Source of the DNA: Azolla caroliniana
Lineage: Eukaryota > Plantae > Polypodiophyta
Direction of reading: 5' to 3'
Length of the DNA: 64,000 nucleotides
Assembly: GCA_043228905.1 (NCBI GenBank)
Contig: JBHGNT010000015.1
Location: 4,278,001-4,342,000, forward strand
The notes under the pieces are model-generated. The model ran no database searches, was not told the origin of the DNA, and was given only the letters and a program-made list of their open reading frames with translations. Below, one piece after another: positions 1 to 64,000 of the stretch. Made by a program: the position numbers and the translations under genes. Numbering within the stretch: the stretch's first letter is position 1; every line of letters begins with the position of its first letter.

Positions 1-1103
1 AACCTCAACAACATCCATCTTGCGAAAAATCCTGTATTCCACGCTCGGACCAAGCACATTGAGGTGCACTACCATTTTGTCTGCGAGCGTGTCCTTTCTG
101 GTGAAGTTGAACTAGCGTATGTTCCCACGGGTCGGCAAATTGCCGACATCTTCACCAAGCCCCTTGGTCTCGACAAGTTGCGGCATTTCTCGGGTGAGCT
201 GGGTTTGCGTCACCTCAACATGCCGAACTTGAGGGGGAGATAGGAACATGAGCGTGAAAGGAGCGGTAGTGACCGCGATGCCGAATCGGATGAAGAATTC
301 GATTTCGGGTCGGCTAAAGAAGCTGAAGAAGAAAATAGGGGCTGTAATCGCAAGGAAGAGCCGAAGACAATTGAACAAAGGGGAAATACAACCAAGAAGG
401 GCGTAAAGGTCAAGACCAAGACGTGGTTTGATGTTGTCAAGGGCCTAAAAACAGAAGACGAATTGGAGACAACCAATTTGGGCGAAAGTGGAATTGAATA
501 AGAAGTGACTGATTTAATTGAAATGTTCGATTTAGACATGTCTAATCAACTAAGGGCCGAGCGGAGGAAAGGGCAGCGGAAGAGGTGCCAATACCGCGAC
601 AACAAGGGAGTTGAGAAGGGCCACACGAGCAGACAAACCGACCGAAAGGGTCAAGGCGGGCGGAATCGAACAGGTCGAGGAGCGCGAGCGAGGCGTGAAG
701 CCAGGAGAGGCCGGAGCAAAGATCTGGAAAAGCAGATGGAACCTTAGGTTGAGCTTGAGGGGGAGTGTTGAGAGACAAGCTCAACATTGGGTGCGTAACC
801 CAGTGCGTAGACTGGGTGCGTAAAACTGTACGCAAAATATGGCCGTAGTGTGTGTAAACCAAGAGGCCGTTAGAATGTTATTCCTTGTAAGGAATAATTT
901 TGGGAGTATAAAAGATGCTCACTGAGCACGAAGTATGTACAGAGAACATACTGAGAATTATTTTTGAATATAGTTTCGTTTTATACTCTCTCTATCTCTC
1001 CCTCTCCTTCTCTATGAGTTTTGCGTTTTACCGAATTGTCATACTTCCGAACTGTATACTTTGTGTCTTTTTGCATATGGTTCCGCACATGTATTCTTGT
1101 ACA
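1..1103 (+). mobile_element. 3' end of Ty1/copia element (RNase H, C-terminal extension, PPT, 3' LTR 766-1103) inserted into a gypsy RT
   Basis: Frame 1 from base 1 reads NPVFHARTKHIEVHYHFV...QIADIFTKPL (copia RNase H). PPT GAGGGGGAG at 757-765. LTR TGTTG...TACA. Gypsy RT resumes at 1104. Confidence 0.9.
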
Positions 1104-2408
1104 GATCGGAACCTTGGTTAGCATTTTCTTTAGACAGTCATATGCATCCTGGTCAGATATCGTCCATTGAAAAGGCACTTTATGGACGATCGTATGTAAG
1201 GGTGTCACCACATCGGCCAGATACTGAATCATCCGTCTGTGCCATCTTATCTGGCCCAAGAATCAACTGAGGGCTTTGGCATTTGTCGGAGGTGGAGCAT
1301 CCATGATCACCTTTACTTTGATTGGGTCGACTGCGATACCTTCCTGACTGACTATATGCTTGAGTAGTGTACCACTTGTTACACCAAATATGCATTTAGT
1401 AGGATTTAGACCGAGTTGACCTTGTCGACATCGTTCCAAACGTAGTCAGAGATGTTCTAGATGATTGGCTTTGCTGTTGTAGACCGCAAAATCATCCAAA
1501 AATACCTGCATAAATGCTGGTATATAATCTGTAAAAATTTCTTGGATGACTCTCTGAAATGTTGCCGGAGCTATTTTCAAGCCAAATATCATCACTACCG
1601 CCATGAATACTCGTCATTTGGTGACGAACACTGTCTTTTCTTGGTCGTATCCACTAAATCCATCTAGAAAACTATAGATTTCGTAGCTTGCCACCGCATC
1701 TAGAACTCCATCAGTAAATGGTAACGGAAAACCATCTATTACCTTGGCTGCATTTAGTTTTCTGTAATTGACACACACCCTAATTTTTCTGTTTTTCTTG
1801 GGTATGATGACTATTGGACTTAACCAAGTTGCCTTTTTTATCGGACGAATGAAGCCGATCTTGACCAGTTTTTCGATTTCCTCTTTCACTTTAACTGCAT
1901 AATTCGGATTCAGCCTGTATCGACGTTGTTGCATCGGCTTCTCATCTCTATGTAGATTGATTTGATGTTGACAGAAGGCCGGATCGAGCCCCTTCATACC
2001 CTCAAACGACCATGCCAAAACATCTTTATATTGTCATAATAGGTCGGTTAACTTGACTTTATCGACTGACTCCATTTCTTTGGAGATTAGAATCGTCTTT
2101 GGTTCGGCATCCTTGTCTACTAAATTTAATTCATCTAATGCTGATGCTTGAACTCTTTGGGATACCTGCATTTCCCTTTCCATAGCTTCTTGTTGGAATC
2201 ATAATTCCTTCATAGTTTTGTTATCGACAAGTACTTCCCCTTCTTTTTCTTCCTAACCAAAATACAGTGTGAGTGTTTGCACAATATCAACTTCGAATAG
2301 TGGAATGATTTTGGGGTTGTCCTCTAAGTATTGCTCTTCCTCCTCCTCATCCAATCCCTCCAACATGTTCACTACCTCCGCATGGATTGGTAAACATTGA
2401 CGAAACGC
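1104..2408 (-). pseudogene. Degenerate Ty3/gypsy pol fragment (RT and linker) of host element C
   Basis: WLSPIVIIPKKNRKIRVCVNYRKLN, FPLPFTDGVLDAV, YSFLDGFSGY; stops and frameshifts; same family type as 25035-34040. Confidence 0.9.
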
Positions 2409-3033
2409 TGTCGTGAAGATTTTCGGCAACGGTGTGAAAATCGCGTGGAACGGACAAAATCAAGAAGGTGCAATGTGCACACATATGAAAGGAGTGATGG
2501 TTACACATGTATGTTAGCACGTTAATGTGTGTTTAGGTGTTCATTACACAAAATATAAAAACAAACCTAGGGCCTAGCGAGATTGAGTGCGTATAGAGAG
2601 GGGTGCATGCAAGATTTGAACCTTATACCTCCAATGTAAAAGAGAATTGATTTACCACTAGGACTATTATCGTACACTTTAAACTTTATGTATTTAATTT
2701 TCATATTCAAATTACATACGAAACAACAATACAAAACCGTGTGCACAAAACCATGGTTTTAAGCCAATGGTTTCGTGCATGTCACAAAGCAAAACTGTGT
2801 GCATAGAAACCATGGCTCCAAGCCCATGGTTTTGTGCATGGACAAACCTATAAAACCCCTAGTAGGGATTGTGTAAAGGGGGGCATCAATTTTCCTAATC
2901 TTTTCAAGTGTGACATTGTCTTCCTCGAGTCAAACATCTACATCATTGTCTTTTAAGGTCATCAAATGTCCTCAGTCCGAGACCCCGATGGTCCCACTCC
3001 GCACACACACGCGAACATTTTCGCGACATCATT

Positions 3034-3050
3034 TGGTGAACCCAACGTGA
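3034..3050 (+). promoter_or_regulatory. Primer-binding site complementary to tRNA-Trp 3' end (1 mismatch)
   Basis: TGGTGAACCCAACGTGA; the copy at 15278-15294 reads TGGTGAACCCGACGTGA, matching plant tRNA-Trp ...TCACGTCGGGTTCACCA as recalled. Confidence 0.8.
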
Positions 3051-3066
3051 AGAGTGGTAGGGGAGG

Positions 3067-3710
3067 ATGAAGCTGGATGAGGAATATGTCATGGAGGCAA
3101 TGTCAAAGATGATGATGGAATTTTCAAGAAAAGAGAAAAGACGAGATGCAGCCCAACAAGCCGTCGAGAGTGTGGTCGAGCGAGTCGGATGTTTCAATGG
3201 GGGTGAAGTGCAAAAATTTCTAAAGGCCTACAATGCTAAGATCGGCTTGAGAGGTGTGAATGAAGCACTAAGGCTGGAGTACTTTTGTCAAGTGGTGGCC
3301 GAACCAATCTACGAAGAGATGAAAGAGCTTCAAGAAGGTCACAATTCATGGGTTTCCTTCGAAGAAGGATTACGAGAGGCATATGGTTACAAAGAACCGA
3401 AGGGACAAAGTCTGTACAAGTTCGACCAATGGGTGTCATCAACAAAGACACCCACCAGAGTGCTATGCATGCATTCGTTGAGTTTGAGTATTGCTTCGCT
3501 CAACTCTCGGAGCGGGATCAAGGATTGGTGGGGGCGAATAAAGTCCTTATGTTCGTAAAGTCGATTGATCGGAAGGAAAGTAAGGCAATTGAAATCCATC
3601 TTAAAGATGATGATGGAGCAAATGGCCTCACCAAGGATTGGGCTGAAGTTGAAAGAGTATACCGGCGACATGACAAGAGGACGATGGGAATCTTGTCGAC
3701 ATCCTCATGA
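3067..3710 (+). pseudogene. Gag-like ORF of element A (frameshifted)
   Basis: FNGGEVQKFLKAYN...SWVSFEEGLREAYG resembles a retrotransposon capsid; continues in another frame (3285..3710); homologous to 15320-15660. Confidence 0.6.
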
Positions 3711-3780
3711 CCCATGAAGGATGATCGGAGAGGGACGACATGCGGCAACACACCACCACTAAAGGAAGAGAGCTTGAAGT

Positions 3781-6700
3781 TGTCGAATACAAGTGTATAA
3801 TGGACGTATTCACACTATCCCTTTGTATAGCTCAAGTTTGGGCCATTTGTGTAATTAGCATAAATGGTAGTTGCCCTAAGTTTGTCACTATATAAAGTGA
3901 CCTAGTAACCTTTTTGTAAGGTTGGTTGTATTATTGTTTCTATTGAATAGAAAGAGTCTTTTGTGCCTCCTCTCTCTCTCCCTCTCTATCTCTGTGCACG
4001 ATCTTGGAAACTGTCATACGCAGGTACTCAACCCCAATCGAATGCTACTTGATCTTCCGCATCGACACGGCCTTGTCTTCAACATTTGGTATCAGAGCGA
4101 GGTCCCTCAACCTGCTGTCGGCCGTCATCACAGCCTGCACAGTATTCGGCCTTTCGCTTCATCCTAGTCTGCAAAGCATTTGGTTTCTTGCGTCATTCGA
4201 AGAAACAGAGAAGAAAGTAGGCAAACACAAGCTTGAATCTCGCTGCGTTAGATCATCACTCGGAGTAAGCCAGTCGGCTGTACTCTACTTCCTTGATCGT
4301 AACTGCTTGAGGTGGGCTTCCTGCACAACGACGACTTCAAGGACAACCCCAGTTCGTGTTTCATTCGATTGGACAATAATCGGAAGGACCAGTCGGTTCC
4401 ATTGCTCTCACCATTGCAGTCAACCGAAACCGAATCGGCTTGAAGTACTGTCGGATCGTTAAATCTAGGTTCAACTCGACTAAGATAGTTGTCGGTAGTC
4501 AATCCGAACCAAATCCCCGATTCTCCGTAATCAACATCACTTGTGTCCAACTTCGGCTAGAACGACACTGAGTGGGCCAAACCGCTGCACTTCACCAAAG
4601 TTCGTAGCCGACTTAGGGCAGAGTCATGACATCAACATCCGGCTCGTCAGAAATGAGTCTACGAAAGTTCGATGGATCGAACTTCAACTTCTGGAAGGAG
4701 CAAATGCAGGACTATCTCATAGTCAAGGGGCAAATCGATCCCATCGAAAATGAAGCACCTCCAGAAGGATACAAACCAATTGAGTGGCAGAAGCTGGACA
4801 GAATCGTCCGCGCCACGATTCGGATGCACCTATCGGAATCGGTATACTTTACGGTGCAATCGTGTACGACAGCATTCGAACTGTGGAAAACACTGTCGGA
4901 CACCTACGAAAAGAAGGTCGCTGCAACGAAGATGTTTTTGATCCGGCGCCTCTACAACTTGCGGATGAAAGAATCAGATTCGGTTCAAGCACATCTCAAT
5001 GAGTACGAAAGCATAAGCTCCCAAATCTCATCTCAGGGGACGGCAATCGAGGATGAACTCAGAGCAATGATACTCATGAGCAGCCTTCCCTCATCATGGG
5101 AAACTTTCGTCACAACCGTGTGCAACGCGTCAACCACGGCTGTTAAATACTCCGAAGTCACGAGCGCAATCCTGACCGAAGCAGCTCGGAGAAAGTCTTT
5201 CGCCAAAGACTCAACAGACGACGCTTATGTAGTACAAGGTTCGACAGACCGATCGAACATACGAGGAAGAGATTCCTCATGGCAGTCGAACAATCAGCGA
5301 AGACGGAGCCAGTCACGGGATAATCGAATCTGCAACTATTGTAAGAAACCCGGACACATCAAAGCCGACTGCCGCGCACTCAAGAACAAGAACGACAAGT
5401 CTCAGAAATCAGACAAGAAGAGTGGCCGGCATGAGGAGATCAATTACGTCAGCTTCTCAGCTGATGTGCTACCAAACAACCCGAATATACTATCAATCGA
5501 AAATCCAGTCGGATCAGAAGTTCTGCTCACGACTGAAGAATCGAGCACATGGCTCTTAGATTCGGGCGCGTCATTTCACGTGACTCCTCATCGATCCCAA
5601 TTTCGGCAATATACGATCCGTCACTCCGACTCAGTTCGAGTCGGCAACTCGCAACACTGTGACATCATTGGAATCGGCACAGTAGAGCTCAACCTTGCAG
5701 GTGGCTCTACACTTGTACTTCACAATGTCCGACATGTACCCGAGCTCTCAAGGCCATTGATCTCAGTCGGACAACTAGATGAAGACGGCATTCGTGCCGG
5801 TTTTTCTTCGGGAGGGTGGACACTCCACAGGGGGAACCTCCTGCTTGCTAGAGGACCCAAGATACACTCACTGTATCCGTTACATGTTACGCTCAGAGAG
5901 GGTAACCTGTTTTTGGTGGATATTCCTGTGTCATCACTATGGCACAGAAGATTAGGACACCTCAGCAAGGCCGGCATTACGCACCTATCTAGAGCCGGAT
6001 ACATCCCTAAACTCTCCTTCTCGGACCATCAATTCTGCGAACATTGCCAGTATGGCAAACAGGCAGCCGCATCACACCCGACATCAGCACCAAGAGAAAC
6101 GAGACCTCTCGATTTAGTCCACTCGGACGTCTGTGGCCCAATGCCGCATCAGTCTCTCGGCGGTGCCTCTTACTTCGTCAGTTTTATTGACGATTCGACT
6201 TGAAAGGTGTGGGCTTATCCAATTCGCACCAAAGATCGTGTCTTCTCGATCTTCTCCGATTGGCTCGCTATGGTAGAAAATCAAACTGACCGAAAACTGA
6301 AATGCTTTCGGACCGACAATGGGGGAGAGTTCAAATCAGAAGAATTCGTCAAATTCTGCCGACAACGCGGCATCCGACGTGAATTTACGGCACCACACAG
6401 TCCGGAGCAAAACGGGATTGCAGAACGCATGAATCGGACAATCCAAGAACGGATAGTTTCCATGCTCCAACACTCCGGACTGTCGGATGGCTTCTGGGCA
6501 GAGGCTCTACTCACGGCAGTACACATAATCAATATGTCGCCAAGCAGGCCTCTAGGACTTCAAATTCCTCAGGAACTATGGATCGGCAGTAAGCCGAATT
6601 ACGACAAGCTGAGGATCTTCGGATGCGAGGCGTACGCCCTTATTCCGAAAGATGATCGCCGAAAACTTGCACCTCGGTCCAGGAAATGCATTTTCCTTGG

Positions 6701-9154
6701 ATATGGATCAGACGGCGAAATGGGATACCGACTCTGGGACCCCGAACGCAGACAAATCGTTCGAAGTTCGGACGTTGTGTTCAACGAGTCGGCTATGAAT
6801 CCATCAGTCGAAACACCGATCGAAGTCCGAAGGGTAACATTTTCCGATGTGCCGACCCTTCAAGAAGGCCCCGCTCTTAACACACGGTCAGCTTCACGGG
6901 TAGCTGAACCTTACACTACCGACTCGGACAACTCTGACTCGGCACAGCAGAATAATTCGCTCTCGGACCATCCGACCTTGATACCCGATACGACCAGTCC
7001 AATCATACCTCGACGATCCGAGAGACTGTCGCAACCTCCGGAAAGGTATTCTCCTGGAATTTTCTTCACCGACGCCGGCGAACCGACGTCTTACGAAGAA
7101 GCATCGACATCCGTCGATTCAGCCACCTGGCATCTGGCAATGGAGTCGGAAATGCACTCCATTCGGGCAAACAAGACTTGGGATCTGGTCGAATTACCTA
7201 AGAATCGACGTGCTCTTCCTTGCAAGTGGGTTTATCGACTAAAAGAGACGTCTGATTCGACCACCCCAAAGTACAAGGCCAGATTAGTTGCGAAGGGCTT
7301 CCGACAAGAATATGGCGTCGACTTTGACGAGATTTTTTCACCAGTGGTGAAAATGACAACCCTTCGTTTTCTACTCGGCGTAGTGGCAGCCGACAACTTG
7401 GAGCTGATTCAGCTAGATGTCATAACAGCCTTCCTCCATGGTGATCTTGAAGAGGAAATTTATATGGAGCAGCCAAAAGGCTTCGTGGCAACTGGCCAAG
7501 AACATCTAGTCTGCCGACTCAGGAAGAGTCTATACGGCCTCAAACAGGCACCGCGACAATGGTACAAGAAGTTCGACGACTTCATCCAATCGATCGGCTT
7601 CTCAAAAAGCGATGAGGACCATTGTCTTTTTACCAACACAGCTCAAGATGGATCACCCATCTTCGTCATCATTTACGTGGACGACATGCTAATTTCTGGA
7701 CGCCACGCGGGCGAACTTGCCGATCTCATTCGGCAATTGCGGTTGAAGTTTGCCATGAAGGACCTCGGTCCGGCAAGACACATACTTGGCATGAAGATTA
7801 GTCGGCATCGCGATAAACGACATCTTTTTTTGTCTCAGACCGACTATATCGGACGTGTCTTGGAACGCTTCAACATGCAATCAGCCAAATCTGCTTCAAC
7901 CCCGCTCCCCATGAATCTTCGGCTCTCTCAGCGAGACTGCCCGACATTCGGTCCGGAGGGGGAAGATATGAAGTCGGTACCGTATGCACCGGCAGTCGGC
8001 TCCCTTATGTACCTGATGGTCGCGACACGGCCTGATATTTCTCATGCCGTAGGAGTCGTTAGCAGATTTATGCACAATCCTGGCCGATCGCATTGGAACG
8101 CAGTCAAGCATGTGTTCAAATATCTGGCTGGCACAAAAGACCACGACATTCTTTTCGGTTCGAACTCAACCTCGGGCGTAGTCGGTTACACCGACTCGGA
8201 CTTCGCCGGCTGTATAGACAGTCGGAAATCAACAACTGGATACTGCTTCAAATTCGGCAATGGAGCAATTTCGTGGAAGTCGAAACTTCAGGAGTGCACA
8301 GCGACCTCAACGACCGAAGCAGAATATGTAGCTGCGTCCGACGCTGCAAAAGAAGCTTTGTGGCTCGGCCGGCTGGCACACACGTTTCGACAAGTCGACC
8401 ATGACTCGGCCCCAGTTGTCTATAGCGACAGTCAAGGTGCTGTTGCCTTGTCGAAAAATCCGGTTCACCACAACGCCTCCAAACATATCGACGTTCGATA
8501 TCACTTCGTTCGGGACTGCGTCATTTCAGGGAAAATCGGTCTAGAGAAAATATCCACAACCGACAATGTCGCAGATGGAATGACCAAGTGTCTTTCGGCA
8601 GACCGCTTTCGGTCCCTTCGGCATCAGATGGGCGTAACGACAAACCAGTCCGGTTAGAGCCGAACACAGCGCAGGATGGTTTCAGACAACTGACATCAGT
8701 TCCTTAATGATCGGCTTCAACTCTTCCGACCCGACCAGTCCGGCCTTCTGCCTTCAGACCCTGCCGACTCGAACAAAACTGATATGTCCGAGAACCTAGG
8801 TTTATACCTGTAATCTTAGATAACCCATGTATACGCCCATTACGGGGGAGTGTCGAATACAAGTGTATAATGGACGTATTCACACTATCCCTTTGTATAG
8901 CTCAAGTTTGGGCCATTTGTGTAATTAGCATAAATGGTAGTTGCCCTAAGTTTGTCACTATATAAAGTGACCTAGTAACCTTTTTGTAAGGTTGGTTGTA
9001 TTATTGTTTCTATTGAATAGAAAGAGTCTTTTGTGCCTCCTCTCTCTCTCCCTCTCTATCTCTGTGCACGATCTTGGAAACTGTCATACGCAGGTACTCA
9101 ACCCCAATTGAATGCTACTTGATCTTCCGCATCGACACGGCCTTGTCTTCAACA
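3781..9154 (+). mobile_element. Full-length, very young Ty1/copia element B
   Basis: 304-bp LTRs 3781-4084 and 8851-9154 differ at one base. TSD GAAGT (3776-3780 / 9155-9159). tRNA-iMet PBS TGGTATCAGAGC 4087-4098. PPT GGGGGAG before 8851. Confidence 0.98.
4626..8657 (+). pseudogene. Copia gag-pol polyprotein (gag, CCHC knuckle, protease, GAG-pre-integrase, integrase, RT, RNase H) with one in-frame TGA at 6201-6203
   Basis: CNYCKKPGHIKADC; WLLDSGASFH; LVHSDVCGP; RTDNGGEF; IYVDDMLI; YTDSDFAG; KHIDVRYHF. ORFs 4626..6203 and 6207..8657 share a frame. Confidence 0.97.
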
Positions 9155-11024
9155 GAAGTGGGGAGATAGGTCGGTACTCAACATAGAGGCCTTCGTAAAG
9201 GAGGCATATGAGAGTTTAAAGGTGCAAGTTGAGGCCAAAGAGAAGCTTATAAAGGAGCCAAAACCGAGGCTATTGGTGATCAAGGAAGAAGAGACCTCCC
9301 AAAAAATATGGATTAATGATGTGTCCAATACGAAGGCCCAAGTTCGGTACGATGGTACCATGGGAGAAGGTGCAGAACAAGTCACCTTCTCGTCTTGTGG
9401 AGAAACGACGGCCAAGGATGAGGCTGATGACTAGAAGGAGAACGCCACTTTGAGGGAGAATGAATGTTTTGGAACACGCACCGTTTTCGAAACATCGAGT
9501 GATGAAAGTGCAAGCATGAGCAAAGCTTGCTCAATCAAGAGGGTTGATCAAGAGATAGCCATCGAGAATGACGTCAAGCCGAAGAGGGTAGACAACGATC
9601 ATGAAGAGACTTTCCCCACAAAGGTTCTAGAGACATGGGCATTAACCGATGTAAGACCCAAGCGATGGAAGGTTGCGGTGAGGAAGCAAAGGTCAAAGCC
9701 GATGCGAAAAACCATAAGGTGGAAGTGGCTAAGGTTAGCATGAAAAAGGCAAAGGCAGACTACGAAATCATATGAATCCCTCCACACTCGTTCGAGAGAC
9801 TTGGGCATTAACCGATGTAAGACCGAAGAGAAGGACAATGGCGGCGAGGAAGCAAGGGTTGAAGCTGGTGTGTGCGTCAAGGAGGTGAAGCAAAGAAGAA
9901 CAATGGAAGCCGATGTGTGCGACAGAGAGATAGCCAAGGAGATGGCTATGGACAACACGACGAAGAAAAACGATGATCAAGATGATAATTCCTTCACAGA
10001 TGTTCCAGAGACTTGGGTAGTTGCATCCTAAAGACAACGTGAAACCCAAGAGCCGGAAGGCCGTGACGAGGGAAGGGTCAAAGTTGGTGTGCACTACAAA
10101 GAGGCCGAACAAAGTGTGACAAGATGATGAGGGCCAAGCATACCAAGAGGATTTGAAAGGTGTTCCTCGGGAAGTGATCACGTCTTCTAACATGAGGGAG
10201 GAGACTAGCATGAAGATCAGAGGTATGGTGATCAATTCAAACGTGAGAGTTTACCACAATGAACGGCAGAAAGAGAGGCGTGCAATATGGTATCTTAGAG
10301 ACCTCGAGGTGAGCATGTGCTTGAAGGGTCTACAACGGGTAGTCAGCATCGACATTCAGAAGAGGTCTTGTGAAGGCAAGTGATGGACGAGAAAAAATGA
10401 AGGATCTAAGTTTCTTGACCAAGGAGACTGATGGGATGAAGGCAGCACACACAAAAATTGTGAAAGGTTATGCTCAGGAGGGGCGAAGGGGGCCATGACA
10501 ACCATTCATGGCATTGCGAAGTGCAAGCGAACGATATGGTGGATTGGATGCCAATGATGGTTTGGGTGGAAAGAATGGATGTGCTCAAAATGGAGGAATA
10601 TAATTGATCACCGTAACCGAAATCTCACACTCTCTTCTTGGCACGTACCAGAGGATGTGCGGTTTGGTGGGGGTGGATGTCGTGAAGATTTTCGGCAACA
10701 ATGTGAAAATCGTGTGGAACGTACAAAATCGAGAAGGTGCAATGTGCACACGTTTGAAAGGAGTGATGGTTACACATGTATGTTAGCACGTTAATGTGCA
10801 CGCGTGATGTGTGTTTAGGTGTTCATTACACAAAATATAAAAATAAACCTAGGGCCTAGTGAGATTGAGTGCATACAAAGAGGGGTGCATGCAAGATTTG
10901 AACCTTGTACCTCCAAGGTAGAAGAGAATTGATTTACCACTAAGACTATTATCATACACTTTATGTATTTAATTTTCATGTTCAAATTACATACGAAACA
11001 ACAATACAAAACCGTGTGCATAGA

Positions 11025-12711
11025 GTTGGCTCCGACTGTTTGACTGTTCCACCGTTCGCCTTGTCAGTCGATATAGCATTTTCCTGTAGCATTCGTTGCT
11101 ATTGTTTGCCTCCTCAACCCATTCTTTAGCCATTTTTCTTACAGCCTCTTGCACTTCCCACTCCAATTGTTTACCCTTACTGCGAGTGGTTAGCTGATGT
11201 ACTTCCGGCATGACTATATTGACTGCCGGTGCTTTGCCTTTATCTTTTGTTGGACACTGATTACAATAGTGGCCATCTTTCCTGCAAATATAGCAAGTTG
11301 GCATCGCTGAGCCACTCGATTCGCCATTTTCATACTGAGGTCGACGAGCATCTTGAGGTTTGGCATTATCTCCATCTCTAGAATCATGTTGGAATTGTTG
11401 AGATCCTTTCAACTTCCGGTTATCATTGAATCGATGATTTGATTGTCAATTGTGGTCATTTTTCCTGTGATTATTGGACCTTCTATCGTCCTAATATTGA
11501 CCACCCCTATAAGGTTAGTGATTGTTGTTATCCCGTTGGGGTGAGTAATCTCAACCATAATTGTTCTGACTATCGTGCCGATAGTCGTCTTGGCGGTCAT
11601 CTTCCTGATGATATTCATCATATCGATCATTACGCTGATAGTTGTCGCGTCGATAATCATCCATGTGACCCTTATCTTTGCGGCGATCATTGCGCCGAGT
11701 ATCATTACCCCGGTCCCGATCTATACCGATCATCATATCTTGGTCGATCGTCTTCTTGTGACCGATGTGCTGACTGATTCCAATCCTCATGAAAATTCTT
11801 CTCAGGATGAATTTGTCGAACTGGCGCGGCTGTTTTGTGGAGCAAATTATACTCACATTGCTCGACCGAATGAGCCTTGCAATGGCAGATTGTACAATGT
11901 GTACACGTAAACTGCATTCCATCATCGTTTGCCCTGTGTTGAGACAAATGGTACATTGCACCGCTTGTCGGAACCTTAACCCCTCTAATGTAGGTAAATT
12001 TCTATGCAATGCTGACATATTCATACTATTATTATTGTGAGTACGATCCATTGCCAAAGCTTTGTCCATCACTTGCTTCAGTGATTGATTTCGAAAATCG
12101 AGTAACGCGAGAGTTGTTCGGAGAGGCTCACATATTGCTTCCAAGAAGATATCCTTTAGTTCTTCTTCTGGAATTGGGCACGAAATTTGGAGTCACAGAT
12201 TTTGAAACCTAATCACGAATTGTGACACCATTTCTTGAGGCTGATGATACACCACATAAAATTGGCTAATAAGATCCTTATGTGGGATCTGCCAATGAAA
12301 TAATTGCCATAAACTTTGCAGATAATTGTTTGAATGAGTCGAACGCCTTTGGCCCGTTCTGGGCATACCAATTCGCCAATGGTCAGTCGAGTGATAATAG
12401 CACTCAACGATTTTAGATTTTTCTTCGGCATCAACCGACAATCGATGTGCCACATGGTTCATTTCCCATGTCGTCAGAAAGTCACGCACATGCACTTCCA
12501 CATTGGCTCCCTCCTGATACTTTGAGTAAGGGTTCGACATTGTATCCTCCTGCTTGATCAAACTTCTCCTTGCTCGAGTTTCTATCTGTTAGATCAGAAA
12601 TTTCACTCCACTCCCTTTCAACTTCTTGTTGTCCATCTGGTTAAGAATTTTCGAACCTTCCGCAATCCCACCTTCTCCACTTTGTGTTTCCGACCTTGTG
12701 CGTGGTCTTTT
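11025..12711 (-). pseudogene. Degenerate gypsy gag region of host element C
   Basis: CYICRKDGHYCNQC knuckle; FRQAVQCTIC and QFVIRFQNL match the gag of element F; resumes after copia D at 23475. Confidence 0.8.
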
Positions 12712-14800
12712 TGACAGGAACTACACGCTTCGTTTGAACAACGCTCGGCCACAACCGAGCCTAGAATAAAACATAGAAAACAGGGAATGAAACACAAACA
12801 CGATAGAGAGAAGAGTACACAGGATGTTTACGTAGAAAACCCAAACTCGGGAAAAACCACGGCAGCCCACAGACCGCAAACTATCACTATGTCAGAATGT
12901 ACAATAAGAAAGCACCGAGGCCACGACCTCGAGCTTGCTATCTTCGCCACAGGCGGCAGTTACAATTAGAGGCAACGACCTCTTTCTCTCTCTCTCTCTC
13001 TCTCTGTACACAGTTGCGCGCTCTAATCTTGCGCCAACAAGAATGACGACAACTCTCTTCATAAGTTTGCCCTAAGTCATATTTATACTAATATGACTTT
13101 TTGGCTATTTACAAATATAGTCACGATGGACTCTCAGAAACATATTTACAAATATGTCTCTTCATCCGGTTGTCACTTGGCGTGCATCATCCGGCACTTG
13201 CCGGGTACTCTTCATCCGGTTCTCACCGGGTCTGCACCATCCGGCTCTCCGTAGCCGGGTACTTGTCATCCGGTTTCGGCCTCGGCCGAGTTTGCTCATC
13301 AGTACTGTTTTTCTCACTTCCCATCTGGAGGGACCTATTTCCTAACAAACTCCCCCTTCACTCCGGCATGGGATGTCTTACTAGTCCGACCCGCTTCCGG
13401 CATGCATCCAACTTGTCGGGTATCAGTACTTTTGTCAGCATATCTGACCCATTCTCGTCCGTTTGGATCTTTGTCAGCGGGAACTCCTGGTCATTTACTC
13501 TTTCCCAGATCTAGTGATACCTTCGCTGGATATGCTTCGTCCGGGAATGGTAGACCGCATTCTTAGCAAGGTGGATGGCACTTTGATTGTCGCAATAGAG
13601 CCGGTATTCATCTTGCCGGATACTGAGCTCTCCGATGAAGTCCTTCATCCATAATATTTCCTTGCTGGCTTCCACAGTCGCCATGTACTCCGCCTCCGTG
13701 GTTGACAATGCAACTGTCTTCTGCAGCCTCGACTGCCACGAAACAGCTCCCCCTGCATATGTCATTACATACCCGGATGTAGATCGGCTGGTATCCACAT
13801 CAGCCGACATGTCCGAATCGGTAAAACTGTCAAGTTGAGGTTTTCCGGAGCCGAATCGGAGACACATATTCGAAGTGCCCTTCAAGTACCGGAGAATCCA
13901 TTTGACCGCGTTCCAGTGCTCCTTGCCGGGATTGCTCATAAACCGGCTCACTACTTCGACTGCGTAGCCTATATATGGTCGGGTACACACCATTGCGTAT
14001 ATCAAGCTCTCGACGGCAGAGGCATATGGAACCTTCATCATATCAGCCTTCTTTGCTTTCGTCTTCGGGCTTTGCTTACCGGATAATCTGCAGTTTGCCG
14101 GGAGTGTCGATCAGACCGGTTTCACATCTGTCATGTTGAACCGGTGAAGCACCTTTGTCACGTACTTCTCTTGTGACAGCCACAATGGCTTCACTAACCG
14201 GTTCCGGATAATATGCATCCCCAACATCTGTCTTGCCGGAACCAAGTCTTTCATTGAGAAGGTCCGGTTGAGATCCTTCTTCAGCATACATATTTTGGCT
14301 TGGTCCCGTCCGACAATCCGCATGTCGTCCACGTACAGAAGGAGTATCAGGAAGTTTCCTCCTTCGAACTTCTTCACAAACACGCAGTGATCGGCCTGCG
14401 TCTTGTGGTACCCTTGATCGGTCATGAAGGAGTCGAACTTCCGGTACCATTGCCAGGGGGCCAGCTTCAACCCGTAGAGACTCTTCTTCAACCGGCAAAC
14501 CAGGTCTCCTTTCCTTTCTCCACGAATCCTTCTGGTTGCTGCATGTAGATCTCCTCTTCAAGGTCGCCGTGAAGGAATGCCATCTTCACGTCCAACTGCT
14601 CTACCTCGAGGTCCATGCTTGCCACTATACTCAGCACCGTCCGGATGGAGGTCATCTTTACTACCGGGGCAAATATCTCGTCGAAGTCCACGCCCTTCTT
14701 CTGCTGGAACCCCTTCACCATGATCCTAGCTTTGTATCTCGGGGGGTTGCCGGCATCTTCCGGTTTCAACTTGTACACCCACTTATTTCAGAGTGCCCGC

Positions 14801-16633
14801 TGTCGTGAAGATTTTCGTCCATGAGCTGAAACCCGAGCAACGAGAGCCAAAGAGCGATGTGCAACGTTGCACATGTACATAATGTATTTGTAATAATAAT
14901 AAGGGTAAAGGGTATGGTGCTAGAAATTCCCCATAAGATCCCTAAGGTACAAAGACGATGTGGTCTTGTGCACACATCCACGTGAGAGAGAGAGAGAGGT
15001 ACTATGCGGTACATAGGTACCTAGTTGTTTGTGAGGAGGTGGGAGTTAAGGGGCCATCAATCTCACCCTCCCCCAAATCAAGGAAAATATCCCCTTTGAA
15101 TGAAAGGGGATATTTTAGTCTCACTTTGTAAACGTTCTTCCCTCCTTGTGCTATAAAAGGAGAGGGAAGGCACCATTGTAAGGGTTGCCTATTTTGAGTG
15201 TGCGAGGTATACCACATAGGTCGAGCATTAGGGTTAGGGTTAGGGATTCTCATCCTCACGTAACAACGCGACATATTTGGTGAACCCGACGTGAAGAGGC
15301 GGCAAGGGAGGAAGGAGATGGAAGCCGGAGACATCACGGAAGTAATTACGAGAATGGCAAGGGATTTCGCAAGAAGGAGAGGAAGACGGGAAGAGGCGTA
15401 CAAGTACGATCGACGCGAGTTCAATCTATGGGTGTCGTCGGCAAAGGCTCCTCGAAGCGCAATGAAGGCATTCTGGGAGTTCGATCTCTAGTTTTCCCAA
15501 CTTTCGGTCCGGGATCAAGAATCGGTGGGGGCGGACAAGGTCCCACTATTCTTGAAGTCGGTCAATGAAAGGGGAAGAATGGCCATTTTTCCCTACCTTG
15601 AAGATGATGAAGGGGCGTACGGCCTCACCGAAGATTGGAACGAGGTGGAATGGGCGAGCATACAATGCAATGAGAGACGGTCGGCCACAACGCGGCCCGC
15701 GAGTGGCGGAGGAGAGAGAGCGGTGACCGACTACGCACTACCGCCGGAAGAGAGCTCAACGCAAATCGGTTCGGAGGAGCTCGACATCGAAGTCTTGGTG
15801 TGGGAAGCGTACGAGATTGTAGAGGCACAAATCGAAGCTGAAGAGGGGCTTATTGCGGAGTCGGGGCCGAGCGGATCGGAGGATGAGGAGGCCGAAAGAG
15901 AATGGTACATCGGTACCACGGGAGAGGGTGCGGGACGAGCCACCCTCTCGACATGCGGAGAAAGATCGATCGAGGACGAGGTCGGGGACGGTGAGGCGGC
16001 GATCGCCGGTTCGAGCGGACATGAGGGAGTTCGGGCATGGAGGCCCGAAACATCGAGCGGGGAGAAGACGGGCGGTGGTGCCGGGACCTTACGCACACCG
16101 GGCCTAGAGACTCCGGCAACCGGCCCGAGAGCCGGTGTGAGACCTAGAGTGACGGGCGGTGGCAGCGGCAAGGCGGGTGACCACGATGGTGACATGGGAG
16201 AGGGTGCGGAAAGAGCGACTCTCTCGTCTTGCGACGAATGGACGGCCATGGAGGCTGGTAACTACGGATTCGGGACATGGCGGCCCGAAACATCGAGTGA
16301 GGAGGAGACAAGCGGCGGTGCCGCGACCTAACACACACCGGCCCTAGAGGCACCGGTGGTCGGCCCGATTGCCGGCGTGAGACCTAGGGTAACGAACGGT
16401 GGCGGCGGCAAGGCGGGCAATCGAGACAACGGTGAGGAGACCGTGGAAGAGGAGGCGGCAAGCATAATTGATGCTTGCATATACGGAGGCGGGGTAGCCA
16501 CGGACGACGATGTCCGAATGGAGGTGGCTACGGGCATAGCATCGACGAGTGGAGGCGTTGCTACCTTACACGCACCGGTTCAAGAGACCCCGGCGGCCGG
16601 CCCGAGTGCCCACGTGAGACCTGGGGTAACAAA
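14801..16633 (+). mobile_element. Truncated gag-only LTR element related to A (LTR 14801-15273, tRNA-Trp PBS 15278-15294) inserted in the RT of D
   Basis: LTR TGTCGTGAAGATTTTCG...GCGACA; GADKVPLFLKSVNE...EDDEGAYGLTEDW homologous to GANKVLMFVKSID...DDDGANGLTKDW in A; 3' part deleted. Confidence 0.85.
15920..16633 (+). repeat. Imperfect ~240-bp GC-rich tandem repeats encoding Gly/Thr/Glu-rich peptide
   Basis: WRPETSS.E.T.GG..T...P.LE.P..GP.AGVRPRVT units near 16037 and 16277, plus a partial unit near 16550. Confidence 0.75.
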
Positions 16634-16786
16634 CGGATAACACCTGATCCTTCGCCTCCAACGGTGTGGCCCACAACTTCCGGCTGTGGTCATCTATGAA
16701 CGTCACGAGGTACTGCGATCCGGCATGTGACTTCGTATCCACTTGACATACATCAGTATTTACCAACTCCAGTGGTGCATTACGTC

Positions 16787-19687
16787 TCATCGGTGGCCTC
16801 GATCGGAAGGAGGTCCGGTTTGTTTACCGGGCAGACAATCAGTGCACTTCTCCAAGTGCACGTTCTTCACTGGAATGAGGTTGTCGTCTGCAAGCCTCTT
16901 CATCCCCTTCTCGCTCATGTGGCATAGTCTCTTGTGCCACAACTCACCGGCAGTATCGGATGCCACGTTCACTTCTTCCGGGCATAACCGGGCATTCATC
17001 AGGTACAACGTGTTGACCTTCTGGGCCCAAGCCACAATCAGGCTCCTTTTGCTGAACTTCATAACACTGTTCCGGATGCTACCCGTGTAGCCTTCAGCAT
17101 CTAGCCGATCGGCTGATATCAGGTTCAGACGAACCTCCGGAATGTGTCGGACATCCTTCAGTAGCAGTTTGCATCCGGTTGGTGTTGTCAGCCACACGTC
17201 TCCTATGCTGACAATTCGGCATGTACCTTCATTCCCCATCCGGACACAGCCGTGATCACCGGCTGAGTAGTATGAGAAGCACTTCCGGTCCGGGGTAAGG
17301 TGGAACGATGCTCTGGAGTTGACCACCCAGGTCATCTCGTCGCCGACAATGTTTATCTCACTCTCCTCGGTGATGAGCATCAACTCTTCTTCACTTGCCA
17401 TGATTGCCGTCGTTCCCTTCCGGTCCGGTGTCCACTTCGAATCGGTGCCGTCGGTTTCCTTGTCTTTACGGAAATGCCGACAGTTCTTCTGGAAGTGTCC
17501 CGGCTTGCCGCAATAGAAGTAAGTAGGCCTCCCCCTTGACTTTGACCGTGTCCCCGACTTTTCCCAGTTCTGGGGACTACGGTTTCTTTGTCTTCCGCGT
17601 TTCGATTCGGTAAGGAGCGCTTTGGAGTCGGAGCTTGTATCCTTATCTTTCCGACGCGCCTCCTCATCTAGCAGGCTTGACTTCACTCTTGCTAGGGATA
17701 ACCATTTCCCTTCTGGCCCGGCGTTGCCCAAAGTGACAACCAACGTCTCCCAACTATCCGGGAGGGAACTGAGTAGGAGTAGCGCTAGTACCTCATCGGC
17801 GAGAGGTACTTCCAATGATGTTGCCCGGTGTATAAGCCCCTGGAAGGCATTCATGTGCTCCGCCATGCTGGAGCCATCTTGATACCGGAGTCTTAGCTGG
17901 ATATGCTTCGTCCGGGAATGGTAGGCTGTATTCTTAGCAAGATGGATGGCACTTTGATTGTCGCAATAGAGCCGATATTCATCTTGCCGGATACCGAGCT
18001 CTCCGATGAAGTTCTTCATCCATAAGATTTCCTTGTTGGCTTCCATAGCCACCATGTACTCCGCCTCCGTGGTTGACAATGCAACTGTCTTCTGCAGCCT
18101 CGATTGCCACGAAACAGCTCCCCCTGCATATGTCATTACATACCCGGATGTAGATCGGCTGGTATCCACATCAGCCGACATGTCCGAATCGGTGAAACCG
18201 TCAAGTTGGGGTTTTCCGAAGCCGAATCGGAGACACATCTTTGAAGTGCCCTTCAAATACCGGAGTATCCATTTGACCGTGTTCCAGTGCTCCTTGCCAG
18301 GACTGCTCATAAACCGGCTCACCACTCTGACTGCGTAGCCTATATCCGGTCGGGTACACACCATTGCGTACATTAAGCTCCCGACGGCAGAGGCATATGG
18401 AATCTTCATCATATCCGCCTTCTCTGTTTTCGTCTTCAGGCTTTGCTTACCGGATAACCTACAGTTTGCCGGAAGTGTCGATCCGACCGGTTTCGCATCT
18501 GACATGTTGAACCGGTGAAGCACCTTTGTCACGTACTTCTCCTGTGACAGCCATAATTGCTTCGCTAACCGGTTCTGGATAATATGCATCCCCAACATCT
18601 GTTTTGCCGGACCCAAGTCTTTCATTGAGAAGGTCCGGTTGAGGGCCTTCTTCAGCATCCGTATTTTGACTTGGTCCCGTCCGACGATCAACATGTCATC
18701 CACGTACAGAAGGAGTATCAGGAAGTCACCTCCTTCAAACTTCTTCACAAACATGTAGTGATCGGCCTGTGTCCTGTGGTACCCTTGATCGGTCATGAAG
18801 GAGTCGAACTTCCGGTACCATTGCCGGGGGGCCTGCTTCAACCCGTACAGGCTCTTCTTCAACCGGCATACCAGGTGCTCCTTCCCTTTGTACACGAATC
18901 CTTCCGGTTGCTGCATGTAGATCTCCTCCTCGAGGTCGCCGTGAAGGAATGCCGTCTTCACGTCCAGCCGCTCTACCACGAGGTCCATGCTTTCCGCTAT
19001 ACTCAGCACCGTCCGGATGGAGGTAATCTTTACTACCGGGGCAAATATCTCGTCGAAGTCCATGCCCTTTTTCTGCTGGAAGCCCTTCACCACGATCCTG
19101 GCTTTGTATCTCAGGGGGTTGCCGGCATCTCCCGGTTTCAACTTGTACAGCCACTTATTTCGGAGTGTCCTCTTTCCTTTCGGTAACTCCACCAATTCGT
19201 ACGTATGGTTCTCATGCAGGGAATCCATCTCATCCTGCCTGGCACTTAACCATTTTCGGCTGTGGGTGTCATCGTTCGCTTCTTCGAAGCTTTCCGGCTC
19301 CCTCTCATCGGTCAGCAGAACATGCTCTGCATCCGGAAATCTCCGGGGGGCCCTTCTCTCTCTGAGAGGATATCTCCGTCTTCGGGCTTCGGTAACCGGC
19401 TCCTCCATTTGCTCTTCATTGGAATCCGATTTGGGGTCTTGGCCGGTTCCGGTTTCAGCTTCCTCTACTTCTTCTTTAGCCTGTTCGGTATCCTCACCGT
19501 AACTGGCTGGTCCCTCGAGTGCTAATCGGTCTCTTGCCGGTTGGGTCTGCTCATCGTAGAGTCGGTCCTTACCGGTCGACTCGAAGTTCATTATCTTCTT
19601 CTCCGACTCCCAGTCGGCGAGCGTCTTGTCCTCCATGAAGATAATATCTCGACTCCGGAATACCTTCTTGTCGACCAGGTCCCACAC
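16787..19687 (-). CDS. Chimeric 966-aa ORF: INT C-terminus, RT and RNase H of E fused in frame to gag, protease and GAG-pre-integrase of D
   Basis: Junction ...HSRTKHIQ|LRLRYQDGSSMAEH... at ~17895; domain order is permuted relative to normal copia. Confidence 0.75.
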   Translation of the reverse strand: MWDLVDKKVFRSRDIIFMEDKTLADWESEKKIMNFESTGKDRLYDEQTQPARDRLALEGPASYGEDTEQAKEEVEEAETGTGQDPKSDSNEEQMEEPVTEARRRRYPLRERRAPRRFPDAEHVLLTDEREPESFEEANDDTHSRKWLSARQDEMDSLHENHTYELVELPKGKRTLRNKWLYKLKPGDAGNPLRYKARIVVKGFQQKKGMDFDEIFAPVVKITSIRTVLSIAESMDLVVERLDVKTAFLHGDLEEEIYMQQPEGFVYKGKEHLVCRLKKSLYGLKQAPRQWYRKFDSFMTDQGYHRTQADHYMFVKKFEGGDFLILLLYVDDMLIVGRDQVKIRMLKKALNRTFSMKDLGPAKQMLGMHIIQNRLAKQLWLSQEKYVTKVLHRFNMSDAKPVGSTLPANCRLSGKQSLKTKTEKADMMKIPYASAVGSLMYAMVCTRPDIGYAVRVVSRFMSSPGKEHWNTVKWILRYLKGTSKMCLRFGFGKPQLDGFTDSDMSADVDTSRSTSGYVMTYAGGAVSWQSRLQKTVALSTTEAEYMVAMEANKEILWMKNFIGELGIRQDEYRLYCDNQSAIHLAKNTAYHSRTKHIQLRLRYQDGSSMAEHMNAFQGLIHRATSLEVPLADEVLALLLLSSLPDSWETLVVTLGNAGPEGKWLSLARVKSSLLDEEARRKDKDTSSDSKALLTESKRGRQRNRSPQNWEKSGTRSKSRGRPTYFYCGKPGHFQKNCRHFRKDKETDGTDSKWTPDRKGTTAIMASEEELMLITEESEINIVGDEMTWVVNSRASFHLTPDRKCFSYYSAGDHGCVRMGNEGTCRIVSIGDVWLTTPTGCKLLLKDVRHIPEVRLNLISADRLDAEGYTGSIRNSVMKFSKRSLIVAWAQKVNTLYLMNARLCPEEVNVASDTAGELWHKRLCHMSEKGMKRLADDNLIPVKNVHLEKCTDCLPGKQTGPPSDRGHR

Positions 19688-22495
19688 TCGGTAGCCGAAC
19701 TAATTGTCACCGTAACCGAGGAATATGCATGGCCGGGTCTTTGGATCTAACTTTCCTCTCCGGTCCTTATCTACATGCACATACTCGAGACACCCGAACA
19801 CCTTCAGATGCCGGTAGGATACCTCCTTACCGGTCCACACTCTCTGTGGCGTGTCCCCGTCCAAGGGTACTGAGGGTGATCTATTTATCACATATGTCAC
19901 CGTCGACAGTGCCTCAGCCCAAAACTTCTTGGGTAGTTTTGCATGCGCTAGCATACTCTGGACCCTCTCCATTATGGTCCGGTTCATCCTGTCGGCCAGT
20001 CCGTTTAGTTCCGGCGTCTTCGGCACGGTAAATTCGAGCCAGATTCCCTTCGAGCAGCAGTACTCCTCGAATTGCCCCCGGTATTCTCCTCTGTTATCTG
20101 CTCAAACCGCCTTTAGCTTCCGGCCGGTTCCTCTTTCCACTCTCGTGTGGAGCTCTTTGAAGACGGATAACACCTGATCCTTTGTCTTCAACGGTGTGGC
20201 CCACAACTTCCGGGTGTGGTCATCTATGAACGTCACGAAGTACTGCGCTCTGGCATGCGACTTCGTGTCTACTTGACACACATCTGTATGCACCAACTCC
20301 AGTGGTGCATTACGTCTCATCGGTGGCCTTGGTCGGAAGGAGGTCCGGTTTTGCTTACCGGCCAGACAATCAGTGCACTTCTCCAAGTGCACGTTCTTCA
20401 CTGGAATGAGGTTGTCATCTGCAAGCCTCTTCATCCCCTTCTCGCTCATATGACACAGTCTCTTGTGCCACAGCTCACCGACCGTGTCTGATGCCAAGTT
20501 CACTACTTCCGGACATAACCGGGCATTAATCAGGTACAATGTGTTGACCTTCCGGGCCCAAGCCACAATCAGGCTCCCTTTGTTGAACTTCATAACACCG
20601 TTCCGGATGCTACCCGTGTAGCCTTCATCATCTAGGCGACTGGCTGATATCAGGTTTAGACGAACCTCCGGAACGTGTCAGACATCCTTCTGCAGCAACT
20701 TGCATCCGGTTGGTGTTGACAGCCACACGTCTCCTATGCCGACAATTCGGCATGTACCTTCATTCCCCATCCAGACACAGCCGTGATCATCGGCTGAGTA
20801 GGATGAGAAGCATTTCTGGTCCGGGGTAAGGTGGAACGATGCTCCGGAGTCTACCACCTAGGTCATCTCGTCGCCGGCAAGGTTTATCTCACTCTCCTCG
20901 GTGATGAGCATCAACTCTTCTTCACTTGCCGCGATTGCCGTCGTCCCCTTCCGGTCCGTTCCCCTCCGGTCTTTATCGTTCCGGTCCGGTATCCGCTTCG
21001 AATCGGTACCGTCGGTTTCCTTGTCCTTTCGGAAATGCTGACAGTTCTTCTGGAAGTGTCCTGGCTTGCCGCAATAGAAGCAAGTAGGTCTCCCCCTTGA
21101 CTTTGACCGTGTCCCTGACTTTTCCCGGTTCTGGGGACTACGGTTTCTTTGGCTTCCGTAAGGAGCGCTTTGGAGTCGGAGCTCGTATCCTTATCTTTCC
21201 GACGCGCCTCCTCATCTAGCAGGCTCGACTTCACTCTTGCTAGGGATAACCATTTCCCTTCCGGCCCGGCGTTGCCCAAAGTGACAACCAACGTCTCCCA
21301 GCTATCTGGGAGGGAACCGAGCAGGAGTAGCGCTAGTACCTCATCGGCGAGAGGTACTTCCAATGACGTTGCCTGGTGTATCAGCCCCTGGAAGGCATTC
21401 ATGTGCTCTGCCATGCTGGAGCCATCTTGGTACCAGAGTCTTACTAGCTTCCGGAATACCGAAACCTGATTAACAACATTTTTTTTTTGAAACATAACGC
21501 CGATCTTCTCCGAGAGCTCATGAGCCTTGCTCTCTTCATTGAAGTTGTTGTACAGGCTCATGTCGATGAAGCACCGTATGTACGCCGTTGTCTTCATGTG
21601 CATCACCTCCCATATCGCGGCGTCGATTTTGTCCGGTCTCTTGTCCCTGAACTAAACCCGCAGCCAGAGGTCTTTAACCACGAGCATGTCCCTCATCTTC
21701 GACTTCCACACTGAATAGTTGGAGCCGGTGAGCTTGAACATGCCGCCAAACGATTCGTCCATTTTTCTGTGTCGCTTCGCTCTGATACCACTTGTCAGGA
21801 ACAACATGCTCCCTATACGCAACGCTCGGCCACAACCGAGCTTAGAATCATGCACAGAAAACGGGAAATAAATGCACGACACAGTGAAGAGAAGTGTACA
21901 TGGGATGTTTACGTGGAAAACCCAAACTAAGGGAAAAAACCACGGCAGCCCACAGGCTACAAACTATCACTATGTTAGAATGTACAATAGTGAGTTCACA
22001 GAGGCAACGACCTCATGCTCACGATCTTCGCCACAGGTGGCGGTTACAACAGAGGCAACAACCTCTTTCTCTCTCTCTCTCTCTCTGTACAAAGTTACGC
22101 GCTCTCTCTTTTCTTCCACCAACAAGAAATGACAACAACTACTAAAAGTTTGCCCTAAGTCATATTTATACTAATATGACTTTTCGGCTATTTACAAATG
22201 TAGCCACGATGGACTCTCAGAAACATATTTACAAATATGTCTCTTCATCCGGAGAGCGCTTCTCACCGGGTTTGCACCATCCGGCTCTCCGTAACCGGGT
22301 ACTCCTCATCCGGTTCTCACCGGGTCTGCACCATCCGGCTCTCCGCAGCTGGGTACTCCTCATCCACTTCTCACCGGGTCTGCACCATCCGGCTCTCCGT
22401 AGCCGGGTACTCCTCATCCGGTTTCGGCCTCGGCTGAGTTTGCTTATCAGCACTGTTTTTCTCCCTTCCCATCCGGAGGGACCTGTCTCCCAACA
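17896..22495 (-). mobile_element. Ty1/copia element E (close relative of D) inserted in the gag of D; 5' LTR 21793-22495; 3' LTR lost by deletion
   Basis: iMet PBS 21779-21790 (minus); gag, PR, INT (LVHTDVCQ), RT (LYVDDMLI) and RNase H up to KHIQ; D gag resumes at 22496. Confidence 0.9.
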
Positions 22496-23127
22496 ATATC
22501 GTGGCGTCGATTTTTTCCGGTCTCTTGTCCCCAAACTGAACCGACAACCAAAGATCTTTAATCACGAGCATGTCCCTCATCTTCGACTTCCACACCGAAT
22601 AGTTGGAGCCAGTGAGCTTGAACATGCCTCCCAATGAGTCGTCCATTTTCTGTGTCGTTTCGCTCTGATACCACTTTGACAGGAACTACACGCTCCGTTT
22701 GAACAACGCTCAGCCACAACCAAGCCTAGAATAAAACACAAAAAACAGGGAATGAAACACAAACACGATAGAGAGAAGAGTACACAGGATGTTTACGTGG
22801 AAAACCCAAACTCGGGAAAAACCATGACAGCCCACAGACTGCAAACTATCACTATGTCAGAATGTACAATAAGAAAGCACCGAGGCCACAACCTCGAGCT
22901 TGCTATTTTCACCACAGGCGGCGGTTACAATCAGAGGCAACGACCTCTTTCTCTCTCTCTCACTCTCTCTGTACACAGTTGTGCGCTCTAATCTTGCGCC
23001 AACAAGAATGACGACAACTATCTTCATAAGTTTGCCCTAAGTCATATTTATACTAATATGACTTTTTGGCTATTTACAAATATAGCCACGATGGACTCTC
23101 AGAAACATATTTACAAATATGTCTCTT

Positions 23128-23400
23128 CATCCAGTTCTCACCGGGCCTGCATCATCCGGCACTTGCCGGGTACTCGTCATCCGGTTCTCACCGGGTCTGC
23201 ACCATCCGGCTCTCCGTAGCCGAGTACTCGTCATCCGGTTCTCACCGGGTCTGCACCATCCGGCTCTCCGTAGCCGGGTACTCATCATCCGGTTCTCACC
23301 GGGTCTGCACCATTCGGCTCTCCGTAGCCGGGTACTCGTCATCCGGTTCTCACCGGGTTTGCACCATTCGGCTCTCCGTAGCCGGGTACTCATCATCCGG
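23128..23400 (+). repeat. 54-bp CCGG-rich tandem repeat within the D/E-family LTR
   Basis: Unit CATCCGGTTCTCACCGGGTCTGCACCATCCGGCTCTCCGTAGCCGGGTACTCRT: 4 full copies plus a variant here, 1 plus a variant at 13163-13275, ~3 at 22255-22420. Confidence 0.92.
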
Positions 23401-23542
23401 TTTCGGCCTCGGCCGAGTTTGCTCATCAGTACTGTTCTTCTCACTTCCCATCTGGAGGGACCTATTATCTAACACTTTTGTGGCCTACAGGTGTAAATGG
23501 ACTAGACGACATCCATTCCCTTTGATCGCTACCTATAGCAGA

Positions 23543-24080
23543 TGTAACGGGGCGTTGATTTGCCGATAGTTGTATGCTGTAATCGATAGGCACAATAGGT
23601 CGAACGTTCTTCCTCGAATGTTCTATCAAGATGATTGTGGTAGGAAATTGGATGGCTAGAAATAGTCTATACTCAAACTTGTTCTATAGAGCCCTGTTCT
23701 GTTTACTTAGTAACCGTGATCGACTATTCTTCTTAATATAATTACTTAGTGGACGCAAAATCAGAGTTCAACACATATAACAGTACCGAATCAGAATAGA
23801 GTCGACACAGAGATATCCTCTAACTACTAAGTTATATTAATTCAAAATAGAACGATAGGATTACAATGCTCTCGGTTCCTTTTTATAGGTGATCCGAGAG
23901 TCTCTCTTCAAGATTTACACTTGCCGTGTTCGACAAGACTACAACAAAATTGTCCTAACTAACTCTACTAGTTTTTCTAGTTGGCCAAAATATATTATTT
24001 CATTTTGACTCGTCAATCCGACTCCGACACTTTCACACTTGTTCGACTCTGAACCTTGTCGATTCCGACTTCTTTTCACA
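23543..24080 (-). mobile_element. Candidate 5' LTR of host gypsy C
   Basis: TGTAAC...TTCACA boundaries, minus-strand TATA (CCTATAAAA) near 23880, position upstream of C gag. The partner LTR is outside the window and the PBS is unclear. Confidence 0.35.
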
Positions 24081-24840
24081 TCTGTTCGACTCCTACCTTG
24101 GTAGTCGACCGACTAACAAGTTTCCATTCAAACTCTAATACCCCTGTGGGTATTTCTTCTCTATTGATGGGCTCATACAAACCTTTGACTATGAGAAGAT
24201 TTTCCATCTTGAACTTCCAGCCTGCATAGTTGTGTGAGTTTAGGACCATCATTCTTTGAAAACCACTCACACCTCCTTCTATCTTTGCACTTGTCTCTTT
24301 GATACCAGTTTGAAAGGATAGGATCATAGATCTATGAGAAACAATAGGGAGAGACTTTGCACAACACGGAAAAACAGAAATATAACAAAGCGTAGAGTAC
24401 ACAATATTTTACGTGGAAACCCTAAAACAAGGGAAAACTGGGCAACAGAGAATCAGTATAATTGAGATATACAAGGAAAGAATAGATTACAACACTCACA
24501 ATACAGAGTGTATCAACCACATAGGGCTCTTAGCGTCTAGTATCACACAACTATGGTGCCGCTCATGCTCACGCTCTCACATCTCTCTTCCTCTCACTCT
24601 ATTACTCTTAGTACAGAAGCGCTTCGTTATGTTCTACACATACAACATTTGGCCCTAGATGTATTTATACTTATACAAAATATGGGCTATTTACAAATAT
24701 AGCTACCATTATTATTTTTAGTTGATCAACCGACTAATCGACTCCTATGTTGATTTTCCAGCCGGCTCGACTAGTCGACTCCTATGTCTTCCTCGACTTC
24801 GACTATCGACTTCTCCCATAGGAGGGACACTTTCCTAATA
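24081..24840 (-). mobile_element. 5' fragment of a copia element: LTR ~24311-24840, iMet-type PBS 24297-24307, gag N-terminus
   Basis: MMVLNSHNYAGWKFKMENLLIVKGLYEPI; TGGTATCAAAG on the minus strand. Confidence 0.75.
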
Positions 24841-25548
24841 AGACAAACTCTAACACCCGGTTAAGTACAGAGAAGAAGAAGAAAATGGATAGAAGCATGC
24901 CAAGCTCACTTCCACCCGTAAATCTCTATCAGAGCAACTATGCATCGTGGTCCTACAAGCTGCAATGATACTTTCTTGGGCACGGTTACTGGAGCTATGT
25001 GGAAGGAGTAAACGAAGTGGCACCGGATTTGGCATGTTAATCCTAGGGCCGGACAACAGCCTAACACAGGGTGTCCACTTAAGACACTTCACCAAAGGGT
25101 GTTACGATAGAATGACTTACGACACAACGCTTAATTAGACCTTAATCGATTACTTAGCAATACATCATTAACACACGTAAGATATAACAATGAGTACAGA
25201 ACGGTAATCAATATTGAAAGATTAAGGCAATAAGTTCTATTAATTATCCGCTGTCGATTACATTGTAACCGGGCCTTTAAATAGGTCTCCGGTGCGAAGT
25301 ACAAAACGATGCCAAAAGGCACCTTTTTGGGATCGGTCCGGATCCGGATTGGCATACCGATTCCAGTCCGTCCGTCCACAACTTCTCATATATTAATATA
25401 TATTAAGATTACTAATTACAATAGTTCCCGAATAAACTATTCCTTTTACACTCTGGTTTGGACCTCCTTAAGCCTTCTTGCCAGCCGGGTAACACATGGC
25501 ACACCCGTGGGACAGTACCTTGTACGTCAAACCCATTATCCAGCCCTT

Positions 25549-28380
25549 TTAAGCTTCGTCCAAAATGTCCAAAATGCTTTGCTCCAGAATTTCCAATGGC
25601 TCGTCGGGAATCTGTTGTTGCTGCTGTGGCTGCTGTTCTGTTTGTGGCTGCTGCGGTGGCTGCTCTGTTTGTGCCTTCTCCGTTTGGGGCTGTTGCTCCG
25701 TTTGTTGCTCTGGCACCGACGTTTCCTTCACTGTCTCCTCCGTCGGAGTTGTCGCTGGCTGATTGATCCTGGCCTGGTCCCCGTCTGGTCCTTGAACCAG
25801 CGACGGTTCCTCATCACTAAGGTTGACCATTGCCGCCGTCCTCGCTTTTTCTTCCCTAAGCCGGGACCGCTCATAGCTCTCAAACTGGATTTGAGCCTCC
25901 AGCCGATCGTTGTCCAGTTGAGCTACGAGCTGCCGGACCTGCACCAATTGTTCATCTGCCAGGGCTGTGAAATCTTCGGCCAGGTCATCCCTTATGGCGG
26001 TGAAGTCCTCCGATGTCAGCGTATAACAGTCGTCACCCTGCTTTCGCCGGTTTTCCACGTCCGCTCTGAGCAACTGGAGTTCCACCGTATTCTGCGCCCA
26101 TTTCGCCCACCATCGCACAGAGCTCTCGTCAATCAAGCTTTTGGTCTTGGTGAGCCATGACCGGAGGATGCATTGGATCCGTTCGGTTCCCATCGATGAT
26201 TTGTTCTCTGCAGCTTGTCGCTCCTCTTTCAATTGCTTGATGATTCGGACCGTGTCCGCCTCCTGCTCCCTATAATGCGACAATTGACTTTGATAGGTTG
26301 TTTGCAACCTCTATAACACCATTGTCACCCTTTCCTTTTCTTCATGGTTCTGCTTGTGGAGCTCCATCCGGTCCATCGCCGCTTCCTCCAATAGCTTGGA
26401 ACTCTCAGCTCGTTCGTCGGCGAGTGCCGTTGTGGCCCTATCAACTTCTTTCCGGAGCTCGGCCATCCGTTCCTGCTGTTGCTTATACTCCATCTCCAGC
26501 TGCTTGTAGTCCCGGTGTGGATGATCAAAATCATCGGTCTTCTTCTTCAGCCTCTGGTTGTCTACCGGCGCGTGCAGTCCTCCCGGTCCTTCTGTTGACG
26601 GAGTTCTTCCTTCAGCCTTTCGATTTCCATCTCTGCCATCCGTCGCAACTTGTCTTTCTCCTGCAGCAATTTCTCTTTTCCCTCCTTTCGCCGGTCGTAC
26701 GCGTGATATCCTTTACGCAGGTTTTCCTCTGCCCAACGGAGGTTCTCAACAGTCTTCTTTAACTCTTCTTCGGCCGCCTTCTTCAAGTCGCGTTCGCGGC
26801 TCCGTAATGCTTCTTGTGTGGCAAGTTCGTCTCGTAATTCTGCAAGGTCTTGGGCTTGCACTGCATCTTTCTCCGGGATAGTTTCTGTCTTTGGGGTCTT
26901 ATTCATATGTACATCAACCGGAGTCACCGGTGCTTGGATCTACGTTGCGGTTAAGGTCATTTTGGCCATGTCTCCTGTGATCCGATCCAAGTCTTGTTCG
27001 AGGCACCGGATCCTTGACCGGGCCGTCTCCAGTTCATCGGTTGTGACGAGCAACCGTTCCGTTTACGCTCTTTCTTCCGCCTCTATGCATCCGACTACTC
27101 TTGCAATGTGTTCTCCTATCCACCGGAGCCATTGACTACCGGTGCATTGTTGTTGCGTTTGAACGGCGGGTTGGCTAATGGGTTCACTTGCTGGTGGTTG
27201 GTCCCGCCTTACTGCGTCGAGCTGCACTTCTGGTTCTGCCTGCTGACCACTTTGATGTTCCGGCTCTAGGTGTGTTTCGGCTAGCCCCCCCTTGTCTACT
27301 TGTTCTTGGCCGGCTGAGGAGGTTGGCCTTTGGATAACCGGCTCTTGAGTTACGGGGCTTGCTGGTGTTGCCTGTTGTGCAGGGACTTCTGTGACCGGTT
27401 CCATCCGAACCGGTTCCGGTGCCTCCCTTGGCGTGGGATGCTCAGTGTGAGTTACGGGCGTTCCATCCTTCTGTGGGTCCGAACGCTTCTCGGTTGATTG
27501 AGCGGTGCTCTTCACCGGCCGCCGCTGGAGGTGCTCCGTGGGTTCTTCCTCCATTTCCTTCGCCTGAGTCCCGACATTCATTCTTGCCGCCAGGGTGTCT
27601 GTTTCTTGCTGCACCGGTCGGTGGAGTGGGCTCTTCAGGGGCCGTGCCGGTGTCTCCTCGTGTGTGTCCGTCCGCCGCTTCCGGCTGGCGCACTCCTTTG
27701 CCGTCTTCTCTGCGTCGGCCGTCTTCCCCTTAGTAGCCTTGGAGGCCAACAACTGTTGCCATTTCGAAGCCAGTTTCGGGGTGCCGTCCGTTGCTCTTCC
27801 CCGCTTCTTGGTCTGGACGGGCTCGACCAGTGGCGCCAATAGGGTGAGCCATTGCATCACTGCATACCATATTTTCCGGCCTTCCTTGCCGTCCTTTCCT
27901 CTTACGATATCAATAGTCGTACACAACCCGTCGGCGATCAACACCGGCCAATCCACCTTGACCCCTTCGTACGTCGCGATAATCAAGCCTACTCGGTTCT
28001 GAGGCATAACGGGGGGTCGAGGGTATACGTGGCCGAACTCATGGAGTACACGGGCAATTTCGCGGAATAACATGTCTTCGCCGCCCTGTGTCCTGTAGCC
28101 TTTGTTGGCGAGAGAATACTCACCGAAATATTTGATGAGCTGCTCGGAGGTAGGATTGTCGATCGTGTAGATGCCCCCCTCCGGAAGGCCTGTTAACGCA
28201 CGGATCGCCTCCTCCGTGATCACCTTTGTGTCGATTTCTTTGATAATCTTTTCGGTCTCCTTGTGTGGCGCCGCCTCCATGATTGTCAAGAAACCCTCCA
28301 GCCCGTGTTGCCGTAGCCATTTCTTAGCGGCTTCAGACAGTGTTTGGCAGTCCATCTCTGCGTCGAGGTCGGAGAGCATT
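25549..28380 (-). pseudogene. Additional 3' ORF of F (~940 codons, broken): globular N-terminus, low-complexity linker, long coiled coil, Q/E-rich tail
   Basis: ORFs 27063..28616, 26562..26927, 26311..26493 and 25549..26307 in sense orientation; the N-terminal part (YFGEYSLANKGYRT...FREIARVLHEFG) is homologous to 63536..63853. Confidence 0.7.
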
Positions 28381-28465
28381 GGCGAGGTTTGATGGTGGGG
28401 AGAGTGTGAGAGAGAAAGTTCTGAGTGAGGGGGTTCTCTGTGCGTGAGCTCTCTTTGATTGATCT

Positions 28466-31400
28466 TCATGCGTTTGTCTGGAACACGAGTACCCGCTTGC
28501 CGATTTCGAACATCTTTTCGTTTCCCTTCCGATGCCGATCTACAAACGCCTTCCGTCGCCGTTGTTCCAATTCCAGGTGCATGATGCTCGCCAGTCGGTG
28601 TTCTTCTAGTTGACACAGAGGCTTTAACCGAATTGCCTCTGATTCCGTTTCATTAAGTCGTTCCCTAATCTGGATCCGTAAGCTCGGTACCTGGAACGCA
28701 ACCGGCATGACTGCCTCCAATCCGAATGCTAACCGGAACGACATTGTTCGGATGCTTGTTTTGTACACTGTCCGGTAAGCCCAGAGCGCACTATGCAGCT
28801 TCATGTCCCAATCTGTCCGATTTTCATTGACGATCTTGCGTAGGATATTCTGTAGCATTTTGTTTGTTGACTCAGCTAATCCGTTGGCTTGTGGGTAGTA
28901 CGGGGTGCTCCGTTTATGAACTACCACATAGAATGACGTCAAGCTCTCCACTACCTGTCCAAGAAAGTGTCCTCGGTCGCTTATCAGCTCTATGGGGCAT
29001 CCGTACCGGCACCAAATGTATTCGTATAAGAATTTTGCTGTCGACGCCGCGGTGTTGTCTCGTAGGGCTTTGGCTTCCACCCATTTAGTGCAGTAGTCCA
29101 TCGCGACGATCACATATCCGTTGCCAGTTCTCATTGCCGGTGGTTTAAATGGTCTGACAAAATCCAATCCCATTTCTGAAATGGTTCTAGCGGTAGTACT
29201 GGCTGGTGCGGCATCCTAGCTTGTTCCATTGGCTAGCCCATTCGCTGGCATAGATCACATTCTTTCGTGTACCGGACTGCGTCTTTCAATGTAGTCGGCC
29301 ACCATAGGCCACTTTGCCATATCTTCCTTGCCGTCACATCCCCGGCATAATGGCCTCCGACGACTCCGCAATGTGCTTCTCGTAGTATTACCTCTTTCTC
29401 GTCGCTACGCACCGCTCGTCGCCATATACCGTCCACACCTTTGTGGTATAGCATGTCCCGTAATAAACAGAAATGCCGGCTTTGTACCGTCAGGCGTTTC
29501 CTCTCGTCCCGGTTCATCTCCTCCGGCAGCAATCCGGTGCTCAGAAATTGGTGCATATTTGTTAGCCACTTATCTTCTGGTGCCACCATTTCATCTGTTG
29601 CCATTTCCGTGGTGACTCGAAATAGCTCAGCATCCGGAAACTCGTCTGGTACTCCGTCGCCAGTTTCGCCGGAATCTAACCGGCTTAAATAATCTGCTAC
29701 CGCATGCTGTATGCTGGGTCGGTGGAATATCTCGAATTCGAATTCCTATAATAGCAAAGTCCACCGGGCCAACTTACCGGTAAGTGACGCTTTGGACACT
29801 AGGTAGAGGAGTGCCGAGTGATCTACATGGAAGGAAAACTTTCTTCCCAATAAATAGTGCCTGAATTTTGTTACGCTGTAGATCATGCCTAAAGCTTCCC
29901 TTTCCGTGGTGGAGTAATTTCGTTCGGCTTGGGATAACTTCCGGCTTGCGTAATATACAGGCCGGTACCATCTTGGCTCCGTAAGTTGCATCAGTGCACT
30001 CCCGATTGCAATGTCGGACGCATCCACGAACACATGAAATTCCTTCGCCCAATCCAGGGGTTGCACTACCGGTGCTTGTGACAATAGAACTTTGAGTGCC
30101 TGGTACGCCTTGTCTTTGGTGTCGGTCCACTGGAACGGTGTTCCGTGTACCGCAGCATGCAGTGGTGTAGCTAGGTCCGCCAAATACCGGAGCATTCGGT
30201 TATGCCAACGGATTTGGCCTAAGAAACGGCTCAATGCCTTTGCCGTTTTCAGTGCCGGTGCATCCAGGATTGCTTTTACCTTGTCCGGATCCATGGCAAT
30301 GCCCTCCTTGCTCACGATGTGCCCCAGTAGCGTTCCGTTGGACACGCCGAATAGACACTTCGCCGGATTCAGGCTTAGCCGGTAAGCCCTACAGTTGTCT
30401 AGACACCTCCATGAATGCCGGTATGAATTCTCCGAATATTTCCATGATGATCCACTGGAACGTTGCCGGCGCCGTTTTTAGTCCGAACATCATCACTACG
30501 ACAACAAACACCCCCCATTCAGTGACGAAAGCCGTTTTTTCCCGGTCATCGGGGTGCATTCAGATCTGGTTGTATCCGTTGAATCTATCTAAAAAACTGT
30601 ATACCTCATGGCCGGTGACTGCGTCCAAAACTCCATCCGTAAATGGAAGTGGAAATGCATCAGTTACCGTCGCCACATTAAGCTTTCGGTAGTCGACACA
30701 TACTCTAATTTTGCCGTTTTTCTTCGGTACGACTACTATCGGGCTCAACCATGTCGATTTCTTTACGGGACGGATAAAGCCAACTCTCAGCAACTTATCA
30801 ATTTCCTCCTTGACTTTGGCGGCGTAGTTTGGATTCATCCGGTACCGTCGCTGTGCTACCGGTTTGGCGTCTTTGCTCATATGTATCTGATGCTGATATA
30901 GCTGAGGATCGAGCCCTCTCATATCCTCGTAGGACCAGGCAAACACGTCCCGAAACTCTTTGAGAAGTGTAATCATCACCGTTATGTTCTCCGTAGTCAT
31001 TTCCTTGGCTATTTGCACCGGTCTCGCCTCTTCTGTAGTTCCTAGATTGACCTCCTCTAGTTGGGATGCTTTAACCCGTTGTGATACGGCCATTTCTCTT
31101 TCCAACGCTTCTTGTGCTTGCCGTAGCTCTCGGATCGCTTCCTTATTTGGTTCTTCGTCCGTCAGGTCCGGTGGCAGTATGTATAGTGATACGGCTTCAG
31201 CTACGTTGATTTCAAACAGAGGTACTATCTTCGGATTATCTTGCAAGTATTGATCCACCTCTTCATTTGCTAATCCGTCTAGCATATTGACACATTCGGC
31301 ATATAGGGGTGTCAATTCCTTCCCGGTACCCGTCCGTAGTTGTGTCAGTACCCGTACTTTTGCTTTTCCCTGCCGGAAGGTGATTATATTCTTCCTCCAA

Positions 31401-33526
31401 TTTTGTTTAATGTGCGCCGTTTTTAGCCACAACCGCCCCAACAATAGTGGGTAGGCTCCTTGTGCCTGTAATTGTAGCACTCTTTCCGAGATGCGAAATG
31501 TGTGGCCGCCGATTGTTACTTCCAAATCTTGTATCAAGCTGGTCGGTCGCACCAAGCTTGTATCCGCCATCCGTAGCCAGAATGGGCATGGTTCCCACTC
31601 TTGGATTCCCAAGGTTGTGCATGTTCGTAGGCTGATCACATTGACGCCGGATCCTCCATCTATTACTGTTCCGGGTAACTCCTTTCCCTTCACGATGGCT
31701 GTGATCGCCGGACTGTTTGTGTCTACCACCGCCGGTCCTTCCTCCGGATTTGAGAAGAATGTTGGTGCCGATGGTGTTTCTCCTGCCGTCATGCCTGTCT
31801 TGAGTCCTTCTGTGAATCTGGGCCCTAGTTGTAGGAGCCGTCCTAATGGCAACGTGATTTGGCACTCTTGCAATGCCTGCCACGTCGCATTTTCGGTTTG
31901 ACTGCTGCCGGTGAGCTCCTCGGTGTTCTCCTTTTGCTGCGCAAGTTCTGCTATGTTTCGCTCATTTTCCTTTTTCACCCATTCTGTTGCCTGCTTCCGG
32001 ATGGCCTCTTGTGTCTCCCATTCTGTCGCCTTGCCCTTTGACCTTGTGGTAACCTGCTGCAGGTCTGTGACTTCGGCGACTACCATGTTTACAGCCGGTC
32101 GCTTGTCATAGCTCTTTGCCAGACATTGATTACTATAATGTCCTTCTTGCCGGCAATAATAGCAATATGCTTTCCGGGTATTGCTGGATTCGGCATTGTT
32201 TCCTGTACCCGGTGGAGGACCTGTGGTAACCGCGGGGCTTTGGTCCGGTTGGCTACTTGAGGCGCCTTTTTCCGGTTCACGTGGGTGGCTCCCTTTTTTG
32301 AAATGCCGTTTTTTATTAAAGTTCTTTTTGTTGCGGTACCTTTGACGGGGTTTGTTGTCATATCTCCCGTACTCTTCCTGTCGTTGGTGATACCCAGGGG
32401 AGTGATCCCGGTTGTGATGCTCGTACCGTCCATTGTAATCTCGGTACCTGTCATATCTCTTGTACCGGTCATAGTTGTCTCGCCGATCGTCGTACCGGAC
32501 ATCCTGTGCCGGTCGATATCGCTCCTCTCGCCGCCAACGTTCGTCTTCTTCGTCTCGGCGGCTACGTGGCTTGATTTGTCGGACTGGTGCTGCTTGCCGA
32601 TTCAATAAGTTATATTCACACCGGTCCATCGTGTGGCTCGTAGATTGGCAGAGTAAGTAGTGCGTCCGCATGGTGCACTCCAGTGACGAGTGTCCGGAAT
32701 TCAAGCAGGTCGTGCATTGGATTGCTTGCCGGAACCGGAGATCCTCATCGGTTGGTAACGCTCGTTGGAGGGCTCCCATTGTTAGCCAAGAGCTCGTTTT
32801 CTTCATTTCTCTAACCGGGTCGATGACCTGGTGGACGGTGCTTGTGCGAAAGTCGATGACCGTGCATACCGTTCGTAGAGGCTCCCGGAGCGCGGCTAAG
32901 AATATAGCCCATGTTTCTTCTTCCGGAGGTGCGTAGGTAAGCTGACTGTGCATTCGTTGAAACCGGATGACAAACTGCGGAATGCTCTCCCGGGGTCCTG
33001 CCGAATGGTATAAAATAGGCCCACCATTTCTCTCTGATCCACCTCCTTCTAAAAGAAATGCAAGAATTTATTTTTCAGGTCCGCAAAGGTGGGGATGGTG
33101 CTGGGTCCTGCGTCCGGTGCCATCTGGCGGCCGGTCCTTCCAATGTCACGCTGAATTCGGCTATCTTAGATCGTTCCTCTTCGGCCGCGGTTAACCGTTG
33201 TGACATATGGTTCGCCTCCCATGTTTGTTGTAACCCCCTTCTAAATCCAATTCCAGCGCTGAAAATGCTTCGGATTCGCCGTCTCTTCCGGCCAAGGCCT
33301 GGAGAAGGGGTTCCGCTTCCCGGAGGCTGCTTAAGTTGCTTCCTTCATCCAGGTAGTCGTCTTGTTGCAGACGGAGCGACTCCTCCGCCACTTTCCGGAT
33401 CACTTTGGAAAATGATCGATCCGATCGGATTTCTTCCGCTGCTTGCTGGAAAGCCTCTCGCCGCCTTCGCCGTTCAACAAGTCTTCGTGCTCTCTTTGTC
33501 ACCGGGTCGTCTGTTGGCCTAGTCAT
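28466..33526 (-). pseudogene. Gypsy gag-pol of F (several stops, frameshifts and deletions)
   Basis: CYYCRQEGHYSNQC; IDGGSGVNVI (protease); RVCVDYRKLN; FVDASDIAIG and NYSTTEREAL (RNase H); H...GHY...CDLC; GLDFV, ISD, YPQANGLAE (integrase). Confidence 0.95.
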
Positions 33527-36500
33527 CCATTCCCACCGCTATTCACTACGCTTGTGCAGGAATCGTGGTCGCCAAAAAATGTGTTAATCCTAGGGCCGGA
33601 CAACAGCCTAACACAGGGTGTCCACTTAAGACACTTCACCAAAGGGTGTTACGACAGAATGACTTATGACACAACGCTTACTTAGACCTTAATCGATTAC
33701 TTAGCAATACATCATTAACACGCGTAAGATATAACAATGAGTACAAAACGGTAATCAATACTTAAAGATTAAGGCAATAAGTTCTATTAATTATCCGCTG
33801 TCGATTACATTGTAACCGGGCCTTTATATAGGTCTCCGGTGCGAAGTACAAAAGGTGCCAAAAGGCACCTTTTCGGGATCGGTCCAGATCCGGATCGGCA
33901 TACTGATTCCGGTCCATCCGTCCACATCTTCTCATATATTAATATATATTAAGATTACTAATTACAACAGTTCCCGAATAAACTATTCCTTTTACACTCT
34001 GGTTTGGACCTCCTTAAGCCTTCTTGCCAGTCGGGTAACATGGCACACAAGGATTTTCCGGTTTGGGAACAAGGAGCAAGTAGAATCTTGTACTGCTTTA
34101 CGTCCTATGTGCACGACCAAATGTTGGGCTACATTTGGGATGAGAAGATGTTGAAGGAGGCCTGGGAAAATATGGAAAAGATTTTCACCACAAGTACCAT
34201 GGCCCGGAAGTTGTAGCTTCGACAAGAGCTCAACAATATCTAAAAGAGGGATATGATGGTGACCGAGTACACCACCAAAATCAAGGAGAGCTGTGATTCC
34301 CTAAGGTCCATCAATGTGATGGTGGACGAAGATGAGATGATACAGATTTGCCTCCGCAGTCTAGCACAAAGGTACGAGCCGATTCAGATGACTATTTGCA
34401 CAAGGGAGAAACCACCGTCATTATTTGATCCGTAATCTATGCTTATGGTCGAAGAAACCCACGTAGGTGCGTTGAAGAGCATGCAATCTAACAACCGAAT
34501 TGTTGAGCGAGAAAGCTCAACATGGGCCGGATCGGTTGAACAAGCCGAGAGTTGGATCAGAGTGAAAAGACCGGAGAGCCGGACCCACGTGTGAACCGGT
34601 AGGCCGTTAGAGGCCTACACTCCTAGTCTACTAGGTTATATTCCCAGGAGTTAGTGTCAGTAGCTTAGTATGAGCATTGAAGTACTTCAGTCAATCCTTT
34701 TGAGGACTTGTATAAAAAGTGTTCTCAAGGATATTTGACTGTATAGGGTATTATTTTTGAAATTGAGCTTTTAGTGTTATGCTATCTCTCTCTCTCCCAT
34801 GTACTCTCTCTCTCTCACCATTGTTCTCTATTGTTGTCTTGTTGAGCCGGTCGTTTTTGTGTAGCTTCTACACGCTACTCTTTTCATGGGTTAAGAAACC
34901 ATTGCTGCTGACAAACGGTAAAACACAAACATACCCTAACACCCGATTGAGAACAGAAAAGAAGAAGAAAATGGACAGAGGAATGGCAATATGACTTCCG
35001 ACGGAGAAGCTCGATTGGAGCAACTATGCATCTTTGTCTTACAAAATGCACTAGTATATTCTTGGACACTGACACGAGAGTTATGTGGATGGAGTGAACG
35101 AAGTAGCGCTGGATTCGGCACACAAGGATTTCCCAGCACGGGAACAAGGAGTGATCAAGTTCTCTACTGCCCACCGAAGGAGGCCTGGGAAAATCTGAAG
35201 AAGATTTTCCTTGCAAGTACCACAACCCGGAAGTTGTAGCTCTGGCAAGAGCTCAATGATATCCGACAGAGGGATATGACGGTGCTCGACTATAGCATGA
35301 AGATCAAGGAGATCTGTGACGCCTCGGGATCCCTCAATATGATGGTGCATGTGGATGAAATGGTGCAGATCTACCTTGGTGGTCTAGCGTAAAGGTACGG
35401 GCTGATCCAGACGGCTATTTGCACATGGGAGAAGCCACCGCCATTATTCGACTTGCAATCGATGCTTCTAGTCGAAGAAAACCACACCGGTGCATCAAGA
35501 AGCACACAATCTGACAACCGAATGTTGCATACGGAGGCGGATCGGCCTTGCGGATGTGGAGGGCGTGGTGGTTCGGCACACAATGGTGGCGGCCGACAAG
35601 AGTAGAATCGAAGGCATAATCAACATGCCTACAACAATTATAGACCCTCCATTAGTAGGGGGAGTCAAGGTGGCACCGGAAACCGACAAGCAAAGGCTAC
35701 CAAGAGAGCGAGTGCTAGAAGAAGCGCACTGATTCAGACGAATCCGGATCGGGGAAAGCTGAACATGGAAATTGGCAGGGATCGCACTACGCGAGGGCCC
35801 AAAACTGAAGAGGGCCCAACCTTTGTGATGAAGCAAAAGGAAAATTCGATGAAGAAGAGAAACTCACAACTGAACGAGGTGTGGTATGTCGACTCCGGAG
35901 TATCGAATCATATGATGAGCCACGAAGAGTGGTTCTCATATCTAAAGAAACCAGAACAACCGGGGTTCGTCGAAACCGGTGATGACACACACATCCGATC
36001 GAACATGTCGGTGAAGTCCCCCTTAGTCATGTCGGATAGAAGGGGAGACTTATGGATGTACTACACATCCCGAAGATCATGAAGAGCTTGGTGCCTGTCG
36101 AACAGATCATTGACCAAGGGATGTAGGTCCGGTTCACCCACCTTAGGTGTTTCATTGAAGAAGAAGGCCAAATCATCGTGCAAGGGCACCAAGAAGGCAT
36201 GTTCATCCTTGATACAAATGATGTCGGCACCTCTATGTTCGCCAAAGGACAAAATATCAAGTCAGACATCGACTTATGGCATAAGTAGATCGGCCATGTC
36301 AACTATCAAAGGCTTCAAGAACTGCAAACAAAACAAGTAGTGTTCAGCCATGTTAGAAGAGAAGAGCATGCCCAAGTTTTACTGGGCCGAAGTGGTTCAG
36401 ACAACAGTGTATATCCAGAATCAGATTGGAGAGAAGGTATCAACTCATGAGCTATATTTCCGATGAAAGCCGAACTTGAAACACTTGAGGATATTCAATA

Positions 36501-38090
36501 GAATTGCCTACGTGCATGTGCTAGATGAGAAGAGGAAGAAGTTGGACGCTAAGTCGGAAAAGTTTATCCTAGTCGGCTACTCACATGAACAAAAGGGGTA
36601 TAAGTGTTATAATCCCCGAACCAAACAAGTCTGAGTGAGATGAGATGTTGTATTTGACGAGTCGACGTCCTGGTATGCTCTTCTGATCCCGACCCCCAAC
36701 AACTCCGACCACCTAATTACTGAGGATGAGGCCAATGAGGTCGAGATGCTTTGAGAAGAAGAAGGAGATGATTTTGGCACTCTAGAGGGGAGTCTGATTT
36801 CATTCCGACTGAGTGGTCCGAATGAAGAGAAGAGTTTGGAAGACCAACAGAAGTAAGAGCCGACGAGCAGTGAAGACTCAGTTGTGCACTCCCTCTGCAA
36901 GGAACCAAGGAAACGGTATACACACAAGAAAAAGGGGTAGATGAAGATGCCGGAGTATGGCACGGATCAGGGTGCATCGGATTGGAGAGAATTTGACAGC
37001 AATTGAAGCAAAGAAGGACCTCAAGAGTTGAGGTCAAATGCGGCCAAGAGGGCCTTGAAATCGGCGAGTGAGAAGTTACGCCCATCGACTTGCCACAAGA
37101 AGCCGATGATCCGGTATGGTTACAATGAGTACATAGCACACCGTTATGCGTACATGAAGAAAGTGGTGGAAGTCTGCGAGCTAGAGAGCTATGCAGAGGA
37201 ATCATAGGATGCCAAATGACGTTCGGCCATGGAGGAAGAATTACGGACACTGGATGCCAACGACACATTGGACTTGGTTGACCCTCCCCGACATTGCAAA
37301 CATATTGTATGTAAGTGGGTATACAAAGTGAAATACAATGCCGACCATTCGGTCAACCAATACAAGGCCCAATTGGTGGCCAAAGGATGTGCACAGACCC
37401 ACAACATCGACTACAACAAAACCTTTGCACTAGTAGCGAAGATGACGATGGTCCATGTGGTGTTGGCAGTCACAACGGCAAGGGGGTGACATCTCCACCA
37501 GATGGATGTGAAGAATGTGTTTCTTCAAGGAGACCTTGAAGAATATGTATACATGGTCCATCCCCCTATATTTCAGTCGGAGCTAAACAAGTCGGTAGTG
37601 TGATGGTTGAAGAAGTCACTTTACAACCTCAAGCAAGCCCCCCTTGCTTGGAATTCAAATATCACGCACCAGTTGCGTAAGTTGGTGTTTGTGGCCTCCA
37701 AAGCCGACTCTGCTTTGTTCATTCGGAAAGGTACGAAAGGTCCGGTTTGCATTTTGTTGTATATAAACGACCTGGTTGTCACCGAACCCGACCTTGTAGA
37801 AATCGGCCGTGTTGAGAATCAAGCTCAACTTGGTCTAGTGTGTGAACTCACCTTGAGAGTGAATAGACACTCCAACGGTCAAGAGTCACCATTATGTCAC
37901 CACTTTGTATTCTAGCATTCTATGACACATAACTTATGAGCTTTCACATTCCCCATGCTCCATGAGTCTTGTAGTTAATGAAGAGAGTGGGTGACTATAT
38001 AAAGCACCCTCCTCCCACCTTGTATGATGTTGAGTCTTTCTCCTTTGTTAATACAATCTACCTTGCGTATTCTCTGTGTATTATTCCTTG

Positions 38091-41000
38091 CGTGTGGCCC
38101 ATGTGACAAAAAACACACTTAGGATGACCTTATGGAATTGTAACGGCACACTCTGGACACACCCCGGCCGCCTAGAGGGGATATTAAAGGAATCAGATAT
38201 AGTTTGCCTAGTAGAAACACACCAATGCCCAAATAGGGGACTCCCACGAGTCGAAGGATTTCGTTGGGAGTCGGCTTTTAGACAAACCTCACGTCGATGC
38301 ACTACCAGAGGATCTGGAGGTGTCGCAATATTGTTTCGGAGGGAGCTACATAATAGGATAGAAATACTGAGCACAGACCCAAAAGCTCGTTTTATGTGGG
38401 TGAAAGTCTCCACAAGCAAGGACAAGGCAGTAATTTTCGCCATTTGTTACTTCCCCCCGAAAGGCTCTCGTTATAATCTGGCTGGCGAGGCGAGATTAGT
38501 TGATGACGGAGTGCCACATGGGCCTTCCCCATATGAACCTCTATCGGATGACATAATCCGATATTCTTCCCAAGGCGAAGTATTCCTTGTAGGAGACTTT
38601 AATGCGAGAACCCAATCCCGACAATGCACAATATTTCAAATGAATAGAAACCTAGAAATGGTAAATGTCGATCCTTCAGACATAGACACCACACGTAGAT
38701 CAAAGGATCAAGGTGCAGATGCCACGAGCTTTGGCCATCATTTGCTCGAACTCGGTAGTCGGCACCAGATGGTCATATATAATGGTTTAGCCAAGTGGCC
38801 AGGTTCGGAAGAGCTCACATGTTTCCCACATGGAGGAGGGGAAAGCACAGTCGATTATCTAATAGGATGCCCTGAAGCTACCCACATGATTAACTCCTTC
38901 CGAGTGGCCCCATGTCCTATTGGCGCGGACCATAGTTTCTTATACTTCGAGATAAAATGCGATATCTCTAACGTCACCAACTCTAGTCAACCACGCCATG
39001 ACATCACAATACATTTCACACATGAGCTCTCTGACATATATGCTCGACATGTTCAAGCCCATCTCTCCTCCCTTGATCCCTCCCTACCTTTAGAGAGCCT
39101 TAGTACGAAACTCACACACATCCTTCATTCTGCAGTGGTTAGCAGTTTCCCATACACGAAACACTCCAATTAAGGTAAAGTAGGATCTATGCCACAAAAT
39201 AGATGGTATGATGAGGATTGTAGGTGCTTACATCAACAACTTACAATATCGCAACTCAGTGGTAGTATTACCTCAGTACAAGCTCGTAAAGAAATGCGCA
39301 AGATGACACGTCGTAAGAGACGAGCATGGGAGGCATCCCAATATTGGGAACTCTACCACATGCTCATGAGTAGCGATTGTGCCACTGCATGGAAGAGATT
39401 ACGGGAACCAAGACCACAAACACCCATCGAAGATCCCGAAACTTGGCACACTTATACAGAGAGACTTTACCACATCCCAAACCAACCACCCATTCCAATG
39501 CCTTCTACACCCCGACCTACTGTGGGGACACTCTTCACGACCTCTAGGGTCACGAAGGTCATAAAGAAATTATAACATAGGAAGTCCATGGACCACATAG
39601 GATTGCGAGCAGAACACATCATATACGCGAGAGAGTGCCTAGCTCCCTTGCTAACTCTAATCTTCAATCGTGCCCCTACAGAGGGTTTTCCATCACAATG
39701 GACCATGAACACAGTGGCCCCCATACATAAGGGGGGGGACCCCATGGACCCAAATACTTATAGGACCATTATGATAGGTCATACCCTTGCTAAATTATAT
39801 GGTGCAGTAATGGAGGCAGAGCTTAGCGAGTATATGGAGACCTTAAATCTTCGTGCACCTGAACAGGCTGGCTTTAGACGAGCCTTCTCCACTATTGACC
39901 ATATCTTCACACTTAGATGCTTAATTGACCAGACTAAGGCTCGCAAGAAGAAACTATATTGTTGTTTTGTGGACTTCCACAAAGCCTTTGACACGGTCCC
40001 TAGAGAGCGGTTGTTTGATAGGCTTAAGAGCTTGAGGATACCAGATGACATGGTTTGGGCCATCTACGCACTATATGAACAAGTGTCCGGGTGTGTTCGA
40101 TGCCCAGGCGGCATATCCGATAGTTTCACTAGCACTATTGGTGTAAAACAAGGTTGCCCCTTATCTCCGACTCTTTTTGGGATCTACATTGATGAGATCA
40201 CAGATTTTATTGCTCGTAAGGGAGGCAATGGAGTAGTCCTTGGGGATACGCAAGTGCGTATCTTGCTCTATGCAGACGACATAGTTTTGCTCTCTGAATC
40301 CGAACACGACCTACAAAGGCACCTTAATGCCTTAGATGACTTTTGCACACAACGAGGATTGGTAGTGAATCTAGGGAAAACTAAAGTCCTTATCTTCCAC
40401 ACGTGGGCCCAAGTTAGAGCTAAGTGTCACCTAACTATCTCCCATAGCCCAGTTGAGGTGGTTGGATCATATGTCTATCTCGGAGTCACTTTCAGTGCCC
40501 GCTCAGGTAAATTTTCGATGACACAAGTAGCGAAGGATAGACTTACAAGAGGACATGCATCCCTCTCACTCCTCGAGAGACAATGCCACCAAGCATACTT
40601 CCAAGAGCCACGAAGTAAAGGGTGGCTCTTTGACTCATTAGTGACTCCCTCTCTCATGTATGCATCAACGGTTTGGGCCCCAGGACTACCATCTTTCATG
40701 TGGACGCAATTAGAGAGACCATTGGTGATGATGTTATCACGCCAACTCCGAAGCAAATCGTCGGTCCCACATGACATTATTAGGGCTGAGTTCACTCTAC
40801 CCCCTATGTAGTAGAAGCACTTTTTCAACTGGTAGTCTTTATACACAGGATACATAACCAACCACTTGATAGAATATCCCACCAAGCCTTTAAGGCTTCT
40901 CGAGCACTGTATGAGTCCGGCTATACTAGCTCATGGTATGGCATGATGGTGAGTTGGCTTCTTGCCAACGGTCTAGACATTACTAACCTCCCCCCCCTTA

Positions 41001-42011
41001 AGTACGACCACACGACTGATAACACTTTAATCTCTCATGAGGACTGTAATAAAGTAATACGCCAAGAAATATGGCAAATTTATACTCGGTATAAATGGAT
41101 CACCCCACTAGAGCCACTCCCATCTAAAATGTCGTACTATAAGGAACACTTTATGCACTTCTCTGAGTTAGGTTTTATCACGCGCCCAAAATATCTAGAT
41201 GTATTCTTACCACATGCACTAAGGGTTGCCATTGGTCAACTTAGAATATCATCTCACCAACTTGAGATTGAGAATGGACGTACTAATGGAGTCCCTAGGG
41301 AGGAAAGGATATGTAGGTTATGCCACATAGAGATAGAGGATGAGTACCATTTTACATGCAAATGCCCCACCTATGCCGAGAGAAGGGCAAAATACCAAGA
41401 CATACTTGGTTCCTCTCCCACCCTCCCTAAACTATTAGATACAATAGATATGAAGAAATTAGGTAGATACATCTTAGAATTGAAACAACACAGAGAGAAT
41501 AAATTACAAAACGTTGATAATAATGTTGCTAATGTTTACCAACATATAACAAATGAAGTTTTTCAGGAACAGGGGGAGACAATGAATGTCGACACACCTG
41601 CACCACTCGGACTTCTCCTTGATGAAGCAGAAAATCAAAGAAGAACCAAACGCCCTCGGATGCCGGGTTTCAAAGCAACTCGACGAGATGTAGAAGCAAT
41701 AAAGAAAATAAGGGAACGTGAACTACACCGCCTAGAAGCCATGGCTAGGGCACTCTATGCATCGGGACCATGGGTCACACCCACACCAAAAACTTTTGAC
41801 CTCCCACTTCTTTTTGAGAAACTTGGGTGGAAATGAGATTAGGCTTAGTGCAAAGTTTTGTACACTACTAGAACTTTCTTAGCTTAAGCTATTTTCTTTT
41901 ATTTTTAGTTTTGATGATTGGATAAACACTCATTTTTGTTGTAACCTATTTGTCTCATGGGCCAAATTTGGCCTTAGAAGATGTTAATATATCTTTCTTT
42001 CTTTCTTTCTT

Positions 42012-42017
<6 letters not shown>
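38091..42017 (+). mobile_element. 5'-truncated LINE (APE endonuclease, RT, C-terminal CCHC), RTEX-like, with (CTTT)n tail
   Basis: WNCNG, CLVET, VGDFNAR, STVDY, ADH (APE); QAGFR, FVDFHKAFDTV, GVKQGCPLSP, LLYADD (RT); LRISSHQLEIENGR...CRLC...EDEYHF..C. Breaks at 39171, 39573 and ~40810. Absent from the sister LTR at 56109. Confidence 0.92.
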
Positions 42018-42054
<37 letters not shown>

Positions 42055-43521
42055 CACACACATAACTCACATCTCTTCCGCTTTACAAGAATCATATCCG
42101 ATTCTTTACATGGTATCAAAGCGATTTGGTAGCTCGATCTAGCCCATTCGCCTCATCGTGATCGTGTGTTGTGCTCTACGCCGATGACCAAGAACCGGCT
42201 CATCTCTATCGTAGCTTCGCTACATAGCTCGCATTCGAAGAGAGAAGAAGAAGAAGAAGAATCGACATAATGAATACTCAAATGGGGAGCGCTCTCCCTA
42301 CTGAGAAGTTGGATCGAAACAACTTCGCATCTTGGGAGTACAAGATGCACCAATACCTTGTCGGACAAGGATATTGGAGCTACATCAAAGGAGCGCATGA
42401 AGACCGACCCGCCGAAGCGGCTCCCGGATACGCAACATGGGTGCAAGCCACAAGCCGCGTGATGTATTGCTTGGCGACATGTGTTCACGATCACATGCTC
42501 GGCTACATTCGCGAAGCCAAGACTCCGAAGGAGGCATGGGAAAATCTACGAAAGATTTTCGCGGCAAACACAACCGCAAGACGGCTTCAACTCCGCCAAG
42601 AGTTGAACAACATTGAACAAAGGGACATGTCCATTACGACATACACCTCGAAGATCAAGGAGCTTTGTGATTCACTCGGCTCAAGAAGCGTAAATATCGA
42701 TGATGATACGATGTTTCAAATATGCCTCGGCGGCCTCGCACAATGGTTCGGCGTGATGCAAACCGCCGTTCTAGCACGAGAGAAATCTCCCTCCTTCTTC
42801 GAGCTCCAATCAATGCTATTGGTTGAAGAAAACCACGTGTGCACAAGGAGCAATGAGTCGGAAGGCCACATGCTCTACACGCAGTCGAACAGAGGAAGAG
42901 GACACAGATGGTCGAGAGGCCGATTCAGCCAAGGACAAGGCGGACGAGGTCCGACCTACAAATACTCAAATGGGCAAAATGGAAGCCAACGAGGAACCTT
43001 TGCAAGAAGGGGGAGCTTCCACTCCGGCCCGAACCGTCAAAACGCAACCGAATGTGGATATTGTGGAAAGCTCGGCCAACACGAAGAAGAGTGCCGAAAG
43101 AAGATGCGTGAATCGCATCAAGAATGGTTCCGAGAACTTCGAGAGCCGGACCGACCCGGTTATAACACGTTCGCGTTCACAAGTGGAAGGATCGCGCATA
43201 AATGGAAGGATAAGGGAAATTTTAGGGGTTTTTCAATGATTTTACAAAACACATTGATACCAGTATCATACATGTTCAAACATACTATGAAAAAGGTTAA
43301 AAATCCACTATTTTCGTGATTTAGAAGTAACTAAAAAAAGACGAATTTCAAAAAGATACATTCTCAATTTATATCACAAACTTTACAACCAATGTTATTT
43401 TATAAGAAACGATTTTTTAGAAATCATAAGAATTCAAAACACATGATTTTATATTACTCGATTTGTTACAAGCGGAATGTAGTTACACTTAATAGCCAAA
43501 TATACATTCATGATCACTCCT

Positions 43522-46303
43522 TTACGGAGAATCACTACTATAACTAATATACAATGACGATTCCTCCTCATCATCCTCGGATGTACCAATCAGTGCATTA
43601 TCTTCGTCAGAAACCAAATGGTTTGACTCTAGATTATATGTAGCAGATCTCGTTTTCCTTTGACTCGAGCCACCTTGTAGACCTGGTAATTTTTCTTTTA
43701 TTATATCTATTGTTGACTTCCTTAATCGTCCGGCTTTTGTAAGTGTGAAGTCGTACACGATGATATCCACATCAGAGATATCAAGGGTCGAGGTGTTACG
43801 AATGTTTTGCTTGCTCTTCCTACCTCCCCTTCTTGTTTGGCATTCAATCATCTCCAATGTATACTTACCTGTAAAAGCATTTGCACTTCTAGTGTTGTAC
43901 CAATGAACATTTATAGACTTGATCGTGTTTTCTATTTCATGCATTAGCACTTCTAGAATTTTACCAACCCAAAATTGGTGGCCATGTGAGTTCTCATCAG
44001 CCGGCGTTGCAATCAACATCCCCGCGGTGAGCTCTTGCAAATTTCCTTGCCATCTAGCTTCGGCTGCTTTGGTCATCCTTGGTCCCACATAAATGTCTCT
44101 TTGTTGTGGATGGACCAAGCTGTCATTAATCGCATTTACTAGTTGCTCCGGACTTCTATTTACGCGATCATGTTGCAGCGACCATGTGAATGGCGTTTCC
44201 AAATTCCAATTATCAATAGATACACAATTGTCTATAATTTCTTTTTGATCACTATAAAATACATCCCACCATGACGTGTCTTGTTGTGCGGCATATTTCT
44301 TGGCGGCCTCAATATGCTTTCTTTTTTTCTTCTAAGGCTTGGAGCCATGACCGTTTTTGTTCTGATACCAAGTCGCTCTGCAACTGTCCTTTCTTCTCAA
44401 TTGGCATTTGCTTAGTTCCATGGACAATTGTACTCGGCATACAAAGTAATAACTGGCAACCACCTTCAGGTTCCCATGTTGTAGAAGATGAATATTGTTT
44501 AGCATACAAAAGTGTAGAACCACTTATTCCATTTTTCTTTATCATAAAAATGTGATTGAAACTTATATTGTTTAACTGAGCAAGCACTTTAACATTCCCA
44601 CCACCCCCATCTAATATATATCTCTTAAAGTCATATACCTCCTTCAAGTGTAACACTTTTGGGCGTGGTGTATAAGCATCACAAATGACATCAAATAGTT
44701 TAGGTAAAGTGAAAGCATCATGCCGAGACAACTGTCTGGAGAATGTGCTAAACATCTGATCTATATGGTCATGTGTGTGGCCAACCAAAAGGAAATTGAC
44801 TTTCACTTTCGTAAACAATTCTAGGTTGACCAACATACTTAGATAGCCAAATACAGTTGAATTTTTGTTCTCTCTAGCAATATTGTCCAATTGAATGTAT
44901 AGAACAGGGGGGAAAGGTTGTCCCCAAGACATCAAAACTCGGTGAATCACTGTAACTGTTAGGTTAGGGTCATTGTGAACATTGGGCTAAGTAATGAAGA
45001 CGTGAGGTCGAACAGACCTATTATAAGCCAAGCATCCCACCAAGTGCATTTGAACAAGGCACTCATCATTGACATCTTTGGGGAGCCTCCGCATATGCGG
45101 CAAGCATGTCTTCTTCAGGTCCATGCCATCTATCATTAAGCACATGTATTGTTCGGGCCTCTTCAAACACTTCTCTCTATGATGCATCACCTTCCTTCGT
45201 TCTAAGGATTGTGCCTCACGATGCTCTTGTAGTAACTTCTTACTCGTATCCTTTTCCATTGATGTCTTTGCACCTTTAGCCAAACTTTTAAGATTTGCAC
45301 AAATGGAGCAATACCCCATACGTACTTTACGAGGAATAATAACATTTGAAAACCGAGCTCTCCATAATCTTGTGAATTGGCTATAGGTGATAGACTTATT
45401 ACGTGAGCCCAACATATCAGATCGATAGACATCATAAACTTCCCGACGTGTATAATTATCAGAAAGATGCATCCTACCTGTAGTGGGCATTACTTCACAA
45501 TTTAACTGAAAGTAAGTTTTCATCCAGCCAATAGCATGTCTTCCAATTGCCCCTTTCATACTTGGAACCTCTTTACAATTGAGCATCTGATCCCCGCTAA
45601 GTAGACGTTGTTGTACTCTATGTAGCCGCATGTTACTAACACATAATGCAATTTTCAATGCAACTCTACATATCTGTTGCGCATGGAAGATATAATACTC
45701 GAATGATACTTTGATCCCCGTACATTTGTCAGATACTAGTTGCATATGTGACCCGAGGTAAGTGTCTTGCTCATCACCGGTCATCGAAAAATAGTATCGC
45801 CTTAATTCTCGCAACTTTGATTTTCCAATCATAGACATACAACCACGGGCACAACATATTTTTTTGACATCAAATCCAATCTGTTTATCTGATGTCACCA
45901 AGCTAAATCTAGACAGACGAATTCTTCGTGGGATTCTTCTAATATGCATAGGGCTCCCAGATTTCTCTTCCTGCATAGAGGTTGGTGTAACCTTGTTACA
46001 GTCTAATTCTCTGTTGTGACCATCGCCAATGTTATTCAATGTTTCCTGGGCACTTCCTTCATTCTTGGTATCTTTATTAATATCGTATTCTTCAATAGAG
46101 AACTCTTCACATGTGTCATTATTTACATTCCCTGTAGATGAGCTCAGACAATATTCTTCGATAGAATATGGTGAGTCGGTCGACAAACAATATTCTTCAA
46201 TCGAATATGGTGACTCTATTGACAAACAATACTCTTCAGTAGAAAACGATGGGTCTGATGACAAACAATATTCTTCAATCGAGAACGGTGAATCTTCACT
46301 CAT
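43522..46303 (-). pseudogene. Transposase (~925 aa, DDD-type RNase H fold, Sola-like) with one in-frame stop (44987-44989) and one frameshift in an A-run (~44320)
   Basis: LMIDGMD, LYIQLDNIARENKN and FLLVGHTHDHIDQMFS catalytic motifs; Cys motifs CC.RGC, ICR, YCSIC; the three ORFs join into one intronless reading frame. Confidence 0.85.
46139..46294 (-). repeat. Four 39-bp (13-aa) tandem repeats at the transposase N-terminus
   Basis: DSPFSIEEYCLSS / DPSFSTEEYCLSI / ESPYSIEEYCLST / DSPYSIEEYCLSS. Confidence 0.9.
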
Positions 46304-47127
46304 GGCTTAAGGTCTAGATAGGGCTCTCTAAGTTATGTGCTTAGGGTAAGGAAAAAAACTAATAAGCTCCTCTCTAAACATAAACTTCTCTCTAAACAAA
46401 AGTCAAATCAATAGAATATCTATATTATGTAATATTCTATTAATACAATACATCAAAAATTATTTTTAATAAAGTAATTGTACTTAAAATATCAATTATT
46501 ATATAAACTAGATCTATATGAAGTTAAATCAAGTAAAATATAAAACTAATCATTAACAAGCCATGAATATGTTGGATTAATGTTAAAATCATTGGCTAAT
46601 TAATGGCACCCATTTTGATATAGAACGTCTCACTCATTGGTTCTTTAATGCTCACCATTTTAAATATTAGACTTATCAATCATTGATTAATTCATGCCAA
46701 CATCTTTAATACATAGCATTTGAGAGTCATAAAAATTGTTGCTTTTAGTAATCAATCATTGGTACATTCATGAACCTCTATCATTGTCTCCTTTATAACC
46801 TTTGAAGTCATTGTAGGTTGTTATGACTATAAAAGATTGATCAATATGTTAGTTTGACTTTGTAATCATTAATACAATCATAAGTTACTCTAGTTAATGT
46901 GACTATGGTTACCAACTAACTATCCTCAAAGTTACCAACCTTGGTTAAGGTGACTATGGTTACTTTAACCAATGTTGTCAATCCCTATAACTAGGAAGAC
47001 CTCGTCATATTTCACTCACAAGAGCGTACAGAGCGTACAGAGCACACAGAACGTAGAGAGCACACAAAGCACACAAAGCACAAAGCACGAAAGCGCGATC
47101 TCCGCCTCCACTTCCACACGATCAACC

Positions 47128-50100
47128 ATGTCTTCAAAGAGAATTGAGCGCGAGGACTCCAGGTAGGCCTCTGACACTGTGGACATTTTTGTAAATATGT
47201 TTCGTCGCTCAAGAACTCGATACGCCGTATCGAGTTCATGTATACAATACAAACTTTATACATGAACTCGATACGGCGTATCGAGTTCATAATTTGTTTT
47301 TGCTTTTTAAACGGGAACTCGATACGGCGTATCGAGTTCCTGTTTAAAACCTAAACATTAAACAGGAACTCGATACGCCGTATCGAGTTCCCGTTTAAAA
47401 CCTAAACTCTAAACACGAACTCGATACGCCGTATCGAGTTCCTATTTAAAATCCAAACTTTAAATACGAACTCAATACGCCGTATCGAGTTCGTATTTAA
47501 AGTGTAGGTTTTAAACGAGAACTCGGGTAGGTTTTAAACAAAAACTCGATACGCCGTATCGAGTTCCCGTTTAAAACCTACACTTTAAACGGGAACTCGA
47601 TACGGCGTATCGAGTTCGTGTTTAAAGTTTGGATTTTAAACAGGAACTCGATACGGCGTATCGAGTTCCCGTTTAAAAAGCAAAGAAAGCCCGTTTAAAG
47701 TTTAGGAATTAAACAGGAACTCGATACGCCGTATCGAGTTCCTGTATAAAAGAAGGCTCTGAGAGAGAAAAATTGTGTTTTTGGGGTAACAAATAATTAT
47801 GGGGTGGAAAAGATATCAAATTGTCTAGCAAAATCAGTCTTTTTTATGTTGACTTTCCTTACTTTTAAAGAAAAACATGCTCTAATTATAGGTGTTTTAT
47901 GACCTACTTTAGCTTAAAATAGTAGAAAATGATCCACAAATTGCCTTTACGATAGCAAATTCTCCTCAATACAGGTTTGGAATCTATATAAGTCATACCT
48001 ACTATTTAAAAGAATATATAACCCTGTTTACTTATTACGATATATATTTTCTAGGTTGAATAGCCCTGCCTATAATAGATTTTTGAATATAGGACTGCTA
48101 GTGGGAACTGTTCTTCATGTTAATATACAACCTTAATCTACGTGACTACCTAACTTATGTTTTTGCATACACTTTCTTAAATAGGTCGTTTGAGAACCTG
48201 TCGGACCGACCCGTGAAGAAAATAAAGCTTCGCATACAAGGTTCTCCAATCGAAGCCCAAACCAAGGTAGCTCCAGAGACCATGAAGAGAGGAAAAAAGC
48301 TTCTCTTTAACGAAGAGACAAAATCTCAGCCACATAGTGATGTTAGCCAAAAGAAACTTGTCGCCGCTACTGGAGGTGAAGACCTTCCTGACCGAGATCT
48401 AACGGACAAGGAATGGTGTATGCAATATATCGACTCAAAGAAAAAAGTCGTATTGTATACAGCAAAGAAGAAGGGTGAGGGGGCAGCTTGGAAAGGAAAC
48501 CCCATTTATGTATGGCTGTATTCTACGATTTGACTATGAAGATGCAGATTCGGCCAACATACTAGTAATGATAGAGTGCTCCAAGGGGGTACGTAAAGTG
48601 TTCCTTTCAGAAGACCTTTTAGTAAAGGAATCTTGTGGGCTAGAAGCGTTCAAAAAAGCACTTGATAGCTCACAAAACCTTATTGTTACCTTGAGGCCTT
48701 ATATACAAGGACATGTAACTCTAAGAGATGAAGTGCCCTCCCCATTGAAGGCCACAAAAAGGGTATCCAAAGTCTAGTCAAGACCACCAAAGAAGAAGAC
48801 AACCAAAATGTCCGATACGGATTCAACAAGTGAAAACGAAGAGGAGGATAATAAGGGGACGCCAGGAGCTGAGTTGGCCTCAGGTGTTTTGTCATCCGAG
48901 TAGAATAAGATAAGGAGAGAGTTAATGCAACGGAAACTGGTCAGGAAAGGGCAAGTGTTTAATTTGCCTATAACACACATCCATCGGCCCCCTATTGATG
49001 AAAAAACAGGTCGACGACCACTTGAGATTAGAGAGCCACACCGCATGCATGTTCAAAATCTCAAGAAAAAAATGAAAATTAATCCTCATGCCACTGTGGT
49101 GCCTTTTATTGTTATGGTAGATCCTGAAGAATGTGAAACCATTGAAGATTTTGATATTAGAAAGCATGATCAATATAATTATTTTGTCATTGGTGGATCA
49201 CATTCAGCAGAGGCACGTTGGCAACTTGTGAGAGAACATCCAACAACTTTCTTCTTCAAGTATGCCGAGTGCAAAATTTATGTTGGGCTCACAACCGAAG
49301 AGGCTAAGCTGTTGGCATGGGACCATAATAATGATAATGACTATAGGCAGAAAATGTCGTCCATTGAGCGTATACGGTTCTTCCACCACGATTATTTAGA
49401 CGTGAAACAAAAGTTTGGTGTGAAGTTACATCCAGGCCTTCAATGTCAATGTCTGCATGAAGTCGGCATTGTGGTAGATGATAATGTTAGGTCCGATGGT
49501 CTTCGAAAGTATGAGTCTTGGTTTCAATTGGCGTTTAGAGATGGAGAAGTATGGGACCTACAAGATCAAATCTTCTCAATGTGGGAGAATAAGGAGGTAA
49601 AGGGTCAACGACAAAAGAAATGTAGGGTTGACCCTCAACTAGAGTTAAAGTCACAAGCCGCCAAGAAAATTGACTTGACAATTGAAGAAGCGGCAGACGA
49701 CATGAAGCTGTCTCTATGGAGAGCGATGCAAGGTATTAAGGACGAGCAGCGTCTTGTGTCGGTTTTGTCAAGGGTTGTGGCGAAAGATTTAAGCCTTGAA
49801 GAAATGGTCACTGAGTTCAATAAGTAAGTCTTTCAAATACTGAAATTGTAGTCTATCTGGTGTAATTCAAAGTTCTAATCTTGATTTCTAATTTTACAGT
49901 CATAAGGTGTACATGAAGATCCAAGAAGTTATGATGAAACAACTTGGATGTATAACTTGGGAACAAGTGACCGAGGATTATCCTCTAACGTCTTCGTATA
50001 AGGCATTATGAGAGTATTTTATTGCATTCAAGGATTGGGTTAGTATTCATGGTTTTTCATTACCCTTTCATCATATGTAGAGCTTGTATAATAATACCTG

Positions 50101-51396
50101 ATGTCCTATTGCTTCTATTAGAAACCGTGTCGAGGCAAGAAACAAGGAGAAGTTAAGGATATACACAATTTCCCTACATCCTTCCTTGCACATCTCGAGC
50201 AAGCCAGAAAAGAAAAGGATCGTCGCTTAGTCAAGGCGTACGAAATGGAGGAAGATGGCTCCTTTAAAAAATTTAGCCACAAAAAAGATATTACGAGAGA
50301 TCTTTACTACAATGTGGTTTGCGGTGATGTCATCGACTTGATCCAGAAGGTGCCAAAGAAGGAATATACGCTAATGATTGCGGATATTCCTTACAGATTT
50401 CGAATGGCTGGGTCATCATACGACGATGAACCGTTTAGGTTTAAACAATTGGAGAAGATGGTCAAGGATTTCGCTGAGCTAACGACCGCATCCTTGTGGC
50501 GAATAGTTGTCTTTCATAGTATGGACCAAGGGTACTCGGTAGCTCAAGCTTTGAGATCTCGTTGCCATGGCATCGAGAACCTTGCATGGTAAGGATTATT
50601 TATAGGTGTCTTTTACTATATTGCATTTCTTAAGGTTGTTGAATCTATTCTTAACTCGATGAATTATTTTTTATAGGATCAAGACCAATGTAAATAGAGG
50701 GCCAACTTTTCGGTTCGTTAATGCCATTGAAAACATAACGGTTGGCTACTTCGATGAAATTAAGAAACAGAGAATCAAAGAGCATTCTAATGAAGTGGGA
50801 GGTTCAAATCTGTTGGTATATCCAGCAGTGACACGGAAATTGCGACGTGTCACCACGACAGAACAGGGACTTGTCAACCCATACCAAAAACCTCAACGAC
50901 TTATGATGCGCTTGATCGAGATGTTTTCTGTCGAAGGAGACTGGATATTAGATCTCTTTTCTGGCACAGGTATTCCTCGAACTAGGGTAACGATCTTGAG
51001 ATAACCAATCCCTTTTTTTTCGTTTGACAGCTAAATCTTATTGTTACTTACATCACAGGAACTATGTCTGCATGTGCATTGAAGCTGTTTAGAAATACAG
51101 TTGCATTGGAGAAGGACGAGGACCAAGTTATATTTATTAATATGCGGGAGTGCCCAGACCAAGATGAGGAGGTCGGTGCAAAGAACCTCGCCAATACAGA
51201 AAGGTTTCAACCTGCTTCGCGAGAGCCTATTCCTCCATTAGCCGGCGAATCGGGGGAGCTAATAGAGCTTGATGATGAGCTTATAGAAGATATTTCGTTG
51301 GCTCGGCTAACAGGGGAAACCAATGCACGTATAGCCGAAGACAGTTCTACACAAGATGATGAAGAAAATGACGTTGATGAATTGATTGCTATGTAA
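47128..51396 (+). pseudogene. Six-exon gene: ParB/Srx-like domain fused to a beta-class N6-adenine/N4-cytosine DNA methyltransferase (~970 codons)
   Basis: Exons 47128-47162, 48185-49823, 49900-50038, 50122-50588, 50677-50969, 51059-51396; all introns GT-AG and frame-compatible. Motifs YFVIGGSHSAEA and GLTTEEAKLLAWDHN...MSSIERI (ParB-like); VCGDVIDLI, MIADIPY (motif IV), W|IKTN, NPYQKPQRLMMRLIEMFSVEGDWILDLFSGT|GT (motifs X and I). Lesions: frameshift ~48500, TAG 48775, TAG 48901, TGA 50009. Confidence 0.88.
47213..47741. repeat. Array of 25-bp palindromes GAACTCGATACG(C/G)CGTATCGAGTTC at 51-bp period in intron 1
   Basis: Starts at 47213, 47264, 47315, 47366, 47417, 47468, 47519 (truncated), 47542, 47593, 47644 and 47717; AT-rich 26-bp spacers. 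Confidence 0.97.
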
Positions 51397-54300
51397 TAGA
51401 CTCTATGAAGAATATGACACTGACGATTTGTTAAGATTTCACATTATTAATACAAATTTTGGGTTTTACCTAGTGGATTCTATTCTTTATAATCTTCTAT
51501 ATGTTTCAATTTTATTTTTATATACTTGATTAGTAGATTTATGACATTGGTTTCACCGCGTGCATAGCTGACTACCAAACTTATGGAGAAACATGAACTA
51601 GTTTAAATGGAGGCTGATTTTGGTCCAAGCTAACCTTAACAGAACATGGCCCTATAATTGTTGCCATGACTGTCCATGTTGTTATTATGGATCTTTGTCT
51701 TCTATTGGTAAAACTATTATGTTTCTATTCCATTGCTGCTTAGATTGTGTAGTGTGTTGATAATGGTTCCAGTTGCGTTATCGTTCGGAGTTTGATCTTG
51801 TGTGAATCACCTAAGCAATAGAGTAGATCAATTTGAAATACAGGTATGAAGGCCTAATAGGTTTGTTATTTCCACGACATTATCCTAAAGTTCACTGCCT
51901 TACATTGTCCACAATTATAAACATATGGTTTGATCCCATATGAACAAACTGAGGAATAGATTAGATCAACTTTAAATACAAGTATTGAATACTTTAATAA
52001 GTTAGTTATTCCAATCACTTATCCTAATGTGCACTATCCTACATTTTCCACAATTACATACATGCACGTATGGGTCAAAGTATAAATTATATCTCATTTT
52101 ATTAGTATGGATACAAGTACACCTGATATTTTTGTAAAACTTACCTAATTAATATAAGTCTTTAAGTTAGTGTTTCCCTTGTCGCACAGTAGTGACATAT
52201 TGAGCCATAGTTGAACTTTATTATGCCTACATTAACTTATCAACATGTCTAAACTTGCATGATTTCTAATGATCTCCACTCGTAGATCTATCATGTATTT
52301 TTATATTTGCAAATTCTCATCAAGTTGAGGAACATGTGATACTAGTGCATCCAATTTTTGTAGAGAGGGTGTATTTGCTTTGTTTTAAGAAGATTCTACA
52401 AGTGGAATGCACAATCCTTCCACTTGTGAACGCAAACTTGTTCTATGTCGAAACCGGAGACGACACTACGCACCCGATTCGGCACATCGGCAATGTTCCG
52501 TTTGGAAAAGAAGGTAAGCAAAATTACATTAAAAATGTCTTGCATGTACCGACCATTACGAAGAATTTGGTCTCCGTCGGCCAAATTGTAGAGCAAGGGA
52601 TGCAAGTTCGATTTAATCAAGGTGGTTGCATCATCGAAAAAGAGGGCCGACTCATTGCACACGGACGAAGAGAGGGCTGAATGTTCATTCTCGACTCACA
52701 CGAGATGAAATCGGCCATGTTCGCAAAGGGCATGAAAGCTGACTCCGACATAGAGTTATGGCACAAGCGGATTGGCCATATAAATCTCCAAAAACTCAAA
52801 GCAATGAAATCAAAAGGAGTCATCATCAGACTCCCAACATTCAAAGAGAAGGATATTGAAGGTGTATACGAAGCGTGCCAATTTGGCAAGCAACACCGAC
52901 ACCCATTCCTGAAAGAGCGGAACGTGAGCAAAGGTCTAGTCGACGTAGTCCATTCCGACGTATGGGGGTCGGCGCAGACAGCTACATTAGGCGGATGCTG
53001 ATATTATGTGCTCTTCATCGATGACTTTTCTAGGCACACTTGGATCTACCCGATGCGGCAAAAGAGCGAAGTGTTCGGACACTTCCAAAATTTCAAGAAT
53101 GAAGTCGAGAAAGCCACGGGCCGACATGTACGATGCCTTCGATCGGATGGCGGCAAGGAGCACTTCATGGACAATTTCACGGTGTATCTCCGAAAGGAAG
53201 GAATTCAACGAGAATTCACTTGCCGACACACTCTGCAACAAAACGGGGTAGCCGAGCGCAAAAATCGGCACATCCTCGAAGTAGTGTGGGCCATGATGAA
53301 GAAGAAGCATATGCCCAAGTCATATTGGGCCAAAGATGCAAATACAACAGTCTACCTAATGAACTGGTGCACAACATCCGGCGTGCACGAGCTCACTCCA
53401 CACGAAAAATACTTCGGAAAGAAGCCGGACTTACCGCACACCCGGATATTCGGCGTGATAGCGTACGTGCACATCCCCGACGAGAAGCCTCAAAAGCTTG
53501 GCCCGAAGTTGGAGAAATGTATCCTTGTTGGATACTCACTGGAGCAAAAGGGGTACAAGTGCTACAACCCCTCAACTCGAAAATCTCGAGTAAGTCGAGA
53601 CGTCGTTTTTGACGAGTCCGCATCCTGGTACGCACCAGAGACAACTCCGACTCCGACTCCACTCGACCCGGAATCCGTCGAACAAGAGATAGTGGATGAA
53701 GATGGCCTTACGTGCATGTTCGAAGAAAGTCCGATCACGACCCAACTGAGCGGACCACAAGAGCCTTTGAGCGATCAAAGCACATCACGACCTAGCCCAA
53801 AGATGACAAAGGCAAGGCGAAAATGGCAGAATACGCAGATGATTGCTTCGACGATGATGAGTCGACTCACTCACTCGACAGTGAGTTCGGCGGCTTCAAT
53901 GTACCAATCGGAGCTAAGAAAGCCCTCATCTTTGCAAATGAAAAGCTCCGCCGATCCACCCGTGAAAAGAACCCCGTAAGCCGATTCGGCTACAACAATT
54001 ATATGGCGTACCATTGCCCCTTTATGATGAAGGTAGCGATAGTACGGGAGCCGGAAACCTTTCCCGAAGCCACGAAGGGCCCGCGATGGATCGAAGCAAT
54101 GAACGAGGAGATGCAGGCACTACCGAAGAACAAGACGTGGGATCTCGTTCCCACCTTACTGCACAAAAAGGCGATCGGATGCTGATGGATTTACAAAGTG
54201 AAGTACAACGCTGACAGTTCCGTCAACCGCTACAAACACATGGAGTTGACTACGAAGAGACCTTTGCCCCGGTGGCAAAGATGACTATGGTACGGACCGT

Positions 54301-57300
54301 AATTGCACTTGCCGTGGCGAAAGGGTGGCACCTCCATCAAATGGACGTCAAGAACGCCTTTCTACAAGGAGAATTAGAAGAGGAGGTGTACATGATACAA
54401 CCACCCGGCTTCAACTTGAGCACCCATCCGAAAGTTGTATGCCGACTCAAGAAGCCACTCTACAGCCTCAAGCAAGCACCGCGTGCTTGGCATTCGAAGA
54501 TAACGCAATATCTTCATCAAATCGGCTTCCGTATGTCAAAATCGGACAACTCCGTCTACATACGAAGTGATTCCACAAGTCCGATCGTCATCATCTTATA
54601 TCTGGATGACCTAGTCATTGGAGGTGAGCATCTCGTCGAAATCAATAAGGTCAAATCCCTCCTTTCCAACAAGTTCGAGATGACGGACATGAAGGAACTC
54701 CACAACTTCCTCGGCATCGAGGTAATTCGGACTCCGGTCGGAATCATGATTTCTCAAGGGCACTACATCCTCAACTTGTTATACAAGTTCGGTATGCCTA
54801 AGTGCAAATCCGTGGCAACCCCGCTCGATCGTAATCTAAAACTAGATGCGAACTCCGACACCAAAGCATGTGAGCCGACTCAGTATCGGCAACTCATCGG
54901 GAGTCTCATCTACCTCACAATCACTCGACCCGATCTCAATTATCCGGTCAGTCTCCTTAGTCAATTTATGCAAACACCGCGTGATACTCACTTGGATTGC
55001 GCTAAGCAAGTTCTACGATACGTGAGTGGCACAATGGATTGCGGCATCCTCTACAAGACCACGATGCCAATACGACTCAAGGGGTACACAGACGCCGATT
55101 GGGCCGGCTACAAAGCTGATAGAAGGTCAACCTCCGGATTTGTTTTCTCCCTCGGTAGCGGAGCAATATCTTGGAGTAGCAAGAAGCAGCTGACCGTCGC
55201 TCTTTCGAGTACGGAGGCGGAATACAGGGGCGCAGCCGTAGCTGCGTGTGAAGCCGTATGGCTCAAGAGGATTTTGAAGGATCTGGGCGTACCCATCAAG
55301 GATCCGACCTCCCTTTACTGCGACAACATGAGCATTATCTATCTGGCTCAGAACCCGGTGTTCCACGCGCGGACAAAGCACATCAAAGTGCACTATCACT
55401 TCATCCGAGAGCGCGTTCTAGCTGGCGATGTCAACCAACAACACATTAGCACAAATCTTGAAACGGCCGACATCTTCACTAAAGCCTTAGGAGCCGACAA
55501 GCTGTGGCAGTTCATGACCGATCTCAGATTGACGATCCCTGACCTGCCAAGCTTGAAGGGGAGTACTGAAGACATTACGCAATAACACGTGGATTACGCA
55601 ACCGCACAATGAAGCCGATCTACCGCGCAAAGCCGCGAAGAAAGACGCAAGACGAAGCGTAGAATTCGCAACGACGCACAACGCAAGTTAGAGCACGGAT
55701 TCCAAAACTCTGCATAAATGCGAGTTGACGCGGACTTTGGAACGCGAGTCGAAGCGGGTTTCAGATACCATCTAAAACCGACCCGACTTGAGCTTGAGGG
55801 GGCGTGTTGAGAATCAAGCTCAACTTGGTCTAGTGTGTGAACTCCCCTTGAGAGTGAATAGACACTCCAACGGTCAAGAGTCACCATTATGTCACCACTT
55901 TGTATTCTAGCATTTAGTATCAGTCATAGAATCATATTCTATGACACATAACTTATGAGCTTTCACATTCCCCATGCTCCATGAGTCTTGCAGTTAATGA
56001 AGAGAGAGGGTGACTATATAAAGAAACCTCCTCCCACCTTGTATGATGTTGAGTCTTTCTCCTTTGTTAATACAATCTACCTTGCGTATTCTCTGTGTAT
56101 TATTCCTTGTCTCTCTCTCTCTCACTCACTCTCTCTCTCATACACACACATAACTCACATCTCTTCCGCTTCACAAGAATCATATCCGATTCTTTACAGG
56201 CCGAGTAAAGTCTCGGTTGTCGGACGCATTCAAGATGAAGGACCTGGAAAAACTTCACTACTTCCTCGGGATCGAAGTGATCCACACACCAGACAACATA
56301 TTGTTATCTCAACAACATTATGTGTTGAATATTTTGTACAGATTCTGCACGACAGATTGTTGATTTGTTTCCATTCCTCTCGACAGAAACCTGAAGTTAC
56401 ATCTCGACTTGGGAGCGGCATGTGATGAGAAATGGTTTCGACAAATTGTTGGGAGCCTCGTATATTTAACTATCACTCAACTTGACCTTAGCTATCCAGT
56501 CGGTGTGATAAGTCAGTTCATGTTGAGACCGACTATCGAGCCTCTTCAATGTGTGCATCGAATATTGCGATATGTGAACGACACAAAATATCGAGGACTG
56601 TTGTACTAACACGGTATAGCTGAATATCTAGTCGACTATACTAATGTCGATTGGGCCGGGGATGCCACGGATCGTCAGTTGACATCAGGTTTCATGTTTT
56701 TCCTTGGGAGCACGGTTGTAGCCTAGAGTAGCAAGAAGCAGTCGACAATGGCCTTATCAAGCACCGGTGACTGCTATAGGACTTACGGGTATAATATGAG
56801 TAGCATGTAGCTATCCAAGAACGTCGTTTTCCATGCTCACACGAAACACATAGAAGTGTATTATCACTTTGTGGGCGAGCGGGTCCTGAGTGGTGAAGTC
56901 GATCTCAGATATGTTTGAACCAGTTATAACATTTTTCGGAGATGCTTGGGTTATAACATCTAAACATGCCGCACTTGAGGGGGATAACATGCAGAGCAAT
57001 AGGAAGAGAGCAACATGAGCAACGGGAGGAAGCTGAAGAAGATGCCGAATAGACTAAAGAAGTCGACACACCCGGAAGAGCCGGAGTAGGTGGCCATGGC
57101 GGCAGAGTCAAGAAGGACAAAGCCGACCAGAAGAAAAAGGTCAAGAACAAGACATGGTCGGATGTGGTCAAGGGCCTAGAGAATGATGACAAAATGGAGT
57201 CAGCCAAGTCAAACAAAAGCGGGAACGAATCGGAGCCAACCGATTTGGTCGAATAGTTCGATTTGGATGAGCCAAATCTCATGAAGGCCAATTGGATAAG

Positions 57301-58535
57301 GAGGCAGCCAAAGCCAACACCGAAACAAAGGTGTAGACGGGCTGAGGGGCGTTGATGCCGCAACAACTAGGGAACTGAGAAGAACTTGATGAGCAGACAA
57401 GCCAACTGAGGAGGTCGAGATGCGTGGGACTGGATGGGTTGAGGAACGTTGAACCAGAAGAGTCGTGGAATGGGGGACCGGACGGGTAGAGGAGTTCAAG
57501 AAAGGCGTGAAGACACTAGGAGGAGCCAGATACAAGGGCCAACAAATGCTAACACGACAAACTAACCTCAAGTTGAGCTTGACGGGGAGTGTTGAGCGAA
57601 CAAGCTAAACGTGGGCCGAATTGGTTGCATAAGCCGAGAGCGGGATTGGATGAAGACCGATAGTCTAGACCCAGATCGGATCAGATCAAAGAGCCGGATC
57701 AGAGAACTGGATCTGTGGGGAGTCGACAGGTTGTTAGAGGCCTACGCTCCTAGTTTAGTAGGCAGTTATTCTCTTGGGAGTTAGTGTCACTACCTTAGTT
57801 ATGAGCATTGAAGTACTTGTCAGTACTTCTGACCATCCTTTATGGACATGTATAAAAGTGCTCACTGAGCACATTTGTATGTACAAAGTCTTATTTTGAA
57901 ATAGAGTTTTTTTTCTTGCTCTCTCTGTCTCTCTCGAGTACTTTGAATTCTCTGTGTGTTCTCCATTGATTCTTTGTGTTTTCTGTTACTATCTAATTGA
58001 GATGGTTGTGTCTGTTTTAGTTTCTGCATGCTAATCTTCACACTAATGTGTCATAGAAGTTGTCCAATGACACATATTTAGTGAACGGAATAGTGCTCGG
58101 CCACAACTGAGTCTCAATCACTCGATGGAAGAAGTAGGCAATAATACAATAGATAGAATGTACTTACACATAATATATGAGACGACACAAAATCTTAACG
58201 TGGGAAACCATAATTGGGAAAAACCACAGGAGCCCACAGACTCCAACTATTAGTATGAGAGAGGAAGGGTACAATAAGAGACTCTGAGGCACCGACCTCG
58301 AGTTCTATATCTTCACCTACCGGTTGTTACAATAGAAACTAGTTCTGTATATCTCTCTCTCTCTCTCAGCAACAACTAGAATGAAAACAACTATCTAACC
58401 TATTTCCCTAAGTTATATTTATACTATATAACTTACAAGCTATTTACATATGTGGCCTCAACGACCCATAAGAAACATATCTACAAATCTGTCTCTCTTC
58501 ACGGTTCATACCGGATCCGGCCGGACCCTTTCTGG

Positions 58536-60139
58536 TGTCGTGAAAATTTGTCACTATGTGCGGATCGTGAGGCAGAACCGTCGGGGTTATGGATGGGAAG
58601 GAAATAGGGCTCACACCCAGAACACAAGGAAGGCTTACACAAACAAGGCACGAGTATTCGAATGTGTTTGTGAAAAGGAGAGGTGCATGGGCAAGCCCGA
58701 ATCAACCCCTACTCACAAGGCAAACGAATGCATGTGAGGAAGGCTTACACACGGACACATAAGGAAAAATCTTACTTACACACACGAGAGACAGAGTTTC
58801 GAATACCTTTGTGAAAAGAGAGGTGTGTGAGCAAGCCCGAACTCTCCCTTGTTACAAGACATACGAACACACAAAGAAAAGGCTTACTTACACACACAAG
58901 AGACAGAGTTCCGAATGCCTTTGTGAAAAGAGAGGTGCATGGGCAAGCCCGAACGCTCCCTTGTTACAAGACACATGAACACACAAGCAAGGTTTACACA
59001 CAGGAGACACAATTTCGAACGTCTTTGTGAAAGGAGAGGTGCATGGGCAAGCCCGAACGCTCCCTTGCCACAAGTCGCATGAATACACAAGTAAGATTTA
59101 CACTAACACACAAGACAGGATTTCGAACACGTTTGTGAAAGGAGAGGTGCGGCAAGCTCGAACACTCCCTTGCCACAAGTCGCACGAACACATAAGCAAG
59201 ATTTACACTAACACGCAAGACACGTAAGTTTGAATGCCTTTGTGAAAGGAGAGGTGCATGGGCAAGCCCGAAACGCTCCCTTGTCACAAGACACAGAAAC
59301 AAATAATCACAAACGACGATAAAATATAAGACACATAGGTTTGAATGCCTTTGTGAAAGGAGAGGTGCATGGGCAAGCCCGAAGCGCTCCCTTGTCACAA
59401 GACACAAACAAATAAGCACAAATACCGATAACAAATAAGCACAATCAAGATTTACACATAAGACAAGTAGATGAAAGAAAACATTAGTTTATATCAATAT
59501 AATAGATTCCTTTATAATATAAGAATCATGTTACAATGGGTTGGATGCGAATATGAAGGATTGTTTATAAATGAATGGGGTAAGAGAGGTGGAGGAAAGA
59601 AGAGAGTGGAGTATAGAAGGAGTTTCTTTGTTGATGATGCCTCTCGATGTTGTTGATCCTTCTTCCGCTTTCCAATTGAGTAGAGCTTCCTTTTTCCTTC
59701 TCCCTCCCCCCCCTTCTTCACTAGAATAGTCTCTTATTTATAGGTTTAGGATTGCTTGCCTTTTTCCCCTAAATAATAGCTTGTCTATATGAGTCAAATT
59801 TTCTTTTCCTCACTATTTCTGTTTTCTAGACTCAAATTTCACATGCAAGATATTCTTGGAAATCTCTTTACGTTAGCTTTCTTATGCATCTTTTCGTTTC
59901 TAATTTGGACATTTGACGAGGAAATTATGAGCTTTTTACTCAACCTTGCTCCTCATATCCACGGCTAGCTTTTCTTTTCCCATCTTTTTCTCTATTTTTG
60001 TCTACTTTCGAAAACCTCTTCTAACTTTTTATCCTTTCATTTATTATTATAGTTGACTTAAGAAAATTAGTTTATTTGGACCACTATTTTATTCTCTTTT
60101 GAGAGTGGTTTCACACTATGTGTCGAAAACATCACGACA
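58536..60139. mobile_element. 1.6-kb solo LTR with internal tandem repeats
   Basis: Termini TGTCGTGA...TCACGACA; imperfect TSD TCTGG/TCGGG; no coding sequence. Confidence 0.75.
58640..59410 (+). repeat. Seven ~105-140-bp tandem units with core TTTGTGAAAGGAGAGGTGCATGGGCAAGCCCGAA
   Basis: Cores near 58667, 58808, 58920, 59025, 59132, 59239 and 59350. Confidence 0.9.
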
Positions 60140-60670
60140 TCGGGTCCATTAGATGCTTCAATCCGGTTCGTTCTTCTCCGGATTCTTTGATCCCCACCCG
60201 GAGGGACCGATATCTCAACAATCTCCCCCTTCACTCTAGTATGGGGTCTTCGTCAGTCTGATCCGTCTCCGACATGCGTCCAGCTTGTCAGCTAACAACA
60301 CCTTGGTTAGCATATCCGACCCGTTCTCCTCCGTATGGATCTTCATCAGCGAAAACTCTTTATCTTCTACCTTTTCCTGGGGCCAGTGACATCTCCTTTG
60401 GATGTGCTTGCTCTGGGAATAGTAGGCCACGTTCTTCATGAGGTGGATGACACTTTGACTATCGCAATGAGCCAGAATTCTTCCTACCGGATCCCTAGTT
60501 CTCCGATGAAGTCCTTCATCTAGATTATCTCTTTGTCGGCTTCTACAACTGCCATGTATTCCACTTCCATTTTCGACAATGCCACCGATTTCTGCAATCT
60601 TGGATACTATGATACCGCTCCCCCTGCATATGTCATGACATATCTGGAGGTGGACCGGTAGGTGTCCGCA

Positions 60671-63600
60671 TGTTACCGATTAGGAACACGGTCTACGGTC
60701 AGTCCTTCGACCTAGACCTCCAAGTGACTGTGAGACAACGAACGGTGGCGTCTATGCGTAATACGTAGGGGAATGTTCTCGTAACCTAGCAGCGTATAAG
60801 GGAGATGGTTACAACCGAACTCCTTAACAGTGGCTACCCACTCACGTTGCTTATTTCTACGCTCTCAAGTATTACAAAGACACAGTAGATTAGCCGTAGT
60901 TATACACAGATATCAGAGAAGATAGAAATCTATTACGATATGCTTCTTTACATTCCAAAATTACAAGCTACCTCTATCAGAGGTTTTCTCCCCTTTATAT
61001 ACGCAGGGTCTTTTAGCCGTTCACGCTTTCCGCGTGAATCGTTACATGCGTTACAATCTTATACTATTCCCTATTCCTGCGCTCTTGTTCCTCGGTTACT
61101 ATTCTGGCGAACAACACATGGCACGCCTGTGGGACAGTGCTATGGCATGTCTGACCCATCCCGTTAATCTTCTTTCAAAAAGGCCCGGATGTTTGGCTCT
61201 GCTACAGTGTCCGCGTCCGGAGACGACGTCGGGCCTGTAGGTGCATCGTCGTGTGGTTCCCTGTTTGGTCGGGAGGGATTCTCCTGGTGTCGTGATCATC
61301 CTGTGTGGGCAGTCCAAGTACTATGGGCTCTTCTGGGGCTAGGGGGTTGGGCTCAGCCGTTGTCGGCCTTGTGGTCGGTCGCGACTCTGTCTCATTCGTC
61401 ACTTCCTCCATGGTGTCGGCCGTCGTTGTATGCTCCGGGGAGTGGGGTTGCAGTTTCGCTTGGTCCGCAACGTTTTCCGTGTGGTCGGCCGATAGCGTAT
61501 GCTCCTGTAGATGGGATTCCTCTTGGGCAGTGGTTTCAATGTCTGGTAGTGTGGGGGACCCCGCTCGTAGTTCCGCACTATTCACCGTCGTTGTAATTTC
61601 TGGTGACCTGGCTTGAGGTTCCTCTTCTTCGGCAGTGCCCGGAATTGGCGTTGCAATGGATTCCTCATTTGTTCGCGTGCTGCCGGCTTGTGTGATATGG
61701 TGAAATAGCTCCTCCTGGCTTTCACCAAAATCATCTAAGAGTTGCGTGAGTTCTTCAGAATGTTGGCCCGCTAGCACGCGATAGTCCTGCGCTAGGTCCT
61801 CGCGTACTGCCGCAATGCTCTCCTCATTGAGTTTATAGAAACCTCGGCCGTCTTTTCACCGGTTCTCCCAGTCCGCACAATACGCGTGCAATTCCGCTAC
61901 TTGGGCTGCCCACACCATCCATCCTTTGTCTAGCGCCGTTTTCAATTGCACTGTGAACCTCTCCCAATTCGTTTGTAGAAGGATACGCACGTTGTTTGTG
62001 ATGGCCTACCAACGGTTGCATGCTTCTTCCACCGACTTCTTGAGGTTTGCAATTTCTTGCTGACTAATCGCCGCCGCTTCTTTGTACGTGGTCTTCAGGC
62101 CCGCCCAGAGCTGGGATTCCTTTGCATGGAGTTCTTCTAATGTCCCCATTTCATTGTTTAGGCGGATTTCGAGCTGATGCCTTCTTTCCTGTTCGCCCAC
62201 CAGCTGCTCGTCGAACCATACCTTCTTTTTCTCCAATAGGGTCTAGAGTCCCGCGATTGCTGCCTCCGATTTCTTCGCTTCCTCCCGTAATTGGGCATTT
62301 TCATCTTTTGTCCGGATGTGTTGTGCTGCCTCTGCAACAAGTTTCTCTTCAAGGATTTTTACTGCCTTCCGGCCGTTAGCTCGGATCTCCTTTTCCCTAT
62401 CTGAGGATTGGCGAAGTTGTACGACCCTTTTTTCTGATTCCGCTAGTTGTACGGCCCTTTTTGCTTTTGAGGCAATGGCGGTCCGAGCCTCAATCTCTTC
62501 CTTCAAGGCGTCGATGGCGTGGTTTGGTGGTGGAGTTGCCTATTGCGCCGTAGTCGTGTTAATTTCCAACTCTGCGATGCGTTTGTTGGCTTTTTGCAGC
62601 TTGGTTTGGGTCAGTTTTACCTTCTTCCAGACATTCTTATTTTTAATGGCCATCTCCTTGGCGCCAGTGCTGACCTTTGCTAGTTCCCTATGCACTTCCA
62701 CTAGGGCCATGTTTAATGGGGGTAGCTCCATCCCCACTTGGCGTATACCGGCGTTCCTCTATCTGCCGACTCTGGCTAGCCGGTCCTCATCGTCGCTCTC
62801 CGCCGTTTGTGTTAGGGCACGCTCGATCATCTGGCACTCCGTGTGCTCCTCGGCCATTCGTTGTGAGGCCTTTATTCGTTGCATTGCCAAGAATTCCATG
62901 AGCTGAAAAGAGGTTCCGAACTACAAGAGGGAGCTGAACTAATGGGCCGTGTCCGGGATATCTGGATATGCCAAAACCTCGCTTTCCGCCGTCAATACAA
63001 CTTTCCCTCGTTGTGACTAGGCCGTAATGATCAGTCGTGGCTCCTAGATGATTTCGAAGGTGGTGTTGGGCTCCGTAGTTGCAGAGCCATCACGTTTGGT
63101 GGTTGTCTTTGCTGTCGTGGGGACGTCTTTAACTAATACCCACCCATCTTTCCTGTCCAACCTCCGTCGTTTCGGTCTAGGGCTATCTTATCGTGTTTTG
63201 GCGCCTGGCTTTGGGGCTGCTTCCGCAGAGCGCGCCGCTTGCTCTTCCTGCGTTGTCCGTGTGTCTGGCTGGGCGGGTTGGGGTTCCTCTTCCTACTCTG
63301 TGGCAGCTAACACCACTAACCTGCGCTTCGCGGATCGGGACGGAGGCGTGGGTCTGCTGGGCTGCGGTGCCGGCAAGCCGCGGGGTGGGAATAGCACCGT
63401 CAGGTACTGTTGTATGATCGGCCTGAGCTTCTTGCCTCCCTAATACGCATGTAGGCCTTCCCTTAACGCCGACCCCGTGATGACTCCCCAAGCAACCGCA
63501 CGCCCTTCAAAGGTATCAATAATGATACCCGCCTTCTACTTGGGCATCCCATATGCGTTGACGTGTACGCATCCAACCTCTAATAGGAACTTGGCAACTT

Positions 63601-64000
63601 CACGGAAGAAAGGATCCGGGATCTGCCTTGTTCTATAGGCCTTGGCGGAGGAGGAATATGGGCCGAAATATATCTGCAGTGCCTCTACAGGAGGGATTTC
63701 GAAATTCCTCTCGCCTAGAGATGACAGGTCCAACTTTTTCCGGATGGAAGAGTTGGTGACTGTGTCGATATTAAGCTTTTTGGCGATGTCCATTGCATCC
63801 GGGTGTGGAGGTGCCTCTACGACCCGGATGTACCCATCCAAGCATTTCTCCACGAGTCATCGGCGTAAGGCGGTAGAGATAAAGATCGACATGTTTAGAG
63901 TAGGCTCGTGGGGAGGAGACTGGTGTTTGCGGTGGGCTGCAGATCTGTGAGAGGATGGAGGAGAAGGTGAGGGAGGGTAGCGATGAGAGTGCTGAGACTT
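60671..64000 (-). mobile_element. 3' part of gypsy element G: 3' LTR 60671-61116 and degenerate extra 3' ORF; continues beyond the window
   Basis: LTR TGTTACC...ACAACA; ORFs 61202..63853 match the organisation of the extra ORF of F (YFGPYSSSAKAYRT...FFREVAKFLLEVG; coiled coil). Confidence 0.8.

What the first reader, a model, noticed from the sequence alone, without database searches (positions are those of the whole stretch)
43164..52442. Three-part mobile module: DNA transposon carrying a ParB-amino-methyltransferase gene and its own palindrome array
Seen: 36-bp TIRs (32/36 match) bracket a 9.3-kb insertion that splits a copia pol. Inside are a DDD transposase (minus), a divergent spliced ParB-like/MTase gene (plus), and ten complete 25-bp palindromes. 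Established: ParB plus beta-class MTase fusions are typical of phages and prokaryotic mobile elements; ParB systems load at palindromic parS sites; plant genomes normally use C5-cytosine MTases. MTase cargo is known in some retroelements (e.g. Dam-like domains of DIRS), but I know of no plant cut-and-paste element with this three-part layout. Inference: the element may encode a self-marking system in which the protein binds the array and deposits 6mA or 4mC on the element, for anti-silencing or transposase control, analogous in purpose to VANC proteins of VANDAL transposons. This copy is decayed.
Basis: partly seen in the sequence, partly recalled or inferred. Interest (0 to 1): 0.95.

Follow-up and report, generated by a model that had tools for sequence, protein, structure and literature searches.

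The report
Sola1 transposon carrying ParB-methyltransferase gene
This is one slightly damaged copy of a very abundant plant "cut-and-paste" transposon (Sola1 type) that carries, beside its transposase, a conserved gene for a DNA-binding ParB-like domain fused to a bacterial-type DNA methyltransferase, plus an array of palindromes that probably serve as that protein's landing sites. This kind of element was first noted in algae in 2025, and its function is still untested.

Summary
A 9,279-bp element (43164-52442) with 36-bp TIRs (32/36) sits in a copia element. Empty-site contigs in public runs show a precise insertion with a 4-bp duplication (TTAT/CTAT). Inside are three parts:
- a DDD transposase (Pfam DUF7869, the Sola1 core), broken here by one stop and one frameshift;
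- a divergent, spliced gene for a ParB/sulfiredoxin-fold domain (by structure only) fused to a beta-class amino-methyltransferase (PF01555; motifs DIPY, FSGTG);
- ten 25-bp palindromes, mostly at a 51-bp period, between the two genes.

It is not a one-off capture. The family gives thousands of contig pieces in this organism. The transposase/ParB-MTase pair recurs in a fern, a liverwort and two metagenome contigs; in the fern and liverwort family-specific palindromes lie between the genes. The cargo is under strong purifying selection (pN/pS about 0.09).

The novelty claim is overtaken. Ectocarpus Sola1-1_Ec32 (2025) has the same transposase plus opposite-strand ParB-MTase layout, and red-algal Plavaka elements have ParB-like genes beside inverted-repeat arrays. 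This is a land-plant member of a recently recognised kind. Binding of the array and 6mA deposition remain inference. The scan noted this family elsewhere in the genome (166 notes).

The parts
43160..43163 (.). Left copy of the 4-bp target-site duplication (TTAT)
   Evidence: Empty-site copia contigs join 43163 directly to window 52447 (table 7)
43164..43199 (+). Left terminal inverted repeat (36 bp), starting AACAC
   Evidence: 32/36 match to the right TIR. The 20-mer core is exact and unique to the two ends. The AAC start is shared with the Riccia, metagenome and Ectocarpus Sola1 termini
43178..43211 (+). Two direct copies of the end motif CA(C/T)AA(G/A)TGGAAGGAT, a probable transposase-binding motif unrelated to the array palindrome
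   Evidence: the repeat finder D3. A mirrored pair lies at 52398-52428
43522..46303 (-). Transposase gene. In this copy it is split into ORFs 44987-46303, 44309-44950 and 43522-44202
   Evidence: Pfam DUF7869 E=2.5e-42. 664 codons lie in one frame with a single TAG. The A-run frameshift near 44322 is absent from most other copies. Invariant D392, D473 and D515 are retained
44987..44989 (-). In-frame TAG stop, private to this copy
   Evidence: Nearly all contigs of other copies read G at 44987 on the + strand (table 3)
46148..46279 (-). 39-bp tandem repeat (3.4 copies) inside the transposase N-terminal coding region (SIEEYCLS-type peptide repeats)
47213..47741 (.). Array of ten 25-bp palindromes GAACTCGATACG[C/G]CGTATCGAGTTC; start-to-start spacings 51 x5, 74, 51, 51, 73
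   Evidence: Array length varies among other copies (table 5)
48904..49823 (+). Large exon of the cargo gene: ParB/Srx-fold N-domain (about residues 16-149) plus a helical domain resembling the ParB HTH DNA-binding domain (about 150-307)
   Evidence: 370 relatives. AF2 pLDDT 85.8. Foldseek and VIA hits to ParB, Noc and Srx. Period-3 substitution pattern against L009
49824..49899 (+). Intron (GTAAGT...TTTTACAG), phase 2
   Evidence: Read from the sequence. The frame switch fits the period-3 pattern
49900..49992 (+). Small exon in another frame; the 3' border is unresolved
   Evidence: The phase of substitutions against L009 shifts at 49867-50046. Weak match to P0010
50122..50588 (+). Exon with MTase motif IV (DIPY at 50383-50394); the 5' border is unresolved
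   Evidence: Colinear with Ginkgo Gb_37443 residues 350-446. Family motif D-x-P-Y, with D and P invariant
50677..50969 (+). Exon with NPYQKP and motif I (ILDLFSGTG)
   Evidence: Pfam PF01555 E=5.5e-8, 33.5 bits against a 26.7 cut-off. YQKP and G-x-G are invariant. GT..AG borders
51059..51396 (+). Last exon, the C-terminal part of the MTase (TMSACALKLFRN...EKDEDQ) followed by an acidic tail
   Evidence: The reading frame joins FSGTG to TMSACALK across intron 50970-51058
52407..52442 (-). Right terminal inverted repeat
52443..52446 (.). Right copy of the target-site duplication (CTAT)

Best explanation
**Shown**
- The stretch is one copy of an autonomous-type Sola1 DNA transposon: DDD transposase with a DUF7869 core, 36-bp TIRs starting AAC, and a 4-bp target duplication.
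- It inserted precisely into a copia element.
- It later acquired one stop and one frameshift in the transposase.
- Head-to-head with the transposase it carries a spliced accessory gene. The product joins a ParB/sulfiredoxin-fold domain, a ParB-like helical domain and a beta-class amino-DNA-methyltransferase.
- Between the two genes lies an array of family-specific palindromes.
- The family is high-copy in this organism. The gene pair recurs in a fern, a liverwort and metagenomic contigs, with palindromes between the genes in the fern and liverwort. The accessory gene is under strong purifying selection.

**Inferred**
- The ParB-like part binds the palindromes as a dimer. Spacings near whole helical turns (51 bp here; about 31, 42 and 50 bp elsewhere) would put sites on one face of the helix.
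- This tethers the methyltransferase to the element's own control region.
- There it writes N6-methyladenine. Motif IV starts with D, and the nearest curated relatives (CcrM, M.RsrI, M.MboIIA, DpnA) are adenine-specific.
- The mark then either keeps the divergent promoters active against host silencing or licenses transposition.
For: **Element boundaries and class**
- TIRs and their uniqueness.
- Empty site and TSD.
- A clean TAGA TSD and an AACAC terminus in Riccia.
- DUF7869 E=2.5e-42.
- Invariant D392/D473/D515.
- The curated Ectocarpus Sola1-1_Ec32 transposase has the same DN..ENKN and VGHTH..IDQ.FS motifs, AAC termini and a 4-bp TSD.

**ParB fold**
- Foldseek E=1.3e-5 to ParB.
- VIA Z=10.4, rmsd 2.3 over 99 residues for the N-domain.
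- Z=5.3 to the Spo0J-parS DNA-binding domain for residues 150-307.

**MTase**
- PF01555 on the motif I exon.
- Conserved D-x-P-Y, YQKP and FSG(S/T)G across relatives only about 30% identical.
- Relatives among adenine-specific enzymes.

**Conserved layout**
- Riccia L001, JGI L002, ENA L008 and Adiantum L006/L007.

**Own palindrome in each lineage, beside or between the genes**
- Window: CGATACGCCGTATCG x10.
- Riccia: TGTATGCGCGCATACA x9 plus an array.
- Adiantum: TGTATTCCAGAATACA x5 and x11.
- Chara: GTTATAGTCCTATAAC x5 and TTTATAGTTCTATAAA x7.

**Which protein the palindromes follow**
- In the two Chara loci the palindromes accompany the ParB-MTase gene although no transposase lies within 10 kb.
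- The TIR motif ACAAGTGGAAGGAT is unrelated to the palindrome.

**Selection and copy number**
- Codon-position differences of 11/7.5/56% and pN/pS 0.09 against a 74%-identical copy.
- Thousands of contig pieces in four runs.
Against: - No binding, methylation or expression data exist. No RNA run holds the stretch.
- The ParB domain lacks the GERRxRA arginine patch (GGSHSAEA here) and fails Pfam ParBc, so a CTP-clamp mechanism is not supported.
- The HTH-domain match is only moderate (Z 3.8-5.3).
- Motif IV is DIPY rather than DPPY, and a few relatives have H or C in place of Y.
- In Riccia the palindromes also lie near the element ends and inside genes, which would also fit transposase binding.
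- Two metagenome elements show no clean recurrent palindrome.
- The base specificity (6mA against 4mC) rests on motif logic and distant relatives only.
Confidence: 0.5

Rival explanations
1. **Operator model.** The palindromes are operators, and the ParB-like protein is chiefly a transcriptional regulator of the two divergent promoters. KorB of plasmid RK2 is the precedent: a ParB-family repressor acting at palindromic OB sites spread over a mobile element. Methylation would be secondary or act elsewhere in the genome.
For: - The array sits exactly between the divergent transposase and cargo genes here and in the fern and liverwort.
- KorB structures are among the fold matches (8qa8 Z=9.0, 8qa9 Z=8.0).
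- ParB-family proteins on mobile elements often regulate expression (PMC12704722).
Against: - It does not explain why the MTase motifs are so strongly conserved.
- The arginine patch that KorB needs for clamping is absent.
- It is not exclusive of the main explanation.
Confidence: 0.2
2. **Transposase-site model.** The palindromes are internal transposase-binding sites, a transpositional enhancer like the internal activation sequence of phage Mu or the subterminal repeats of many plant elements. The ParB-MTase acts independently of them.
For: - In Riccia L001 copies of the palindrome also lie about 400-600 bp from both ends (3507 and 13409, against ends at 2883 and 13814).
- Array length varies among copies, as with subterminal repeats.
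Against: - In this element no palindrome or half-site occurs outside 47213-47741.
- The ends carry a different repeated motif.
- In two Chara loci the palindromes accompany the ParB-MTase gene with no transposase within 10 kb.
Confidence: 0.15
3. **Dead or repurposed MTase model.** The methyltransferase is catalytically dead or acts on RNA or protein. The ParB/Srx domain would work as an NTP-binding or nuclease module, as in phage ParB-like nucleases, and not as a site-specific DNA binder.
For: - Motif IV departs from the DPPY consensus (DIPY; H or C in place of Y in some relatives).
- The GG-x-H signature resembles the sulfiredoxin and ParB-nuclease type.
- ParB-fold fusions bind ATP, GTP or CTP (PMC12704722).
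- DIRS1 MTase domains are a precedent for inactive MTases in mobile elements (PMC4738411).
Against: - D and P of motif IV, YQKP and the G-x-G loop are invariant across charophyte-to-seed-plant relatives.
- Strong purifying selection acts on the parts compared: the ParB exon, the small exon and the motif IV exon up to 50528.
- The nearest relatives are bona fide DNA adenine MTases.
Confidence: 0.1
4. **One-off capture model.** An ordinary host gene or a bacterial contaminant gene was captured once by a single transposon copy.
For: None found.
Against: - The same pair occurs in four or more independent lineages.
- Copy number is high in this genome.
- The gene has spliceosomal introns with GT..AG borders.
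- It is under purifying selection.
Confidence: 0.02

Closest known systems
Sola1-1_Ec32 of the brown alga Ectocarpus (Dinatale et al., Genome Biol 2025, PMC12477816)
   Same: - Sola1 transposase with the same DN..ENKN and VGHTH..IDQ.FS core.
- 4-bp TSD and termini starting AAC.
[quoted passage not shown]
- The authors propose the same idea, that the protein binds and modifies its own element.
   Different: - 21.5 kb with 282-bp TIRs, against 9.3 kb with 36-bp TIRs.
- A 1104-aa product.
- A brown alga (stramenopile), against a land plant.
- No palindrome array is reported there.
- Direct homology of the two accessory proteins was not tested here.
Plavaka (EnSpm/CACTA) elements of red algae with accessory genes PAG1-3 (Petroll et al. 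2025, bioRxiv 10.1101/2025.02.11.637652)
   Same: - DNA transposons carrying a PF01555 N6-adenine methylase gene and a ParB-like gene.
- Tandem arrays of inverted repeats beside the ParB-like gene, proposed as its binding sites.
   Different: - A different transposase superfamily.
- ParB is fused to a 2OG oxygenase and the MTase to a SET domain, in separate proteins.
- Elements of 17-19 kb.
- The ParB assignment there rests on a weak HHpred hit (E=0.29).
Phage and prophage ParB-fold / N6_N4 methyltransferase fusions (PMC12704722; PMC4738411)
   Same: The same two-domain combination, ParB/Srx fold followed by a beta-class amino-MTase, carried on mobile DNA.
   Different: - Prokaryotic, without introns, and linked to terminase or packaging loci.
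- Here the gene has at least four spliceosomal introns and belongs to a eukaryotic transposon.
- No sequence-level match to Pfam ParBc.
KorB and its OB operators on plasmid RK2; ParB-parS in general
   Same: A ParB-family protein acting at multiple short palindromes on its own mobile element. 16-bp palindromes in the Riccia, Adiantum and Chara families have the length of parS.
   Different: - No ParA partner.
- The arginine patch for CTP binding is absent.
- A 25-bp palindrome here.
- The protein is fused to an enzyme.
VANC anti-silencing proteins of VANDAL (Mutator-like) transposons of Arabidopsis
   Same: An accessory protein of a DNA transposon that is thought to act on short repeated motifs of its own element to change its epigenetic state.
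   Different: - An unrelated protein with no MTase.
- It causes loss of 5mC and does not write a new mark.
- A different superfamily.

Membership tests
Sola1 group of the Sola superfamily of DNA transposons | 4-bp target-site duplication | tested here: met
   Empty-site contigs give TTAT/CTAT here. A clean TAGA flanks the Riccia element. The definition is taken from PMC10741241.
Sola1 group of the Sola superfamily of DNA transposons | DDD transposase | tested here: met
   In 19 aligned DUF7869 proteins, D392, D473 and D515 (window numbering, stop read as X) are invariant or nearly so.
Sola1 group of the Sola superfamily of DNA transposons | Transposase homologous to curated Sola1 transposases | tested here: met
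   The Sola1-1_Ec32 transposase printed in the supplement of PMC12477816 (best blastp to Repbase Sola1-1_PPa) carries the same MDG, DN..ENKN and VGHTH..IDQ.FS blocks.
Sola1 group of the Sola superfamily of DNA transposons | Terminal inverted repeats | tested here: met
   36 bp, 32/36.
ParB/sulfiredoxin (ParB-CTPase) fold proteins | N-terminal ParB/Srx fold | tested here: met
   AF2 pLDDT 85.8. Foldseek E=1.3e-5 to 7bnk. VIA Z=10.4, rmsd 2.3, 99 residues to 7bm8_A. Sulfiredoxins at Z about 7.
ParB/sulfiredoxin (ParB-CTPase) fold proteins | Sequence match to Pfam ParBc or to solved ParB chains | tested here: not met
   No Pfam hit at E<=10. Neither phmmer nor a 22-sequence profile finds a ParB chain in the PDB.
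Canonical ParB (CTP-dependent DNA clamp of ParABS) | GERRxRA arginine patch (Box II) for CTP binding | tested here: not met
   The family consensus is GG-x-HS-x-x-A (GGSHSAEA here). Only G98 and H100 are nearly invariant, while the Box III-like N142 is invariant.
Canonical ParB (CTP-dependent DNA clamp of ParABS) | HTH DNA-binding domain after the N-domain | tested here: inconclusive
   Residues 150-307 align to the Spo0J-parS and ParB-DBD chains at Z 5.3 and 3.8 only. Whole-chain alignments cover 184-207 residues.
Canonical ParB (CTP-dependent DNA clamp of ParABS) | ParA partner gene | tested here: not met
   The element holds only the transposase and the cargo gene.
Beta-class N6A/N4C amino-DNA-methyltransferases (Pfam PF01555) | Pfam N6_N4_Mtase above the curated cut-off | tested here: met
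   33.5 bits against 26.7 on exon 50663-51001 alone. 65.7 bits for the full-length Ginkgo relative.
Beta-class N6A/N4C amino-DNA-methyltransferases (Pfam PF01555) | Motif order IV before I, catalytic (D/S)PP(Y/F) and SAM loop FxGxG | tested here: met
   DIPY at 50383-50394 lies upstream of NPYQKP...ILDLFSGTG at about 50930-50969. Motif IV is a D-x-P-Y variant with D and P invariant.
Beta-class N6A/N4C amino-DNA-methyltransferases (Pfam PF01555) | Methyl transfer to DNA, and which base | not testable with these tools
   There are only indirect pointers to adenine: D in motif IV, and nearest relatives CcrM, M.RsrI, M.MboIIA and DpnA.

The most novel reading that the evidence does not exclude
Non-flowering land plants (ferns, liverworts, Ginkgo, and the source of this window) harbour active, transposon-encoded, sequence-targeted adenine methylation. 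The ParB-like half would dock on phased palindromes in the element's bidirectional control region. The MTase half would write 6mA there as a self-mark that resists 5mC-based silencing or times transposition. Some of the disputed 6mA signal in plant genomes would then be transposon-made.
Probability: 0.3. Interest if true: 0.85.

Novelty: new member of a known kind. Interest (0 to 1): 0.6.

Why it matters
Transposons that carry their own DNA-modifying enzyme and its docking sites would be a second, independent route, beside VANC of VANDAL elements, by which mobile DNA edits its own epigenetic state. So far the idea rests on a few sentences about algae.

This window adds four things:
- The same Sola1 plus ParB-MTase pair exists in land plants.
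- It is high-copy in this organism.
- It is under strong purifying selection.
- In the fern, liverwort and this genome it travels with lineage-specific palindromes lying between the two genes.

That turns a speculation into concrete tests: a 25-bp site, a 307-residue domain, and public long-read data for Ginkgo, Adiantum and Riccia. It also bears on the disputed question of whether 6mA or 4mC exists in plant nuclear DNA.

Tried and rejected
**Searches that gave nothing**
- Sequence-level detection of ParB failed with Pfam at E<=10, phmmer against the PDB, and a 22-sequence profile against the PDB. Only the predicted structure shows the fold.
- A paper search for 'DUF7869' found nothing.
- The search for homologous proteins with the Ginkgo protein returned only Ginkgo paralogues, because of the word index.
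- An exact-seed TIR search in the two fern loci gave only noise, so their ends and TSDs are unknown.
- In Chara loci L003, L005 and L011 no DUF7869 gene lies within 10 kb of the ParB-MTase gene. Adjacency suggested by locus tags CBR_g31111 and g31112 could not be confirmed.
- No RNA run holds the stretch, so expression and splicing are not shown.

**Computations that did not work as hoped**
- NG86 dS is saturated (pS 0.91). I therefore report codon-position differences and pN/pS and not dN/dS.
- The fourth intron, between about 49990 and 50122-50140, could not be placed so that the frames fit in this copy.

**A reading I dropped**
- I first thought the copia protease region had been deleted at the junction, which would have made the TSD unreliable. 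Empty-site contigs showed that the insertion is precise. The copia's DSGAS segment is missing further upstream, before 43112 (table 7).

**Steps not run**
- The joined spliced protein was not assembled, searched or folded.
- Complex prediction was not used: it does not model protein-DNA contacts, and no protein pair is claimed to bind.


Full report
**1. Observation**

The two ends read AACACGTTCGCGTTCACAAGTGGAAGGATCGCGCAT (43164-43199) and its near reverse complement (52407-52442). They match at 32 of 36 positions. The exact 20-mer core occurs only at these two places in the 64-kb window, with none expected by chance. Each end carries the motif ACAAGTGGAAGGAT twice.

The element is 9,279 bp long and lies in a copia element, whose LTR remnants are at 42022-42110 and 56110-56198.

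This gave three results:
- Dozens of contigs from other copia copies run up to 43163 and continue directly with GTCGAAACCGGAGACGAC, which is the window sequence from 52447 onward. The insertion is therefore precise, and the target duplication is 4 bp: TTAT on the left and CTAT on the right, with one mismatch.
- Between 1,100 and 9,800 contig pieces per run match the element at 85-100% likeness. The family is highly repeated in organism A (coded), in organism B and in leaf-metagenome samples.
- Nearly all other copies read G at 44987 and have one base fewer in the A-run near 44322.

**2. Transposase**

On the minus strand, 44309-46303 is a single frame of 664 codons interrupted by one TAG at 44987-44989. 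In the other copies that codon reads TAC.

Without the extra A near 44322 the frame runs on into ORF 43522-44202. The family's transposase gene is therefore one intron-less frame of about 926 codons, and this copy has two lesions.

ORF 44309-44950 matches Pfam DUF7869 at E=2.5e-42. In an alignment of 19 DUF7869 proteins from charophytes, a prasinophyte, molluscs, cnidarians, echinoderms and amphioxus, D392, D473 and D515 are invariant or nearly so. The blocks LDN..ENKN and VGHTH..IDQ.FS are also conserved, and the window copy keeps them.

The supplement of the Ectocarpus transposon paper describes Sola1-1_Ec32 as having AACCG termini, a 4-bp TSD and a best blastp hit to Repbase Sola1-1_PPa. 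It prints the Sola1-1_Ec32 transposase, which contains VQVDNTVAENKN...MMVGHTHIQIDQIFSCF. DUF7869 is therefore the Sola1 transposase core.

Sola elements are defined by a DDD transposase and 4-bp TSDs. They are known from moss but are rare in flowering plants (PMC10741241).

**3. Cargo gene**

Five coding blocks follow on the plus strand.

*ParB-like part.*
- The 307-codon block 48904-49824 has 370 relatives at E<=0.001.
- Named relatives come from Chara braunii, Riccia sorocarpa, Adiantum nelumboides and Ginkgo biloba. Ginkgo has at least five gene models. The closest full-length relative, Gb_37443, is 44% identical.
- Several full-length relatives carry Pfam N6_N4_Mtase downstream of this domain.
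- Pfam and PDB sequence searches do not recognise the block.
- An AlphaFold model built on 22 relatives has pLDDT 85.8. Its best PDB matches are ParB, Noc, KorB, PadC and sulfiredoxins: Foldseek E=1.3e-5, and VIA Z=10.4 at rmsd 2.3 over 99 residues for residues 16-149.
- Residues 150-307 resemble the ParB HTH DNA-binding domain only moderately (Z 5.3 and 3.8).
- The family signature is GG-x-HS..A followed by GLT..EA..LA..HN.D..(F/Y)R. This parallels ParB boxes II and III but lacks the arginine patch, so I do not claim a CTP clamp.

*Methyltransferase part.*
- 50663-51001 matches PF01555 above the curated cut-off.
- DIPY (motif IV) precedes NPYQKP and ILDLFSGTG (motif I), which is the beta-class order.
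- Across relatives only about 30% identical, the D and P of motif IV, YQKP and the G-x-G loop are invariant.
- The nearest curated and solved relatives are the adenine-specific CcrM, M.RsrI, M.MboIIA and DpnA.

*Splicing.*
- Canonical GT..AG borders with fitting phases define introns 49824-49899, 50589-50676 and 50970-51058. The last join restores FSGTG-TMSACALK.
- One more intron, after a small exon starting at 49900, could not be placed exactly.
- Exon order is colinear with the Ginkgo model.

**4. Selection**

An ENA contig (L009) carries a copy that is 74% identical in DNA and 85% identical in protein. Differences fall 11%, 7.5% and 56% on codon positions 1, 2 and 3. Four-fold sites are saturated (71%), and pN/pS is 0.09.

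The phase of the substitutions switches exactly where the frame switches. This revealed the small exon. A second, broken fragment gives pN/pS 0.23. The cargo is not evolving neutrally.

**5. Array**

Ten copies of GAACTCGATACG[C/G]CGTATCGAGTTC lie at 47213-47741. The start-to-start spacings are 51 x5, 74, 51, 51 and 73 bp. No full site or half-site occurs anywhere else in the window. Unit number varies between copies of the family (table 5).

**6. Is the three-part layout a family trait?**

The layout recurs as follows.

| Locus | Layout seen | Recurrent palindrome |
|---|---|---|
| Riccia L001 | DUF7869 gene (minus) and ParB-MTase gene (plus), head-to-head, inside a 10.9-kb element with AACAC termini and a clean TAGA duplication | 16-bp TGTATGCGCGCATACA, nine perfect copies, plus a 50-bp-period array of related near-palindromes directly upstream of the cargo gene |
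| Adiantum L006, L007 | Unannotated transposase upstream on the opposite strand | TGTATTCCAGAATACA, 5 and 11 copies, all between the two genes, on a roughly 31-bp lattice |
| JGI L002, ENA L008 (metagenome) | The two-gene pair; L002 is a whole element with AACAC termini | None clear |
| Chara L003, L005 | ParB-MTase gene; no transposase within 10 kb | GTTATAGTCCTATAAC x5 and TTTATAGTTCTATAAA x7, next to the ParB-MTase gene |

Each lineage thus has its own palindrome. The Chara loci suggest that the palindromes follow the ParB-MTase gene more closely than the transposase. The scan has 166 other notes on ParB/MTase in this genome.

**7. What is known**

[quoted passage not shown] It suggests a class of accessory proteins that bind and modify their own transposon.
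- The Bostrychia genome paper describes Plavaka elements with a PF01555+SET gene, a ParB-like+2OG-oxygenase gene, and arrays of inverted repeats beside the latter.
- ParB-fold/N6_N4 MTase fusions are enriched in phages (PMC12704722; PMC4738411).
- I found no paper describing the system in land plants, and none describing the palindrome arrays in Sola1 elements. The searchable library is limited.

**8. Mechanism**

*Shown:* the anatomy, the conservation of the layout, the selection on the cargo, and the copy number.

*Inferred:*
- The ParB-like half binds the palindromes.
- The MTase half methylates nearby DNA, probably at adenine.
- The mark affects the element's expression or mobility.

A KorB-like operator role and a transposase-enhancer role for the array remain open rivals.

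**9. Verdict**

It is a land-plant member of a kind first published in 2025, not a new category. Interest 0.6.

Noticed in passing
window 42022-43163 and 52447-56198: The host copia element has short LTR remnants (89 bp, 96.6% identical). Other copies of this copia carry a DSGAS-coding segment (GTCGACTCCGGTGCATCAAACCATATGAC) just before 43112 that this copy lacks, so it has its own internal deletion. Its pol frame also stops at 52680.
   Followed up: partly
window 43199-43215: Many contigs share only the terminal 36-52 bp of the element and then diverge (loose ends behind 43199 and 43215). One contig joins 44239 to 46571. Both point to deletion derivatives or non-autonomous relatives that use the same ends.
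   Followed up: no
window 46148-46279: A 39-bp tandem repeat lies within the transposase N-terminal coding region. It encodes repeated (D/S)SP(Y/F)SIEEYCLS peptides.
   Followed up: no
window 46587-46772, 46893-46963 and 47017-47082: There are further short repeats between the transposase start and the array: AATCATTGGCTAATTAATG x4 at about 46-bp (45-76 bp) spacing; GTTAATGTGACTATGGTTAC x2, 51 bp apart; and 9-bp AGAGCGTAC repeats.
   Followed up: no
L001 18064-22101 (Riccia sorocarpa CM100795.1): A second DUF7869 gene 5 kb from the first element is surrounded by a different palindrome, (G)TCCATGAG.CTCATGGA(C), including a 21-bp-period array at 20359-20440. No ParB-MTase gene lies in the part of the locus that was fetched.
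   Followed up: partly
L007 16939-20204 (Adiantum), L001 11605-11734 and 9557-9733 (Riccia), window 47213-47741: Palindrome spacings cluster near whole numbers of helical turns. They are multiples of about 31 bp in the fern, 42-50 bp in the liverwort and 51 bp here.
   Followed up: partly
L003 10001-39538 (Chara braunii GBG86584.1): The 1,825-aa gene model spans 29.5 kb and contains two ParB-MTase units. It is probably two element copies merged by the annotation.
   Followed up: no
one search hit list: DUF7869 (Sola1-type) transposases are abundant in oysters, mussels, corals, sea urchin, amphioxus and a crinoid. Some are fused to zf-MYND (PF01753) or OTU (PF02338) domains.
   Followed up: no
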